DNA of 64,000 bases from an uncultured Verrucomicrobiae bacterium. Its GTDB lineage: Bacteria > Verrucomicrobiota > Verrucomicrobiia > Chthoniobacterales > JAATET01. The notes below the pieces were generated by a model that did not search any database, was not told where the DNA came from, and worked only from the letters and a program-made list of their open reading frames with translations. Both the position numbers and the translations under genes were made by a program. Location: NCBI GenBank assembly GCA_963719495.1, contig CAVRCI010000005.1, positions 172,002 to 236,001 of the forward strand, written 5' to 3'. Below, in pieces: positions 1-64,000 of the stretch. Each line of letters starts with the position of its first letter. Position 1 is the first letter of the stretch.

Positions 1-1
1 C

Positions 2-421
2 CCCGCCGATCTGCCGCCGTCGCTCCTCGCGATCGACTACGCCCCACTCGAACACGTCCTGCCCGGAGCGGCCGCCGTCGTCCACCAAGGCGGCGTCGGC
101 ACCTGCGCCGAGGCGCTGCGCTGGGGCGTCCCGTCGCTCGTCATCCCCTTCGGATTCGACCAACCCGACAACGCCAAACGCCTCCACCACCTCGGCGTCG
201 CCCACGTCCTCCCCCGCCGCAAACTCTCCGCCGCCCGCCTCGCCGCCCACCTCCGCACTCTCCTCGCCGACGACCGCGTCCAAGCCAAAGCGCGATCTTT
301 AAGCACCCAAATCGATCCCACCGCCGCGCTCGACGATTCCATCAAAGCGTTGGAAACTCTCGCCGCCGTCCCGACACCACCCACCGCGTCAACGCCACCC
401 GCCACTCCGTCCCTCCGGTAG
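2..421 (+). CDS. GT1-family (UDP-)glycosyltransferase, C-terminal part (5' truncated by window)
   Basis: Own translation of frame 2: DYAPLEHVLPGAAAVVHQGGVGTCAEALRWGVPSLVIPFGFDQPDNA, the GT-B/GT1 nucleotide-sugar signature; TAG at 419-421. Confidence 0.85.
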   Translation, partial: PADLPPSLLAIDYAPLEHVLPGAAAVVHQGGVGTCAEALRWGVPSLVIPFGFDQPDNAKRLHHLGVAHVLPRRKLSAARLAAHLRTLLADDRVQAKARSLSTQIDPTAALDDSIKALETLAAVPTPPTASTPPATPSLR

Positions 422-436
422 CCTCAGTAACGACCC

Positions 437-2227
437 ATGCCCGAAGAGACCACACCACCCGTCAGCCGACTCACCTCCCTCCGCCGCGCCGCCGCCGTCT
501 TCCGAACGATTCGCCCCTACCGCGTCCGTTTCGCCGGGGCCATCGTCGCGCTCGTCGTCGCCACCGGCTTCGGACTCACGTTCCCCTACCTCACCGGCCT
601 GCTCCTCGACGCCGCCAGCGGGAACAGCGACGCCACCAACTGGACCGGCAGCATCAATTCCATCGCCCTCGTCCTCCTCGGCACGCTGGCGATCCAGGCC
701 GCCTTCTCGTTCTTTGCAAGCTACTGGTTCTACAGTTGCGGCGAGACGGCCACCGTCGACCTCCGCCGCGAAATCTTCGCCCGCCTGATCGGCCTCCCGA
801 TGGACTTCTTCGGCCAACGCCGCGTCGGCGAACTCTCCAGCCGGATGACCTCCGACCTCACCCTCCTGCAGGACACGCTCACCATGACGGTCCCGCAATT
901 TCTTCGCCAATGCCTCCTCATGTCGGGCGGCCTCACGCTCGTCGCGGTCACTTCGATCAAACTCACCGGCTTGATGATCTGCACCTTCCCGGTCCTCATC
1001 CTCATCGCCATCCTCTTCGGCAAGCGCGTGCGCGTGCATTCCCGCGAGGCCCAGGACCGCATGGCCGACACAGTCACCACCATCGAGGAATCCCTCCAAG
1101 GCATCGCGAACGTCAAAGCCTTCGGCAACGAAGCCTTCGAACTCCGCCGCTACACCGATGGCCTCCAGGCCTTCCTCCGCGTCATCCTCCGCACCGCCCG
1201 CCTCCGCGCCGCGATGGTCTCGTTCATCATCTTCGGCATCTTTGGCTCCATCGTCGTCGTCTTCTGGTATGGCGCGCAGCTCATGCAAACCGGCCAGCTG
1301 ACCTTCGGCGAATTCACCCGCTTCATCCTCTACACCACCTTCGTCGGCGGCTCCGTCGCCTCGTTCGCCGACGTCTTCTCACACGTCCAAAAAACCCTCG
1401 GCGCCACCGAGCGAGTCCGCGAACTCCTCGACGAAACCCCCGAAATCCTCGCGACCGCCGACCCCACCCCCGCCCCCCGCGTCCGCGGCGACGTCCACTT
1501 CGACGCCGTCGATTTCCGCTACCCGTCCCGGCCCGAGATTCCCGTCCTCCGCGACCTCACCCTCCGCGCCGCCGCCGGCGAAAAGATCGCCCTCGTCGGC
1601 CCCAGCGGAGCCGGCAAATCCACCATCGTCTCGCTCCTCCTCCGCTTTCACGAACCCGACGCCGGCGCCATCCGCATCGACGACCGCCCCACCACCGACT
1701 TCACCCTCCCCGCCCTCCGCGACCAGATGGCCATCGTCCCCCAGGAAGTCCTCCTCTTCGGCGGCACCATCGAGGAGAACATCCGCTACGGCCGGCCAAC
1801 CGCGACCAACGAAGAAATCCTCGCCGCCTCCCGCCAGGCGGCCTGCCACGAATTCATCGAACGCTTCCCCGAAGGTTACGCCACCCTCGTCGGCGAACGC
1901 GGCGTCAAACTCTCCGGCGGCCAACGCCAGCGTATCGCCATCGCCCGCGCCCTGCTCAAGGATCCCGCCATCCTCATCCTCGACGAGGCCACCAGCGCCC
2001 TCGACTCCGAAAGCGAGCACCTCATCCAACGGGCTCTCAATGCCCTGCTCGAGAACCGCACCGCCATCATCATCGCCCACCGCCTCGCCACCGTCCGCAA
2101 GGTCGACCGCATCTACGTCATCGAAGACGGCACCGTCCTCGAATCCGGCAACCACGACGAGCTCATCGCCAAACCCGACGGCCACTACCGCCGCCTCGCG
2201 GAAATGCAGTTCGCCACCCAGGAATAA
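437..2227 (+). CDS. ABC exporter, fused TMD+NBD (MsbA/MdlB-like)
   Basis: Multi-TM N-half; Walker A GPSGAGKST, signature LSGGQRQR, Walker B ILILDEATSALD. Confidence 0.93.
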   Translation: MPEETTPPVSRLTSLRRAAAVFRTIRPYRVRFAGAIVALVVATGFGLTFPYLTGLLLDAASGNSDATNWTGSINSIALVLLGTLAIQAAFSFFASYWFYSCGETATVDLRREIFARLIGLPMDFFGQRRVGELSSRMTSDLTLLQDTLTMTVPQFLRQCLLMSGGLTLVAVTSIKLTGLMICTFPVLILIAILFGKRVRVHSREAQDRMADTVTTIEESLQGIANVKAFGNEAFELRRYTDGLQAFLRVILRTARLRAAMVSFIIFGIFGSIVVVFWYGAQLMQTGQLTFGEFTRFILYTTFVGGSVASFADVFSHVQKTLGATERVRELLDETPEILATADPTPAPRVRGDVHFDAVDFRYPSRPEIPVLRDLTLRAAAGEKIALVGPSGAGKSTIVSLLLRFHEPDAGAIRIDDRPTTDFTLPALRDQMAIVPQEVLLFGGTIEENIRYGRPTATNEEILAASRQAACHEFIERFPEGYATLVGERGVKLSGGQRQRIAIARALLKDPAILILDEATSALDSESEHLIQRALNALLENRTAIIIAHRLATVRKVDRIYVIEDGTVLESGNHDELIAKPDGHYRRLAEMQFATQE

Positions 2228-2252
2228 TCACCCGCCGCGTGCTTCGATCCGT

Positions 2253-2618
2253 TCAAGTCGGATCGAACCAATCGAAGATCCCCGAAAGATCGAGATCCGG
2301 CCATTCCAGCCACGACAGGTCGATGTCCGGCCACTCGAACCCCGCCCCGTCCGCGAGATCGGCCAGCATCGCCGCCCGCATCGTGGCGTAATCGCACACC
2401 TCGCCCGCCGCCTCGTGCAACGCCTTGAAATCCTCCGGCGTCGAATAAAAGCAATACGCCCAACAGTGGATGTCCACCGGATAGCCGCGCCTCGTCGCCG
2501 CCCGGCCAACCTCGCCGGGCTTGTAATACTTCCGCTTCCCGTGCCGGGCGACCAACTCCTCGCCGACATCGCTAACGAATCTGCGTTTATCCGATGGCTC
2601 CAAATGACAGGCCGACAC
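2253..2618 (-). CDS. Hypothetical protein, 121 aa
   Basis: ORF with protein-like composition filling the gap; acidic W/D-rich tail. Confidence 0.65.
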   Translation of the reverse strand: MSACHLEPSDKRRFVSDVGEELVARHGKRKYYKPGEVGRAATRRGYPVDIHCWAYCFYSTPEDFKALHEAAGEVCDYATMRAAMLADLADGAGFEWPDIDLSWLEWPDLDLSGIFDWFDPT

Positions 2619-2798
2619 GGCGCGAGAATGGCCCCGCTACGACCGCAGAGCAATTCCGCATCACCCCGTAAGCCACCAAGTCACCAGCACCCACGCCAAC
2701 CTTCCCTTTGCACGATTCGCGAGGAGTTGTATGATTCGTAAAAGCACGAAATCTCAAAGCGCGGCCTCCCCCCGGCCCGCGGACCCCTCGTCCCCGCA

Positions 2799-3671
2799 AT
2801 GAAAATCCGTCCCTACATCCACTCCATCGGCATCTGTTTCTCTGCCGCCCTGTCCATCTTCGGCGGTCACGCCGTGCAAGCCACCGGCGGCAATCTCAAA
2901 GACGCTTCCAAGAAAAAAAACCGCGCCAGCCAAAGCGAACGCGAAAAGGCCGAGGACGGGATCACCAGCACCCCCGGCCAATATTTCAATCCAGCCAAGC
3001 GCGGCGGCGAACGGTACCCTTGGAAAACCGGCATCGTCACCACCACGTTTTGGGTCGGCGAAAAACCTTCGCAGAACAACCCCGTCCCCAATCACCAGAG
3101 TTCGTGGGACCGCGACTGGGCGAAGAACTACGGCGGCACCGACACGCCGGACAAGGAACGCCGGAATTCCGAGTTCATCCCCGCCTCGTTCAAGCCGCGT
3201 CAAAACCCCTTCTACATCGCACTCCCCTACAACGACAAAACCATCCATGGCCACAAAAAGGAGGCCGCGAGCGTCATCCCGTGGTTCAAAGACAACTACG
3301 CCGGACCGCACGAATCCGTCTGCAAGGGACGTTGGATCGCCATCCGCTTTCAGGGAAAAATCGCCTACGCCCAGTGGGAGGACGTGGGCCCCTTCCGGAC
3401 GGATCATTGGGAATACGTCTTCGGCAACGAACGACCGAAGCCAAATCTGAACAAAGGAGCCGGCCTCGACGTCTCACCCGCCGTCCGTGACTACCTTGGA
3501 ATGAGCGGCACCGACGTCACCGACTGGAAATTCGTCGAATTCGAAGAGGTCCCGCCCGGCCCGTGGGCGCGCTACGGCGACAACAACACCTTCGTCCAGC
3601 ATCGCCGCATCATCGACGCCGCGACCATCACGGCGGACGACGTCGCCGAGGGTGAGACCACGCTGAACTGA
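2799..3671 (+). CDS. Secreted hypothetical protein, probable double-psi beta-barrel (RlpA/expansin-like) domain
   Basis: N-terminal signal-like segment; motifs YIALPYND, AQWEDVGP, GLDVSPAV. Confidence 0.65.
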   Translation: MKIRPYIHSIGICFSAALSIFGGHAVQATGGNLKDASKKKNRASQSEREKAEDGITSTPGQYFNPAKRGGERYPWKTGIVTTTFWVGEKPSQNNPVPNHQSSWDRDWAKNYGGTDTPDKERRNSEFIPASFKPRQNPFYIALPYNDKTIHGHKKEAASVIPWFKDNYAGPHESVCKGRWIAIRFQGKIAYAQWEDVGPFRTDHWEYVFGNERPKPNLNKGAGLDVSPAVRDYLGMSGTDVTDWKFVEFEEVPPGPWARYGDNNTFVQHRRIIDAATITADDVAEGETTLN

Positions 3672-3683
3672 GTTCAGAAAAAA

Positions 3684-3765
3684 TACCGGCGGAGGGGATC
3701 GAACCCACACTCCGTAAGGAACACGATTTTGAGTCGCGCGCGTCTGCCAATTCCGCCACGCCGGC
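3684..3765 (-). tRNA. tRNA-Leu(CAA), CCA not encoded
   Basis: Reverse complement GCCGGCGTGGCGGAATTGGCAGACGCGCGCGACTCAAAATCG...GGTTCGATCCCCTCCGCCGGTA; long variable arm. Confidence 0.95.
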
Positions 3766-3840
3766 CGTGAACAGGAAAAGATGCGCAACGGTCAGTCGAA
3801 AGACAACCGCAATCTAGCGGCGAAAGCCGCTCCATCGTAG

Positions 3841-3886
3841 CAACCTGTCATCCTGAGCGCAGCGAAGGATCTCTGGCATACACTCC
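3841..3886 (+). repeat. TGTCAT-hairpin repeat, copy 1 (solo)
   Basis: CAACCTGTCATCCTGAGCGCAGCGAAGGATCTCTGGCATACACTCC. Confidence 0.9.
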
Positions 3887-3891
3887 ACCCG

Positions 3892-3928
3892 CCACCATTC
3901 ACCATTCACCACTCACCACTCACCATTC
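3892..3928 (+). repeat. Heptamer tandem repeat (CACCATT/CACCACT)
   Basis: About 5 units read directly. Confidence 0.8.
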
Positions 3929-3971
3929 CCTTCCCCTCCCCCGGCGACAATGACACACTCGCCCACGATCC

Positions 3972-4892
3972 ATGGTCGCCTTCGTCATTCGCCGCCTCGC
4001 CGCCCTGGTCGTCGTCCTCTTCCTCGTCGTCTCCGCGACGTTTTTCCTCATCCGGCTCTCCCCCGGTGGTCCGTTCGACTCCGAGCGTAAGATCCCCGAA
4101 GCCATCGAGAAGCAGCTCCTCGCCAAATACAAACTCGACGGCACCCTCTGGCAGCAATACAGCGGCTACCTCGGCGATCTCGTTCGCGGCGACCTCCGGC
4201 TCTCGACCAAATACCGCAGCCGCTCCGTCAACGAGATTCTCGCCCAGACCCTTCCCGTCACGTTCGTCCTCGGCTCCGCGGCCTTCCTGATCGCGTCCAT
4301 CGGCGGCGTCTGGCTCGGAGCGTTCGCCGCCGTCCGCCACCACACCTGGGGCGACGCCGGCTCCATGCTCTTTGCCCTCCTCGCGATCTCGCTCCCCGCC
4401 TTCGTCACCGGCCCGCTCGCCATCCTCGTCTTCGCCCTCGGCCTCGGCTGGTTCCCCGTCGGCGGTTGGGGCGGCCTTTCCCACCTCGTCCTTCCCGCCA
4501 CCATCCTCGCCGCCCCCTACGTCGCCTACATCGCCCGCCTCATGCGCAGCAGTATGCTCGACACCCTGCACCAGGACTTCGTCCGCACCGCTTACGCCAA
4601 AGGCCTCGGAGCCCGCACCGTCCTCTACAAACACGCCCTCCGCGTCGCCATCCTCCCCGTCATCTCCTTTCTCGGCCCCCTCGCCGCCCACCTTCTCACC
4701 GGCTCCATCGTCGTCGAAACCATCTTCAACATCCCCGGAGCCGGCGGATTTTTCGTGAATTCGATCCAAAACCGAGACGGCTTCCTGCTCGGCGGCGTCG
4801 TCATCGTCTACTGCGTCCTGCTGGTCGTCTTCAACCTCATCGTCGACATTGCCTACACCCTGCTCGACCGGAGGATCGCACTCGATGGCTGA
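3972..4892 (+). CDS. oppB: Peptide ABC transporter permease OppB/DppB
   Basis: PGGPF N-terminal motif; EAA loop DFVRTAYAKGL; IVVETIFNIPG. Confidence 0.9.
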   Translation: MVAFVIRRLAALVVVLFLVVSATFFLIRLSPGGPFDSERKIPEAIEKQLLAKYKLDGTLWQQYSGYLGDLVRGDLRLSTKYRSRSVNEILAQTLPVTFVLGSAAFLIASIGGVWLGAFAAVRHHTWGDAGSMLFALLAISLPAFVTGPLAILVFALGLGWFPVGGWGGLSHLVLPATILAAPYVAYIARLMRSSMLDTLHQDFVRTAYAKGLGARTVLYKHALRVAILPVISFLGPLAAHLLTGSIVVETIFNIPGAGGFFVNSIQNRDGFLLGGVVIVYCVLLVVFNLIVDIAYTLLDRRIALDG

Positions 4893-5778
4893 TCCCCGCG
4901 CCTGGCGTCGCCTCCGCTCCAATCCCGTCGCCATCGCGTCCGCCGCGATCCTGACCTTCGTGGTCCTGGCGGCCATCTTCGGCCCGCTCTTCGTCCCGGA
5001 GTCCTACCGCGACCCCAGCACGCTCCAATACGCCGCGCCGTCCTGGGCGCACCCGTTCGGCACCGATCTCAACGGCCGCGACGTTCTCTACCGCGTCCTC
5101 ACCGGCACGCGCCTCTCCCTCATCGTCGGCCTCTGCGGAGCCGTCGTCAGTCTCTTCATCGGCACCGCCTACGGCCTGATCGCCGGCTACGTCGGCGGTC
5201 GCGTCGACGCCGCGATGATGCGATTCGTCGACGTCCTGTATTCCATCCCCCGCCTCATCTTCATCCTCATCGCGATCAACGCCTTCAACGGTTACCTCGA
5301 ACAATTCGCCGCCGAGCGCGGCTGGGATTGGTTCGTCGGCTACTCCCGCATTTTCATTCTCATCGTCTCCCTTGGCGTCATCGAATGGCTCACCATGGCC
5401 CGCATCGTCCGAGGCCAGGTCCTCGCATTGAAGACCCGCCAATACGTCCTCGCCGCTCGCTCCCTCGGCCAATCCCACTTCGCAATCCTCATCCGCCACC
5501 TCCTCCCGAACCTCCTGGGAATCATCATCATCTACCTCACCCTCACGATCCCCTCAGTCATCATCGACGAATCCTTCCTCTCCTTCCTGGGTCTGGGAAT
5601 CCAACCCCCCATGGCCAGCCTGGGCTCGCTCCTCGCCGATGGAGCCGGAGCGATCAATCCAGTGAGAAGCTTCTGGTGGATGATCGTCTTCCCCGCCGCC
5701 GCCATGGCCGCCACCCTCCTGGCGCTCAACTTCCTGGGCGACGCCCTGAGAGATGCCCTAGATCCAAGGGGCAAATAA
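4885..5778 (+). CDS. oppC: Peptide ABC transporter permease OppC/DppC
   Basis: HPFGTDLNGRD; YVLAARSLG; LSFLGLG; NFLGDALRDALDP; ATG at 4885 overlaps oppB end. Confidence 0.9.
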   Translation: MADPRAWRRLRSNPVAIASAAILTFVVLAAIFGPLFVPESYRDPSTLQYAAPSWAHPFGTDLNGRDVLYRVLTGTRLSLIVGLCGAVVSLFIGTAYGLIAGYVGGRVDAAMMRFVDVLYSIPRLIFILIAINAFNGYLEQFAAERGWDWFVGYSRIFILIVSLGVIEWLTMARIVRGQVLALKTRQYVLAARSLGQSHFAILIRHLLPNLLGIIIIYLTLTIPSVIIDESFLSFLGLGIQPPMASLGSLLADGAGAINPVRSFWWMIVFPAAAMAATLLALNFLGDALRDALDPRGK

Positions 5779-5806
5779 AAGGGGACGAAGTCCCCGCCCC
5801 ATCCCC

Positions 5807-5856
5807 CAACCTGTCATTCTGAGCGAAGCGAAGAATCTCTGGCATACACTCCTCAC
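5807..5856 (+). repeat. TGTCAT-hairpin repeat, copy 2 (left flank of GIY-YIG gene)
   Basis: CAACCTGTCATTCTGAGCGAAGCGAAGAATCTCTGGCATACACTCCTCAC. Confidence 0.9.
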
Positions 5857-5859
5857 TCC

Positions 5860-6210
5860 ATGCGCGACCACGACTACTGGGTCTACATCCTCACCAACAA
5901 AAGCCAATCGACCCTCTACACCGGCGTAACCAGCCAACTCGGCGTCCGCCTAGCCCAGCACAAAACCGGCGAAAAGCCCGGCTTCACCACCCGCTACCAC
6001 CTAGACCGCCTCGTCTGGTTCGAGCACTTCCGAGACATCCGCGACGCCATCACCTGCGAAAAGCGCCTTAAAGGCTGGCGACGGGAACGAAAGATCGAGG
6101 TGATCGAGCGAACGAACCCAAAGTGGCACGACCTGAGCCGGGACCTCTACGAAGAGCCGCCTGTCCCACCTGCGGAGAACGACGCCGAATATCTGTGGAC
6201 GAGAGTGTAA
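5860..6210 (+). CDS. Stand-alone GIY-YIG nuclease family protein, 116 aa
   Basis: WVYIL...LYTGVT..L..RL.QH...FT.RY....LVWFE...A...EKRLKGW.R..K...I...NP.W.DL; catalytic-type R and E present. Confidence 0.92.
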   Translation: MRDHDYWVYILTNKSQSTLYTGVTSQLGVRLAQHKTGEKPGFTTRYHLDRLVWFEHFRDIRDAITCEKRLKGWRRERKIEVIERTNPKWHDLSRDLYEEPPVPPAENDAEYLWTRV

Positions 6211-6242
6211 GCCAGAGATCTTTCGCTTCGCTCAAGATGACA
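6201..6242 (-). repeat. TGTCAT-hairpin repeat, copy 3 (inverted right flank; contains the gene's TAA stop)
   Basis: Reverse complement TGTCATCTTGAGCGAAGCGAAAGATCTCTGGCTTACACTCTC. Confidence 0.9.
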
Positions 6243-6283
6243 TAATTAAGAGGGGATCCCGGAGGTCGCGAAAGCGTGTCGTC

Positions 6284-6336
6284 CAACCTGTCATGCTGAG
6301 CGAAGCGAAGCATCTCTGGCTGACACTCCTCACCGC
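6284..6336 (+). repeat. TGTCAT-hairpin repeat, copy 4
   Basis: CAACCTGTCATGCTGAGCGAAGCGAAGCATCTCTGGCTGACACTCCTCACCGC. Confidence 0.9.
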
Positions 6337-6383
6337 CCGGCACCACCCCAACCGCCGCCACGCCTGACACCACCCCCTGCCCC

Positions 6384-7439
6384 CTACCCCCGCATCCCCG
6401 GCAAAATCGCCGGCAAAATCTCATCCAACTCATCCACCACCACAAAATCCCCCGGCTTGCTCATCGTCCGAATCATCGCAATCACCGAATCCCAAAACGC
6501 CACCCCCTCCGCGTTCTTTCGGTTGAAAACCACCACCGGCTTCCCCTCCATCAGCGCGTTCCCCTGATGCTTGAAGATCATCAAAGCCAGCAGCTCCTGC
6601 ACCGTCCCCGCCCCGCCCGGGAAGATCACGAACGCGTCCGAATTTTCGATCATCACCTCCATCCGGGTGTAAATGTCCGGCCGCAGCCAGAAGCACGACA
6701 GCCCGTCCGGAAGCCCTTCCAGCCGAATGATGTGCGGCACGTTCGAACCCGCCGTCCAGCCCCCCGCCTTCACCGCCCCCCGCACCACCGCGCCCATGAT
6801 CCCCGACCGCCCTGCCCCGGAAACGCAACCAATCTTGTTCTCAGCTAAAATCCGACCCAATGCCTCACCGTCGGCCAAATAATTCGGCTCATCCAAGGAA
6901 GCCGAACAGAACACGCAGGCGCTCCCGATGTAGTCCGCGGGAATTGGCGTCTCCATGATCGTCACCTCGGCGTCCTCGAATTTGTGCCGCCCCGCCTCCG
7001 GATGCCCGGTCATCCGAATGAGATCCAGCTGCTCGAGCACCGCTTCCGCCGAGTCGACCATGTGCAGATACAGGTCATACTCCTGCTGCACGGTCCCCAT
7101 CGCTTTCAGATGCGCCAGCACGTCAAAGAGCGAATCCCACGACCCGTCTTCGTTGAGAATCACCGTCGGCTTGCCAGCCAAATTCTGATCCAGCGTTTGA
7201 AACCCCACGAAGATCGAGATCGCCTTGAACATGTCCTCGAGCGTCGCCCCCGGAGTGAACACGAACGCGTCCGACTCGATGATCTTCTTCTCGATGTTCG
7301 CCAGCGATATCCGCTGATCCCCATTCGAATTGTAAATGTCCCACCCCTTCGCAAACAGGAGGTAAAGCAGGCGGGCGCGGGAAGCCCGGTTTGGGTCATC
7401 CGCACCCGTCACCGTCCCGGAGAGTCTAATTTTTGGCAT
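6384..7439 (-). CDS. LOG-family (nucleotide phosphoribohydrolase-like) protein with extra degenerate N-terminal LOG-like domain
   Basis: CVFCSAS...SGAGRSGIMGAV...R...SDAFVIFPGGAGTVQEL; N-half repeats SDAFVFTPG. Confidence 0.8.
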   Translation of the reverse strand: MPKIRLSGTVTGADDPNRASRARLLYLLFAKGWDIYNSNGDQRISLANIEKKIIESDAFVFTPGATLEDMFKAISIFVGFQTLDQNLAGKPTVILNEDGSWDSLFDVLAHLKAMGTVQQEYDLYLHMVDSAEAVLEQLDLIRMTGHPEAGRHKFEDAEVTIMETPIPADYIGSACVFCSASLDEPNYLADGEALGRILAENKIGCVSGAGRSGIMGAVVRGAVKAGGWTAGSNVPHIIRLEGLPDGLSCFWLRPDIYTRMEVMIENSDAFVIFPGGAGTVQELLALMIFKHQGNALMEGKPVVVFNRKNAEGVAFWDSVIAMIRTMSKPGDFVVVDELDEILPAILPGMRG

Positions 7440-7636
7440 ACGTCTTATGAAGTCAGCGTCACGGTGGAGCAGCTATCACGCCGAAATCAGCGCACCGGGG
7501 AAAACAGGGTTGCGTTCGGCGGTCTCCGCTTCGCTCCGGCTCCAGCCTGTCCCGCCGGGCATCCTTGCCCGGCGGCCGCACGCCACGAATCGACCGTTTT
7601 CACAAAACCCACCGCCGCCAACTCGATCCGCGCCCA

Positions 7637-9598
<1,962 letters not shown>

Positions 9599-9710
9599 TT
9601 AAGAATTAAGCCATTCCCACGCCACGGCACGCCACCGAAGGGTCCGGAAAAAGCCCGGGGAGCCCATCCCCACTTAAAACTTAATTCTTAAGTCTTAAAA
9701 CTTCACCCGT

Positions 9711-9800
9711 CCTCCCTTCGCCGGCATGACCCGGATCAGGTTCAAAGGGTCGTCGGAAATCAGGTCCCAACCTCTCAGCCACATGCGGCTCCCCCGTTTC
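9711..9800 (-). ncRNA. TPP riboswitch aptamer upstream of thiC
   Basis: Reverse complement GGGGGAGCC...GGCTGAGAGG...GACCCTTTGAACCTGATCCGGGTCATGCCGGCGAAGGGA. Confidence 0.96.
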
Positions 9801-9805
9801 CGTTG

Positions 9806-9833
9806 AAAATAGGCGTGACGCCCCCCGCGTCAA
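9806..9833 (-). promoter_or_regulatory. Putative sigma70 promoter for TPP-thiC
   Basis: TTGACG-N16-TATTTT directly 5' of the aptamer. Confidence 0.5.
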
Positions 9834-9888
9834 TCGTCGACTTTTTGCAACCTCACCCCAATCCGAAATCCGAAATCCGAAATCCGCA

Positions 9889-10851
9889 ATTCTAGTCGTT
9901 TGCCACAAGCAGCTCGGCGACATGGTTCTGCTCGAACCCGCCCTCGCCCGGCTCGCCAGCGCGTCCGGTCGTCCCGTCGAACTCCTCACCCGCAGCGGCC
10001 ACGCTCCGCTGATCTCGCTCATGGAGGGCGTCCGCACGACCTCCCGCGCCTGGCTCCGCCGCTTCGACGCGGTCTACTGCTACGACCACCTCGACAAATC
10101 CGCCCTTCACGCGATCTCTGCCTTCGCCCCAAAAAAGAATCTCCTCCTCCGCTCGCCCGCCGAAATCACCAAGCTCCACCGCATCGCCTTCGACGAAATC
10201 CGCGCCCCCGGCATTGGCGATAAATTCCTCTCCGACTACAACTGGACCTACACCCCCGCCGACACCCCAGCCCCCTATCGCCTCCCCCGTCTCAACCTTC
10301 CACCCGACGCTTGGGCCCCGCCCGACGCCCCCCACGGCGACTACCTCGTCCTCAACTCCACCGCCGGCTGGAAGAGCAAACGCTGGAAGTCCTCCGCCTG
10401 GGCCGAAGTCCTCCAGCACCTCCTCGACCAGGGCGTTCCCCGCATCCTCGTCACCAGCGGCGGCCAGGATTGGCAAATCGAGCACGCCCGCCGCATCACC
10501 GAGACCGTCGCCGACCCCCGCGTCACCGGACTCGGCGGCCAAACGAAGCTCGGGGAATTCCTCCACCTCGTTTCGCGCGCCAAAATGATCCTCGGCGTCG
10601 ACGGAGCCGCCTCCCACCTGGCCAACGCCTTCGGCGGCCGCAGCCTCACCCTCTTCTTCCGCACCAACCCCCACAACTGGCACCACCCCACCCCCACCAG
10701 CCAAGCCATCCTCGCCGACCACGACGAAGAAACCGACAGTTACGAAATCAACCCGGAAGAAGTCACCAAAGCCGCCACCCAACTCTGGAAAGCCACCAAC
10801 CAAGCGCCGAAGGCATCCACCCCGGAGGGCGAGGCTCCCGCCGAGCCGTGA
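9889..10851 (+). CDS. GT9 (ADP-heptose:LPS heptosyltransferase-like) glycosyltransferase; start problematic
   Basis: ILVVCHKQLGD lies upstream of first in-frame ATG (9922); SKRW; LGVDGAASHLANAFG. Confidence 0.8.
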   Translation: MLVVCHKQLGDMVLLEPALARLASASGRPVELLTRSGHAPLISLMEGVRTTSRAWLRRFDAVYCYDHLDKSALHAISAFAPKKNLLLRSPAEITKLHRIAFDEIRAPGIGDKFLSDYNWTYTPADTPAPYRLPRLNLPPDAWAPPDAPHGDYLVLNSTAGWKSKRWKSSAWAEVLQHLLDQGVPRILVTSGGQDWQIEHARRITETVADPRVTGLGGQTKLGEFLHLVSRAKMILGVDGAASHLANAFGGRSLTLFFRTNPHNWHHPTPTSQAILADHDEETDSYEINPEEVTKAATQLWKATNQAPKASTPEGEAPAEP

Positions 10852-10852
10852 C
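10824..10852 (+). repeat. GGAGGGCGAGGCTCCCGCCGAGCCGTGAC REP-like family (also 20657-20685, 48061-48086, interrupted copy 56027-56094)
   Basis: Four related copies, all on + strand; this copy supplies the GT9 stop codon. Confidence 0.85.
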
Positions 10853-10879
10853 TCCCCACCCCAGACTTCCGCAAAACCG

Positions 10880-11620
10880 CTAATCGCCCGAAGAAGCAAC
10901 CACCCCATCGTCGACGTAGATCTCCCGGTTACTCGCCTGAAACTCCGCCTTGAGCTGCACCTTCAGGGCCGACAAATCCACGAGTTCCCAGTCCACCAAC
11001 CGAAACTTCGACCCACTCTCGCCGTTGTGCGCAAACCCAACGAGCAGATGCACCGCATCCTCCCGCACCTTGCTCGTAGCCGACCGCGGCTCGAAGTAAA
11101 ACGTCCGCAATGAGCTGTCCCGGCTCCCGTCCCTAAATAATTTCGGATCGAGGTAAAACGTCCGCCCATCCGGCGAGACGAGCCGCAAATCCGGATACCC
11201 CGACCGCTGCTCCTTCCCCTCCTCCGTCGTCGGCACCTCACACGTCCAGCCGTCCACCGCCCCGATCACCTCCCGCAGCTCATCCTCCACGTAGCGGCTC
11301 GCCTCGTTCACCCGCCCAACCTCGTGAATTGGGTGACTCTCGTGGTTCAAGCGCTTCACCGTCTCGTCGATCGCCGCCCCCAGCTCCTCCAACACCTCCC
11401 CATCCCGCGCCGCATCGACCGGCACAATCCGATGCCCCGTCGTCGCCGCAATCACGTCCCCAAACGGAATCCCCTCCAACCCGTCCCGGTTATCCAACAA
11501 CCAAGGAATCAAAGCCTCCACATCCCCCGCCATCGGCTTCGGTCGAGAACAACCCACTAAAAAGACCCCAATCAGCCCAACGAGAATCAACCTTTCCCAT
11601 CCCCCCAGATCCGCGTCCAT
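10880..11620 (-). CDS. Hypothetical lipoprotein with PD-(D/E)xK-like motif
   Basis: Hydrophobic stretch + lipobox LVG-C; E...SGYPDLRL...FYLDPK; start uncertain. Confidence 0.6.
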   Translation of the reverse strand: MDADLGGWERLILVGLIGVFLVGCSRPKPMAGDVEALIPWLLDNRDGLEGIPFGDVIAATTGHRIVPVDAARDGEVLEELGAAIDETVKRLNHESHPIHEVGRVNEASRYVEDELREVIGAVDGWTCEVPTTEEGKEQRSGYPDLRLVSPDGRTFYLDPKLFRDGSRDSSLRTFYFEPRSATSKVREDAVHLLVGFAHNGESGSKFRLVDWELVDLSALKVQLKAEFQASNREIYVDDGVVASSGD

Positions 11621-11721
11621 CCGCGTCCATTTGCTTCGCTCCACTCTCCCCTTCGGCACTGTCTTCGACAGGCTGCCTCGCTCCGCTCGGCTGTGGTTTT
11701 GTATCAATCGTATGAACCGCA

Positions 11722-12954
11722 TCATCCGAGTTCCAGAGCCCGACGAACCGCCGCCACCGCCCCATCCGCATCCTCCGTGGTCCGCGCATGCACCCGCATC
11801 ACCCGGTCGCCCACCTCGACCCGGTCACCCACCTTCGCGATCTCGCTGAACCCCACCGCAAAATCCACGTCATCACCCGCGGTCCGCCGCCCCGCCCCCA
11901 GCCGCACGCTCGCCCGCCCGACTTCACCCGCGTCCAACCGCCGAATCGTTCCCGCCGTATCCGCCAGCACGTCCCGAATCTCCGGTGCCGCGTGCACCTC
12001 GTCCATCCGCGTGAGCGCCGAGGCGTCGCCGCCCTGCGCCTCGACCAGCTCCACAAATTTCTCCCAAGCCGCCCCCGAAGCCAGCAACCCCGCCAGTTCC
12101 TCCCGTGAGCTTTGCGAAACTTTTGCCGCCAGATCCAAAGTCAGCGCCACGAGATCCTCCGCCCCCCCGCCGCGCAACACCTCGACCGACTCCGCCACCT
12201 CCAGCGCGTTCCCCACCGTCCGCCCGAGCGGCTGATCCATCGCCGACAGCAGGAACGAAGTCCGCACCCCATTCGCCTCCGCCGTCGCCCGCAGCGACTC
12301 CGCCAATTCCTCCGCCTCCCCCCGCGTCTTCATGAACGCACCGGACCCAAACTTCACGTCGAGCACCAGCCGGTCCAGCGACTCCGCCAATTTCTTCGAA
12401 AGAATACTCGCCACGATCAGCGCTTGCGAAGGCACCGTCCCCGTCACGTCCCGCAGCGCGTAAAGCCGCTTGTCCGCCGGACAAAAGCCCCCCGTTTGTC
12501 CCGCCATGAACACCCCGATCCGCTCCAACTGCGCCATCGCCGCCGCCTCCGACAAATTCACGTCAAACCCCGGGATCGACTCCAATTTATCCAAAGTTCC
12601 CCCCGTAATCCCCAGCCCCCGACCCGACACCATCGGCACCCACACCCCGTCGCAAGCCAGCAGCGGAGCCAGAATCAACGACACTTTGTCGCCGATCCCA
12701 CCCGTTGAATGCTTATCAACGATCGGCGGCGCACCCGACGGGTAGGAAAAAACGCTCCCGCTGTCCCGCATGGCTGCCGTCAACGCCGCCGTCTCGCCCG
12801 TGGTCATTCCCCGGAAAAAAACCGCCATCGCGAGCGCGCTCATCTGATAGTCCGGCACCTCGTTCCGCGTGAACGCGGCGATCAGCTCGGCGATTTCCGC
12901 CCCCGTCAGTTCTTCACCATCTCGTTTGCGCTCGATCAGCTGGGGCACGTGCAT
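11722..12954 (-). CDS. pdp: Pyrimidine-nucleoside/thymidine phosphorylase
   Basis: DKHSTGGIGDK, SGRGLGITGGTLDKLESIPG, LYALRDVTGTV, ASILSKK. Confidence 0.95.
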   Translation of the reverse strand: MHVPQLIERKRDGEELTGAEIAELIAAFTRNEVPDYQMSALAMAVFFRGMTTGETAALTAAMRDSGSVFSYPSGAPPIVDKHSTGGIGDKVSLILAPLLACDGVWVPMVSGRGLGITGGTLDKLESIPGFDVNLSEAAAMAQLERIGVFMAGQTGGFCPADKRLYALRDVTGTVPSQALIVASILSKKLAESLDRLVLDVKFGSGAFMKTRGEAEELAESLRATAEANGVRTSFLLSAMDQPLGRTVGNALEVAESVEVLRGGGAEDLVALTLDLAAKVSQSSREELAGLLASGAAWEKFVELVEAQGGDASALTRMDEVHAAPEIRDVLADTAGTIRRLDAGEVGRASVRLGAGRRTAGDDVDFAVGFSEIAKVGDRVEVGDRVMRVHARTTEDADGAVAAVRRALELG

Positions 12955-12979
12955 CGCCCAACCCTGCCGCCCCTGGCGC

Positions 12980-13012
12980 AAAAAGAAAAGCACCCGCCGA
13001 AACGGGTGCTCT
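12980..13012 (-). terminator. Intrinsic terminator after rplU-rpmA
   Basis: AGCACCCG/CGGGTGCT stem followed by TTTCTTTT on minus strand. Confidence 0.7.
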
Positions 13013-13107
13013 TCCTGAACAAAACAACCCGCTGAACGGGCTGTAAAATCGTGGCATCGGCTTCCAGCCGATCACCAACTCAAACGCGAAGCGCCTAATC
13101 GAGAAAC

Positions 13108-13368
13108 CTAACCCGCCACAGCCTCGGCCAACTCGACGTTCACGCGGCGACCCGCACGGTCGAACTTAACGCGCCCATCGACGAGCGACCAGATCGTGTA
13201 ATCGCGGCCCAAGCCGACGTTCGCGCCCGGCAGGAACTTCGTCCCACGCTGACGGATGATGATGTTGCCCGGCCCGACGACCTCGCCGCCGAATTTCTTC
13301 ACGCCCAACCGCTTGCTGCGGCTGTCGCGGCCATTCTTGACGCTTCCCTGTCCCTTCTTATGTGCCAT
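13108..13368 (-). CDS. rpmA: 50S ribosomal protein L27
   Basis: [22 protein letters not shown]. Confidence 0.98.
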
Positions 13369-13380
13369 GAGTCGAGTTGG

Positions 13381-13704
13381 TTATTTGTCGGACTTGGTCG
13401 TCAACGACGTGATCTTGAGTTTCGTGAGGCGGCGGCGATGGCCGACCGTCCGGTGGTAGCCCTTGCGGCGCTTGTATTTGAAGGCCACGACCTTCTCACC
13501 TTTGAATTGATCGACGACCTCGGCGGTGACCTTGGGTCCGTCGAGCAGCGGCGAACCGAGCTGCACGTCGTCGCCATCGGCGAACATGAGAACGTCAAAG
13601 TCGATGGAAGACCCGGCGTCGACGTCGAGTTTCTCCACGTCGATCGTGTCCCCTTCCGCGACCCGGTATTGCTTACCGCCCGTTTTGATAATTGCGTATG
13701 CCAT
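13381..13704 (-). CDS. rplU: 50S ribosomal protein L21
   Basis: [15 protein letters not shown]...KYKRRKGY...GHRR. Confidence 0.98.
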
Positions 13705-13833
13705 ATAGAATCCTGCGCCTTCGCGAGCCGGGGAAGATGTCACCGGTCGGCGGGCGAGACAAGGTATAAAAATATTTTTCTGACTTGCCACGCCGCACCA
13801 CCGCTGACACCTTCCACCTCCCATCGCGGAAAT

Positions 13834-13917
13834 GCTCGGGTGGTGAAATGGCAGACACGTACGTTTGAGGGGCGTATGCCGCAAGGCATGGGGGTTCAAG
13901 TCCCCCCCCGAGCACCA
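13834..13917 (+). tRNA. tRNA-Leu(GAG), CCA encoded
   Basis: GCTCGGGTGGTGAAATGGCAGACACGTACGTTTGAGGGGCGTA...GGTTCAAGTCCCCCCCCGAGCACCA. Confidence 0.96.
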
Positions 13918-13928
13918 TCCGAAAAAAG

Positions 13929-14024
13929 CGCGAGCTTCCAGGGGACCGCGAGCTTCCAGGGGACCGCGAGCTTCCAGGGGACCGCGAGCTTCCAGCTCGC
14001 AGTGTCGAGCTTCCAGCTCGGCAC
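13929..14024 (+). repeat. 18-bp tandem repeat x3 running into a double-hairpin REP-like unit
   Basis: (CGCGAGCTTCCAGGGGAC)x3 then GCGAGC-TTCCA-GCTCGC and GTGTCGAGC-TTCCA-GCTCGGCAC. Confidence 0.9.
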
Positions 14025-14103
14025 CCGTATCTAAAACGCGAAGCGTCAAACACCCCACCCTTGACGCCCCAGCCCACCACAAGTTAAGAACCACTCAATC
14101 TCT

Positions 14104-14232
14104 ATGAGCCACTCACCCAAATCCACAATCCCCACCGCACTGGTCAACCGGTTCGTCGCGTGGTGCCTGGATTCCGTGAACCTCCGTCCGATGGTCATCG
14201 TCAGCCCAGGAGGCCCGACCGCGAGCAGCTGA
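14104..14232 (+). CDS. Putative 42-aa leader peptide
   Basis: Own translation MSHSPKSTIPTALVNRFVAWCLDSVNLRPMVIVSPGGPTASS*, ending just before a terminator. Confidence 0.45.
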   Translation: MSHSPKSTIPTALVNRFVAWCLDSVNLRPMVIVSPGGPTASS

Positions 14233-14260
14233 TTTCCGAAAGCAAAAAGCCCCCTTTCCG

Positions 14261-14300
14261 AAAAGCCCCGCTCGCCAACCGCGAGCGGGGTTTTTCGTTT
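14261..14300 (+). terminator. Intrinsic terminator/attenuator upstream of NTase-rtcB
   Basis: GCCCCGCTCGC-CAACC-GCGAGCGGGG-TTTTTCGTTT. Confidence 0.85.
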
Positions 14301-14352
14301 GGCACCTTTCACCACCCGCCACAAGTCACCCGCCACTCACTCATCACCAACC

Positions 14353-15123
14353 ATGAAAAACCACGAAGCCATCCTCTCCGCCCTCGCCCGCATCGAACGG
14401 GCGCACGGCGTTCGCGTGCTCCTCGCCGTCGAATCCGGCAGCCGGGCTTGGGGCTTCGCGTCCCGTGACAGCGACTTCGACGTCCGCTTCATCTACGCGC
14501 ACGCCCCGGAGTGGTATCTGTCCGTCGACGAACACCGCGACGTCATCGAAGTCCCGATCTCCGACGACCTCGACGTCACCGGCTGGGATCTCCGCAAGGC
14601 CCTCAAGCTCCTGCGCAAATCCAACCCCTCGCTCCTCGAGTGGATCAAATCCCCGATCGTCTACCGCGCCGACCCCGCGTTCACGCTCACGTTCGGCCTG
14701 CTCGCGTCCGAGTTCCATTCGCCCGACCGCCTCTTCCGTCACTACCTGCGGATGGCCCGCGGAAACTTCAAGGATCTGGCGCGCGCCGACGGTGTGCGGC
14801 TGAAAAAATACCTCTACGTCCTCCGCCCGATCCTCGCCTGCCGTTGGATCGAGCGGAGTCTTGGCCCCGTCCCCATGCGCTTCCAAACCCTCGCCGACAC
14901 CCTCCTCGACGACGCGAACCTGCGTTTCCACGTCGCCGTCCTCGTCGCGCGCAAACGCGCCGGCGAAGAGCTCGACCTCGCTCCCCGCATCCCCGCGCTC
15001 CACACCTTCATCGAAAGCGAACTCATCCGGTTGGAGAAAATCGCGCCCGCCGAGCCACCCCAGCCCGACAGCCTCTTCCTCAACCAATTCTTCCAGGACT
15101 ACTGCCTCCCAACCGCCGCGTAA
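14353..15123 (+). CDS. DNA polymerase beta-superfamily nucleotidyltransferase (YcgL/RlaP-like)
   Basis: ESGSRAWGFAS.DSDFDVRF; GWDLRKAL.L...SNP.LLEW..SPIVY; KKYLYVLRP. Confidence 0.88.
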   Translation: MKNHEAILSALARIERAHGVRVLLAVESGSRAWGFASRDSDFDVRFIYAHAPEWYLSVDEHRDVIEVPISDDLDVTGWDLRKALKLLRKSNPSLLEWIKSPIVYRADPAFTLTFGLLASEFHSPDRLFRHYLRMARGNFKDLARADGVRLKKYLYVLRPILACRWIERSLGPVPMRFQTLADTLLDDANLRFHVAVLVARKRAGEELDLAPRIPALHTFIESELIRLEKIAPAEPPQPDSLFLNQFFQDYCLPTAA

Positions 15124-15128
15124 CCACG

Positions 15129-15164
15129 ACCGATAAAACGTAACGGCCGTTACGTTTTATCGGT
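15129..15164. repeat. Perfect 36-bp palindrome with no spacer
   Basis: ACCGATAAAACGTAACGG|CCGTTACGTTTTATCGGT. Confidence 0.95.
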
Positions 15165-15211
15165 AAGCGCGGGACCCGCCTCACCCGAATCGAGCATTCC
15201 ACGACCCTCCG

Positions 15212-16420
15212 ATGACAACCACTTTTCAACCCCTTTCCACGCCCGCCCCCTGGCGACAGTGGGGCCACGACCTCGACGCCAACGCCGTCGAGCAAATGGC
15301 CAACGCCTGCACCCTCCCGGTCGCCGTCGCCGGAGCCCTCATGCCGGACGCCCACCTCGGTTACGGACTCCCCATCGGCGGCGTCCTGGCCACGGAGGAC
15401 GCCGTGATTCCCTACGCCGTCGGCGTCGACATCGCCTGCCGGATGCGGCTCACCGTTTACGATCTCAAGCCCAGCCTGATCGCCGGACAGCGCGACCGCT
15501 TGGCGAAAATCATCGAATCCGAGACCCGCTTCGGCGTCGGCGTCGTGTTCAAGGACCGCCGCGACCACAACGTGATGGACGACCCCGACTGGGAGGCGAT
15601 CCCGCTCACGAAGAGACTCCGCGACAAAGCCTGGGGCCAACTCGGCACGAGCGGCAGCGGCAATCACTTCGTGGAATTCGGCACCTTCACCGTCAACGAC
15701 CCGACCCTCGGCCTCGACACCGACCGGAGCTACGTCGCCCTGCTCACCCACAGCGGCTCCCGCGGCACCGGCGCGCAGATCTGCGCCGAATACAGCAAGC
15801 GCGCCATGGCCCGCCACCCCAACCTGCCGAAAAACCTCAAGCACCTCGCCTGGCTCCCGCTCGACGAAGCCGACGGCGCGGAATACTGGACCGCCATGAA
15901 CCTCATGGGCCGCTACGCCGCCGCCAACCACGCGTGCATCCACCACCACATCGCCCGCGCCCTCGGCGAGAAACCCCTCCTCGACGTCGAAAACCACCAC
16001 AACTTCGCGTGGAAGGAGACCCACACCATCGACGGCCAACCCCGCGAACTCATCGTCCACCGCAAAGGCGCGACCCCGGCGGGCGAAGGCGTCCTCGGCG
16101 TCATCCCCGGCAGCATGACCGCGCCCGGATTCCTCGTCCGAGGCAGAGGCGAACCCACGTCCCTGCGCAGCGCCTCCCACGGCGCCGGCCGCGTCATGAG
16201 CCGCACCCAAGCCAAGCAATCCTTCACTTGGAGCGGGACCAAGAAGATCCTCGCCGACCACGGAGTCGAACTCCTCAGCGCCGGCATCGACGAAGTCCCT
16301 GGAGTCTACAAAGACATCCACCAAGTCATGGCCGCCCAGACCGACTTGGTCGACACCCTGGCCCGCTTCGACCCCAAGCTCGTCAAAATGTGCCCCGCCG
16401 GCGAACGCCCCGAAGACTGA
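15212..16420 (+). CDS. rtcB: RtcB family RNA ligase
   Basis: MPDAHLGYG.PIG, VGVDIAC, GSGNHFVE, HSGSRG, HHN, HRKGAT, PGSM, SHGAGR, DE.P..YK. Confidence 0.96.
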   Translation: MTTTFQPLSTPAPWRQWGHDLDANAVEQMANACTLPVAVAGALMPDAHLGYGLPIGGVLATEDAVIPYAVGVDIACRMRLTVYDLKPSLIAGQRDRLAKIIESETRFGVGVVFKDRRDHNVMDDPDWEAIPLTKRLRDKAWGQLGTSGSGNHFVEFGTFTVNDPTLGLDTDRSYVALLTHSGSRGTGAQICAEYSKRAMARHPNLPKNLKHLAWLPLDEADGAEYWTAMNLMGRYAAANHACIHHHIARALGEKPLLDVENHHNFAWKETHTIDGQPRELIVHRKGATPAGEGVLGVIPGSMTAPGFLVRGRGEPTSLRSASHGAGRVMSRTQAKQSFTWSGTKKILADHGVELLSAGIDEVPGVYKDIHQVMAAQTDLVDTLARFDPKLVKMCPAGERPED

Positions 16421-16424
16421 AATC

Positions 16425-16472
16425 GGGGGAGCGCACGCGTCCCGCGTGCGAGATGCGGCGTCCCGCCGCATC
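16425..16472 (+). repeat. GGAG-headed double-hairpin REP-like repeat (relatives at 18076-18122, 30102-30149, 34015-34037, 13051-13073, 26198-26218)
   Basis: GGGGAGC GCACGCG-TCC-CGCGTGC GA GATGCGGCG-TCC-CGCCGCATC. Confidence 0.85.
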
Positions 16473-16501
16473 ACCCGGCAATGCGCCAGCGAGCCGAACC
16501 C

Positions 16502-16942
16502 TCACTTCTCCAAAGCCACCAAACGCCACTCCACGTCCCCACCCTCCAAGACACTCAACCACGCATACCCCGCCCGCACCCCTTTGTTCGGCTTCCCCAC
16601 CGTTCCTGGATTCAAGATCCGCACCCCATCGACGACCTCGTCCCGCGGAACGTGAGTGTGCCCGTGCAGCAAAAAATTCACCTCCCCCAGCCGCTTCGGC
16701 GGCGCGTGAATCAACCGAAAAGTCCGCCTGCCCCGTTCCAAAGTCACCTCCTCCGGCCACCCCTCGAACGAATCCCGGTTCCCCTTTACCACGACCACCG
16801 GAACCCCCAATTCCCGCAATCGCTCCACGATCGCCGGATCCTTCACGTCACCCAGGTGCCAGATTTCCTCCGCACCCGCCAGGTCCGCCAACACCGCGTC
16901 CGGCAATTTGTCGTGAGTATCCGCAATGACCGCGATTCGCAT
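16502..16942 (-). CDS. YfcE/MJ0936-type metallophosphoesterase
   Basis: ADTH, HLGD, GNRD, HGHTH, NPG. Confidence 0.9.
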   Translation of the reverse strand: MRIAVIADTHDKLPDAVLADLAGAEEIWHLGDVKDPAIVERLRELGVPVVVVKGNRDSFEGWPEEVTLERGRRTFRLIHAPPKRLGEVNFLLHGHTHVPRDEVVDGVRILNPGTVGKPNKGVRAGYAWLSVLEGGDVEWRLVALEK

Positions 16943-16996
16943 GATGAGATGAACTAATCGGTGAAAACCCCCGCAAACTATGAGTCAATAGCCCCC

Positions 16997-18070
16997 ATGT
17001 CCACGCCCGCGCACGCCTACGTCGAAAACCTCAACGCCTACCAGACCGGCAAGCCCATCGACGAAGTCGCCCGCGAAATGGGCCTCGACCCCACCGACAT
17101 CATCAAGCTTGCGTCGAACGAAAATCCGCTCGGCCCGTCACCCAAAGCCCTCGCCGCCATGCACGGCGCGCTCGCGCAATCCCACCTCTACCCCGACGGC
17201 GGCGGCTATGCCCTCCGCAACGCCATCGCCGACTCCGTCGGTCTCGACCGCGCCAACATCCTCCTCGGCAACGGCTCGAACGAAATCATCGAGCTCATCG
17301 CCCACGCCTACCTCGACCCGACCACCGAGATCATCGCGCCCCGCCACGCCTTCATTTGCTACCGCCTCGCCGCCCAGCTCTTCGGCGCGACCACCATCGA
17401 AACCGCCGATCCGGGTTACACCGCCGACCTCGACGCCATCCTCGACGCCATCACGCCCCGCACTCGAGTCATCTTCCTCGCGAACCCAAACAACCCCACC
17501 GGCACGCTCGTCGGCCAAGCCGAGATCGACGCCTTCATGGACCGCGTCCCCGCCGACGTGCTCGTCGTCTTCGACGAAGCCTACTACGAGTTCCTCGACA
17601 CCCCCCCCGACACGCTCGAATTCGTCCGCGAAAGCCGCAACGTCACCATCCTCCGCACCTTTTCAAAAATTCACGGCCTCGCCGCCCTCCGCGTCGGTTA
17701 CGCCATCTCGCCCGAGCCCCTCTCCCAACTCCTCGAAAAGACCCGCCAACCCTTCAACGTCAACTCGCTCGCCCAGGTCGGTGCCCTCGCCGCCCTCCAC
17801 GACGACGAGCACCTTGCCCGCACCCGCGAAATCACCAACGAAGGCCGCGCCACCCTCGAAAACGAATTCGCCGCCCGCGGCCTCGAATACGTCCCCAGCA
17901 CCGCAAATTTCGTCCTCGTCAACGTCGGCGACGGAGCCGCCGAGTTCCAGGCGCTCCTGAAGCAAGGCATCATCGTCCGCCCCATGGGAGTCTACGACCT
18001 CCCGGCCTGGATCCGCGTCTCCGTCGGAACGCCAACCGAAAACCAACGTTTCATCGACGCCCTCGCCTAG
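16997..18070 (+). CDS. hisC: Histidinol-phosphate aminotransferase
   Basis: KLASNENPLG, GNGSNE, NPNNPTG, DEAY, RTFSKIHGLAALRVGY. Confidence 0.93.
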   Translation: MSTPAHAYVENLNAYQTGKPIDEVAREMGLDPTDIIKLASNENPLGPSPKALAAMHGALAQSHLYPDGGGYALRNAIADSVGLDRANILLGNGSNEIIELIAHAYLDPTTEIIAPRHAFICYRLAAQLFGATTIETADPGYTADLDAILDAITPRTRVIFLANPNNPTGTLVGQAEIDAFMDRVPADVLVVFDEAYYEFLDTPPDTLEFVRESRNVTILRTFSKIHGLAALRVGYAISPEPLSQLLEKTRQPFNVNSLAQVGALAALHDDEHLARTREITNEGRATLENEFAARGLEYVPSTANFVLVNVGDGAAEFQALLKQGIIVRPMGVYDLPAWIRVSVGTPTENQRFIDALA

Positions 18071-18175
18071 CGCATGGGGAGCGCACCCGTCCCGGGTGCG
18101 AGCGGCGGCGTCCCGCCGCCGCCTCACTTCCACGCTTGCAAAGAATGCCTCAGCCCCCACCCTGCCAGCCCGTTC

Positions 18176-19660
18176 ATGACCTTCACCGAAAACCTCAGCC
18201 GCGAATGGTTCTCCAACGTCCCGCGCGACCTCCTCGCCGGCCTCGTCGTCGCCCTCGCACTCATTCCCGAGGCTATTGCCTTCTCGATCATCGCCGGCGT
18301 CGACCCGCAGGTCGGCCTCTACGCCAGTTTCTGCATTGCCGTCACGTCCGCCTTCGTCGGCGGCCGCCCCGGCATGATCTCCGCTGCCACCGGCGCGATG
18401 GCCCTTCTCATGATCACGCTCGTCCGCGAGCACGGCCTCCAATACCTCCTCGCCGCCACGTTGCTCACCGGCGTTCTTCAGATCATCTGCGGCGCGCTCA
18501 AGCTCGGTGACGCCCTCAAATTCGTCTCCCGCAGCGTGATGACCGGCTTCGTCAACGCCCTCGCCATCCTCATCTTCCTCGCCCAGCTCCCCGAATTCAA
18601 AAACCAAGGCCCGCTCATGTATGCGATGGTCGCCGCCGGCCTCGCGATCATCTACATCCTCCCCCGCTTCACGAAAGCGATCCCCTCCCCGCTCGTCTGC
18701 ATCGTCGTCCTCACGCTCGTTTCGGTCTTTGCCAACCTGGACCTCCGCACCGTCGGCGACATGGGCAAACTCCCCGCCACCCTCCCGATGTTCCTCCTCC
18801 CGCAGGTCCCGCTTAATTGGGAAACCCTCGCCATCATCCTCCCCTACGCCATCCCGCTCACCATCGTCGGTCTCCTCGAATCCCTCATGACCGCGACCAT
18901 CGTCGACGACCTCACCGACACGGAAAGCGGAAAAAACCGCGAGTGCGTCGGCCAGGGCGTGTCGAACGTCGTCGCCGGATTCTTCGGCGGCATGGCCGGC
19001 TGCGCCATGATCGGCCAGACCGTCATCAACGTGAAATCCGGCGGCCGCGGCCGACTCTCCACCTTCGTCGCCGGCGTCCTTCTCCTCATCCTCATCGTCG
19101 CGTTCGGCGCTTGGGTGAAGATCATCCCCATGGCCGCCCTGGTCGCGGTCATGATCATGGTCTCCATCGGCACGTTCAGTTGGGACTCGATCCGCAACCT
19201 GCGGACCTACCCGAAGACGTCGAGCCTCGTGATGATCACGACCGTCGCCGTCGTCGTCCTCACCCACAACCTCGCCATCGGCGTCGGCGTCGGCATCCTC
19301 ATGTCCGCCATCTCCTTCGCCCGCAAGGCCGCCCTCCTCATGCGAGTCGGCACCGAGCTCAGCGAAGACGGCGAGCACCGCACCTACTTCGTCGAGGGAA
19401 ACCTCTTCTTCGTCTCCGCCGGAGCCTTCGCCCGGGCCTTCAACTTCCGCGAGGTCCTCACCAAGGTCACCGTCGACGTCACGAGCGCGCACTTCTGGGA
19501 CATCAGCTCCGTGGCGGCACTCGACAAGGTCGTCCTCAAATTTCGCCGCGACGGCGCCGAGGTCGAGGTCATCGGACTCAACGAAGCCAGCGCCACCCTC
19601 GTCGGCCGCGTCGGCGTGAGCGACAAAGAGGGTGCCGAAGGCGACCTCCCCAGCCACTGA
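18176..19660 (+). CDS. SulP/SLC26 anion transporter with STAS domain
   Basis: [31 protein letters not shown]-terminal STAS. Confidence 0.93.
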
Positions 19661-19666
19661 ATGGTC

Positions 19667-19759
19667 GTCCGCAGATTACGCAGAAAGTCACAGATCTTAT
19701 TTCAATTCATTCCCTTTTCACCCGCATCAAATCTGCGTCCCTCTGTTTAATCTGCGGAC
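19667..19759. repeat. Intergenic inverted repeat (12-bp arms plus GCAGA sub-repeats)
   Basis: GTCCGCAGATTA ... TAATCTGCGGAC. Confidence 0.75.
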
Positions 19760-19775
19760 AAACCTCACCCCTCGT

Positions 19776-20633
19776 ATGAATCAAATTCTCACGTGCACCG
19801 ACGGCTCGACCTACGCGCCCAGCATCTACGACCACACCGCCTGGGCCGCCCGGCACACCCCCAACTCCGCGGTCCACGTGCTGCACACGCTCGACCATCA
19901 CCGCGAGCACGCCGATCTCGCCGACTTCAGTGGTCACGTCGGGCCGGAATCCCGCGACGACCTTCTCCGTGACCTCGTCTCGCTCGAGGAGCAAAAATCC
20001 CGCGTCGCCCGCGAGCGCGGCAAGCTCATCCTCGCCGAAGCCGAGCGCCACCTCCGCGCCGCCAGCGTCGGCCGGATCACGACCGAGCAACAGCACGGCT
20101 CCCTCGTCGACATCGTCACGCGCCTCGAGACGAAAGCCGACCTCGTCGTCATGGGCAAACGCGGCGAATCCGCCGACCACGCGTCCGGCCACCTCGGCTC
20201 CAATCTCGAACGCGTCATCCGCGCCAGCAACCGCCCCGTCCTCGTCGCCTCCCGCGAATTCAAGCCCATCGACCGTTTCCTCGTCGCCTACGACGGCGGC
20301 CCGAGCGTCGAAAAGGCCATCACCTTCCTCGTCGATCACCCGCTCCTCCAAGCCACTGAATGCCACCTCCTCCGCGCCGGCCGCATCGACGAAAAAGCCG
20401 AATACTACCTCCAAGCCGCCGCCGAAAAACTTCGCGCCGCCGGCTACGAAGCCACCACCGAGGCCATCGCCGGCGATCCGGAGGAAGTCATTGCCAGAGC
20501 CGTCGAGACCCACGGGATCAACCTCCTCGTCATGGGCGCCTACGGCCACAGCCGCCTCCGCCAGCTCGTCGTCGGCAGCACCACCACCGCCATGGTCCGC
20601 ACCTGCCACATCCCCGTCCTCATGTTCCGCTAA
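19776..20633 (+). CDS. Tandem-domain universal stress protein
   Basis: DLVVMGKRG, LGSNLERVIR, VAYDG, LLVMGAYGHS; usual sulP-usp pairing. Confidence 0.92.
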   Translation: MNQILTCTDGSTYAPSIYDHTAWAARHTPNSAVHVLHTLDHHREHADLADFSGHVGPESRDDLLRDLVSLEEQKSRVARERGKLILAEAERHLRAASVGRITTEQQHGSLVDIVTRLETKADLVVMGKRGESADHASGHLGSNLERVIRASNRPVLVASREFKPIDRFLVAYDGGPSVEKAITFLVDHPLLQATECHLLRAGRIDEKAEYYLQAAAEKLRAAGYEATTEAIAGDPEEVIARAVETHGINLLVMGAYGHSRLRQLVVGSTTTAMVRTCHIPVLMFR

Positions 20634-20830
20634 GGCCGAAGGCCGCCGTCCCCCCCGGGGGGCGGGGCTCCCGCCGAGCCGTGACTGTCACCAACACCGC
20701 ACCGACCCACTCAAACCACCCGCCACACCCCGAGTGCCGTCACCCCGCCGGCGGAGCCATCTCCCCCTTCGACCTCTTGTGCACCTCCGCGGTCGGTTTG
20801 TCAGTCGCGCTCTTGCCCCGCGCGAGTCCA

Positions 20831-22264
20831 CTAGGGAATCCGGGCAACGGGAGTCGGCGGCGCCGTTAATCGCCGGATCACGCCGTCACTTTTGTTCAAA
20901 ACATATACGTTCCCCCGCGAGTCGCTTCCGAAACGAAGGTCGGCCCTCGGCGCCCCGGCATTTTCGCTTTTGATCACGTCCAAAAACGTCGTCTCCACGC
21001 CATCCCGGCCCACGCGAAGCCGCGTGATCGGAGCCGTGCCACTGGTCAGGGCAAAGTCTGCGTCGATGAAATAGACAATCCCCTTCGGTATATCCCCGAA
21101 GACGAGCTTCCCGTTCAGCTCCGGCAGACCCCCGCCGCGGTAGACCGTCCCAGTCGTCGTCGCGCTCGCCCCCTCGTGCCCATATTCCGCGATCGGGTAG
21201 ACGAACCCACTCTCCGTGCCATCGGCCCGCCGATTCGCCCCAATCTTGGCTCCGTCGACGAATTGAAAATCCCCCTCGCGCTCGCTCCAGCCGTAGTTTG
21301 CGCCCGCGAACCCGACGTTGATTTCCTCGACCGCGTTCTGGCCGATGTCCGAGATGAACATCCGCTTTTTACCGCCCCGGTCCCAGCGGAACCTCTGCGG
21401 GTTCCGCAACCCGTAGGCCCAGATCTCCGGTAGCGCTCCCGCCGCTCCCACGAACGGATTATCCCCGGGGATGCCGTAGCGGCCGTTCGCCGAATCGCGA
21501 CCGAGCGGATCGATCCGGAGGATTTTTCCAAAGACCCGCCCCAGGTCCTGCGCCAGCTTCTGCGGGTCGCCACCCGCCCCGCCATCGGCAATCCCCGCGT
21601 AGAGCATCCCGTAGTCCCGGTCGCCCGGCGAAGCGTTCGAATGGAAGGCAATCAGCCCCGCGTTGTGGTTCCCGTAAGGCTGTCGAATGCGAAGCACTTC
21701 GCGGAAGGGCTCGTCCCCGTCCGCCGCCGCGAAGGGCCGCGCCGTCGGATCCGCGCAAGTCCATTCCGTCAGCACCGTGTCGAACGCGTCACCCGAACGC
21801 GGCTCGAAATCCGCCGCACGAAAATCCGAACCCGAACTCGCGATCGTGTAGAACTTCCCGTAGCCCGGCGCGCCCTGCTTCAAAAAGTCCGGGTGAAAGG
21901 CCGCGCTCTGAAACCCCGCTTCCGAATTCGTCCGCAACTGGAACCCCGGCACGTCACGAAGATCCAGATACGAGGTCACCGTCCCCCCGTCCGCACTCAC
22001 GAAATACATCGGGCCGAGCTGATCGACGACGTAGAGTTCGCCGCTCGGCGAGGCGTCGAGTTGGCTCACTCGCGGTGCCCGTCCGTCCACGTCCGGGATC
22101 CGGGCGAAATCAACCAGATCGGCCACCGTGCGCGACTTGCGGATTCTCGGTTGAAACGGGTTGTCCGCCCGCATCGAGCCAACGAAACCGAGGGTCATCC
22201 CCGCGCACAGCAACCCAATTCCAGCCAATCGACTCACGACACGACCTCCGCCAGCTACGTTCAT
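20831..22264 (-). CDS. PQQ-dependent glucose/sorbosone dehydrogenase family secreted protein
   Basis: AFHPDF, NHNAG, DGG.GGDP, GKILRID, IP.DNPF, EIWAYGLRNP, NYGW. Confidence 0.88.
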   Translation of the reverse strand: MNVAGGGRVVSRLAGIGLLCAGMTLGFVGSMRADNPFQPRIRKSRTVADLVDFARIPDVDGRAPRVSQLDASPSGELYVVDQLGPMYFVSADGGTVTSYLDLRDVPGFQLRTNSEAGFQSAAFHPDFLKQGAPGYGKFYTIASSGSDFRAADFEPRSGDAFDTVLTEWTCADPTARPFAAADGDEPFREVLRIRQPYGNHNAGLIAFHSNASPGDRDYGMLYAGIADGGAGGDPQKLAQDLGRVFGKILRIDPLGRDSANGRYGIPGDNPFVGAAGALPEIWAYGLRNPQRFRWDRGGKKRMFISDIGQNAVEEINVGFAGANYGWSEREGDFQFVDGAKIGANRRADGTESGFVYPIAEYGHEGASATTTGTVYRGGGLPELNGKLVFGDIPKGIVYFIDADFALTSGTAPITRLRVGRDGVETTFLDVIKSENAGAPRADLRFGSDSRGNVYVLNKSDGVIRRLTAPPTPVARIP

Positions 22265-22422
22265 GGCGGCAGCGTTGCGGAAATCGCCGGACTTGCAAGT
22301 CGGCTTTCCCCCGAAAACCGAACGGATTTACCCCAACAACATCATCTTTACACGACCGCAACGCCCGTGCGTTGCGAAAAGCTATCGACGCAAAGATCTC
22401 CCCCCGCCAAATTGCACGACTC

Positions 22423-22584
22423 ATGAACAAAAAACTCCTCCTCACCATCCACGTCTGCGCGGCGCTCCTCCTCACGCTCACCTTCAACGCTTGCGAAAAG
22501 AAGGGACCCATGGAGAAAGCTGGCGAAAACATCGATGAAGCGGCCGAAAACGTCTCCGACGACGTGAAGGACGCGACGAATTGA
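22423..22584 (+). CDS. Small lipoprotein (53 aa)
   Basis: Signal + FNA-C; GPMEKAGENIDEAAE motif typical of small stress lipoproteins. Confidence 0.75.
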   Translation: MNKKLLLTIHVCAALLLTLTFNACEKKGPMEKAGENIDEAAENVSDDVKDATN

Positions 22585-22605
22585 CGAGCCTTCGGGCGCG
22601 TCATC

Positions 22606-22648
22606 GGTCCTTTCCGCACCCGCCTCGCGGGAAGGACCACCCTTTTTT
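22606..22648 (+). terminator. Probable intrinsic terminator
   Basis: GGTCCTTTCCGC...GCGGGAAGGACC then TTTTTT. Confidence 0.55.
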
Positions 22649-22747
22649 AACTCGGCGAAAGATATCGGAGATCTCCGGGTGTCCGATTCTTTTGCGTCCG
22701 GATCGTTGCCGACCCCCGATACAGGCTCATACCAACCTCGAACTTCC

Positions 22748-22909
22748 ATGGATATTTTACGCATCATACTCGCCATCTTCCTCCCGCCCCTCGGCGTTTT
22801 TCTCCAGGTCGGCATGGGCAAACACTTCTGGATTAACCTACTTCTGACGCTCTTCTTTTGGGTTCCCGGCCAGATTCACGCCATCTACATCATTCTCAAG
22901 GTCAAGTGA
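22748..22909 (+). CDS. YqaE/Pmp3 family membrane peptide
   Basis: ILAIFLPPLGVFL..G....FWINLLLTL...VPG.IHA. Confidence 0.92.
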   Translation: MDILRIILAIFLPPLGVFLQVGMGKHFWINLLLTLFFWVPGQIHAIYIILKVK

Positions 22910-23190
22910 GCCTGCGCACCAAAGTCGTCGACGCACTCCCCTTCGGCGAACCTCAGGATCAGCTTAGTATGGTCCTCAGGACCGCCACGGCCTTTGCGGC
23001 CAGTGTCCTGCTACGGAAGCTTCTCAAGGTCGTTTGGGAAAAGTCATCGGGCCGCAACGCGCCAACAAACCCGTCCATCCCGGGCGTCGGCTGGCGTGAA
23101 GCCATCCTCTGGGGCGTCCTCACCGGCGCTCTGGCCGGAACGGTCAAAGTCGTAGCCCGCCGAGGCACCGATCGTCTGAGCAGCAGATAA
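22906..23190 (+). CDS. Small membrane protein (DUF4235-like)
   Basis: W....G..AP.NP......WREA..W; GTGA overlap with upstream stop. Confidence 0.65.
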   Translation: MSLRTKVVDALPFGEPQDQLSMVLRTATAFAASVLLRKLLKVVWEKSSGRNAPTNPSIPGVGWREAILWGVLTGALAGTVKVVARRGTDRLSSR

Positions 23191-23216
23191 AGCGCGCCGC
23201 GCAACCGACAAGATCA

Positions 23217-23244
23217 GGTAGGGAAGCCGCGCCGCCGGGTTCCC
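23217..23244 (+). repeat. GTAG-headed palindromic repeat (second copy 37291-37318)
   Basis: GGTAGGGAAGCCGCGCCGCCGGGTTCCC vs GGTAGGGAAAGCCGCGCCGCGCGTTCCC. Confidence 0.65.
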
Positions 23245-23315
23245 TGACCGTCTCCCAGCGGCACCGATCTCTCAGCAAGGTCCCACCACGCCGACCAAGC
23301 TCCCGGCCCCCACTC

Positions 23316-23359
23316 AAAACGAAAAACGGCGCGTGAGGTGAACCCCACGCGCCGTTTCC
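23316..23359 (-). terminator. pnp terminator
   Basis: AAACGGCGCGTG stem + TTTTTCGTTTT on minus strand. Confidence 0.85.
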
Positions 23360-23379
23360 GTTGAGTGATGGAGCGAAAC

Positions 23380-25527
23380 TTACGCTTCCGCCGTAGCAGC
23401 AGGCTCCGACGTCTCGGCCTCGTCGCGATCTTTCATCGCGGCCTTGCGGCTGAGCTTCACGCGGCCCTTGTCGTCGACGCCGATGCACTTGACCCAGATC
23501 GCGTCGCCCTGTTTGACGACGTCTTCGACGCGGTTGACGCGGAAGTCGGCCAGCTCCGAGACGTGGACGAGTCCATCCTTCCCGGGCAGCACTTCGACGA
23601 AGCAACCGAAGTCTTTGATCGAGACAACCGTGCCCTGATACATCTCGCCAACCGTGATCTCCTTGGTCATGCCGGTGATGATTTCCTTCGCGCGGGCGAG
23701 GCTGTCGCCGTTGTTCGAGTAGATGTGGACCGATCCGTCGTCGTCGATGTTGATCTCGGCTCCGGTCTCGGCAACGATTCCCTTGATCGTTTTGCCGCCA
23801 GGTCCGATGAGAAGGCCGATTTTGTCGGCCGGAATTTTGACCGTCTCAATGCGCGGCGCGTATTGGTTCATCTCCGTCCGGTGCGTCGACAGCGTCTCCG
23901 CCATGTGCGCGAGCACCTGCGTGCGGCCTTCCTTCGCGAGTTTCACGGCCTCAGCCATGATCTCGTGACTGATGCCCGCGAGCTTGAGGTCGAGCTGGAA
24001 ACCGGTGACTCCGACGTCCGTGCCGCAGAGCTTGAAGTCCATGTCGCCGTAGTGATCTTCGCTACCAAGAATGTCCAAAATTGTCGTGTAGCGGGCCAAT
24101 CGCCCGTCGCCGCCGAATTCGGTGACCAAGCCAACCGAGATCCCCGCGACCGAGCGCTTGAGTGGCACACCGGCGTCGAGGAGTGCGAGACAGCCGGCGC
24201 AAACGCTGGCCATCGAGCTGGAACCGTTCGACTCCATGATCTCGCTCGTCACGCGAATCGCGTAGGGGAATTCCGATTCGTCGGGAATGACTGGCGCAAC
24301 CGAGCGCTCGGCGAGCGCTCCGTGACCGATTTCACGACGGCTCTGACCGCCAAAGCGGCCCGTCTCGCCGACCGAGAACGGCGGAAAATTGTAGTGCAGC
24401 ATGAACCGCTTGCGCGTCTCGCCGCCACCGTAGGCGTCGATCATCTGGGCTTCGTCGGTGGTGGCCAGCGTCGTCAGAGCGAGCGACTGGGTCTCGCCGC
24501 GGGTGAAGAGCGACGAACCGTGCGAGCGGGGCAGCAGCCCGACTTCGGACGACAGACCGCGCAGATCGTTCACGCCGCGACCGTCGCAACGCTCCTTGCG
24601 ATCCAGGATGCTGATGCGGAACGCTTTTTTCTCGAGGTAATCGAAGGCCTGTGAAATTTCGAAAGATCCCGCTTCGGGGAAACGCTCGACGATGGCTTTG
24701 GAAACTTCTTCCCGAAGCGCGCCAACGGCCTTGGCCCGGGCGACTTTGCCCGAGGTGTAGAGCGCGGATTCGATCCGGTCGCCGGCCACCTGGTAGGCGA
24801 CTTCCATCAACTCGTCCTTTACGGTGAAGAGCGGGACCTCGCGCTTGACCTTGCCGCACTCGGCGGCGAGTTGCTTCTGCGCCTCGACCAGCTTCATGAC
24901 GTGGCCCTTGGCGAAATCGAGTGCCGCCATGAAGTCCGCTTCGGGGAGTTCTTTGGCTTCGCCCTCGATCATAATGACCTCTTCGCCCGTGCCGACGTAG
25001 ACGAGGTCGAGATCGCTCTCGAACCGCTCGGAGTGCAGCGGATTCACGATGAACTCACCGTTCACCCGACCCACGCGCACGGCACCGATCGGGCCGGCGA
25101 ACGGGATGTCGGACACGCACAACGCGGCGGATGCGCCGTTGATGCTGAGAATGTCGGGGTCGATCTCGCCGTCGGCGCTCAGCAAAATGCTGATGATCTG
25201 CGTGTCGTAGAGGTAGCCCTTCGGGAAGAGCGGACGCAGCGGACGATCCGTCATGCGGGCCGTGAGGGTCTCCTTCTCGGAGGGACGGCCCTCACGCTTG
25301 AAGTAGCCGCCGGGGAACTTGCCGACCGCGGCTGCTTTCTCGCGGTAATCGACCGTGAGGGGGAACCAATCCTGGCCGTCCTTGATCTTGGTCGCCGAGA
25401 CGGCGCTGACGAAAATGATGGATTCGCCGGAGCGAACGGTGACCGATCCATCGGCCAGTCGGGCGATTTTGCCGGTTTCGAAGGTGATTTCTTGATTGCC
25501 CACCTGGGCGCTTGCGGAATGTGACAT
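23380..25527 (-). CDS. pnp: Polyribonucleotide nucleotidyltransferase
   Basis: [39 protein letters not shown] and S1 domains. Confidence 0.98.
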
Positions 25528-25649
25528 GGGTGTTTTTTTCTTTCAGAATTCACGCCGCCCTGTGCGACGCGATGGGTGGATGAAACTCGAGAAGCCCCAG
25601 CTAACAAATGCCGGGGCTTCCCACGAGTTTCGAGATGGATGCTGCCGCG

Positions 25650-25910
25650 TTACTTGCGGAGCGAGAGAGTCTTGAGGACGGCCTGGTAACGTTCCTCGGC
25701 CGTGCGCTTGAGGTAATCGAGCAGTTTGCGGCGCTGGGCGACCATCTTGAGGAGGCCGCGCCGGGACGAATGGTCCTTCGCGTGAATCTTGAGGTGCTCG
25801 GTGAGTTCGTTGATGCGCTTGGTCAACAACGCAATCTGCACGTCCGCGCTGCCGGTGTCTTTTTCGTGAAGCTGCAACGCGGTCGCTTCGGGTGTCTCTG
25901 TATTTGCCAT
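25650..25910 (-). CDS. rpsO: 30S ribosomal protein S15
   Basis: [27 protein letters not shown]. Confidence 0.98.
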
Positions 25911-26004
25911 GAATCGTCTTTGGGTCGGTCGGCGAACGTGCCACGGCCCCCAAGGGGGATCAAGGGAATTCGAGAGTAATGAAAACGCGCCGCACCCTCC
26001 CCCT

Positions 26005-26130
26005 TGTCATGTTGAGCAAAGCGAAACATCTCTGACTTCTCACCGCATCTCATCGGCAAACGAAGCGCCCTGCTCCCTGCGTCGGTCGCAAAGCGTGAGC
26101 CAGAGATCCTTCACCCCGTTCAGGATGACA
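26005..26130. repeat. Gene-less inverted pair of TGTCAT-hairpin repeats (copies 5 and 6)
   Basis: TGTCATGTTGAGCAAAGCGAAACATCTCTGAC (+) ... reverse complement TGTCATCCTGAACGGGGTGAAGGATCTCTGGCTCAC. Confidence 0.88.
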
Positions 26131-26253
26131 TTGAACGAACACGCACAATGACAGGGGCCGCGAGAGTCGCGCAGGCGCCCCGTTGGCCAGCGCCCCCCAA
26201 GCAGGATGCTTGCGCTCCGAAATCGCCCAGCTTAAACCGAAAGCCCCCTCCCC

Positions 26254-27870
26254 ATGCTTGCCGTCATCCTCCTCGCCACCGTCGTCCTCACGGCAATCGC
26301 CTACCGATTCTACGGGCGCTTCCTCGAGCGCCAGACCGGCGTCGACGACGCCAATCCGACTCCGGCCCACACCGTGAACGACGGCGTCGACTACGTTCCG
26401 ACGCGCGCGTCCGTCGTTTTCGGTCACCACTTCTCCTCCATCGCCGGGGCCGGGCCGATCGTCGGCCCAATCATCGCGGCTGCGGCGTTCGGCTGGGGGC
26501 CAGTGTGGTTGTGGGTGCTCTTCGGGGCGATTTTCGTCGGCGGCGTTCACGATTTCGGCTCCACGATCATGTCGCTGCGCTACGGCGGAAAATCGATCAT
26601 CGCCGCCGCGCGCGACATCGTCGGCGAGCGGACCGGCAAGCTCCTCCTGCTCTTCGTCCTGCTCACGCTCATTTACGTGATCATCGTTTTCCTCGACCTC
26701 ACGGCCGCGGGCTTCGTGAGCACGCCGGCGGTCGCGACGGCCTCGGGTTGGTTCGTGCTCATGGCGCTCGCATTCGGATTGGTCATCACCCGCACGAACC
26801 TGCCCTACGGCGTCGCCATCGCGATTTTCGTCGCGCTCACCTACGCCGGCCTGGCGATCGGGCACTATTTCCCGGCACCGGATCTCGGGAAGGACGCGTG
26901 GATTTGCATCGTTCTCATCTACTGCTTCGCCGCCGCGATTCTGCCCGTCGGCTGGCTCATGCAGCCGCGCGATTTCCTGAGCGCGACGTTTCTCTACGCG
27001 ATCCTCGCACTTGGATTGATCGGCGCGCTGGTCAGCCATCAGGACTTCGAACTCGATTTCTTCACCGGCTTCCGAAGCGAAAATCTCGGCCTGCTCGTGC
27101 CATTTCTCTTCATCACCGTTGCCTGCGGAGCCTGCAGCGGCTTTCACAGCATGGTCGCCAGCGGGACGACTTCGAAGCAGCTGAATTGCGAGACCGACGT
27201 CCGCCGCGTCGCCTACGGCGGAATGCTCGTCGAAGCCGTGCTCGCGACCTTCGCCCTCGGCTGCGTCGCCGTCGTCGGCGGGATGAAAGGCAGCGCGATC
27301 GACACGTTCGCCAACGGGGCGGCGGTCTTCTTCGGAGCGCTCGGGGTGCCGCAGAAGCTCGGGGTGGAATTCGCCACGCTGGCCGTGAGCACCTTCCTAC
27401 TCACGACGCTCGACACCTGCACGCGGCTGGCGCGTTTTCTCGTCGAGGAGCTCTTCGGCTGGCGGGGCCTTGCCGCCCGGCTCGTCGCCACGGCGGTCAT
27501 CGTCGGCGTCGCCGGATCGCTCGCCGCGCAGAAATTTACGAGCCTCAGCGGCGAACTCGTCCCGGCCTGGAAAGCCCTCTGGCCGCTCTTCGGCGCGACG
27601 AACCAACTGCTCGCCGCCCTCGCACTCGTCACCATCACCGTCTTCCTCCGCAGCCGCCGCATCGCCATCTGGTTCGCCGCGCTCCCCGCCGCCCTCATGA
27701 TCGCGATGCCGCTGACCGCCATGATCACCATGGCCCTCGATTCGCGGATGGACACGATCCTGCGCGTCGCGGCCATCCTGCAACTCGCACTCGGACTTTA
27801 CGTCATCGCCATGGGCGTCCGCTACCTCGTCCAATCCCGGGAGACGTCGCCCGCCGCCGTTGGCGCTTGA
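26254..27870 (+). CDS. cstA: Carbon starvation protein A (peptide/pyruvate transporter)
   Basis: TPAH..NDGVDYVPT, GHHFSSIAGAGPIVGP, ITVACGACSGFH, LWPLFGATNQLLA. Confidence 0.95.
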   Translation: MLAVILLATVVLTAIAYRFYGRFLERQTGVDDANPTPAHTVNDGVDYVPTRASVVFGHHFSSIAGAGPIVGPIIAAAAFGWGPVWLWVLFGAIFVGGVHDFGSTIMSLRYGGKSIIAAARDIVGERTGKLLLLFVLLTLIYVIIVFLDLTAAGFVSTPAVATASGWFVLMALAFGLVITRTNLPYGVAIAIFVALTYAGLAIGHYFPAPDLGKDAWICIVLIYCFAAAILPVGWLMQPRDFLSATFLYAILALGLIGALVSHQDFELDFFTGFRSENLGLLVPFLFITVACGACSGFHSMVASGTTSKQLNCETDVRRVAYGGMLVEAVLATFALGCVAVVGGMKGSAIDTFANGAAVFFGALGVPQKLGVEFATLAVSTFLLTTLDTCTRLARFLVEELFGWRGLAARLVATAVIVGVAGSLAAQKFTSLSGELVPAWKALWPLFGATNQLLAALALVTITVFLRSRRIAIWFAALPAALMIAMPLTAMITMALDSRMDTILRVAAILQLALGLYVIAMGVRYLVQSRETSPAAVGA

Positions 27871-27901
27871 TTTCCCCTCCCCCGCGGGCTGGACTTGCAC
27901 G

Positions 27902-28864
27902 ATGAAACTTCTTCTCCTCGCCGCGCTCGCGATCTCGTCGACCCTGACCCTCGCGCTCGCCGACGAAAGCGCGAACGACCTCGCGAAACAGCGCGGCCTC
28001 GACGACCAGAACACCATCGTCGAGAGCGCCGGAGACCTCGCTGATCAGATCGGCGACGCCATCCCGACGAAGGACCTGGAGGAAAGCGCCTCGACCCTCG
28101 CCGACCAGCTCGGTGAGGCGATCAGCCCGGAAGACAACGAAGAAAGCGCCGCTGAACTCGCGGACCAAACCGGCGGCACCATCAGCACGACCGACTCGGA
28201 GGAGAGCGCCCGCGAACTCGCCGAGCGACAGAACCTCGAGACCACCCCGACCCCCGACCCGGCGGCGACCCCGGCGGCCACGTCCGAAGTCGCCGGAGTC
28301 AACGGCACGATCAGCGCCGTGGTCGCGACCACCGACGGCAAGGTCTACATTGGCGGACGCTTCAACCGCATCGGCAACGAACCCATCGGCAACCTCGCGC
28401 GACTCGACGCCGACGGCACCCTCGACAAAACGTTCGTCGCCGACGCGGCTGCGGGCGTCGAAGGAACCGTCTTCGCCCTTGCCATCGACGCGCAGGGCGG
28501 CTTGATCGTCGGTGGGTTTTTCAATCAGGCCCACGGCACCGAGGTCAAAAACCTCGCCCGCTACCTACCCAGCGGCGAACTCGATTCGAAATTTTCCACC
28601 GCGGGCGGCCCGAACGGCAAAGTCCTCGCCCTCGCGATCCTCTCCGACGGCACCATCGTCGTCGCCGGTCAGTTCTCGAGCTTCGCCAACGAAGAGCGCG
28701 GTAACATCGCCTACCTCTCCGCCACTGGCCAGCTGGCCGCCACGACCCCCGAGGTCGACGGCACCATCCTCGCGATCACCAGCCTCCCGGACGGCGGAGT
28801 GTTCGCAGGCGGGAAATTTGAAACAACCGACGGCCCCCGCAACGTGCTCCGCCTCGCGAAGTAA
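27902..28864 (+). CDS. Secreted protein with acidic 20-aa repeats and delta-60-like beta-propeller repeats
   Basis: Signal peptide; DGKVYIGG.F...NLARL..DGTLD.TF repeats. Confidence 0.75.
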   Translation: MKLLLLAALAISSTLTLALADESANDLAKQRGLDDQNTIVESAGDLADQIGDAIPTKDLEESASTLADQLGEAISPEDNEESAAELADQTGGTISTTDSEESARELAERQNLETTPTPDPAATPAATSEVAGVNGTISAVVATTDGKVYIGGRFNRIGNEPIGNLARLDADGTLDKTFVADAAAGVEGTVFALAIDAQGGLIVGGFFNQAHGTEVKNLARYLPSGELDSKFSTAGGPNGKVLALAILSDGTIVVAGQFSSFANEERGNIAYLSATGQLAATTPEVDGTILAITSLPDGGVFAGGKFETTDGPRNVLRLAK

Positions 28865-28873
28865 TCGCCGCTC

Positions 28874-29353
28874 CTACCCGCGTCGCTCGAGAAAAAAGGC
28901 CTTCAGAATCCCCGCGCACTCCGCCGACCGCACCCCGCTCGTCACCTCCGCACGATGATTCAATTCCGTCGTCTGCAGCAGGTTGATCCACCCACCCGCC
29001 GCGCCACCCTTCGCGTCGGAGCACCCGAAGATCACCCGCCGCAGCCGCGCGTGCACGATTGCCCCCGCGCACATCGGGCACGGCTCCTTCGTCACGTAGA
29101 GATCGCAATCCGTCAGCCGCCAATCTTCCATCACGGCCTCGGCCTGAGTGATCGCGAGCATTTCCGCGTGCGCCGTCGCGTCCTTGATCGTCTCCACCTG
29201 ATTCCACGCCCGCGCAATGATCCGCCCCTCGCGCACGACCACCGCCCCGATGGGCACCTCGGCCGCCGCGTAAGCCCGCCGGGCCCCCCGCAGCGCCTCG
29301 CGCATGAAATAGCTGTCACTCTCCAGATCAATCCTCGCGTCCGCATCTTCCAC
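28874..29353 (-). CDS. tadA: tRNA adenosine(34) deaminase
   Basis: EVPIGAV, TAHAE, KEPCPMC. Confidence 0.93.
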   Translation of the reverse strand: MEDADARIDLESDSYFMREALRGARRAYAAAEVPIGAVVVREGRIIARAWNQVETIKDATAHAEMLAITQAEAVMEDWRLTDCDLYVTKEPCPMCAGAIVHARLRRVIFGCSDAKGGAAGGWINLLQTTELNHRAEVTSGVRSAECAGILKAFFLERRG

Positions 29354-29400
29354 GCAATCCGATCTAGTCGAACCCGCCCCCGCCCGCTAACACAAAACAC

Positions 29401-30051
29401 GTGAGCCGCCGACCCACCCTCATCGCCCCCTCCATCCTCGCCTCCGATTTCGCCCTCCTCGGCGACGAGGTCGCCAGCGTCACCGCCGCCGGCGCCGATT
29501 GGATCCACTGCGACATCATGGACGGCCATTTCGTCGACAACATCTCGTTCGGCCCCGCCCTCGCCGAGGCCGCCGCCCGCCACACGTCCCTCCCGATCGA
29601 CGTCCACCTCATGATCGACCGGCCCGATCATTACTTCGGACGCTTCGCCGATTTTGCCGCCACCATCACGGTCCACGTCGAAGCCGATCACGACATCGCC
29701 GACACTTTGAAAAAAATTCGGGCCGCCGGGTGCCGAGCGGGTCTGGCCCTCAGTCCGCCGACCGACTTCGAAGCCATCGAACCCTACGCCGACCTCCTCG
29801 ACCTCGTCCTCGTGATGACCGTCAATCCCGGCTTCGGCGGCCAACCGTTCCTGTCCGAGACCCTCGACAAAGTCCGCGCAGCGACCCACCTCCGCGCCGC
29901 CCGCCACCTCGATTTCGACATCGAAGTCGACGGCGGCATCACCGCCGACACCGCGAAAAGCGCCCGCGAAGCGGGAGCCAACGTCTTCGTAGCGGGCACC
30001 AGCGTCTTCAAAGCCGAGGACCGCGCCGCCGCCATCGACTCACTCCGCTAG
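29401..30051 (+). CDS. rpe: Ribulose-phosphate 3-epimerase
   Basis: IAPSIL, HCDIMDGHFV, DVHLM, MTVNPGFGGQ, VDGG. Confidence 0.96.
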   Translation: MSRRPTLIAPSILASDFALLGDEVASVTAAGADWIHCDIMDGHFVDNISFGPALAEAAARHTSLPIDVHLMIDRPDHYFGRFADFAATITVHVEADHDIADTLKKIRAAGCRAGLALSPPTDFEAIEPYADLLDLVLVMTVNPGFGGQPFLSETLDKVRAATHLRAARHLDFDIEVDGGITADTAKSAREAGANVFVAGTSVFKAEDRAAAIDSLR

Positions 30052-31281
30052 CAGAGCCAGCGCCTCCCCCACCAAAAAAAGCGACCCGCAAACCAGGCAT
30101 CGGGGAGCACAGGCATCCTGCCTGTCGTGCCGGGCTTCCAGCCCGGCACCCGTTCCAATTCCGTCCGGCGGCTGCCGGACCACTTCCCCCAACGCTGCCC
30201 CCACCGACCCAAAAACCCGCCAATCCACCCCAACCTCCGCGCCAAAAACCCCCGGCTCCGCCCCGCGATCCGACCCCACCGGCACGAACAAAAACTCCGA
30301 AGCGACCCCCTCCAGCTCCCGCAAAATCTCGCCGTAATCCTTATCGCGCAAAGCCCCAAAGATCACCGGCACCCGCGAGTTGTCCCCGAACTCCTCCCGC
30401 CAGGTCCGCACCAACTGCGCCGCGCCCTGCACGTTGTGAGCCCCGTCGAGCACCACGTCGCCCACCCGCTCGAACCGCCCCGCCCACCGCACCTCCGCGA
30501 CCCCCACTCGCACCACCGCCTCCTCGAGTCGGAACCCGGCCACCCGCAACGCCGCCACCGCGACCGCCGCATTTCGCCGCTGATGCCGCCCAACCAGCCC
30601 AACCTCCCAATCGTTCGGAACCTCGACCTCCACGAACTCCACGGTCGCCCCGAGTTCCTCCGCCCGCCGCCGGATCACTGTTCCCGCTTCCGCGACCTGC
30701 TCCGCACTCACCACTGGCACACCCGGCTTGATGATCCCAGCCTTCTCCCCCGCGATCGCCGCCAGATCGGCCCCCAACCACTCCGCGTGATCCATCGCGA
30801 TCGGGGTAATCACACTCACCCGCGGCACCACCACATTCGTCGCGTCGAGCCGCCCCCCCATTCCCGTTTCCAACACCACGACGTCGACCGCCGACTCTGC
30901 GAAGTGCATCAACCCCAGCACCGTCACCAGTTCAAAGTAAGTCGGCGCGTGATCCCATTCCGCCGCCGCCTCCCGCAGCCGGGTCAATCCCGCCGTCACG
31001 TCGGCTTCACCGATCCACTCGCCGTCCACCCGGATTCGCTCGCGAAAATCGACCAAGTGCGGCGAAGTGAACAGCCCCACCCGCCGACCCGAACGCCGCA
31101 GCACCGCGTCCATCATCGCGCAAACGGACCCCTTCCCGTTCGTCCCCGCGACGTGGAGGAATTCCAGCCGCGTCTCCGGATTCCCCACCGCGTCCAGCAG
31201 ACGCCGCGTATTCTCCAAGCCCAGCTTGATGCCGAACCGCTGCGAGCCATTGAGCCAGTCCAGCGACTCGGCGAAGGTCAT
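30040..31281 (-). CDS. folC: Folylpolyglutamate/dihydrofolate synthase
   Basis: HVAGTNGKGS, FTSPHL, ETGMGGRLDATN, DGAHN, GSLFLVGE. Confidence 0.95.
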   Translation of the reverse strand: MTFAESLDWLNGSQRFGIKLGLENTRRLLDAVGNPETRLEFLHVAGTNGKGSVCAMMDAVLRRSGRRVGLFTSPHLVDFRERIRVDGEWIGEADVTAGLTRLREAAAEWDHAPTYFELVTVLGLMHFAESAVDVVVLETGMGGRLDATNVVVPRVSVITPIAMDHAEWLGADLAAIAGEKAGIIKPGVPVVSAEQVAEAGTVIRRRAEELGATVEFVEVEVPNDWEVGLVGRHQRRNAAVAVAALRVAGFRLEEAVVRVGVAEVRWAGRFERVGDVVLDGAHNVQGAAQLVRTWREEFGDNSRVPVIFGALRDKDYGEILRELEGVASEFLFVPVGSDRGAEPGVFGAEVGVDWRVFGSVGAALGEVVRQPPDGIGTGAGLEARHDRQDACAPRCLVCGSLFLVGEALALLAE

Positions 31282-32126
31282 TTGTTCCGCAGCGCGAGAT
31301 ACGTGATCAGCTGACCGAGCAGCTCCTTCATCTTCGCCCGGTGGACGATGTGATCGACCAGCCCGTGCTTCTCGAGAAATTCCGCCGTTTGAAATCCTTC
31401 CGGCAGATCCTGATGCGTCGTCTCCTTGATCACCCGAGGACCCGCGAACCCAATCATGCTCTTCGGCTCCGCCACGATCACGTCGCCCAGCGAAGCGAAA
31501 CTCGCGCTCACGCCCGCCATCGTCGGATTCGTCAGCACCGGGATGTAAACCAGCCGCGCCTTCGCGTGCCGGGCCAGCGCCCCGCTCGTCTTCGCCATCT
31601 GCATCAGGCTCAGAATCCCCTCATACATCCGCGCCCCGCCGGAAGCGCAGACCACGATCGACGGCATCTTCTTCTTCGTTGCCAGCTCGATCGACCGCGT
31701 GATCTTTTCGCCCACGACCGAACCCATCGAGGCCCCGAGAAAGCTGAAATCCATCACCGCCAGCGCAACCGGCGTTCCGTTGATTTTGCCAACGCCCGTG
31801 ATGACCGCGTCCTTCAACCCCGTCCGCTCCTGATAGGTTTTGAGTCGTTCCTCGTAAGCCGCCACGCCCGTGAACTTGAGCGGATCCACCGAGACCATGT
31901 CGGCGTCGGTCTCCTCGAAGGTCCCTTCGTCGATGAGCAACGCCACGCGCTCGCGGCAACCCATCGTAAAGTGGTTTTCGCACTTCGGGCAAACCAACCG
32001 GTTCTCCGCCAATGCGAGTTTGTGAATCATCTCGCCGCACGACGGACAATTTTTGAAGAGCCCCTCGGGGATCTCGCGATTCCGGCTCACCAATGCCTTC
32101 CAAACGGGTTTTCTGAAAATCGCCAT
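31278..32126 (-). CDS. accD: Acetyl-CoA carboxylase carboxyltransferase beta
   Basis: C4 zinc finger; GASMGSVVGEKI; SGGARMYEG; FAGPRVI. Confidence 0.97.
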   Translation of the reverse strand: MAIFRKPVWKALVSRNREIPEGLFKNCPSCGEMIHKLALAENRLVCPKCENHFTMGCRERVALLIDEGTFEETDADMVSVDPLKFTGVAAYEERLKTYQERTGLKDAVITGVGKINGTPVALAVMDFSFLGASMGSVVGEKITRSIELATKKKMPSIVVCASGGARMYEGILSLMQMAKTSGALARHAKARLVYIPVLTNPTMAGVSASFASLGDVIVAEPKSMIGFAGPRVIKETTHQDLPEGFQTAEFLEKHGLVDHIVHRAKMKELLGQLITYLALRNK

Positions 32127-32139
32127 AGATTCTAAATGT

Positions 32140-32862
32140 TTAGCCGCGAGCCACCGTGATCGCGTTCACCGAAGCCGCGCCCGCCTCGACCAACACCCGC
32201 GCGCACTCGTCCAGCGTCGAGCCCGTCGTCAGGATGTCATCCACCAGCAGGATGTGTTTACCGATCACCCGGTCATTGTGGCGCACTTCGAACGCGTCGC
32301 GCAAGTTCCGCATCCGCTGCTTCCGGTCGAACTGCGTCTGCGTCACCGTGTAGCGCCGCCGCCGCAGCAAACGCCCGGTCGGCACGCCCCGCAACCTCGT
32401 CACCCACCGCGCCAGTTCCTCCGCTTGATTGAATTCCCGCTCGCGCTCCCGCGTCGGGTGCAGCGGCACCGGCACCAACACGTCCGGCTCCACGTCCGCC
32501 AGCCGATCGTCGTCCAACGCCTCCGCCAGCCAACGCCCGAGCAATCGCCGCAAATACCGCTCCTTCCCGTATTTGAACCGGTGCACCAGATCCCGCACCG
32601 ACCCCGTGCATTTCACCACCGCGATCGCCGCGTCGAAACTCATCTCGTGCCCGCGGCAATTCGGGCACTCCACCTCGTCCATCATCCCATCGAACGGATG
32701 CGAGCAAACCCCGCACCGCGGCTCGTTCACCCGCCGCACCTCCCGCTCGCAATCCGCGCAAAGCAACACCCCCGGCTCCACCGCCTTCTCGCAAACGAAG
32801 CAGTGCGAGGGAAACGCCAGTTCAGCCAGCGCGTCCGCCCACGGTCGCAAAGTCCCGATCAC
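32140..32862 (-). CDS. comF: ComF family (zinc ribbons + PRTase)
   Basis: CxxC pairs; PVPLH..R...R.FNQA; LLVDDILTTGST; start approximate. Confidence 0.9.
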   Translation of the reverse strand: MIGTLRPWADALAELAFPSHCFVCEKAVEPGVLLCADCEREVRRVNEPRCGVCSHPFDGMMDEVECPNCRGHEMSFDAAIAVVKCTGSVRDLVHRFKYGKERYLRRLLGRWLAEALDDDRLADVEPDVLVPVPLHPTREREREFNQAEELARWVTRLRGVPTGRLLRRRRYTVTQTQFDRKQRMRNLRDAFEVRHNDRVIGKHILLVDDILTTGSTLDECARVLVEAGAASVNAITVARG

Positions 32863-33751
32863 GGCGCAGATACCACCAGACGAGCGCCGCGGTGACAAGC
32901 AACGCCCCCAGCGGCACCACCCCCGTCGGCACCATCCCGCTCACCACGTTCGGCCCCACCCACGGCAGCCACGCGTCCTCGGGCTTGATCCGATACTTCG
33001 CAAAAAGATTCAGCGTCTGCTGCCCAAAAATCCACCCCGCGTGCAGCCCAATCGGCAGCCACAGCGACCGCGTCCGCAGACACGCCAACGCGAGAATGAT
33101 CCCAATCACGAACAGCGTCACGCACCCCCAGAAGAAGACCGCCGCGCTGTCCACGCTCGAAAACGCCGACCCCAACAACTCGAATCCGCTCGTCCACGTC
33201 ACCGCCTCCCGCGCGATCTCACCCCGCGGTTTGAAGAAATGCACCAGCGCAAACACCGCCGATACGCTCACGATTCCGGTCCATTTCCCAAAATACCGAA
33301 TCGCCAACCCCAGCAGCACCCCGCGAAACAAAAACTCCTCGAACACCGAAACGAAAGTCGCCGTCCCCAGCACCCGCACCAGCGTCGCCACCCCCGCATC
33401 GTCCCGCACCTTGTAAACTTCCGCCCACAGGTAGACCGCCCCGAGCAGGATCAGCGGTCCGATCGCCAGAGCCACACCCCAACCCACGTCCGGCCATTTC
33501 GCCGGATTCCGCTCGATCCCCAGATCCCGCAAACTCCGAATCCGCAGCCACCAACCCAACGGAAAAATGAAAACCAGCGCCGCGATCTGCGCAATCCGTC
33601 CCCAATAACGAAAGAACGGAAACTTCGCCGCCCCCGGAATCCACCCCGAGTCCGCCAACGCCATCCCCGCCCAGTAAATCGGCGGAGAAAGCACCGCCGT
33701 CACAAAAAGCACTGCAAGGACGAACAAAAGGATCTTCAAAAGAGGATTCAC
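32822..33751 (-). CDS. CPBP/Abi (CAAX protease-like) membrane protein
   Basis: EEFLFRG, FALVH, IGLHAGW. Confidence 0.88.
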   Translation of the reverse strand: MNPLLKILLFVLAVLFVTAVLSPPIYWAGMALADSGWIPGAAKFPFFRYWGRIAQIAALVFIFPLGWWLRIRSLRDLGIERNPAKWPDVGWGVALAIGPLILLGAVYLWAEVYKVRDDAGVATLVRVLGTATFVSVFEEFLFRGVLLGLAIRYFGKWTGIVSVSAVFALVHFFKPRGEIAREAVTWTSGFELLGSAFSSVDSAAVFFWGCVTLFVIGIILALACLRTRSLWLPIGLHAGWIFGQQTLNLFAKYRIKPEDAWLPWVGPNVVSGMVPTGVVPLGALLVTAALVWWYLRRDRDFATVGGRAG

Positions 33752-33857
33752 GCCCCGAACGCTACCACCCCTGCCAACCGCTCGTCCGCATCCAAAAACT
33801 GTCAGGTCGAGCGAAGCAGAAAATCCGGGCGCAAGCCCGAATCCCCTCACCCCCCAA

Positions 33858-33965
33858 CTGTCATGTTGAGCAAAGCGAAACATCTCTGGCTCCTCACCGC
33901 ATCCCGGCGACAGGCGCGGTTAGTAAGTATAAGCCAGAGATGCTTCGCTTCGCTCAGCATGACAG
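33858..33965. repeat. Gene-less inverted pair of TGTCAT-hairpin repeats (copies 7 and 8)
   Basis: CTGTCATGTTGAGCAAAGCGAAACATCTCTGGC (+) ... GCCAGAGATGCTTCGCTTCGCTCAGCATGACAG. Confidence 0.9.
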
Positions 33966-34066
33966 AGGGGGAGAATTGCCCCAACCGCCCGTCCACCCGC
34001 CGCTTCTACTTCAAGGAGCGGCGGCTTCCAGCCGCCGAAGTTCCTGCTAAAACGACCGTGCCACCG

Positions 34067-35383
34067 ATGACCACCGACCCCGACACCGCCACCCTCACCG
34101 CCTGGGATCAAGCCCACACCTGGCACCCCTTCACCCAGATGCGCGCCTGGTGCGCCCCCGAGCACGAACCCCTCGTCCTCGTCGACGGCCACGGCGCCAT
34201 CCTCCGCGACAGCCGCGGCCGCGAATACCTCGACGGCAATTCCTCCATCTGGACGAACATCCACGGTCACCGCCACACCCGCATCGACGCCGCCATCCGC
34301 GCGCAGCTCGAGCGCGTCGCCCACACCTCCTTCCTCGGCGCGACCAACGTCCCCGCCGCCACCCTCGCCGCCCGACTCACCGCGCTCTTCCCGCCCGACA
34401 CCCTCACCCGCGTCTTCTACTCCGACAACGGCTCCACCGCCATCGAGGCCGCCCTCAAAATGGCCGTCCAGTTCCGCCAACTCTCCGGCGAACCCCATCG
34501 CCACCGCTTCATCGCCTTCGACCACGCCTACCACGGCGACACCGCCGGAGCCGCCAGCGTCGGCGGCATCTCGACCTTCCACGGTCGCTTCGCCGCGATG
34601 CAGTTCCCCGTCGACCGCCTCGCCAGCCCCGACGATCTCGGTCAAATCACCAACCCCCACGAGATCACCGCCCTCATCCTGGAGCCCCTCGTCCAGGGCG
34701 CGGCCGGCATCCGACTCTGGCCCGTCGGCACCCTCCGCCGGCTCCGGGATTGGTGCGACCACCACGGTGTCTTCCTCATCCTCGACGAAGTCCTCACCGG
34801 CTTCGGCCGCACCGGCACCCTCTTCGCCTGCGAACGCGAGGGCGTCATTCCCGACTTTCTCTGCCTCGCGAAGGGTCTCACCGGCGGCTACCTCCCGCTC
34901 GCCGCCACGCTCACGACCGAGCGCATTTTCGACGCCTTCCTCGGTGAACCCGCCGACCAGCGCACCTTTTACTACGGCCACAGTTACACCGCCAACCCGC
35001 TCGCCTGCGCCGCCGCCCTCGCCAGCCTCGACGTCTTCGAGGAGGAAAAAACCATCGCCGCCCTTCAACCCAAGATCGCCCACCTGACTAATCTCCTCGC
35101 CCCCCTCGCCGACCACCCCCACGTCCGTGAGATCCGCCAATGCGGATTCATCGCCGGCATCGAACTCGTCGAAGAAAAAACAACCGACCGCCCCTACGAC
35201 TGGACCGCCCTCACCGGCAACCAGGTTTGCGTCGCCGCGAGAGCCCACGGCCTCCTCACCCGACCCATCCTCGACACCATCGTCCTGATACCCCCCCTGT
35301 GCACGACGAACACCCAACTCGAAACCGCCGTCCTGGCCCTAAAACGAGCTATCACCGAAACCTGCAACCCAGCCGCCGGGTAA
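34067..35383 (+). CDS. bioA: Adenosylmethionine-8-amino-7-oxononanoate transaminase
   Basis: WHPFTQM, YSDNGSTAIE, YHGDT, DEVLTGFGRTG, AKGLTGG, GHSYTANP. Confidence 0.95.
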   Translation: MTTDPDTATLTAWDQAHTWHPFTQMRAWCAPEHEPLVLVDGHGAILRDSRGREYLDGNSSIWTNIHGHRHTRIDAAIRAQLERVAHTSFLGATNVPAATLAARLTALFPPDTLTRVFYSDNGSTAIEAALKMAVQFRQLSGEPHRHRFIAFDHAYHGDTAGAASVGGISTFHGRFAAMQFPVDRLASPDDLGQITNPHEITALILEPLVQGAAGIRLWPVGTLRRLRDWCDHHGVFLILDEVLTGFGRTGTLFACEREGVIPDFLCLAKGLTGGYLPLAATLTTERIFDAFLGEPADQRTFYYGHSYTANPLACAAALASLDVFEEEKTIAALQPKIAHLTNLLAPLADHPHVREIRQCGFIAGIELVEEKTTDRPYDWTALTGNQVCVAARAHGLLTRPILDTIVLIPPLCTTNTQLETAVLALKRAITETCNPAAG

Positions 35384-35392
35384 GTCTCACTG

Positions 35393-35459
35393 AGGCCGCA
35401 AAAAGGCGCAAAAAGCTCAAAAGTATTTCTCTTGAGCCTTTTGCGCCTTTTTGCGGCCT
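35393..35459. terminator. Long hairpin (28-bp arms, 1 mismatch) between convergent genes; likely bidirectional terminator
   Basis: AGGCCGCAAAAAGGCGCAAAAAGCTCAA ... TTGAGCCTTTTGCGCCTTTTTGCGGCCT. Confidence 0.75.
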
Positions 35460-35474
35460 AAAAACTTATTGCGA

Positions 35475-37232
35475 TCAGTGCGCCACCCGCACCTGCCGCT
35501 TCAACTTCCGAAAAGCCAGCCGCCCCTCGGCCCCATCCGCCCCGCGCCACCGGATCACCGTGAAATCACAACTCGGCGAAGCATTCCCCAGCCGATCCGT
35601 CGCCATCACCGACACCCGATTGCGCCCCATCCGCAGCGGAGCCCGGAAGCTCCACGTCCCGTCCGGCCCCACGTTCACCGACCGCGCCACCCGCTTCCGC
35701 CGACCCCGCCGCCGCTTTTCACCGTTTTTCCCCCGCTTCACCTCAGCCCGCGACACCACTTCGTAGTCGATTCGCGCAACCCCCGAAGCGTCGAACGCCG
35801 TGCCCGCGATCTCCGTCGCCCGCCGCGTCGTCACCTGATCCGACCGCCGCGCCGGACTCGTGATTCGCACCACCGGATAACCCGACCGCACGTCCGCCAC
35901 GTAGAGTCCATCGCGCGCGCCAAACGATAGGATGAACACCGCCTGATTCAGATCGTTGAAGGCCGACTGCCCGGCGAAACGGACGTCCGTCACCTCCGCC
36001 AGCCCGTCCGGCGTGGCGAACGAATTTCCCGTCGCGGCCACGAGCACCGGAGCCTCGTCCGCCCGTCTGACCCAGACACTTGGCCGTCGGCGCTCGTTCG
36101 GGTATTCGATCTCCGCGGAAAAGAACACGTCCCCCCGCGAATTCACCACCGGCTGCGACAGACTCCCAAAAACCACGCCCGCCCCGCCGCCCGGCACCGG
36201 ATCACCCACCTTCACGATCGGACTCACTTCGACCGGCCGCCCCAGAAAAATCGCCCCAGGCGGCGGCGGCTCGGGGGACGAAAAGAGCGTTTCCGTATCC
36301 GCGTAAAAAGCGATCAACCCGTTCGAACTGACCGAGGGCGCGCCAAAACCCGAATACTCCGCGCCGCCCATCCCTGGCGCCGCCACCTGGGTGACCGCCA
36401 CCATTTTCAACGCCCCGACCGGGCCCGCGTAGAGCGCCGTCCGGAAAAGATCCGCCGAATCCGCCCGCACGTTCGCCGCAAAGATCACTTCTTGATCCGC
36501 GTTGAAACCCAGAAACGCTCCCGGGTCGTTGAAACTCTGCGCCATGTCGCCGAAGATCCGGTCGAAAGTCAGATCGCCCGGCAATCCAAACCCGACCGGA
36601 GCCGGATCGCCTTCCGCGAAGGCCACGGACAGATTGCCCGGCCGCCCGGTCGCGAGGACGGTCGTCAAGGCGTTGTCGTTGGCCTGATCCTCCAGTTCCA
36701 GCTCCACCGCGAGGAAATTCCCCAGCACGTATTCCGGCGTTCCACCGCCATTGAGCACGAGATCCGGCGACTCGGCAAACGGCTGATCCGGGTCCAACGT
36801 CGGCACCAGTCCCCCAGCGTCGACGGCGAAAAATCCCACCTGGAACCCCTCGGATTTCAGTTCGGCGAAAAACGAGACGTTACCCGCCCCGTTGATCGAC
36901 AGTCCACCGAAGTCCCCGAAGGAGAGTCCGCCCGTTCCCGGCGCGGTTTCATCCTCCGCCGCGACGACCGAAAAAGCTCCGCGCTTTCCCGCCCACACCC
37001 GGCCCGAATTCAGATTCAGCGCTTCCCCGAGCAACCCCAGACTCGAATCGTCCCCGATCACGCCCAACGTCAGAGCCCCGTAAGTCTCCCCCCGCGGCCC
37101 CGCATCACCCGTAAAAACAACGCGCGTCGTCTCCGCACCCTCTTGGGCCAGACCCGATCCCGCCCAACCGCCAAGCAACGCACCGACCACGGCCACTTTC
37201 ATGATTCCGTCCATGGGAAGACGTTTATTCAT
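35475..37232 (-). CDS. Secreted/surface protein with NxxGxxxF-type beta-propeller repeats and basic Ig-like C-terminal domain
   Basis: Signal peptide; repeats SINGAGNVSF, SSNGLIAF, VNSRGDVFF, FNDLNQAVF; GTAFD...ATDRLGN. Confidence 0.7.
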   Translation of the reverse strand: MNKRLPMDGIMKVAVVGALLGGWAGSGLAQEGAETTRVVFTGDAGPRGETYGALTLGVIGDDSSLGLLGEALNLNSGRVWAGKRGAFSVVAAEDETAPGTGGLSFGDFGGLSINGAGNVSFFAELKSEGFQVGFFAVDAGGLVPTLDPDQPFAESPDLVLNGGGTPEYVLGNFLAVELELEDQANDNALTTVLATGRPGNLSVAFAEGDPAPVGFGLPGDLTFDRIFGDMAQSFNDPGAFLGFNADQEVIFAANVRADSADLFRTALYAGPVGALKMVAVTQVAAPGMGGAEYSGFGAPSVSSNGLIAFYADTETLFSSPEPPPPGAIFLGRPVEVSPIVKVGDPVPGGGAGVVFGSLSQPVVNSRGDVFFSAEIEYPNERRRPSVWVRRADEAPVLVAATGNSFATPDGLAEVTDVRFAGQSAFNDLNQAVFILSFGARDGLYVADVRSGYPVVRITSPARRSDQVTTRRATEIAGTAFDASGVARIDYEVVSRAEVKRGKNGEKRRRGRRKRVARSVNVGPDGTWSFRAPLRMGRNRVSVMATDRLGNASPSCDFTVIRWRGADGAEGRLAFRKLKRQVRVAH

Positions 37233-37538
37233 TCCCCGCCATACCATCAACCGCAAACTCAGCGCCCCCCGCGCGGAGCGCGCCGTCGAAGGTAGGGAAA
37301 GCCGCGCCGCGCGTTCCCAAACCATCTCCCAGAACGCCCGAACCACCCCCACCGTCGCCCCGCAAAACAAACCCCACAAACCACCAGAGCAATTTCACAG
37401 TAGCGAGCGGCCTCGGCGAAAGCCGACGAAAGCGGGGCGAGTACGTCTCGTCCTCGCGTTTGGATCAGGAGGGCGGGACGCCCTCCCCCCGCTTGGGTAA
37501 ACAACTCGTCCAATTGATTTGAAAATACTCCAGCCCAC

Positions 37539-37575
37539 AAAAAAAAGCGCCCCCCGCACAGCGGGAGGCGCTTTC
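37539..37575 (-). terminator. clpC operon terminator
   Basis: AAAGCGCCTCCCGC/GCGGGGGGCGC stem + T8 on minus strand. Confidence 0.88.
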
Positions 37576-37603
37576 AAATGATCCGGCGAACGAGCGAACC
37601 GCG

Positions 37604-40099
37604 TCAGCCCTTCTCCGCCTCCGTCAGAACCGCTTCTTCCGGCTCCGCACTCGTCGAGTGAAACTCCAGCTTCTCGCCAGCCCGCACGATCTTGACGGTC
37701 GCACCCTCCTTGATCGTCCCGCGAAGAATTTCCTCCGCCATCTGATCCTCGAGGTATTTCTCCACCGCCCGCCGCATCGGACGAGCGCCGTAAGCTGGAT
37801 CGTAACCCTTTTCGATGAGAAGTTCGTGCGCCGACTCGTCGAGTTCGATCTCGATGTTCTTCGCACGAATCCGGGCGGTCACCTTCTTGACCTCGAGGTC
37901 GACGATGCGCATGAGATCGGGCTTCGTGAGCGTGTGGAAGACGATGATGTCGTCAAGACGGTTCAGGAACTCAGGTTTGAAGACGCGCTTGGTCTCCTCC
38001 ATGATCTTTTCCTTCATGTTGTCGTAATTGTCGTCGAGCTTCGGCGCGCCGAATCCAAGCGACGTCTGCTTCTTGATCAATTCGGCACCCACGTTCGACG
38101 TCATGATGATGATCGTGTTTCGGAAATCGATCTTGCGCCCGAGGCTGTCCGTCACGCGGCCTTCCTCCAAAATCTGGAGGAGCAGGTGCATCACGTCCGG
38201 GTGCGCCTTCTCGATCTCATCGAAGAGCACGACCGAATACGGCCGACGGCGCACGGCTTCCGAAAGCTGGCCGCCCTCTTCGTAACCCACGTAACCCGGA
38301 GGTGAACCGATCAGGCGGGAGGCTGTGAACTTCTCCATGTATTCGCTCATGTCGAGCTGGATGAGAGCGTCCGCGTCGCCGAACATGAACTCCGCGAGGG
38401 TCCGCGCGAGGAACGTCTTGCCGACACCGGTTGGCCCGAGGAACACGAACGATCCGATCGGGCGCTTGGGATCCTTGAGGTCCGCCCGGGACCGGCGCAG
38501 CGCCTTGCTGATCGCCACAACGCCTTCGTCCTGCCCGATCACGCGAGCCCTCACCTCGTCCTCCATCGCGAGGAGCTTCGCGGTCTCTTTCTGCTCCATC
38601 CGGTTGAGCGGGACGCCCGTCCACTTTGAGAGGACGTGCATGATGTCGTCGTCGGTCACGATGACTTCCTTCTCCTCCTTCCTGGCGCGCCACTCGGCGA
38701 GCACGGTGTCGAGTTTATCCTTCGCCTGCTTCTCGGAATCACGGAGCGCGGCGGCGCGTTCGAAGTCCTGCGCTTTGATCGCGCCTTCCTTTTCAACGCG
38801 GATGCTCTCGATCTCGGCCTCGACGTCCTTGACGTTCGGCGGCCGCGTCATCGCGCCGATCCGAGCGCGGGAGCCCGCTTCGTCCATGATGTCGATCGCC
38901 TTGTCCGGCAGGTAACGCCCGGTCAAATAACGGTCGGAAAGTTTCGCCGCCGACTCGAGCGCTTCGTCGGTGATCGTCGCCTTGTGGTGCGCCTCGTATT
39001 TCGGGCGGATGCCTTTGAGGATCTGAATCGTCTGATCGACCGTTGGCGGCTCGACCTTCACCTGCTGGAAGCGACGCTCGAGCGCCGAGTCCTTCTCGAT
39101 GTATTTGCGGAATTCATTGAGCGTCGTCGCGCCAATGCACTGCAGTTCGCCGCGGCTGAGCGCCGGCTTGATGATGTTCGAAGCGTCCATCGCGCCCTCG
39201 GCCGAACCCGCGCCCACGATGGTGTGCATCTCGTCGATGAAGAGAATGACGTTCTTCGATTTCCGGATCTCGTCCATCACGGCCTTGATCCGCTCCTCGA
39301 ACTGTCCGCGATACTTCGTTCCGGCGACCATCAGCGCGAGATCGAGCGTGATGACCCGCTTCTCGTGCAGCAGCTCCGGCACGTTGCCGCTGATGATTTC
39401 CTGCGCGAGGCCTTCCGCGATCGCGGTCTTGCCAACACCGGCTTCACCAATGAGCACCGGATTGTTCTTCGTGCGGCGGCAGAGGATCTGGATGACGCGC
39501 TCGATCTCGTCGGCGCGACCGATGACCGGATCCAACTCGTCCTTGCGGGCCATCTCCGTGAGATCACGACCGAAAGCACGAAGCGCCGGGGTCTTGCCGT
39601 CCTTCTTGCCGGAGCCACCGACCTCGGCACCCACGGTGTCGCCCTCTTCGTCGGCGGAGAAATTCGGGTCGAGTTCCTTGAGGATCTCGTTGCGGGTGCG
39701 CTCGATGTCGACTTCCAGGCTCTTGAGAACGCGGGCCGCGACGCCTTCGCCCTCACGCAGCAGGCCGAGCAGGATGTGCTCGGTGCCGACGTAGGAATGC
39801 TGGAGCGCTTTCGCTTCCTTGCTCGCGAGCGCGAGCACCTTCTTCACGCGAGGCGTGTAGGGAATGTTGCCGACCATCTTGGTCTCGGGGCCGGAGCCGA
39901 CCTGCTTCTCGACCTCCATCCGCACGGTCTCGAGATCGAGCCCCATCTTTTGGAGCACGTTCACCGCGACACCCTGCCCGAGCTTGATCAGGCCCAGAAG
40001 CAGATGCTCGGTGCCGACGTAGTTGTGATTGAATCGATCCGCCTCTTTACGGGCGAGCGCCAGGACCTGCTGGGCACGGGGTGTGAAATTATTCATCAT
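37604..40099 (-). CDS. clpC: ATP-dependent Clp protease ATPase ClpC
   Basis: Two Clp-N repeats, [11 protein letters not shown] motif, [11 protein letters not shown] loop. Confidence 0.97.
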
Positions 40100-41207
40100 T
40101 GGATTCCTCTTCGTCGCTCGGGCGGTTGGTGATCTGGCTCAAATCCGGTTCCGGCAACTCCCTCAACTTCACCCGAATTATCCGCGCTCGCAAGGCGTCG
40201 CGCGCTTCGGCGCTCATTTTTTGTTCGTTCGCTCCCTTCTGCAAATGCCCGGGCTGCGTCTCGATGAACAACTGGTCGATCTCGATGCGCGCCGTATCCG
40301 GAAAAAGCTCGAGGTCGATCCCGAGCTTGATGACCGATAGTAAATTGAGCGCCTCCTTCGAAGTCATCGAATGCGCGTTCGTCAGAATCCCATACGCCCG
40401 CCCGATCTGATCCAGCACGGTCGTCGGCCGCCGCTCGATCAACGTCTCCCGCGCGTTCCCCTCGTGCTCGATGATGTGTTCGATCACCTTCGTCAGTCGC
40501 GCGATGATGTCCTCCTCGCTCTCGCCAAGGGTCGTCTGATTCGACACCTGGAACAAATTCCCCATCGCCTCCGACCCCTCGCCGTGCAGCCCGCGGACGG
40601 CCAGGCCGATCTTGTTGACGGAATTCACGATCTTGTTGATCTGATCGCTCATCACGAGCCCCGGCAGGTGCAGCATCGCCGAGGCGCGCATCCCCGTTCC
40701 GACGTTCGTCGGGCAGGCGGTCAAATACCCCAGCCGGTCGTGGAAAGCATAGTCGAGCTGCTCCTCGAGCTCGGTGTCGGCCTTGGAGGCCAACTCGTAG
40801 GCGTTCTCGAGTTGAAGCCCGCAGCGAATCGCCTGCATGCGGAGGTGGTCTTCTTCGTTGATCATGAAACTGAGGGTCTGCTCGACGTTCATCACGACCG
40901 CGCTCCCCGCCCCCTTCGCGGCGTGCTCGCGGCTGATGAGATGCCGCTCCATCAGCACCTGGCGCTCCAGCGCCGTCAGCTCGGTCAGGTTCTGCGCGTA
41001 GGCCTCCCGCATCTCCGGCAGGGCCTCGATCGCGGGTCGAATGAGACCCAGCACGTGCTGGCGCTCCGCCCGCTTCGCCCAGCCCGGGAACGGGAGGTTG
41101 TTCAGATTCCGCGCCAACCGCACACGGCTGCTCACGACGATCTGACGGTTCGGACCGTCGCCCGACAACCACTCGCCGGCGTTCGCGATGATCTTCGCAA
41201 ATTTCAT
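40089..41207 (-). CDS. mcsB: Protein arginine kinase McsB
   Basis: SSRVRLARN, NEEDHLR, LTACPTNVGTG.RAS. Confidence 0.95.
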   Translation of the reverse strand: MKFAKIIANAGEWLSGDGPNRQIVVSSRVRLARNLNNLPFPGWAKRAERQHVLGLIRPAIEALPEMREAYAQNLTELTALERQVLMERHLISREHAAKGAGSAVVMNVEQTLSFMINEEDHLRMQAIRCGLQLENAYELASKADTELEEQLDYAFHDRLGYLTACPTNVGTGMRASAMLHLPGLVMSDQINKIVNSVNKIGLAVRGLHGEGSEAMGNLFQVSNQTTLGESEEDIIARLTKVIEHIIEHEGNARETLIERRPTTVLDQIGRAYGILTNAHSMTSKEALNLLSVIKLGIDLELFPDTARIEIDQLFIETQPGHLQKGANEQKMSAEARDALRARIIRVKLRELPEPDLSQITNRPSDEEESNDE

Positions 41208-41695
41208 CCCGTGATCTCCTCTTCGACCCGCTTGATCTCGTCCCGCAACTTCGCCGCGTCTTCGTAATCCTCGTCCGCCACGGCGCGCTCGAGCTCGGTC
41301 CGAAGCGTCTTCATCCGCGATCCGAGCTGGCGGGTCTTCGCCCGCCCCTCCGGCACCTTGCCGAGGTGCTCGGTCCCCTTGTGCATGTTCCCCAGCATCC
41401 CCATCAGACCCTCGGCGAACGTGTCGTAACACGCGCTGCAACCCAGCCGCCCGGTCTTTTTGAAATCGGCCTGCGTGAACCCACACACCGGACACTTCAC
41501 CGTCGCCGGACTCCGCTCGATCTGCTCCGCCGCGCCCAGCCCGTGCAGCAAATCCGCCAACGCAAACCCCGTCGGGTCATCCACCTTGTTGGCCTTCGAA
41601 CACGCGTCGCAGAGATTCACCTTCTGCATCTTTCCGTCGACGATCTCGGTCAAGAAGACGGTGGCCTCTTTCTCGCCGCAAACGTCACACTGCAT
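41204..41695 (-). CDS. mcsA: McsA (CxxC motifs + UVR domain)
   Basis: Four CxxC motifs, GRLGCSACY, EDYEDAAKLRD. Confidence 0.93.
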   Translation of the reverse strand: MQCDVCGEKEATVFLTEIVDGKMQKVNLCDACSKANKVDDPTGFALADLLHGLGAAEQIERSPATVKCPVCGFTQADFKKTGRLGCSACYDTFAEGLMGMLGNMHKGTEHLGKVPEGRAKTRQLGSRMKTLRTELERAVADEDYEDAAKLRDEIKRVEEEITG

Positions 41696-42567
41696 CAGTT
41701 ATCAATCGGGGTCCCCGTGGTCCCTGTCAACTCGCGGAATCTCGCCATCAAATCACGCGTCACCGGCCCGGGCCGCCCGTCTCCGATCGGCCGCCGGTCG
41801 AGCTCCGCCACCGGGATCACCTCCGCCGCCGTCCCGGTCAGAAAACACTCGTCCGCCGTGTAAATGTCATACCGCGTCATCTCCGGCTCGGAAATCTCCA
41901 GCCCGGCCGCCGCCGCCAATTCGAACACCACCTCGCGCGTGATCCCGGCCAGCGCCCCCGACGAAATCGGCGGCGTGTAAATTTTCCCCCGCTTCACGAT
42001 GAACACGTTGTCGCCCGTGCATTCCGCCACGTATCCCTGCTCGTTCAGCATCAGCCCCTCGCCCGCGCCCGCGTGCGTCGCCTCGATCTTGGCCAACACG
42101 TTGTTCAAGTAGTTCAGCGACTTCACCATCGGACTCAACGCCCCGTGGGGGATCCGCCGCGTCGCGCACGTCACGACCTTCAACCCATTCGCATACATCT
42201 CCGCCGGATACAACGTGATCGCCGCCGCGATCACGATCACCGTCGCCCGCGGGCAATGCTCCGGGCTCAACCCCAGGCTGCCCTCGCCCCGCGTCACCAC
42301 CAGCCGCACGTAACCGTCCCGCAACTCGTTGGCCCGGATCGTCTCCAGCACCGCCGCCGCCATCGCCGCCTTGTCCAAGGTTGGCTTCAAACAAATCGCC
42401 CGCGCCGAGTCGAACAACCGCTCCACGTGCTCCTCCAACCGAAACACCCGCCCACCGTAAAACCGGATCCCCTCGAACACTCCATCCCCGTAGAGCAACC
42501 CATGATCGAAAACGGAAATCTTCGCCTGCTCCCGAGGGAAAAGCTCCCCATCAATGTAAACCTTCAT
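41695..42567 (-). CDS. ilvE: Branched-chain amino acid aminotransferase
   Basis: DHGLLYGDGVFEG, KSLNYLN, GITR, FLTGTAAE. Confidence 0.95.
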   Translation of the reverse strand: MKVYIDGELFPREQAKISVFDHGLLYGDGVFEGIRFYGGRVFRLEEHVERLFDSARAICLKPTLDKAAMAAAVLETIRANELRDGYVRLVVTRGEGSLGLSPEHCPRATVIVIAAAITLYPAEMYANGLKVVTCATRRIPHGALSPMVKSLNYLNNVLAKIEATHAGAGEGLMLNEQGYVAECTGDNVFIVKRGKIYTPPISSGALAGITREVVFELAAAAGLEISEPEMTRYDIYTADECFLTGTAAEVIPVAELDRRPIGDGRPGPVTRDLMARFRELTGTTGTPIDN

Positions 42568-42639
42568 AGAAAAGCCGTGAATATGCCTCTCACCAAGAGC
42601 GCTGACAAGTGCGGCCACCCTCCAAACGCATTCCACCAT

Positions 42640-42744
42640 TCACCATTGACTCGCTGGCTCCCGCTCGTCTCGCCCTTCGGGCACCATCGCAAAGCCGATG
42701 GCGTCTGCCCCGAGGCTACCCAGCCTCCGGTGCTCACTGATCAC
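42640..42744. repeat. 105-bp structured repeat, copy A
   Basis: Aligns ungapped with 54463-54567. Confidence 0.9.
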
Positions 42745-42749
42745 CAGCT

Positions 42750-43835
42750 CTACGTCACCGCCAACGAACCCAGGAACAAATTCACGTTCCGTTCATTATC
42801 GTGCAGCGTCGCCACAAACCGCGCGCATTCCCGCTGACACCGCTCCAGCCGCTGCGAATCGTCCAGCAGCCCCCGGATCTCCTCCGCCCACGCGTCGAAA
42901 TTCCCATACCCAAAAACCCCCAGCCCAAACCGCCCAAACAGCTCATCCGAATTCACCGTCAGCGAAGCCAGAGCCGTCTCCCCCAATCCCGCCTGAATGA
43001 AGCTATTTGGCCACCCCTCGTAGGTCGACGTATTCACGAAAATCCGCGCCGCGTCGTAGTGCCTCTGCGCCTCGTGATAAGGCACCCGTTCGATGAACGT
43101 CACGTTCGCGATCCCCGCCGCCCGCGCCGCCACCGACTCCCACAGCTCCGCGTCCTCCCGCACGCACACCATCACGCACTTCGTCCCCGGCAGCCGCTCC
43201 GCCAGATCCAGGAACAGATGCGGCCGCTTGATCGCCTGACACCGCGCGACCCACAGCAGATCCACCGACTTCTCCGCCGTCCGTGGCGCGCTCCGCGGCA
43301 AAATCAGATTTCGATACATCCCGCAATGCATCCCCGCCGCGACAAAAAGATCCGCCTGGTGCTCCGTCATCGCCATCCGCAGATCCGCGTTCCGCACCCC
43401 CCGCTCGAAGACCGCGCCCCGCACCGGATTTTCCCGCCGAAACTCCCCGTTCACCTCCGTATCCAGCCCGCAGATGAAAATCACCCGATACCAGAAAATC
43501 CCGCGAAACCACTCCAGCACCGTCAGCCACGTCGTCCACCCCAGCACCACCACGAAATCCGGCCGCTCCTCCCGCACGATCCCGATCACCCGCGGCAACG
43601 CCCCCAACGCATCCCGCAAACCGCCCGTCTGAAACTTCCCCCCATTCCGCAGCCGCACCCCCTCCGCCACCGAATCCTCCTGCCCCACGTCCCCCCCGAC
43701 CACCACGACCTCGTGCCCCCGCGCCGCCAGCTCGCGAGCCAGCAGCGCGACCTGCAACTCCGCCCCGCCCGACACCCGGTCCCGGCTCCGATCCAGGATC
43801 AGATGCGCGTAACTCGACAGAAAAAGAATCTTCAT
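42750..43835 (-). CDS. GT4 glycosyltransferase
   Basis: GGAELQ; KRP; NTSTYEGWPNSFIQA. Confidence 0.85.
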   Translation of the reverse strand: MKILFLSSYAHLILDRSRDRVSGGAELQVALLARELAARGHEVVVVGGDVGQEDSVAEGVRLRNGGKFQTGGLRDALGALPRVIGIVREERPDFVVVLGWTTWLTVLEWFRGIFWYRVIFICGLDTEVNGEFRRENPVRGAVFERGVRNADLRMAMTEHQADLFVAAGMHCGMYRNLILPRSAPRTAEKSVDLLWVARCQAIKRPHLFLDLAERLPGTKCVMVCVREDAELWESVAARAAGIANVTFIERVPYHEAQRHYDAARIFVNTSTYEGWPNSFIQAGLGETALASLTVNSDELFGRFGLGVFGYGNFDAWAEEIRGLLDDSQRLERCQRECARFVATLHDNERNVNLFLGSLAVT

Positions 43836-44845
43836 CGCACCAAAGCCCCCCCCATCCGCACCCACGGCAAAGCCAAGAAATCCCCCACCGACTCCCGCCG
43901 CAAAGCCTTGAGAAAGCCATCCGCCCGACCCGCCGCCCGCGCCCGGCAGAACAGCGTGTAATTCTGATCCGCGACCACGCCCCGCAAACCCGGCAACCCC
44001 GACCGACCGCGCAAAAACCCCCGCCTCAACTCCGCCACCGCCGCGAAATAGTCCCCCCAGTCCCCCGGCCACCGGCCCGACCACGCCCCGGCGATCATTT
44101 CCACGGCCGCCCCCGCCAGCCCCGGAGCCGCCGCCCGCAGATTCTCCCGCAAGCACTCCGCCACGTCCGCATTCTCAGTTCCCCCAGACCCCCCAAGCCC
44201 CCCAGAATTCGCCACCGCCATGATCGAGCGCCCATGCTGACGATACTTCACCAGCGGCCGCCGCAAAGTCACCACCGGAAATTCCCGCCCCACCCGCGAC
44301 CAAAGATCCAGATCCTCCGAAGCCCGCCGATCCCGGTAACCCCCAAAGCGTTCCACCACCACCTTCCGCCGAAAAAACGCCGAACTGTGCGCAAACGGCG
44401 TCCGGAAATTCAGCTCCCACCGCACCAGATCCGCCGATCCCCCCGTCCGCCAGCGCCCCGCATACCGCCCCCCGTCCGTCACCAACCCCGCGTCCGACCC
44501 AATCAGTGGAACCGCCGGATTCCCCCGCGCAAAAGCGACCTGCTCCGCCAACCGATCCCGCGAGCAAAGGTCATCCGCATCCAGCCGAGCGACAAACTCC
44601 CCCCGAGCCTCCGCCAGCCCTCGATTCAAAGAAGCCACCAGCCCAAAATTTTCCCCATTCCGCAAAATCCGAATCCGCGAATCCCCGACGGCCTCCGCGG
44701 TCTCCGCACTCCCATCCGAAGACCCATCATCCACCACCAAAACCTCGAAATCCCGAAAAGACTGCCCACCCACACTCCCCAAAGCCCCCCCCAAATGAGC
44801 CACCCCATTGAAGACCGGCAAAAGCACCGTCACCACCACACTCAC
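43832..44845 (-). CDS. GT2 glycosyltransferase
   Basis: VLLPVFN, VVDDGSSD, ARLDADD, EDLDLW. Confidence 0.9.
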   Translation of the reverse strand: MSVVVTVLLPVFNGVAHLGGALGSVGGQSFRDFEVLVVDDGSSDGSAETAEAVGDSRIRILRNGENFGLVASLNRGLAEARGEFVARLDADDLCSRDRLAEQVAFARGNPAVPLIGSDAGLVTDGGRYAGRWRTGGSADLVRWELNFRTPFAHSSAFFRRKVVVERFGGYRDRRASEDLDLWSRVGREFPVVTLRRPLVKYRQHGRSIMAVANSGGLGGSGGTENADVAECLRENLRAAAPGLAGAAVEMIAGAWSGRWPGDWGDYFAAVAELRRGFLRGRSGLPGLRGVVADQNYTLFCRARAAGRADGFLKALRRESVGDFLALPWVRMGGALVR

Positions 44846-46044
44846 CCCGCCTTCCCTCCCCATTCGCGTCCATTCGCGTCTATTCGCGGTTCCAACCTCA
44901 CCCCCAACTCCAAAAAAATCTCCGCGTGCCGATTCACCCACCGTCGCTGATCGAACGACCGCCCCGCCCAATCCCGTGCCGCCTGCGAGAACCGCTCCCG
45001 ATCCGCAAGAATCCTCTCCACCCCATCCGCCATCGCCCCCGCGTCCGGCGCGTGATCCCCCGTCCAATCATCCGGCACGTCCACCAGAACGCCGCAATCC
45101 TCCGGCACCAGCTCCGGCATCCCCCCGCTCCGCGACCCCACCACCGGCACGCCGCAAGCCATCGCCTCGATCGGCACCGTCGGACACGGATCCTTGTATT
45201 TCGGATGAAGCAGAACGTCGGCATCGCGATAGATCCCCGGAGCCTCCTCCTGCGTAAACCGCGGCAAAAACCGCACCCGCTCCCCCACCCCGACGCGTTC
45301 CAGATAAGCCGCACACTCCACGTCCGCCCCCGCCCACCGAAGCTCCCCCGCCACCGTCAACCGGGCATCCACCCCCCGCCGAACCAGCTCCACCAGACAA
45401 TCCACCGAACCCCGCAACCTGTAGAACGAATGACAAGTCCCCATCGCCAACAGCCGAGGGGTCAGTCCGTTCATTGGTTCAGAATGATCATTCCCCGGCG
45501 AGAACCGCCCCACGTCCACCGGATTCCAAAGCACTTCGCCCGGCACCGCCACCGATCCCAAATACCGATCCGCCGACCGTCGGCAAAACTCACTCTGATA
45601 AATCACGTAATCCGCCCGCCCGATGCACCGCCGCATCGGCTCGTTGAACCAAGGATAAAACGCCCCGCACCAAGCCGAATAAGCCACCCCATTCTGATTC
45701 CACACCACCGGCACCCCCCGCCGCTTCGCCCACGCCACCAACTCCTCCACGTGCGGAATCAAGTGCAGCAAACTGCTCACCAAATAAATCACCGAAAAAC
45801 CATCCCGCGCCTCGCCGAAGCGTTCGCGCAAATGCCCCAGCTTCACCCCGCCCCCAATCCGCGTTTCCGCAACCCGGTGCGGCTCCTCGATCCAGCCAAA
45901 ATTCAACCCGGCCCGCCCCGGCTCCAAACGATCAAGCCGCCTCCGGTAAGCCCCCGCCCCACGAGCATACATCGCCGTCCGCAGCAACTCCCGCGCCCCA
46001 TACTTCACCGCCGCCGCCGCCGACACCGGCTCCACCACCCTCAC
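44842..46044 (-). CDS. GT4 glycosyltransferase
   Basis: NPVD..RF.P; DPCPTVPIEAMACGVPVV. Confidence 0.88.
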   Translation of the reverse strand: MRVVEPVSAAAAVKYGARELLRTAMYARGAGAYRRRLDRLEPGRAGLNFGWIEEPHRVAETRIGGGVKLGHLRERFGEARDGFSVIYLVSSLLHLIPHVEELVAWAKRRGVPVVWNQNGVAYSAWCGAFYPWFNEPMRRCIGRADYVIYQSEFCRRSADRYLGSVAVPGEVLWNPVDVGRFSPGNDHSEPMNGLTPRLLAMGTCHSFYRLRGSVDCLVELVRRGVDARLTVAGELRWAGADVECAAYLERVGVGERVRFLPRFTQEEAPGIYRDADVLLHPKYKDPCPTVPIEAMACGVPVVGSRSGGMPELVPEDCGVLVDVPDDWTGDHAPDAGAMADGVERILADRERFSQAARDWAGRSFDQRRWVNRHAEIFLELGVRLEPRIDANGREWGGKAG

Positions 46045-46838
46045 GCCCACGGCAAATCCCTCCCGAGCAATGCCGCCAACCGCGAATCGTGCGCCGCGTA
46101 AAACTCGCGCAACCGCCGCTCGGTCTCCGGTCGCATCACCTCCGCGATCTTTCCATCCCGCGCCACCGCCACCGGCGGTAACTCGCGCACCTCCAATCCC
46201 AAATACCGCTGCACCTCGGCCAGCACCTCCTCCGTCCGCGCAAAAAAATCTTCACTTAGCACGAAAAGACACTGCTCCCGCGGCCAGACCGCCAGCCAGC
46301 GCTCCAGGATCCGCGCATACATTCCAATCGCCACGTAACGCACCGGATTCCGATTCACCCGCTCCACCGAATCGATCAAAGGCACCAACCGGTCGTCCGA
46401 CAACCAATCGATCGCCCGCTCCACGACCTCGTCGAATACCCCGGTCTCCGTCCCAAAATTCCGAAACATCCAATAATCCGACCAAGCCCGCCGCACCGGA
46501 TCCCTCAACAAAAAAACAAGCCGCGCCTCCGGAACCACCGCCCGCACGTTCCCCGGCCCATCCGGATGCGAGAAATACTCCACGCTCGCGTCACCAACCG
46601 CAAAGCCACCCGTCCTCAGCGGAAAATTCATCGCCGACCGCAGCCGGCTCCCCGGATAATGTAAAAAATTAGTCGGCTCCTTCCGCGCCCCCCGCCGCAC
46701 ACCCGGGTGCCCCGCCAAATAATCGTAAAGCGTCGAAGTCCCACACTTAGGAGCCCCCGCGATCACGAACGAAGGCAAAGCCCGCAACGGAGCGGTCCCG
46801 AGCCGCCAAGCCTTTGCTATCTCTTCCTGCATCGTCAT
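46041..46838 (-). CDS. PAPS-dependent sulfotransferase
   Basis: 5'-PSB GAPKCGTST; 3'-PB LRDPVRRAWS. Confidence 0.9.
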   Translation of the reverse strand: MTMQEEIAKAWRLGTAPLRALPSFVIAGAPKCGTSTLYDYLAGHPGVRRGARKEPTNFLHYPGSRLRSAMNFPLRTGGFAVGDASVEYFSHPDGPGNVRAVVPEARLVFLLRDPVRRAWSDYWMFRNFGTETGVFDEVVERAIDWLSDDRLVPLIDSVERVNRNPVRYVAIGMYARILERWLAVWPREQCLFVLSEDFFARTEEVLAEVQRYLGLEVRELPPVAVARDGKIAEVMRPETERRLREFYAAHDSRLAALLGRDLPWA

Positions 46839-47953
46839 TCCCTTCGCGCCTTTACGGCTTCGAGTGACCCTAATTCACCCTCGATCCGCCCCGCGATCCG
46901 ATCCGCCACCGCCGCCCAAGTGAACCGCTCAATCGCCATCGCCCGCCCCGCCGCGCCCATCCGCGCCCGCAGATCCGGATCACGCAGCAGACGAATCAGT
47001 TTCTCCGCAAGCCCGTCGACGCCCACCAAAAAACCCGTCTCGCCGTCGATCACGCGTTCAACGTTCCCGCCCACCGGCGTCGCCACCACCGGCAACCCAA
47101 ACCCCGCCGCCTCCGCCAGCACGGAAGCCGAAGGATCCATCCGACTCGGCAAACAGAACACGTCCGCATCCCGGTAACAGGCTTCGGTCTCCTCCCGCGA
47201 CAACCGCCCACGCACGGTAATCCCCTCACCCGCGACCCCCGGCGAACACCCCACGATCACCAACTCCGCGTCCGGCAATTCCTTCCGCACCGCCCGAAAA
47301 GCCCGCACCAACTCCGGTCCACCCTTCCGCTCCCAGTCCACCCCTACGAAAAGGACGCGCCGCCCCGGTGCCTTCACCCCGACGTCGCCCCAATCAACGT
47401 TCGAACCCGAGCCAACGTTCATTACCCGAGCCGCCGCCACCCCGTAATCCTCCCGCACCGAGACTGCCGCAAACTCGCTTGAAACAAACGCGCAGGCCGC
47501 GTTCGAATAAAGCCCCCGCTCCATCACCCGCCAACCCTCCGCGACCGGCAACGAGGGCCGCCGCTCCGCGTATCGTCCATTAGCCAGATAAGTGTGATCC
47601 GTGTAAACAAAGTGAGTCACCCCCGGACACGAAGCATCGAATAGAGACTGCGTTTGCAAAGTAAAATCAGCGCCACCCACCTCACGCCGCGACCAATCGC
47701 GAATCGCCCGCAGCACCACCGGCAACCGAGGAAAAAAATCCCGAGGCAGCACCCGCCCCTTCACGATCCGCGAGCCATACCGCACGGCCGCCTCCACCGT
47801 CGCCCGAGCCGTCAGCCAAGCATCCGCCCGCACAATTTCCCGCTCCACGTCCACCTCCCGCCACTCCACGTCCCCCATCCGCTCCCGCAAAGCCGCAAGC
47901 AGAGCCGCATTGATCAAAGAAAACTCCCCAATCCGAAAGTAGACGGCCCTCAC
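46835..47953 (-). CDS. GT4 glycosyltransferase
   Basis: LFVGVDWERKGG; PSRMDPSASVLAEAAGFGLPVV. Confidence 0.88.
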   Translation of the reverse strand: MRAVYFRIGEFSLINAALLAALRERMGDVEWREVDVEREIVRADAWLTARATVEAAVRYGSRIVKGRVLPRDFFPRLPVVLRAIRDWSRREVGGADFTLQTQSLFDASCPGVTHFVYTDHTYLANGRYAERRPSLPVAEGWRVMERGLYSNAACAFVSSEFAAVSVREDYGVAAARVMNVGSGSNVDWGDVGVKAPGRRVLFVGVDWERKGGPELVRAFRAVRKELPDAELVIVGCSPGVAGEGITVRGRLSREETEACYRDADVFCLPSRMDPSASVLAEAAGFGLPVVATPVGGNVERVIDGETGFLVGVDGLAEKLIRLLRDPDLRARMGAAGRAMAIERFTWAAVADRIAGRIEGELGSLEAVKARRE

Positions 47954-48136
47954 AAGGCACTCCCTCCCCCAACCCCTGTTAGATTGCGGACCACAAACGC
48001 ACAGCCGAGTTGAGAAGCCGGCAATGAACGAGCGGCGCCAGCCGTCCCCATCTGGCATTTGGAGGGCGAGGCTCTGCCGAGCCGTGGCTTCCTCGATGGA
48101 TTCTGCGCCACAGGAGGCGATGGTATCGCCAACGAC

Positions 48137-48161
48137 GCGAAACATCTCTGGCTTCTCACCG
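48137..48161 (+). repeat. 3' half copy of TGTCAT-hairpin repeat
   Basis: GCGAAACATCTCTGGCTTCTCACCG. Confidence 0.75.
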
Positions 48162-48177
48162 AACCCAACCCGACCAC

Positions 48178-49272
48178 CTAAGCCCCCACCAAATCTTGAA
48201 CCGCCGCCAAATGCGCCGTCGCCACCACCCGCGTTGAATAGAACTCCTCGACCACAGCCCGAGCCGCATCCCCGGCAACCCGCCGCTCCCCCTCCCCCAT
48301 CCCAATCACCTCGTCCAAAGCCGCCCCCCAAGCCGCCTCGTCGTGACAAAGCCGAACCGCCCCAGCCCCCGCCCGCTCCGCCAAGTCGCGATAACTAGGC
48401 ACCGGACTCGCAATCGCCGGCAACCCACAAGCCATCCCGAGCGAAATTTTCCACTCGGTGTGCCCCAGGTTATACGGCGTATCCAAAAACCGAGGCGAGA
48501 CGACCACCCCGCCCTCCGAATATCGATCCAACAAATTTTCGATCCCCGAAAACCGGTGAAACGAATGCGGCACCGCCTCCAGCAACCGATCGAACCGCAC
48601 CCGCACCTCATCCGGCCACGCCCGCAAAGCCGCCAAATCACCGGTCACCAACCGCAAATGCACCCGCTCCCGACAACTAAGCAGAGCCTCCTCCACGGCC
48701 AGAAATTCACAAAGTTTCTCCGCCATCCCGCTCCACCAAAGATTGAGCCGCCCATCCTTGCGCGGACGCCCGCCCTGGCTCCGCGGTACCAAACGAAAAT
48801 CAACGTTGTCTGGGACCCAAACGACGCGCTCATTGTATTCACCGCAAACCCCCGCCAAATGCCGGGACGAAGCGATCACCAAATCGACCTCCCGCGTCAT
48901 CTCGACCGCATCCGCCCGCTGCCGCGCCGTCGGAGCCATCGCCCCAAACCGACTCTCGCCCGCAAACTCAGAGTAGTAATCCACGTTCGCCTCGAAGATC
49001 ACCCGAGTCCCCTGTTCACGCAGCAACGCCGCCAACTCCCGACACCGCTCGCCCATCGACTTGAGAAAGACCACCGCATCGTAAACCCGACCGGGGCGGT
49101 AAAGCTCATAGTCCGCCCGCCCCTTTAATTCCCGCGAAATCCACCGGAACCGCATGAAGCTCATCGGCGAAGCCGAATCATCCCACCCCAGAAACAAATG
49201 CCACGGCCGCATCCCCAGCCCCAAAGCCGCCACCTCCGGCACCCGCCCATTGATCACAAACCCCACCTTCAT
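48178..49272 (-). CDS. GT-B (GT4-like) glycosyltransferase
   Basis: KISLGMACGLPAIASPVPSY. Confidence 0.75.
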   Translation of the reverse strand: MKVGFVINGRVPEVAALGLGMRPWHLFLGWDDSASPMSFMRFRWISRELKGRADYELYRPGRVYDAVVFLKSMGERCRELAALLREQGTRVIFEANVDYYSEFAGESRFGAMAPTARQRADAVEMTREVDLVIASSRHLAGVCGEYNERVVWVPDNVDFRLVPRSQGGRPRKDGRLNLWWSGMAEKLCEFLAVEEALLSCRERVHLRLVTGDLAALRAWPDEVRVRFDRLLEAVPHSFHRFSGIENLLDRYSEGGVVVSPRFLDTPYNLGHTEWKISLGMACGLPAIASPVPSYRDLAERAGAGAVRLCHDEAAWGAALDEVIGMGEGERRVAGDAARAVVEEFYSTRVVATAHLAAVQDLVGA

Positions 49273-49310
49273 CAAACGAAACCAAGCGCCGTCAGGCGCG
49301 CCCCAGCCCC

Positions 49311-49355
49311 CAACCTGTCATGCTGAGCAAAGCGAAGCATCTCTGGCTTCTCACC
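49311..49355 (+). repeat. TGTCAT-hairpin repeat, copy 9 (solo)
   Basis: CAACCTGTCATGCTGAGCAAAGCGAAGCATCTCTGGCTTCTCACC. Confidence 0.9.
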
Positions 49356-49380
49356 CACATGAAAATCGTCGTCACCACGA

Positions 49381-50214
49381 TCAACATTCCCCGCGATTAA
49401 AAAAACCCGCCACATCCTCCGAGACCAGCTCGCCCCGGCAATACTTCTCCTGTTTCCAATCCTTAGCCTTCGGCCCACCCAAGCGCTCCCGCACCCGAGC
49501 CCACACCTTCCGCCACGACCACGCGTGCCGATCCATGATGTTCAGCCGAGTCTCGCCATCCGCGGCGTCCAGCGAAGAACGCCGCAGAAAACACAGGTGC
49601 AAACAACGAAAATCCGCCTCACCCCAACTCACCTCGTCGTGCAACCCACGCCGCAGCGAAGCATCGAAGCCATCGCGGAAATGAATCGTCCCGCCATTCA
49701 GCCGTTCCACGACATCCCGACCTTCCCACCGCGTAATCAGAGCAAAGTTGTAGAGCTTCGTCATGCTGCGGCAGGGCGGAGCCAAATAACCATCCGCCCG
49801 CCGCGACCCGCCGTCCCCAAGCGCTCGAACGTTGAGCACGTTACCAAAAATCACCCACCAATCATCGAACTCACCCGCCTCGAGCCGCGCGCGAAACCTA
49901 AGCAGCCCAGCCGGATCGTAGATTTCGTCACCGTCGACACCAAAGACCCAAGTCCGCTCCCGGCCGACGTAAGGCAGCAACCGCGCCTGCGATTCCCGCG
50001 AATCCCTAATTTTAGTGACCTCGACCTGCTCGGGGAATTCGCTCCCAAGCTTGGCTAGAATCTCAGCCGTCCCGTCCCGCGAGCCATGATCGCAAATCAA
50101 AAACTTATCGCAGAACCCCAGCGCATTCCGCACCGCCCGCTCGACGAACCGATCCTCGTCTCGCACCAGCATCGATCCAATGATCGTCACAGGTTTGATC
50201 TCAGCGGACGCCAC
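49381..50214 (-). CDS. GT2-like glycosyltransferase
   Basis: MLVRDED, DHGSRDGT, VDGDE. Confidence 0.8.
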   Translation of the reverse strand: MASAEIKPVTIIGSMLVRDEDRFVERAVRNALGFCDKFLICDHGSRDGTAEILAKLGSEFPEQVEVTKIRDSRESQARLLPYVGRERTWVFGVDGDEIYDPAGLLRFRARLEAGEFDDWWVIFGNVLNVRALGDGGSRRADGYLAPPCRSMTKLYNFALITRWEGRDVVERLNGGTIHFRDGFDASLRRGLHDEVSWGEADFRCLHLCFLRRSSLDAADGETRLNIMDRHAWSWRKVWARVRERLGGPKAKDWKQEKYCRGELVSEDVAGFFNRGEC

Positions 50215-51082
50215 TTAGGAATTCCTCCAAATCGTGCAGCCAATACGTCCGCCCCGTTAACTTCAGATAAAAGAGGAAGTCCGGATTGAATTTTCCCTTG
50301 CGCAAAATTCCACTCCAAAACAGCGGGTAGGGCCCGTGGTAATAATGATGAACCCCCATCAACGTCCCGTCCACGGCCTCGCGCGCCAAATCCCCCATGA
50401 TCCGTTTGACCGCGCACCGGTAAATGTCCGTCGTGAACTTTAGCGGGCCCAGCTTTTTCGGATAAGGAACCGCGGCCATCTTGCGACCATCAACCCGGTA
50501 GCAATTTGCCTTCAGCCGATCCGGCAAATCCGTCGCGGGAGCCCCGCCAACCCGCTCGAAATTCCACGACGTCTGCCCGTTCTCCGGAAGCTGCGCGATC
50601 AGCCGGTCGAGGATCTCGCGCAAATCCGCCAGCTTCCAAATCGCCGGGTGCAAAGCAAACTTCCACTCCGCCCCCCGCGAGCAGCGGTCCAGAGCAAAGC
50701 CATCGCGGCTCACCTTCTCTCCGTAAGCCACCCGGCCCTGACCGTATCCCGAAAGCGAAATCGTCACAGCCCCCAGTTCACTTAGCATTTTGGGAATCGT
50801 CCGATTCAAATGCCGCGCGCAGCACCAGGTCAGCGGCGGATGATCTTCGAGGATGAGGTAAGCCGCGTCGAATCCTTCGGCCATGAGATCGTCGCAAGCG
50901 GATCGCGTCACTTGCATCCAGCTCTGCGGATTATCCCGCAGCGGCAAGCCCGCCGAATGATCCGACAAACCGCAGTAACGAATCTCCGGAGCCTTGGCCC
51001 AATATTCCCGGATGCGCGCCTCGGTGAACGCAGCCAAGGCGCGATACCGCTCGATGGTCGAGATGAGAATGCAAACCTTCAC
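50201..51082 (-). CDS. Hypothetical protein, possible GT-A fold
   Basis: LILEDH; PAIWK; SWNFE; position in glycan cluster; start approximate. Confidence 0.55.
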   Translation of the reverse strand: MKVCILISTIERYRALAAFTEARIREYWAKAPEIRYCGLSDHSAGLPLRDNPQSWMQVTRSACDDLMAEGFDAAYLILEDHPPLTWCCARHLNRTIPKMLSELGAVTISLSGYGQGRVAYGEKVSRDGFALDRCSRGAEWKFALHPAIWKLADLREILDRLIAQLPENGQTSWNFERVGGAPATDLPDRLKANCYRVDGRKMAAVPYPKKLGPLKFTTDIYRCAVKRIMGDLAREAVDGTLMGVHHYYHGPYPLFWSGILRKGKFNPDFLFYLKLTGRTYWLHDLEEFLSGVR

Positions 51083-51114
51083 CTTATCAAATTCAGCACC
51101 AAGAGCCGACTGGC

Positions 51115-52098
51115 TTAGATCCGCCCCGATTCCGCCATCAAGCGTTGCAAGATTTCGACGAATTCCAGCGTCATCCGGTCCCCCGAAGGAATCTGCCCCA
51201 GCAGCCGCCGCCGCAAACCGTCCAGCCCGCTCACGGACTCCCGAATCGCCCCGCCGACATCGTCGCGAAAGCCAACCCCGTAGCGAAGCCCCGCCTCCAC
51301 GATCCCACCCCCATCTTCGTGGTAAATCAGCGGCAAACCGCACTGCGCCCCCTCGACGTGGTGCATTCCGCATGGCTCCCACCGCGACGCCGTGAGGTAA
51401 AGGTGGCATTCGCGCAATTTCTCAGCCAGCGGCCGCCCACTCAGCGGCCCCAACGTCTCCGTCGCCCGCCAGTCGATCTCCGCCGGCCAACGACCGATCA
51501 CCCGAAATTCCACGCCCGGCAGTTCCCCCGCCGCCAACAGCCGATCGACCTCCTGATACACGTCGAAACCCTTCAACCAATTGTCCGACCAGTGGTGCGT
51601 CACGATCCGAATCGGCTCGCCGTCCTCGGGGATCGCCGCCCCAAGCGGATGGAAAACCCGCGCGTCCGCCCCATTGTAGATGACCCCGTGCGACTTCGCC
51701 GGGTCGAACCACCGCTCCAGAAAATAATCCCTCAGCCACTCCGCGATAAAAACCGTGTGATCCGCCAGTTCGTTCGTCCGCCGCAGCAACTCGTCGATAT
51801 CGTCCGTCCCCTTGCGTTGATCGCACTCATTGATCCGGTGCAAAATCGGCACCGTCGGCTGCGAGCGGCGAAAGACCTCGAGTTCGCGCAGACCAAACCG
51901 CTTCGCCGGGTGATCATTCCGCGGATCGATCACCACCACCGCGTCCGGATCCGACCGCAGGTCATAGACGACCCGCCAGCCCCGAGCCCACATCGCCGCC
52001 GCGAGCTGCGAAACGAACGGACTCGCCCCACCCCACGGCCCACCCGTCGCGACCATCGAAATCGCCACCGTTGGTTTCCGTTTTTTCGAAAAAATCAT
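51115..52098 (-). CDS. GT4-like glycosyltransferase
   Basis: GPWGG; IYNGAD; SRWEPCGMHHVEGAQCGLP. Confidence 0.8.
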   Translation of the reverse strand: MIFSKKRKPTVAISMVATGGPWGGASPFVSQLAAAMWARGWRVVYDLRSDPDAVVVIDPRNDHPAKRFGLRELEVFRRSQPTVPILHRINECDQRKGTDDIDELLRRTNELADHTVFIAEWLRDYFLERWFDPAKSHGVIYNGADARVFHPLGAAIPEDGEPIRIVTHHWSDNWLKGFDVYQEVDRLLAAGELPGVEFRVIGRWPAEIDWRATETLGPLSGRPLAEKLRECHLYLTASRWEPCGMHHVEGAQCGLPLIYHEDGGGIVEAGLRYGVGFRDDVGGAIRESVSGLDGLRRRLLGQIPSGDRMTLEFVEILQRLMAESGRI

Positions 52099-52105
52099 CG
52101 TTCCC

Positions 52106-53152
52106 TCACTCCAACAAATCCGCCAGCCGCTCGGCAAACCCAACCACACTCCCCCGCTCCACCGCCCGCGCCCGGACGATCCGCGAATCGAGCGGCTCCG
52201 CCTCGATCGCCGTCCGCAACGCCTCCGCGTCCCCCGCCGTCACGAGCCGCAAATGCTCTCCATCCACGAAATCCTCGCCCGTCCACAGGCCGCGTGTCCG
52301 ACTCATCACCACCGTTTTCCCGCACGCCATCGCCTGCAAAGCCACGCTCTGTCCCGCCGGCTGCAACGCATCCTCGAGCGGCACCACCACGACCCGCGCA
52401 CCGCGGTAAAGGTTGCGTAACTCCGCGTCCGTCACCGCCGGTCGGTGCCACGATCCTCGGAGGTGCTCGACGTTCTCCGGCAGATCCGGAGGCAGCTCTC
52501 GGTTCGTCAGGATGCGCACCCCGCCCGCGATCCCCCGCGCCGCGTCGACCAGCGTCCGATAATCCCGCCGCGCATCGTTCCCGACCGCCAACACGTCATC
52601 GCCGACGTCACCCTCATCTTCCCCGGGAGTCCAAAAATCAACGTCCACCCCGAACGCATCGACCACCGCGCTCGTCCCAAACCGCGCGTCGACCTCCGCC
52701 CGCTCCGACTCCGCAAAAAGCACGCACCTCTGACCCCCAAGCGCCCACCGCGACGTCGCCAGCCGCGCACCCGTCGTCGGGAAATTCACAACCCCGCAGT
52801 GAATTCCCAACACCCGCGCCCGCAGCCAGCCCACCTGCCCAAGCACCCCCAGCGCCATCGCCAGCCCCGTCGCCGTCCCGACCACCACGTCGAATTTGTT
52901 CAACTCCCCGACCAGCCGACCGACCGCCACGAGATCCTCGCCGCGCATCTTCACCGGATTCGCCCAACCCAGTCCGACGTTGAAAGCTGTTGCCACCCAA
53001 CCCGACCGCGCCCCGGCGTCGAACACCCCGACCGACCATCCGCGCCGCTCGAATTCGACCGCGCCGTAAAAAAACTCCGTGGCCGCCCCCCCGGTCCCAG
53101 CCTCCGCCCACCGGGCCTCCCGCCCCCCGGCGTAAACGAAAGCCACCCTCAC
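52106..53152 (-). CDS. GT4 glycosyltransferase
   Basis: FGVDVDFW; RDY; GQSVALQAMACGKTVV. Confidence 0.85.
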   Translation of the reverse strand: MRVAFVYAGGREARWAEAGTGGAATEFFYGAVEFERRGWSVGVFDAGARSGWVATAFNVGLGWANPVKMRGEDLVAVGRLVGELNKFDVVVGTATGLAMALGVLGQVGWLRARVLGIHCGVVNFPTTGARLATSRWALGGQRCVLFAESERAEVDARFGTSAVVDAFGVDVDFWTPGEDEGDVGDDVLAVGNDARRDYRTLVDAARGIAGGVRILTNRELPPDLPENVEHLRGSWHRPAVTDAELRNLYRGARVVVVPLEDALQPAGQSVALQAMACGKTVVMSRTRGLWTGEDFVDGEHLRLVTAGDAEALRTAIEAEPLDSRIVRARAVERGSVVGFAERLADLLE

Positions 53153-53171
53153 GCGCCGCGCCGCGGCTTCC

Positions 53172-53810
53172 TCAAGCCGTCGCCCCTTCGCCCGTCAACG
53201 CCCGCAGCCGGTCGATGTGTTCATGCCTTGGAAGCAGCGCGATCGGCTTCATCACCTTATTGCAAAAATGCACGGCCGCCGCCGTTTCCCAACCATCCGC
53301 GCCGTATTCCACGCAATCCGTCCGTTGCCGCACCTCGTCCAAGTGCTGCCGCACGATGACCATGTCCGACGTGTGCTGCTCACTTCGCAGAACCCGCCGC
53401 CAGCCGATCCGCTCCGCGGCAAACCAATCCACCGCCCGAAGGAATTCCGCCCGCGACCCGCTCACCAGACAAGGCACGTCCTTCTCGTAAATCGTCAGCT
53501 CCCCCGCCTCCCGCGGCTCGAACGAGTAGTTGATCACGTCGTAATCCGACATGAAACCACCCCCGTGCTGAGCCACCGCGATCCAACGCAGGTAGCACCA
53601 GTAATCGAGGTTGTGCTTGTTGATGCTCGGCAATTTTTTGAGCCGTTCCACCAAGTTTTCCAACTCCGCGTCGAACTCGATCGACTCGTAACCCAGCACG
53701 ACCGGCTCCCAGCCCATCGTCACCCACGACCGCTTCCAGATGTCGATGAGCGCCAATTCATCGCGCTCCCGCTTGCCCTCCACGGGCGAATAAAATGTGA
53801 AAACCTTCAT
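53172..53810 (-). CDS. Hypothetical DxD-motif protein (GT32-like)
   Basis: SW...GW; YLRW.A....GGGFMSDYDV. Confidence 0.55.
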   Translation of the reverse strand: MKVFTFYSPVEGKRERDELALIDIWKRSWVTMGWEPVVLGYESIEFDAELENLVERLKKLPSINKHNLDYWCYLRWIAVAQHGGGFMSDYDVINYSFEPREAGELTIYEKDVPCLVSGSRAEFLRAVDWFAAERIGWRRVLRSEQHTSDMVIVRQHLDEVRQRTDCVEYGADGWETAAAVHFCNKVMKPIALLPRHEHIDRLRALTGEGATA

Positions 53811-54469
53811 CCTCGTCTGTCGTAAGCGGTTCGAATCTGCCGGAGCAACCGCGCCTCCTTGATCCCGTGAAACGCGTAACCGCCCCGGGAAGCACGCCGA
53901 ATCGCCACGGCCTTTTCTTTCTTCGACCGAATCGTATTCCGCGAAAACCCCTCCCGCAAGGCCCGCAAATCATGGATTTGAATCCCCAGCCGCTCGGCCT
54001 GACACCACATCCACCGATCCACAAAACCCCGCTGAAAAGGCTCGAAAGTCGCCCCCTTGACGAAGCTCCGAAGCGACCCCGCGTCGAAGATCCACGGAAA
54101 ATGCGCGTAATGCGTTCCCGCCAGATCAGCCAGTCGATTCTTGAACACATTCCCCTGCACCCCCACCCGCTCCACCGGCCGCCGCAGTAAAAACGCGTCG
54201 TATTCCACGAAAACGTAAAAGTCCGCCGCCACCTCGAGACTGTGCCGCATCCCCGCCAGCTGCCGCTTCAAGCACTCCGCCCCGTATTTGTTCGAGAGCC
54301 CCGTCGCAAACGTCCGCGTCCCCGGCAACCGGTTCGGCGAATCCTCCGGGAAGACCACGATCACTTCGTCCGAAGCCGCCCTCCACACCGGCAAATGCCG
54401 CTCCACCACCGCCTGCCCCCCCGCATAACTAAAAACCGTCGTTAAAACCCGCATTCCACTAATCACCAT
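53807..54469 (-). CDS. Hypothetical protein, possible GT-A fold
   Basis: YVFVEYDAF; C-terminal FHGIK; overlaps downstream start. Confidence 0.5.
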   Translation of the reverse strand: MVISGMRVLTTVFSYAGGQAVVERHLPVWRAASDEVIVVFPEDSPNRLPGTRTFATGLSNKYGAECLKRQLAGMRHSLEVAADFYVFVEYDAFLLRRPVERVGVQGNVFKNRLADLAGTHYAHFPWIFDAGSLRSFVKGATFEPFQRGFVDRWMWCQAERLGIQIHDLRALREGFSRNTIRSKKEKAVAIRRASRGGYAFHGIKEARLLRQIRTAYDRRG

Positions 54470-54567
54470 TGACTTGCTAGCTCCCGCTCGTCTCGCCCTC
54501 CGAGCACCATCGCAGAGCCGATGGTGTCGGCCCCGCGGCTTCCCAGCCGCCGGTGCTCACCAATCAC
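54463..54567. repeat. 105-bp structured repeat, copy B
   Basis: Aligns with 42640-42744. Confidence 0.9.
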
Positions 54568-55394
54568 GAACGAACCCCCGGCCAGCCCGTGACCATGACC
54601 GTCCGCTCGGCGTAAACTTTGGACAGCACGAAATCCACCGTCCGCCTCGCCAGTGGGTTCCCACGCGCCATTCGTCGCAGGCGATACGCGATCCAATTCC
54701 GATCCCAAGCCCCGTTGGCCTCCCGTCCCACCGCGGCAATTTCCCGCAGCCGCTCCCACCCGCCAGCTTCCGACTTCGTCGCCGGATAACACCGCAGTTC
54801 CGCCAATTCCTCGTCGATCGACACCACCTTCCCCCGCTCCGCCAGCCGCATGAGTAGATCCCAATCCATCGCGTATTCCAGCGAAGTATCGAGCCCCCCC
54901 ACCGCCTCGTAAGCCGACCGCCGAAAGAACATCGCCGGCTGCAGAATTGTCAGAGCCGACCGCAGCAACTCCGGATCGAACGCCCCCGGTGCCACCCGCT
55001 TCGTCCGAGTCCCGTCCGCGGCGACCTTCCATCCCACGCCGTAAACCACCGCCGCCTCCGGCTCCGCCACGAAAGCCTCCCCCACCGCCCGCAGCGCCCC
55101 CGGCAGCAACAAATCATCCGAGTTCAACCACCCCATCACCTCCCCACGCCCCCGCGCAAAACCCTTCGCGATCGCATCTCCCTGACCCGAGTCCCGCTCC
55201 CGCAATATCGTCAACCCCGCCCGCCCCTCATACCGATCCAGAATCTCCCCCGTCCCATCATCCGAAAGCGCATCCACGATCCACCAATCCAACCCCGCAA
55301 AGTCCTGCGCCAGCACGCTCTCAATCGTCCCCTCGATAAACCCCGCCTGCCGAAAGCTTGGAGTCACCAGCGTAATAGTCGGCAGCGCCTTCAT
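54564..55394 (-). CDS. GT2 glycosyltransferase
   Basis: LVTPSF.Q, WLNSDD, AMDWDL. Confidence 0.9.
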   Translation of the reverse strand: MKALPTITLVTPSFRQAGFIEGTIESVLAQDFAGLDWWIVDALSDDGTGEILDRYEGRAGLTILRERDSGQGDAIAKGFARGRGEVMGWLNSDDLLLPGALRAVGEAFVAEPEAAVVYGVGWKVAADGTRTKRVAPGAFDPELLRSALTILQPAMFFRRSAYEAVGGLDTSLEYAMDWDLLMRLAERGKVVSIDEELAELRCYPATKSEAGGWERLREIAAVGREANGAWDRNWIAYRLRRMARGNPLARRTVDFVLSKVYAERTVMVTGWPGVRS

Positions 55395-55443
55395 TTCTTC
55401 ACCCTTTGCGCCCTTTGCGACCTTTGCGACCTTCTGTTCAAAA

Positions 55444-57216
55444 TCATTTTCCCGTTCTCCAACAAAGGTTCAGCGAAAACGCCCGCCCGATCCGATCCGC
55501 ATCCACCCCCGGCCAAAACTCCGCCAGCGCCCGCGGCGACATGAACAGAAACTCCCGGTCGTCCATCATCCGCTCCACCAAAGCGTCCCCGTCCTCGATC
55601 TCCCGAAAAAGCTCCCGCCCCGCCCCCGCGACCTCCAGGTGCCCGGGATGCAAATAAGCCGTCCAGCAATGCACCTGCAGCGCGCGAGCCCCACCCAACG
55701 CGTCCAACTCTTCCCGCGAAACCGCATCCGCCCGATCAAAACTCACCACCGCATCGAACCCACCGTCCCCCTCCGTCACAACCTCGAAATCCCGAGCCAC
55801 CGGCCGCAAATCACTCACCGACCCACCCAGCAAACGGATCCTCCCCCCCTTCCGCACAAATTTCCGAATGAAAGCCGCCGCCAACGCCCGCTGATAAGTC
55901 CCCACCGCAAAAGTGTGCGGCCCCGTCGCCGCAACCGCCGTCCGCCGCCGGATCCAGCCGAGTTGCGCCTTCCGCGAATACCGCCACCGCGAAAAATCAA
56001 ACGCCAACCACCACCCACCACCCCCCGGAGGGCAGCCGCAGCGAAGCGAAGACAGTCGGGAAACTTTCCGACAACGCTCCCGCCGAGCCGTGACTTCCAC
56101 CCCGGACGCCCGATCCACCCCGGCCCCCAGCACCTCAAACCGATCATCCACCGCCCGCCCAGCCCCCATCGACCGCCAGATCCACTCCCCACCCTCCGGA
56201 AGCACCATCGTCCCCGCCACCCGCTCGACCGCCGCCCGAAACTCACCCGCCTCAGCGACCAACCGCCCCGCCGCCGCCACGAATTCCCCCCGATCATACC
56301 CACAAACCAACCCCGCACCCGTCGCCCGCAAAAACGCCCCCGCCGCACTCCGCTCGCTCCCCACCAGCAACACCGGCAATCCGGCCTGCGTGAAAAGATA
56401 GATCATCCGCGAAGGAAAACTCATCGCCGCAAACGAGAACTTATCGTCCCACCCATCCATCCGCCCACTCGGCACCACCGCAAAATCGAAGCCACTCAGC
56501 CGCTCCACCAACACCTCATCCGAAAGAAACCCCCGAACAAAAATTCCATCGTCCGCCAACCCAGCCGAGTCACACCCCAGCCAAGCCGCCTCCGGCCCCT
56601 TCCCAAACCAGTCCACTGACCACCCCGCCCCCCGCACCATCGCCCGAAAGTCCCCCAACTGCCGCGCCGACCAGAAATTCCCCAGCAGCGCGCAGCGCTG
56701 CTCCCTCACCAGACCTTCGACCTTCGACCTTCCGACTTTCCGACCACTAACAACCGGCGGCAACCACCAAAACTTGCGCCCAAATTTCGCCTCATACCCC
56801 GCGCACATTTGCGGCGAGATTCCCAAACAAACCGCACTCCGCTCGATCAACCGCCGCACCACCGCATCCCCCACCTCGTCCGAGCAAACGTTCTGATCGT
56901 CCATCAAATACGCGCACATCGGCGCCCCCGTCACCTCCTGCAACAAGGCCCCCACCCGAAAGTCTTCCGGGTAATAAGGAACGCACAAAATTCGCTTCAC
57001 CCCGACCGCTTCTTCCGCCAGCCGTTCCCGCAACTCACCCATCGAGCCAAACCGATCGCCCACGAAAACTTCCCGAGCCCCAAACTCCGACCCACCGCCG
57101 TAAAGCGACCGCGACCGAAAAACCAAGAAATCCTCGTCCCGCGGAAACAAACGCCGCAGGTAAATCCCGACCCCATGCCGGTCGTTCACCTCGATCCCAC
57201 AAACCAAAGCGTTCAT
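55444..57216 (-). CDS. GT-B-like protein with C-terminal degenerate extra domain
   Basis: YLMDD, ISPQM...YE, SFPSRM; in-frame repeat inserts. Confidence 0.6.
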   Translation of the reverse strand: MNALVCGIEVNDRHGVGIYLRRLFPRDEDFLVFRSRSLYGGGSEFGAREVFVGDRFGSMGELRERLAEEAVGVKRILCVPYYPEDFRVGALLQEVTGAPMCAYLMDDQNVCSDEVGDAVVRRLIERSAVCLGISPQMCAGYEAKFGRKFWWLPPVVSGRKVGRSKVEGLVREQRCALLGNFWSARQLGDFRAMVRGAGWSVDWFGKGPEAAWLGCDSAGLADDGIFVRGFLSDEVLVERLSGFDFAVVPSGRMDGWDDKFSFAAMSFPSRMIYLFTQAGLPVLLVGSERSAAGAFLRATGAGLVCGYDRGEFVAAAGRLVAEAGEFRAAVERVAGTMVLPEGGEWIWRSMGAGRAVDDRFEVLGAGVDRASGVEVTARRERCRKVSRLSSLRCGCPPGGGGWWLAFDFSRWRYSRKAQLGWIRRRTAVAATGPHTFAVGTYQRALAAAFIRKFVRKGGRIRLLGGSVSDLRPVARDFEVVTEGDGGFDAVVSFDRADAVSREELDALGGARALQVHCWTAYLHPGHLEVAGAGRELFREIEDGDALVERMMDDREFLFMSPRALAEFWPGVDADRIGRAFSLNLCWRTGK

Positions 57217-57262
57217 TGGGTGGGTGAAAGGTCTGAATGTCCAAGGTCCAAGGTCATTCCTC

Positions 57263-58864
57263 TCACCGACCTTCCGCCCTTCTGACCCAAACATAGACGC
57301 GCTTCCCATCCGCCCCGACCGCCTCACCCGCTTTCGAAAAATCCGCCGCCCCCTTCATCGAGTCGACCAACCCACCCATCACCCGTTCCGCCGGCAGGTT
57401 CGCGAACGAATCCCGCATTCCCGGATCCTGAACGAAAACCAAATCCGCCCGCCGCCGCTTCCGCTCGAACCGCTCGACCGAAGGCAAAAACCCACCTTTC
57501 ACCGCCTCCGTCCGATGACCGTTCCGCAGCAGCCACATCTCCACGTTCTCCCGCATCAGCGGCCCCGATTGCGAGAAGAGAAGGTTCACGTCCTCCGGCA
57601 AATCCAAATCGTCGATCACGTCGATCACCTGCCGCTCGACCTCCGAAAAGTTCCCCCCCACCTCGCCCGCCTGCGACCAAACGTAGGGCGGCCACTGCCA
57701 AAGCAAAACAGCGACCACAGCGAGACTCGGCGCCGCGCCTTTCGAAAGACCCGAAATCCGCAATCCGCAATCCGCAATCCGCAATCCAAAGACCTCCCTC
57801 CACCCAAACGCCGCCGCGAAAACAAAACACCCAAAGAACGCCCCGCCCAAAAACGGCGACTTCATCCCAAACCCCGAGCTCAGCGCGTAGGTCACACCCA
57901 GCAATCCAACCACCGCCACCCAGGTCATCCCTCTCGCGCCTTCGCGGCATTGAGTGAAACCCGCGAAAATCGCCGCTCCGAGGACCACGACCAAGATCCA
58001 CCCCACCCACCCCAGATTATTCGCCGCGCCAAACCCGACGCCGTAATACGCCCACTTCTCCACCACCGACCCCGGTGCCCGCCAGATCTCCTCGTTCGCC
58101 CCGAACGAATTCGTGAAAAAGTAATGCCACGTCTCCGCCCCAAACGGCACCGCGTAAACCGCCGTCAACCCGATCACGACGACGCTTTGCACCCACGCCG
58201 TCCGCCAGATCGCCCGCCAATCGATCCGCCCCGACGCCACCGACTCGATGAGAACCCGCCCGCCCACCGAATACGCGAAGACGATCCCCGTCATCGCAAA
58301 CGTCGACGGCTTCACCAGCAAAGCCGCCGCGCACAGCACCGCGTGAATGACCCTCGGCCCCATCCGCTCGAAGTAACCCGGCACCGTCAATCCATAGACC
58401 CCGCAGAACCCGACCGCCACCGCCCACGCCAGATCCGGTCGGAATTCCACCACCGCCAGTGTGGAAAACGGCAACGCCAAAAACACCACCAACCCACTCC
58501 CCCATTCCCACCACCGAAGCGCCCGCCACGTCCACGACAGCGCCGCCAGCAACCCCAGCACCACGAAGAAATTGAGCGCGTAAGGTGCCCAATCCACGTA
58601 GCCAAAAATCAAAAACGCCACGGCGCCCACCCCCACCGACCAAGGCGAATGCAGCCCCTCGCTCCGCAGCTCCCCCGTGACCCCACCGAGCCCATCCACC
58701 CGCCCCGCCTCGATCAAACGAGTCGAGCTCAGGAAATAAACCGCGTCATCGTAGTTCGGCACCGCCGCCAGCGGCCCCCGCCACTGCGAATTCCAGACGC
58801 AGAAGCCGGTGAACAATCCCGCCACCAATACCACGACCGCCGACCGCACCCAGCGCCGGTTCAT
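57263..58864 (-). CDS. Polytopic membrane protein (GT-C-like)
   Basis: About 11 hydrophobic segments; YDD in first loop; FRPD; LVKPS. Confidence 0.65.
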   Translation of the reverse strand: MNRRWVRSAVVVLVAGLFTGFCVWNSQWRGPLAAVPNYDDAVYFLSSTRLIEAGRVDGLGGVTGELRSEGLHSPWSVGVGAVAFLIFGYVDWAPYALNFFVVLGLLAALSWTWRALRWWEWGSGLVVFLALPFSTLAVVEFRPDLAWAVAVGFCGVYGLTVPGYFERMGPRVIHAVLCAAALLVKPSTFAMTGIVFAYSVGGRVLIESVASGRIDWRAIWRTAWVQSVVVIGLTAVYAVPFGAETWHYFFTNSFGANEEIWRAPGSVVEKWAYYGVGFGAANNLGWVGWILVVVLGAAIFAGFTQCREGARGMTWVAVVGLLGVTYALSSGFGMKSPFLGGAFFGCFVFAAAFGWREVFGLRIADCGLRISGLSKGAAPSLAVVAVLLWQWPPYVWSQAGEVGGNFSEVERQVIDVIDDLDLPEDVNLLFSQSGPLMRENVEMWLLRNGHRTEAVKGGFLPSVERFERKRRRADLVFVQDPGMRDSFANLPAERVMGGLVDSMKGAADFSKAGEAVGADGKRVYVWVRRAEGR

Positions 58865-59622
58865 CGCCGCACGCGCCCCACTCGTTCCCGCACCCGCCAC
58901 ACGTCCACCAGCATCGGCAACGGATCCCGCAGCAAACTCACTTTTCCACCCCGCACGTCCCGCCAATCCACCGGAAACTCCTCCACCCGATAACCAAATT
59001 TTTCAGCCATGAGCAGCAACTCTACGTCGAACGCAAACCCGTAGGACCGTCCCACCGCGACGAAGCGCTCGACCGCCTCGCGGCTAAAAATTTTGAACCC
59101 ACACTGCGAATCGTAAGTGTCCAGCCCCGCGATCAACTTCACCATCGTCGCAAACACCCGCCCCGACAGGTGCCGCGACAGCTGCCGCTCCACCCGCCGC
59201 CCCAGCATCTTCACCCGGCAACCAATCAACCCATCGATTTGCCCCGCGCGCCGCTCGAATTCCCCGACGCCCCGCCGGATCTCCCCGACGTTCACCGCAC
59301 CATCCGCATCGGCAAAAGCCAGCGCGTCCCACCGCACGCCCCCAGCGTCCGCCAACCCAGCCCGCCAGCCCGCGTAAACCGCCGCACCCTTCCCCGCGTT
59401 CCGCACCGCCACCACCGGATCCAGAATTGTCGCCCCCCCCTCGCGCAACGCCCCCCGGCACCGCTCGACCACGTCCCGCAACCGCCCCAGCTCGATGTCC
59501 CCCGACCCATCATCGCTCACCAGCACCCCGAACGAGTCCGTCAATCCGGCCACCAGCTCCCGCAAAAACGGCTCCAACCGCCCCGCATCCCGATAATGCG
59601 GAATCACCAAAAGCACCCTCAT
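58861..59622 (-). CDS. GT2 polyprenol-phosphate glycosyltransferase-like
   Basis: DDGS, NAGKGAAV, ADADG, DSQCGFK, FAFDVELL. Confidence 0.88.
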   Translation of the reverse strand: MRVLLVIPHYRDAGRLEPFLRELVAGLTDSFGVLVSDDGSGDIELGRLRDVVERCRGALREGGATILDPVVAVRNAGKGAAVYAGWRAGLADAGGVRWDALAFADADGAVNVGEIRRGVGEFERRAGQIDGLIGCRVKMLGRRVERQLSRHLSGRVFATMVKLIAGLDTYDSQCGFKIFSREAVERFVAVGRSYGFAFDVELLLMAEKFGYRVEEFPVDWRDVRGGKVSLLRDPLPMLVDVWRVRERVGRVRR

Positions 59623-59686
59623 CAAAAATTACAAAAGACGGTCACCAACCCGCCAACCCGCCCGATCCCCAGACCCACCCTTCCAA

Positions 59687-59738
59687 AACCTGTCATGTTG
59701 AGCGAAGCGAAACATCTCTGGCTCACACTCCTCACCGC
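59687..59738 (+). repeat. TGTCAT-hairpin repeat, copy 10 (solo)
   Basis: AACCTGTCATGTTGAGCGAAGCGAAACATCTCTGGCTCACACTCCTCACCGC. Confidence 0.9.
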
Positions 59739-59787
59739 CACAAAACCCACAGTCATCAAACACCGATCACGCCCCGCAATCCGTCAC

Positions 59788-59832
59788 CCACCATTCACCA
59801 TTCACCATTCACCAATCACCAATCACCAATCA
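59788..59832 (+). repeat. Heptamer tandem repeat (CACCATT/CACCAAT)
   Basis: About 6 units read directly. Confidence 0.8.
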
Positions 59833-60591
59833 AGAAACCCCACCCTCCACCTTCCGGTAATCCCCCCGGCTGAAATACTTCTCCAGCCACACGTAGAGAC
59901 AAATGAACAAATACCGGCTCCCCATCTCCTTGATCTTCAACTTCGCCTCGCCCGACCGCCGGTTCCGCCAAGTGATCGGCACCACCGTCCAGGTGTAACC
60001 CCGCGTGATCGCCTTCAGCGGGATCTCCACCGTCAGGTTGAAATGCGGTGCCAGCAACGGCCGACACCCCTCGATCACCGTCCGCCGGTAAGCCTTGAAC
60101 GCGTTCGTTGTGTCGTTGAGCTTCACCGAGAACAGCCGCTTGATGAACTGATTCGCCATCCGGTTGAGCAGCAATTTCACCCGCGGGTAATCGATCACCC
60201 CGCCCCCTTTCATAAACCGGCTGCCAAAGACGCAGTCCCACCCCTCGTTCAACAGCGTCCAATACCGCACCACGTCTCGGCAATCATCCGACTCGTCCGC
60301 CATCATGATCACCACCGCGTCCCCCCGCATCACGTCCAGCCCCCGGATGATCGCCCGACCGAACCCGTGCAGCTCCGTATTCTGAACCGGAGCCAATTCC
60401 GGAATCCGCTCCCGCAATTTCGTCAGCACCTCCCACGTCCGGTCCGAGCTCCCATCGTCCACCACCACGATCTCGTGCGGCACGCCGTGCAGCGATAGCT
60501 CCAAGTGCAGGTGCTCCACCGTCAACGGCACCGCGACCTCCTCATCCCGCGCCGGAATGACGATCGACAACAACTTCAGCGGTTCACCCAT
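59830..60591 (-). CDS. GT2 (DPM1-like) glycosyltransferase
   Basis: VIPARDE, DDGSSD, MADESD, FGSRF, DTTNAFKAY. Confidence 0.9.
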   Translation of the reverse strand: MGEPLKLLSIVIPARDEEVAVPLTVEHLHLELSLHGVPHEIVVVDDGSSDRTWEVLTKLRERIPELAPVQNTELHGFGRAIIRGLDVMRGDAVVIMMADESDDCRDVVRYWTLLNEGWDCVFGSRFMKGGGVIDYPRVKLLLNRMANQFIKRLFSVKLNDTTNAFKAYRRTVIEGCRPLLAPHFNLTVEIPLKAITRGYTWTVVPITWRNRRSGEAKLKIKEMGSRYLFICLYVWLEKYFSRGDYRKVEGGVS

Positions 60592-60607
60592 ACTCCAGGA
60601 CAAAAAT

Positions 60608-61273
60608 CTAGCCCTTCCGCGCGATCACCAGGAACTGCTTCCCGAGGAACCGCCACGCCCAAGGCAGCTTCAGATATAAGCTCACCAGCGACAGCGGCAC
60701 CTCCCGCGCCCCCACCATCGTGTAGGGCAAAAACCGCTCCTCCGCCCGCTCGACGGAAAATCCGCTGATCTCCAACGCTTCGCCCAACGACGTCTCCGTC
60801 AGGATCGTGTGGTGGTCGAAAAAATCCCAATACAGCCCCGGCAGCACCTTGATGTTCGGCCCCACCGCGATCAACCGCCCCCCCGGCCGCAGGCACCGCA
60901 GCGCCTGGGCCAGCGTCCGCGTCAGACACGCCTTGTCCGGCAGATGCTCGAAGAAATTCGAAGTGAACACCACGTCCAGCGACTCATCGTCCAGCTCCCA
61001 CCGCCGCGAACAATCCTGCTCGAGAAACGCGACATTGCCACCAAGGTGCCCCCGAGCGTCCGGATTGAGATCCATCGCCCACTTCCGACCACACCGAATC
61101 TGATTGATAAACTCCCCGTAGCCGCAGCCCAGATCCAGCACGTCGTGATCGGGATTGACCCAGGTGGGGAAGAATTCCGCCGTCAACACCGACCACACCT
61201 TCTTCCGGTAAGCCGCCGTGTCGGCAAAGCGCCGTCGGTAAATTCTCGAGAGTTCTTCTTCGTCGACCTTCAT
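60608..61273 (-). CDS. Class I SAM-dependent methyltransferase
   Basis: VLDLGCGYG; SNFFEHL; LRPGG. Confidence 0.9.
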   Translation of the reverse strand: MKVDEEELSRIYRRRFADTAAYRKKVWSVLTAEFFPTWVNPDHDVLDLGCGYGEFINQIRCGRKWAMDLNPDARGHLGGNVAFLEQDCSRRWELDDESLDVVFTSNFFEHLPDKACLTRTLAQALRCLRPGGRLIAVGPNIKVLPGLYWDFFDHHTILTETSLGEALEISGFSVERAEERFLPYTMVGAREVPLSLVSLYLKLPWAWRFLGKQFLVIARKG

Positions 61274-61329
61274 AAAAATCAATTGGCCCGCTTCGGGGCG
61301 GACCGGTAAAACCCTGAACCGATTCGGCC

Positions 61330-61545
61330 CCAATCGACCAGCACGAACTCGTCAGTCGCCCCCGCTTGTTCCAGTCTCCGCGATCCGGACGCACTTTCAC
61401 GTCGCCGGCGCGATCCGGCAGCGGACGCAACTCCCCGCTGGGCTCGTCGTAGAGCCACGCGCGCGCGTCCAGGAGCCCGTCACCCAATGCCCGATACTCG
61501 CACCGCTCCCGCGACCGTCCACGGAACCCACCGCTTCGACTCCAT
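61330..61545 (-). pseudogene. Probable deletion remnant of a membrane-protein paralog
   Basis: ATG 61545 gives 21 aa then stop; alternate frame resembles C-terminus of 62617 ORF. Confidence 0.45.
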
Positions 61546-61546
61546 C

Positions 61547-62620
61547 CTACGACCGATTACTGAGACCGAGCCAATCCGGATCCCGCTCCGCCTGCTCCGC
61601 GATCTCCGACAAAATTTCTTCCGTCGTCGTGCGCGGACGCCACCCCCACGTCGATTCCGCCGACGAAGAATCCAACACCACCCAGGGTAGATCGTAAGGC
61701 CGGTCCATCGCCTCGCTCCCCACCGCGTGCGCCCCCCACCGCCCGTCGCACCACGCCGTCAGCTCCCGCAGCGACCGCGCCGATCCACGCCCCCCCGACA
61801 CGTTCACCACCCGCGGGCGCTCCCCGCCGCGTCCCGCCGCCATCTGCATCCCAATCAACGGCACCAAATCCCGCGGGTGCAGACAATCCCGCACCTGGTG
61901 CCCGCCCCCGTCGAACCCGATGTAGCGCATCGGCCTCCGCCGCGCGTGCGAGTGCAGCCAGAAGCTGAAAATCCCCTGATCCGCCTTCCCGAATTGCCCC
62001 GCCCCCGCCAGCACCCCGCACCGATTCACCCACACCGGAAACCCAAATGCCTCGCCGTATTCCAGAGCCAGGGCCTCCGACGCCAGCTTCGAAGCCCCGT
62101 AGAGCGACACCGGAGCCGCCGTGCTGAATCCCTCCCGCACCCCCGCCGCCGAGAATTCCGCCGGCCACGCCGCCTCGTCCCCCGGCACGTAGGCCGCCCC
62201 TTCCACCCGCACCGGCAATCCCGCCAACGGCGGAATCGAATACACCCGGCTCGTGCTCAGCAGCACAAAACCCGACCCCGCCGACCGGCATTTCTCCAGC
62301 AGATTCACCGTCCCGACCAGATTGTGCTCCATCAGCTGCCGACTCGTCCCGTAACCCGCCGATCCCGCCAGCACGCTCGGGTTCGCCGCCGCGTCGATCG
62401 TCCAATCCACGTCCGGCAATCCATCCACGTCACTCGCGCTCCGCAGATCACCGTGGATGAACTTCACCCCCAGCCGCTGCATCTCCGCCCGGTTCACCTC
62501 GCTCCCCGGCCGACTCAGATTGTCGAATCCGATCAGCTCCCAGGGCAACCCCGCCTCGACCGCCGCCCGCGCCAACGAGCTCCCGACGAAGCCACACACT
62601 CCCGTAATCAAGACCTTCAT
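61547..62620 (-). CDS. NAD-dependent epimerase/dehydratase (CDP-tyvelose 2-epimerase-like)
   Basis: ITGVCGFVG, DNLSR, YGASK, QFG..DQG, QVRD.LH. Confidence 0.85.
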   Translation of the reverse strand: MKVLITGVCGFVGSSLARAAVEAGLPWELIGFDNLSRPGSEVNRAEMQRLGVKFIHGDLRSASDVDGLPDVDWTIDAAANPSVLAGSAGYGTSRQLMEHNLVGTVNLLEKCRSAGSGFVLLSTSRVYSIPPLAGLPVRVEGAAYVPGDEAAWPAEFSAAGVREGFSTAAPVSLYGASKLASEALALEYGEAFGFPVWVNRCGVLAGAGQFGKADQGIFSFWLHSHARRRPMRYIGFDGGGHQVRDCLHPRDLVPLIGMQMAAGRGGERPRVVNVSGGRGSARSLRELTAWCDGRWGAHAVGSEAMDRPYDLPWVVLDSSSAESTWGWRPRTTTEEILSEIAEQAERDPDWLGLSNRS

Positions 62621-64000
62621 TCGTTCTTTCGTTTTTTTGGATTCACCGCTTCGCGCACGATCAATCGTCGCGGCGAGCCCGCCAATTCCCGCAACGCTCC
62701 CGAGTCCGAATCGTAAGCCCACGCGTGAACCTGCCAATCCCCCGGGCCGAAAAATCCCGCCGGCACCTTCACCTCCCACCGCGACCCCTCCACCATCGCC
62801 GCCGCCCGGAATTTCCGCTCTTCGTCCCGCGTGATCAGCACGACACCGTCCGCCTCCCCGCTTCCGCTGAAAACCAACCGCTTGTTCGGCCCCACTTTCA
62901 CCGGCCCAGCTTTCACCTCCCCGCCACCCGCCGGAATCATCCTATCGAATTCGCCCGGCCCAGGTTCGCTCGAAAAATCGAGCCCCGGCCCCGATTTCCG
63001 GAAGCCCACGTCGACCACCAGCGGAAAGGTCGAGCGGATGAAGGCCGCCCCGTCGTAAGGGGCGTCCAGACTCGGCGCGATGGCCGCATACGGACCCTGC
63101 CGCTCGGCATCCACCTCCTCCTCCGACGCATCCACGATCGGCAACACGGCCCGAGCGAGTCGCAACTCCCGCGAGCGTTCCCCCGCGTCCCCCAAGGCCG
63201 CCCACGAATTGATCCCCACCATCGCGATCAGCAAAAAGCATATTCCACCCAGAATCCTTCGTCCGATCATTCCTCTCCCCTCCAGCGCCACCCGCCACAA
63301 TTGCACCCCCGCGATCACCAACAACGGCGGCCCCGTCATGTAACGCGACACCGACACCAAGCGATCAACCCCGCCCTCCGACCGCCCGTATCCCACGGCC
63401 AAACAAAACAATCCACCGAACAATCCAACCGCCAACCAAGGCGCGATCCGGGCGTAACTCACCGACCGCCACGCCGCCCAGGCCAGAGCCCCGGCAAACG
63501 CCACCACCGTCAGAACACCCAGGATCGCCGCCGGCAACACCGGATCCGTCCCCAAAGTCCGCCCAAACTGCCCGCCCAACAAAGCAAAGGTCACGAACGC
63601 CGCCGCCACCGGATGGTGCAACGCGTAGTTGGGATCGTCCGCCGTGTCCGGACGCGTAAACCCAATGAAGTAACACCCAATCACGACTCCGCCGACGACG
63701 AGCCAACTCCCCAGAGCCAAACACCGCTCCCGCCACGTTCGCCCGACCGCCCAGACGGCAACGGTCAGAACGATCCAGGCAAAAACGCCCTGCACCATCG
63801 AAAACGTCGCGACCACGCAAAGCGCCGCCGCCCACCCGATCCGCGTCCCCGCCCGCCAGTCCTCCCGCGACAGCACCCACACCGCCGTGAGGAATGGCCC
63901 CTGCACCAGAAAAAACGCGAGCTGAAATCCCCACAGCCAATTCTCGTGTTGAACCAGGGAAAAATACACCGCCGAGCTCGCGACCAAAGCCAGACCAAAA
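62617..64000 (-). CDS. Polytopic membrane protein with extracytoplasmic C-terminal domain (5' truncated)
   Basis: FSLVQHENWLWGFQ; GR...SRY; multiple TM segments. Confidence 0.7.
   Translation of the reverse strand, partial: FGLALVASSAVYFSLVQHENWLWGFQLAFFLVQGPFLTAVWVLSREDWRAGTRIGWAAALCVVATFSMVQGVFAWIVLTVAVWAVGRTWRERCLALGSWLVVGGVVIGCYFIGFTRPDTADDPNYALHHPVAAAFVTFALLGGQFGRTLGTDPVLPAAILGVLTVVAFAGALAWAAWRSVSYARIAPWLAVGLFGGLFCLAVGYGRSEGGVDRLVSVSRYMTGPPLLVIAGVQLWRVALEGRGMIGRRILGGICFLLIAMVGINSWAALGDAGERSRELRLARAVLPIVDASEEEVDAERQGPYAAIAPSLDAPYDGAAFIRSTFPLVVDVGFRKSGPGLDFSSEPGPGEFDRMIPAGGGEVKAGPVKVGPNKRLVFSGSGEADGVVLITRDEERKFRAAAMVEGSRWEVKVPAGFFGPGDWQVHAWAYDSDSGALRELAGSPRRLIVREAVNPKKRKNE

Follow-up and report, generated by a model that had tools for sequence, protein, structure and literature searches.

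A putative Ssn-family GIY-YIG nuclease gene bracketed by inverted copies of a TGTC-tagged, G-A-mismatched hairpin repeat in a verrucomicrobial genome

Introduction

The Ssn family comprises single-domain GIY-YIG proteins (cd10448) whose genes are flanked by GTC-tagged hairpins (PMC11893778, Chenal et al. 2025). Ssn enzymes cut single-stranded DNA (ssDNA) only, on one strand only and within a few bases on the 5' side of the hairpin, and recognition of their own repeats, with cutting in vitro, has been demonstrated biochemically for four homologues (PMC11893778). SsnA needs the three bases that precede the stem in order to cut and the C that follows it in order to bind; in vivo, the family has been shown to act only in the restriction of ssDNA, by SsnA during Neisseria transformation (PMC11893778). 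The NTS-ssnA-NTS arrangement was likened to insertion sequences and to TnpA-REP, and its domestication was proposed (PMC11893778). The published SRM pattern is found near only 71% of Ssn homologues, and Chthoniobacter flavus and Opitutus terrae are tabulated as having an ssnA homologue and no SRM enrichment (0.96- and 0.59-fold) (PMC11893778, table). Because these two species have the homologue without the enrichment, the repeats of Verrucomicrobiota were probably missed.

A second described group of hairpin repeats is the CGTC-tagged REPs. In the portion of Di Nocera et al. (2013, PMC3733652) considered here, TGTC is listed as a tag variant, four CGTC REP families have stems of 8 to 9 bp, loops of 4 to 5 nt and mostly CCA tails, the repeats are reported from five phyla with Verrucomicrobia not among them, and a dedicated transposase was looked for and not found. 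An associated enzyme for the CGTC-1/dRS3 type was supplied later by the Ssn paper (PMC11893778).

Here we analyze a GIY-YIG gene and its flanking repeats in a 64-kb stretch of DNA from an uncultured Verrucomicrobiae bacterium (referred to throughout as the window), together with the host genome (4.54 Mb in 16 contigs) and related genomes. The link between gene and repeat is already published as Ssn/NTS-SRM, and the locus is a variant within this known system. What is new is a repeat type outside the SRM pattern, its G-A-mismatched, covarying stem with a mini-hairpin, and a 15-member protein clade that keeps the cassette.

Results

A GIY-YIG gene lies between inverted repeat copies

The initial annotation of the window placed a 116-aa GIY-YIG gene between a forward repeat that ends 3 nt before the ATG and an inverted repeat that supplies the TAA stop, with a third copy about 40 nt farther on, and the locus is indeed built in this way. 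The upstream copy (5808..5856, + strand) is made up of an A/C-rich leader, the TGTC tag, a 21-nt hairpin, the conserved C and a tail, with the tag pointing outward and the tail pointing to the gene. When the shared tail is counted, this copy ends 3 nt ahead of the ATG at 5860, and the distance from its tag to the ATG is 47 nt. The gene (5860..6210, + strand) encodes a putative Ssn-type single-domain GIY-YIG nuclease of 116 aa, and its stop codon (6208-6210) sits inside the tail of the inverted copy that forms the closing end of the cassette (6203..6242, - strand). The third copy (6285..6337, + strand) starts at 6285-6289, 42 to 46 nt past the inverted copy, with which it is arranged tag to tag outside the cassette. 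Host genes outside the element flank the locus, with an OppC-type peptide ABC permease on the left (4849..5778, + strand) and a LOG/SLOG-family gene on the right (6384..7439, - strand).

Every other copy that had been listed for the window was recovered. Three are solo copies on the + strand, at 3842..3894 (tag at 3847), 49312..49364 (tag at 49317) and 59687..59739 (tag at 59692). Two pairs form gene-less inward doublets, which measure 123 nt (26006..26129) and 103 nt (33860..33963) from tag to tag, and a half copy at 48137..48166 (+ strand) retains the 3' arm and tail and has lost the tag. The window contains 10 matches to the repeat pattern, whereas 20 simulated windows contain 0.05 on average.

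Other repeats are present in the same stretch. Short intergenic tandem repeats with 7-nt and 18-nt units are found at 3881-3928, 9191-9227, 13929-13995 and 59763-59838, two of the four directly behind solo hairpin-repeat copies, and a 118-nt direct repeat, 88% identical between its copies, occupies 42627-42744 and 54450-54567.

The repeat has a covarying stem with fixed G-A mismatches

Across the host genome, the TGTC-tagged repeat has 228 matches at ≤3 mismatches (0 in the reversed genome), and a profile search returned 218 copies at E < 0.01. The unit runs from an A/C-rich leader through TGTC, the 21-nt hairpin ATNNTGARCRNAGYGAANNAT and a single C to a CTCTGG tail. It is no simple palindrome, which corrects the earlier picture: the stem consists of five Watson-Crick pairs, two fixed G-A mismatches and two further pairs, closed by a 3-nt loop that is mostly GNA. 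The two mismatches, G-A and A-G, are found in 201 and 207 of 210 copies, and the A-T and T-A pairs at the stem base in 189 and 186 of 210. Three variable stem positions are paired in 186, 194 and 207 of 210 copies, versus 78, 105 and 152 expected by chance, although the copies are related and these counts are hence not independent events. The bases outside the stem are similarly constant: the G, T and C ahead of it are present in 209, 206 and 206 of 209 copies, a T precedes them in 202 of 209, and the C behind the stem is present in 208 of 209.

The loop end reads GCGNAGC in 135 of 210 copies, 117 of which have GCGAAGC. In the part of PMC13037366 considered here, the d(GCGNAGC) mini-hairpin is described as having a sheared G-A pair and unusual stability, with a fold that conventional folding models do not capture. 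The loop end of these 135 copies is like that mini-hairpin; it differs in that here the motif would sit on top of an extended stem that has additional G-A mismatches and belongs to a dispersed repeat. From the sequence, we infer that the tag strand alone folds into a tandem-G-A stem with a GCGNAGC cap, and that the complement, with T-C mismatches and a TTC loop, cannot. When the hairpin was folded with ViennaRNA, its stability was not above that of shuffled sequences (z of 0.2 to 1.4), which counts against our account.

We also compared the repeat with the published SRM pattern. None of the 228 copies matches it, and of 210 copies none does so within 1 mismatch and 91 do so within 2; the pattern's 39 hits in the host genome (22 in the reversed control) include none on a repeat copy. 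What sets the hairpin apart from the published SRM is its pair of fixed G-A mismatches and its GNA loop of 3 nt. This misfit excludes the repeat from the literal definition but not the protein from the family, since the pattern accompanies only part of the known homologues. The repeat's core words were not found in the searchable text of the 14 supplementary files of PMC11893778.

Several variants of the repeat were seen. One subtype, found at 25 sites (for example C13:540066-540207), has a conserved insert of ~44 nt in the 3' stem arm; the insert has a short inverted repeat of its own and explains most doublets of 136 to 148 nt. Arrays are formed by seven copies mostly about 280 nt apart (C2:177485-179066), by four copies 105 nt apart (C8:131854-132209) and by four alternating doublets about 204 nt apart (C11:54961-55670). 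A divergent subtype is present as tag-to-tag pairs (C2:782255-782374, C3:47979-48098 and C7 near 160500) with identical flanks at several sites, and these pairs are perhaps part of a larger repeated element. The possibility that solos are decayed doublets was rejected, as an inverted tail remnant was found in only 7 of 106 solos.

The protein groups with SRM-flanked GIY-YIG proteins

GIY-YIG (PF01541, E of 2.5e-14) is the sole Pfam match of the 116-aa protein, and no NCBIfam family was matched. The active-site residues Y9, Y20, R30, H34 and E67 are intact. Across 20 aligned sequences, Y9 and Y20 are invariant and E67 is at least 90% conserved, and the spacing of Y9, Y20 and E67 (11 and 47 residues) equals that of Y6, Y17 and E64 in SsnA. 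The predicted structure has a beta-beta-alpha-alpha-beta-alpha core with the GIY-YIG fold (core mean pLDDT of 85.7), and its best fold matches are UPF0213, Slx1 and the UvrC N-terminal domain.

Among the loci examined, 15 have a published-pattern SRM within ≤500 nt of the gene (two of the 15 adjoin an NTS match), and the window protein aligns to all 15 of their products with 46 to 53% identity (E of 4e-27 to 5e-32; 74 to 91% coverage). In a tree, the protein and these 15 SRM-flanked proteins fall in one 61-row group apart from weak GIY-YIG hits, with support of only 83/88. It is through these relatives that we assign the protein at the sequence level to the Ssn family as a putative nuclease. 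Like SsnA of Neisseria meningitidis, it is a single-domain GIY-YIG protein of about 100 aa with the same catalytic spacing, its gene has a GTC-tagged hairpin followed by C on both the 5' and the 3' side, and the repeat has hundreds of intergenic copies. The initial proposal that this GIY-YIG subfamily recognizes a dRS3/CGTC-like hairpin is supported by homology; as a novelty it does not stand, since such recognition is published for four homologues (PMC11893778).

Gene and repeat are associated across genomes

The arrangement recurs at close homologues, as had been anticipated for a dedicated gene-repeat pair. A genome collection gave 30 loci: this repeat lies within ≤500 nt at 15 of them and GTC-tagged hairpins of other types at 5, and nothing of either kind was detected at the other 10. 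The window protein and 14 relatives form a clade (support of 98/88) in which the repeat is present on both sides within ≤500 nt at 15 of 15 loci, and at none beyond 1 kb. The upstream tag lies 42 to 47 nt ahead of the start codon at 13 of 14 loci, including the window, and 42 to 45 nt ahead at 12 of the 13 closest. Repeat type tracks protein clade, with other homologues carrying other GTC-tagged hairpins. At 28 more distant loci of the class, the repeat was found on both sides at 11, on one side at 3 and on neither at 14 (≤300 nt; four of the loci have short flanks).

In 8 of 10 other cassettes inspected, the ORF reads through the inverted copy and so ends in RDSSLRSE or a near variant. At these loci (L014, L015, L021, L023, L027, L017, L213 and L214), the inverted repeat encodes RDSSLRSE and a TGA stop; the window ORF ends earlier than these read-through relatives, at the TAA within the repeat tail.

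Gene presence was also found to track the repeat in a survey of 301 genomes of the class, in which a genome was scored as repeat positive by an exact repeat match, counts were tallied by hand and scoring covered up to 15 candidates per genome. We found the gene in 28 of 56 repeat-positive genomes versus 11 of 245 repeat-negative ones, or, with the dominant family (f26) removed, in 12 of 24 versus 11 of 243; related genomes in these tallies are not independent, and some gene matches contain stops. Where a genome has at least 80 copies, the gene was always found (4 of 4), and with at least 10 copies it was found in 18 of 27. Two results count against the account: among up to 15 candidates scored per genome, no gene was found in half of the repeat-positive class genomes, and none of the Ssn family was found in one genome (G044) with 40 exact copies.

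These data bear on the explanation that the repeats are RNA elements, such as terminators or stabilizers, and that the gene encodes a generic flap or repair nuclease bracketed by chance. The repeat copies lie outside predicted genes in 227 of 228 cases, few of them fall between divergent genes (14 of the 225 copies that were placed, versus 487 of 2,286 gaps), and UPF0213 and Slx1 are the nearest solved structures, all of which would fit such elements and such an enzyme. However, solo copies between co-directional genes do not follow transcription (48 versus 40), no Rfam family matches the repeat at the gathering score (three weak matches fall far below it), and the sequence similarity of the protein to UPF0213 is weak (E of 0.008) relative to that to SRM-flanked proteins (E below 1e-26). 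Of the 3,530 genes that a simple, purpose-written caller predicted in the host genome, just the nuclease gene has an inward-facing repeat pair ≤150 nt from both ends; eight others have copies on both sides in orientations other than inward. The bracket is kept throughout the clade. This conserved bracketing largely refutes the RNA-element explanation, which we consider highly improbable.

Cassettes have moved, recently within one chromosome

In three congeners (G001, G003 and G004), the gap between the oppC-type and LOG-type genes is 83 to 89 nt and has no repeat, compared with about 605 nt here, so that an empty counterpart of the filled site, of the kind suggested at the outset as worth looking for, does exist. 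The remaining two of the five congeners have a different gene after oppC. The nuclease gene was not found in any of the 16 other genomes of the family, in which the repeat has 0 to 9 copies each versus 166 in the host genome. Gain of the cassette at the window site is the simpler reading. Loss and decay in the congeners is possible, since four of the five keep a few copies of the same-subtype repeat without the gene, and flank-gene trees did not settle the order of gain and loss at this site.

Further evidence comes from a single-contig genome (G071, from the family of locus L033), in which nine cassettes at nine distant loci (L203-L211) are 96.4 to 100% identical. Five are 388 to 389 nt long, two are 342 nt and two are 252 nt, the latter four being internally deleted, and their hairpin differs from that of the window repeat. 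An Ssn cassette has thus spread recently within one chromosome. The nine cassettes share about 10 nt to the left and 17 nt to the right beyond the tags, and all lie within members of a second palindromic repeat family (GCGGAC/GTCCGC). This embedding suggests that the cassettes prefer such targets or that the second family carries them, and such carriage would count against our account. Cassettes are thus mobile, but none of these results demonstrates that the nuclease moves them.

The embedding is one of the observations that fit a passenger or relic, in which the cassette would be cargo carried between two repeat copies, the repeat would be mobilized by some different enzyme, lost or unlinked, and the protein would no longer act on it. 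Many homologues elsewhere contain stops, and most clade members extend farther into the repeat tail than the window protein does, both in line with such a reading. The protein nevertheless keeps all of its catalytic residues in a core that folds confidently, the type of repeat follows the protein clade, and in vitro cleavage by four homologues of the repeats that belong to them is published (PMC11893778). On this evidence, we regard a passenger or relic as improbable.

A further explanation is a domesticated role in ssDNA restriction only, with the Ssn protein cutting repeat-bearing ssDNA that enters the cell or becomes exposed and the repeats spreading by recombination or through another enzyme. 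Restriction is the role shown in vivo (PMC11893778), and the genomes that have repeats and in which no gene was found are many. The host genome has no second homologue of the nuclease gene, and this single copy counts against a spreading account. The 48 inward gene-less doublets of the host genome (96 copies) show no recurring target-site duplication, and the genome offers other candidates in its 12 Y1-transposase (PF01797) matches and its dozens of other high-copy repeat families. Restriction only would, however, leave unexplained the fixed inward bracketing of the gene, the doublets, which have the geometry of the cassette and a fixed length (28 of 48 span 90 to 104 nt tag to tag), and the nine recent cassettes in G071 with their deletion derivatives. 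As for another enzyme, no Y1 gene is near the repeat: we examined a Y1 transposase as a local partner and discarded it, as 0 of the 12 PF01797 matches lie within 2.5 kb of a copy. Six of these 12 matches are in ORFs of 315 to 356 aa. Restriction as the sole function therefore strikes us as rather unlikely, though less so than a passenger or relic. A search of the literature, which covered few of the subscription journals, turned up no later study in which Ssn drives mobility.

The strand bias of solo copies is not specific to this repeat

In 95 of 106 strict solos, the tag is on the C-rich strand, which is probably the leading-strand template because the genes for 16S rRNA and ribosomal protein L3 are on the G-rich strand. 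Conservation does not differ between the arms of doublets (p of 0.65), so uneven decay does not explain this bias. In the parts of the sources considered here, leading-strand-template orientation limits the folding of integron attC sites (PMC5371416), and the orientation of the solo copies is opposite to that of IS200/IS605 (PMC5027513). As Ssn-specific evidence, the bias was rejected, since many unrelated repeat families of the host genome are just as polar (127/132, 68/69 and 0/56 loci). Elsewhere, the tag is on the same strand at 12 of 14 copies in congeners, at 6 of 15 in genome G030 and with mixed signs in G453, the last two genomes having weak skew.

The host genome contains dozens of high-copy intergenic repeat families, many of them near one-stranded relative to GC skew (one at 5/126 loci) and some unbiased (12/25 and 10/20 loci). 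GC skew reaches 0.2 to 0.3 in many 50-kb bins, and dnaA and parS-like sites (C13:404342, 451392-481706 and 665087) lie 180 to 260 kb from the cumulative GC-skew minimum.

Discussion

The locus can be compared with two further kinds of hairpin repeat. As far as the considered portion of PMC3733652 describes them, CGTC REPs share with this repeat an unpaired tag that may be TGTC, AT at the start of the stem, a short unpaired tail, an intergenic location and frequent heterodimers. By the definition given there, the repeat has both the tag (CGTC, TGTC or CCTC) and the AT stem base of a CGTC REP but departs from the stem of 8 to 9 bp, loop of 4 to 5 nt and CCA-type tail, having 5 + 2 pairs, a 3-nt loop and CTCTGG. 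The layout also resembles the REPtron of RAYT/TnpA-REP genes, with one gene between inverted hairpin repeats in addition to solos, gene-less doublets of fixed length and arrays; the initial annotation drew this parallel, which agrees with the analogy made in PMC11893778. Unlike a RAYT, however, the enzyme is a GIY-YIG protein without an HUH/Y1 domain, its gene is not among the PF01797 matches of the genome, and the tag is TGTC rather than the GTAG of REPtrons.

We think it fairly probable that the locus is an Ssn repeat-gene-repeat cassette whose nuclease binds the ssDNA hairpin, cuts 5' of the tag and helps in the build-up of the repeat. The parts of this account differ in strength. By homology, the protein very probably binds the hairpin that the tag strand forms as ssDNA, and makes its cut directly 5' of the tag. 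It would bind its own TGTC-tagged hairpin only in single-stranded form and would cut a few bases 5' of the tag, with the specificity for ssDNA and for one strand carried over by analogy from SsnA. With the tags pointing outward, cutting would take place at the outer borders of cassettes and doublets, immediately beyond the left end on one strand and immediately beyond the right end on the other; this is the least secure step. The nuclease likely helped the repeat to reach about 220 copies in the host genome.

GIY-YIG enzymes are hydrolases that act without a covalent tyrosine-DNA step and do not rejoin strands through a tyrosine link. Copying would accordingly depend on repair or recombination by the host, not on strand transfer of the RAYT kind. 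A more far-reaching version, which we put forward tentatively and with less than even confidence, is that Ssn is the missing mobilizing enzyme of CGTC/TGTC repeats, with hydrolytic cuts at the outer edges, host repair that copies the cassette and the 93-nt doublets, and, in the present lineage, a non-canonical G-A-paired mini-hairpin as the structure that is read.

The published SRM search does not detect repeats of this type, so the census of Ssn proteins and their repeats is incomplete. As a candidate site-specific ssDNA nuclease, the enzyme would have another target, based on a mini-hairpin with G-A pairs. The question of what spreads CGTC-type repeats arises from the work of Di Nocera et al. 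(PMC3733652, in the portion considered here) and Chenal et al. (PMC11893778), and the host genome and G071 provide concrete substrates and junctions with which to ask whether Ssn spreads them. If Ssn were the mobilizing enzyme, these cassettes would represent a GIY-YIG-driven class of prokaryotic mobile element.
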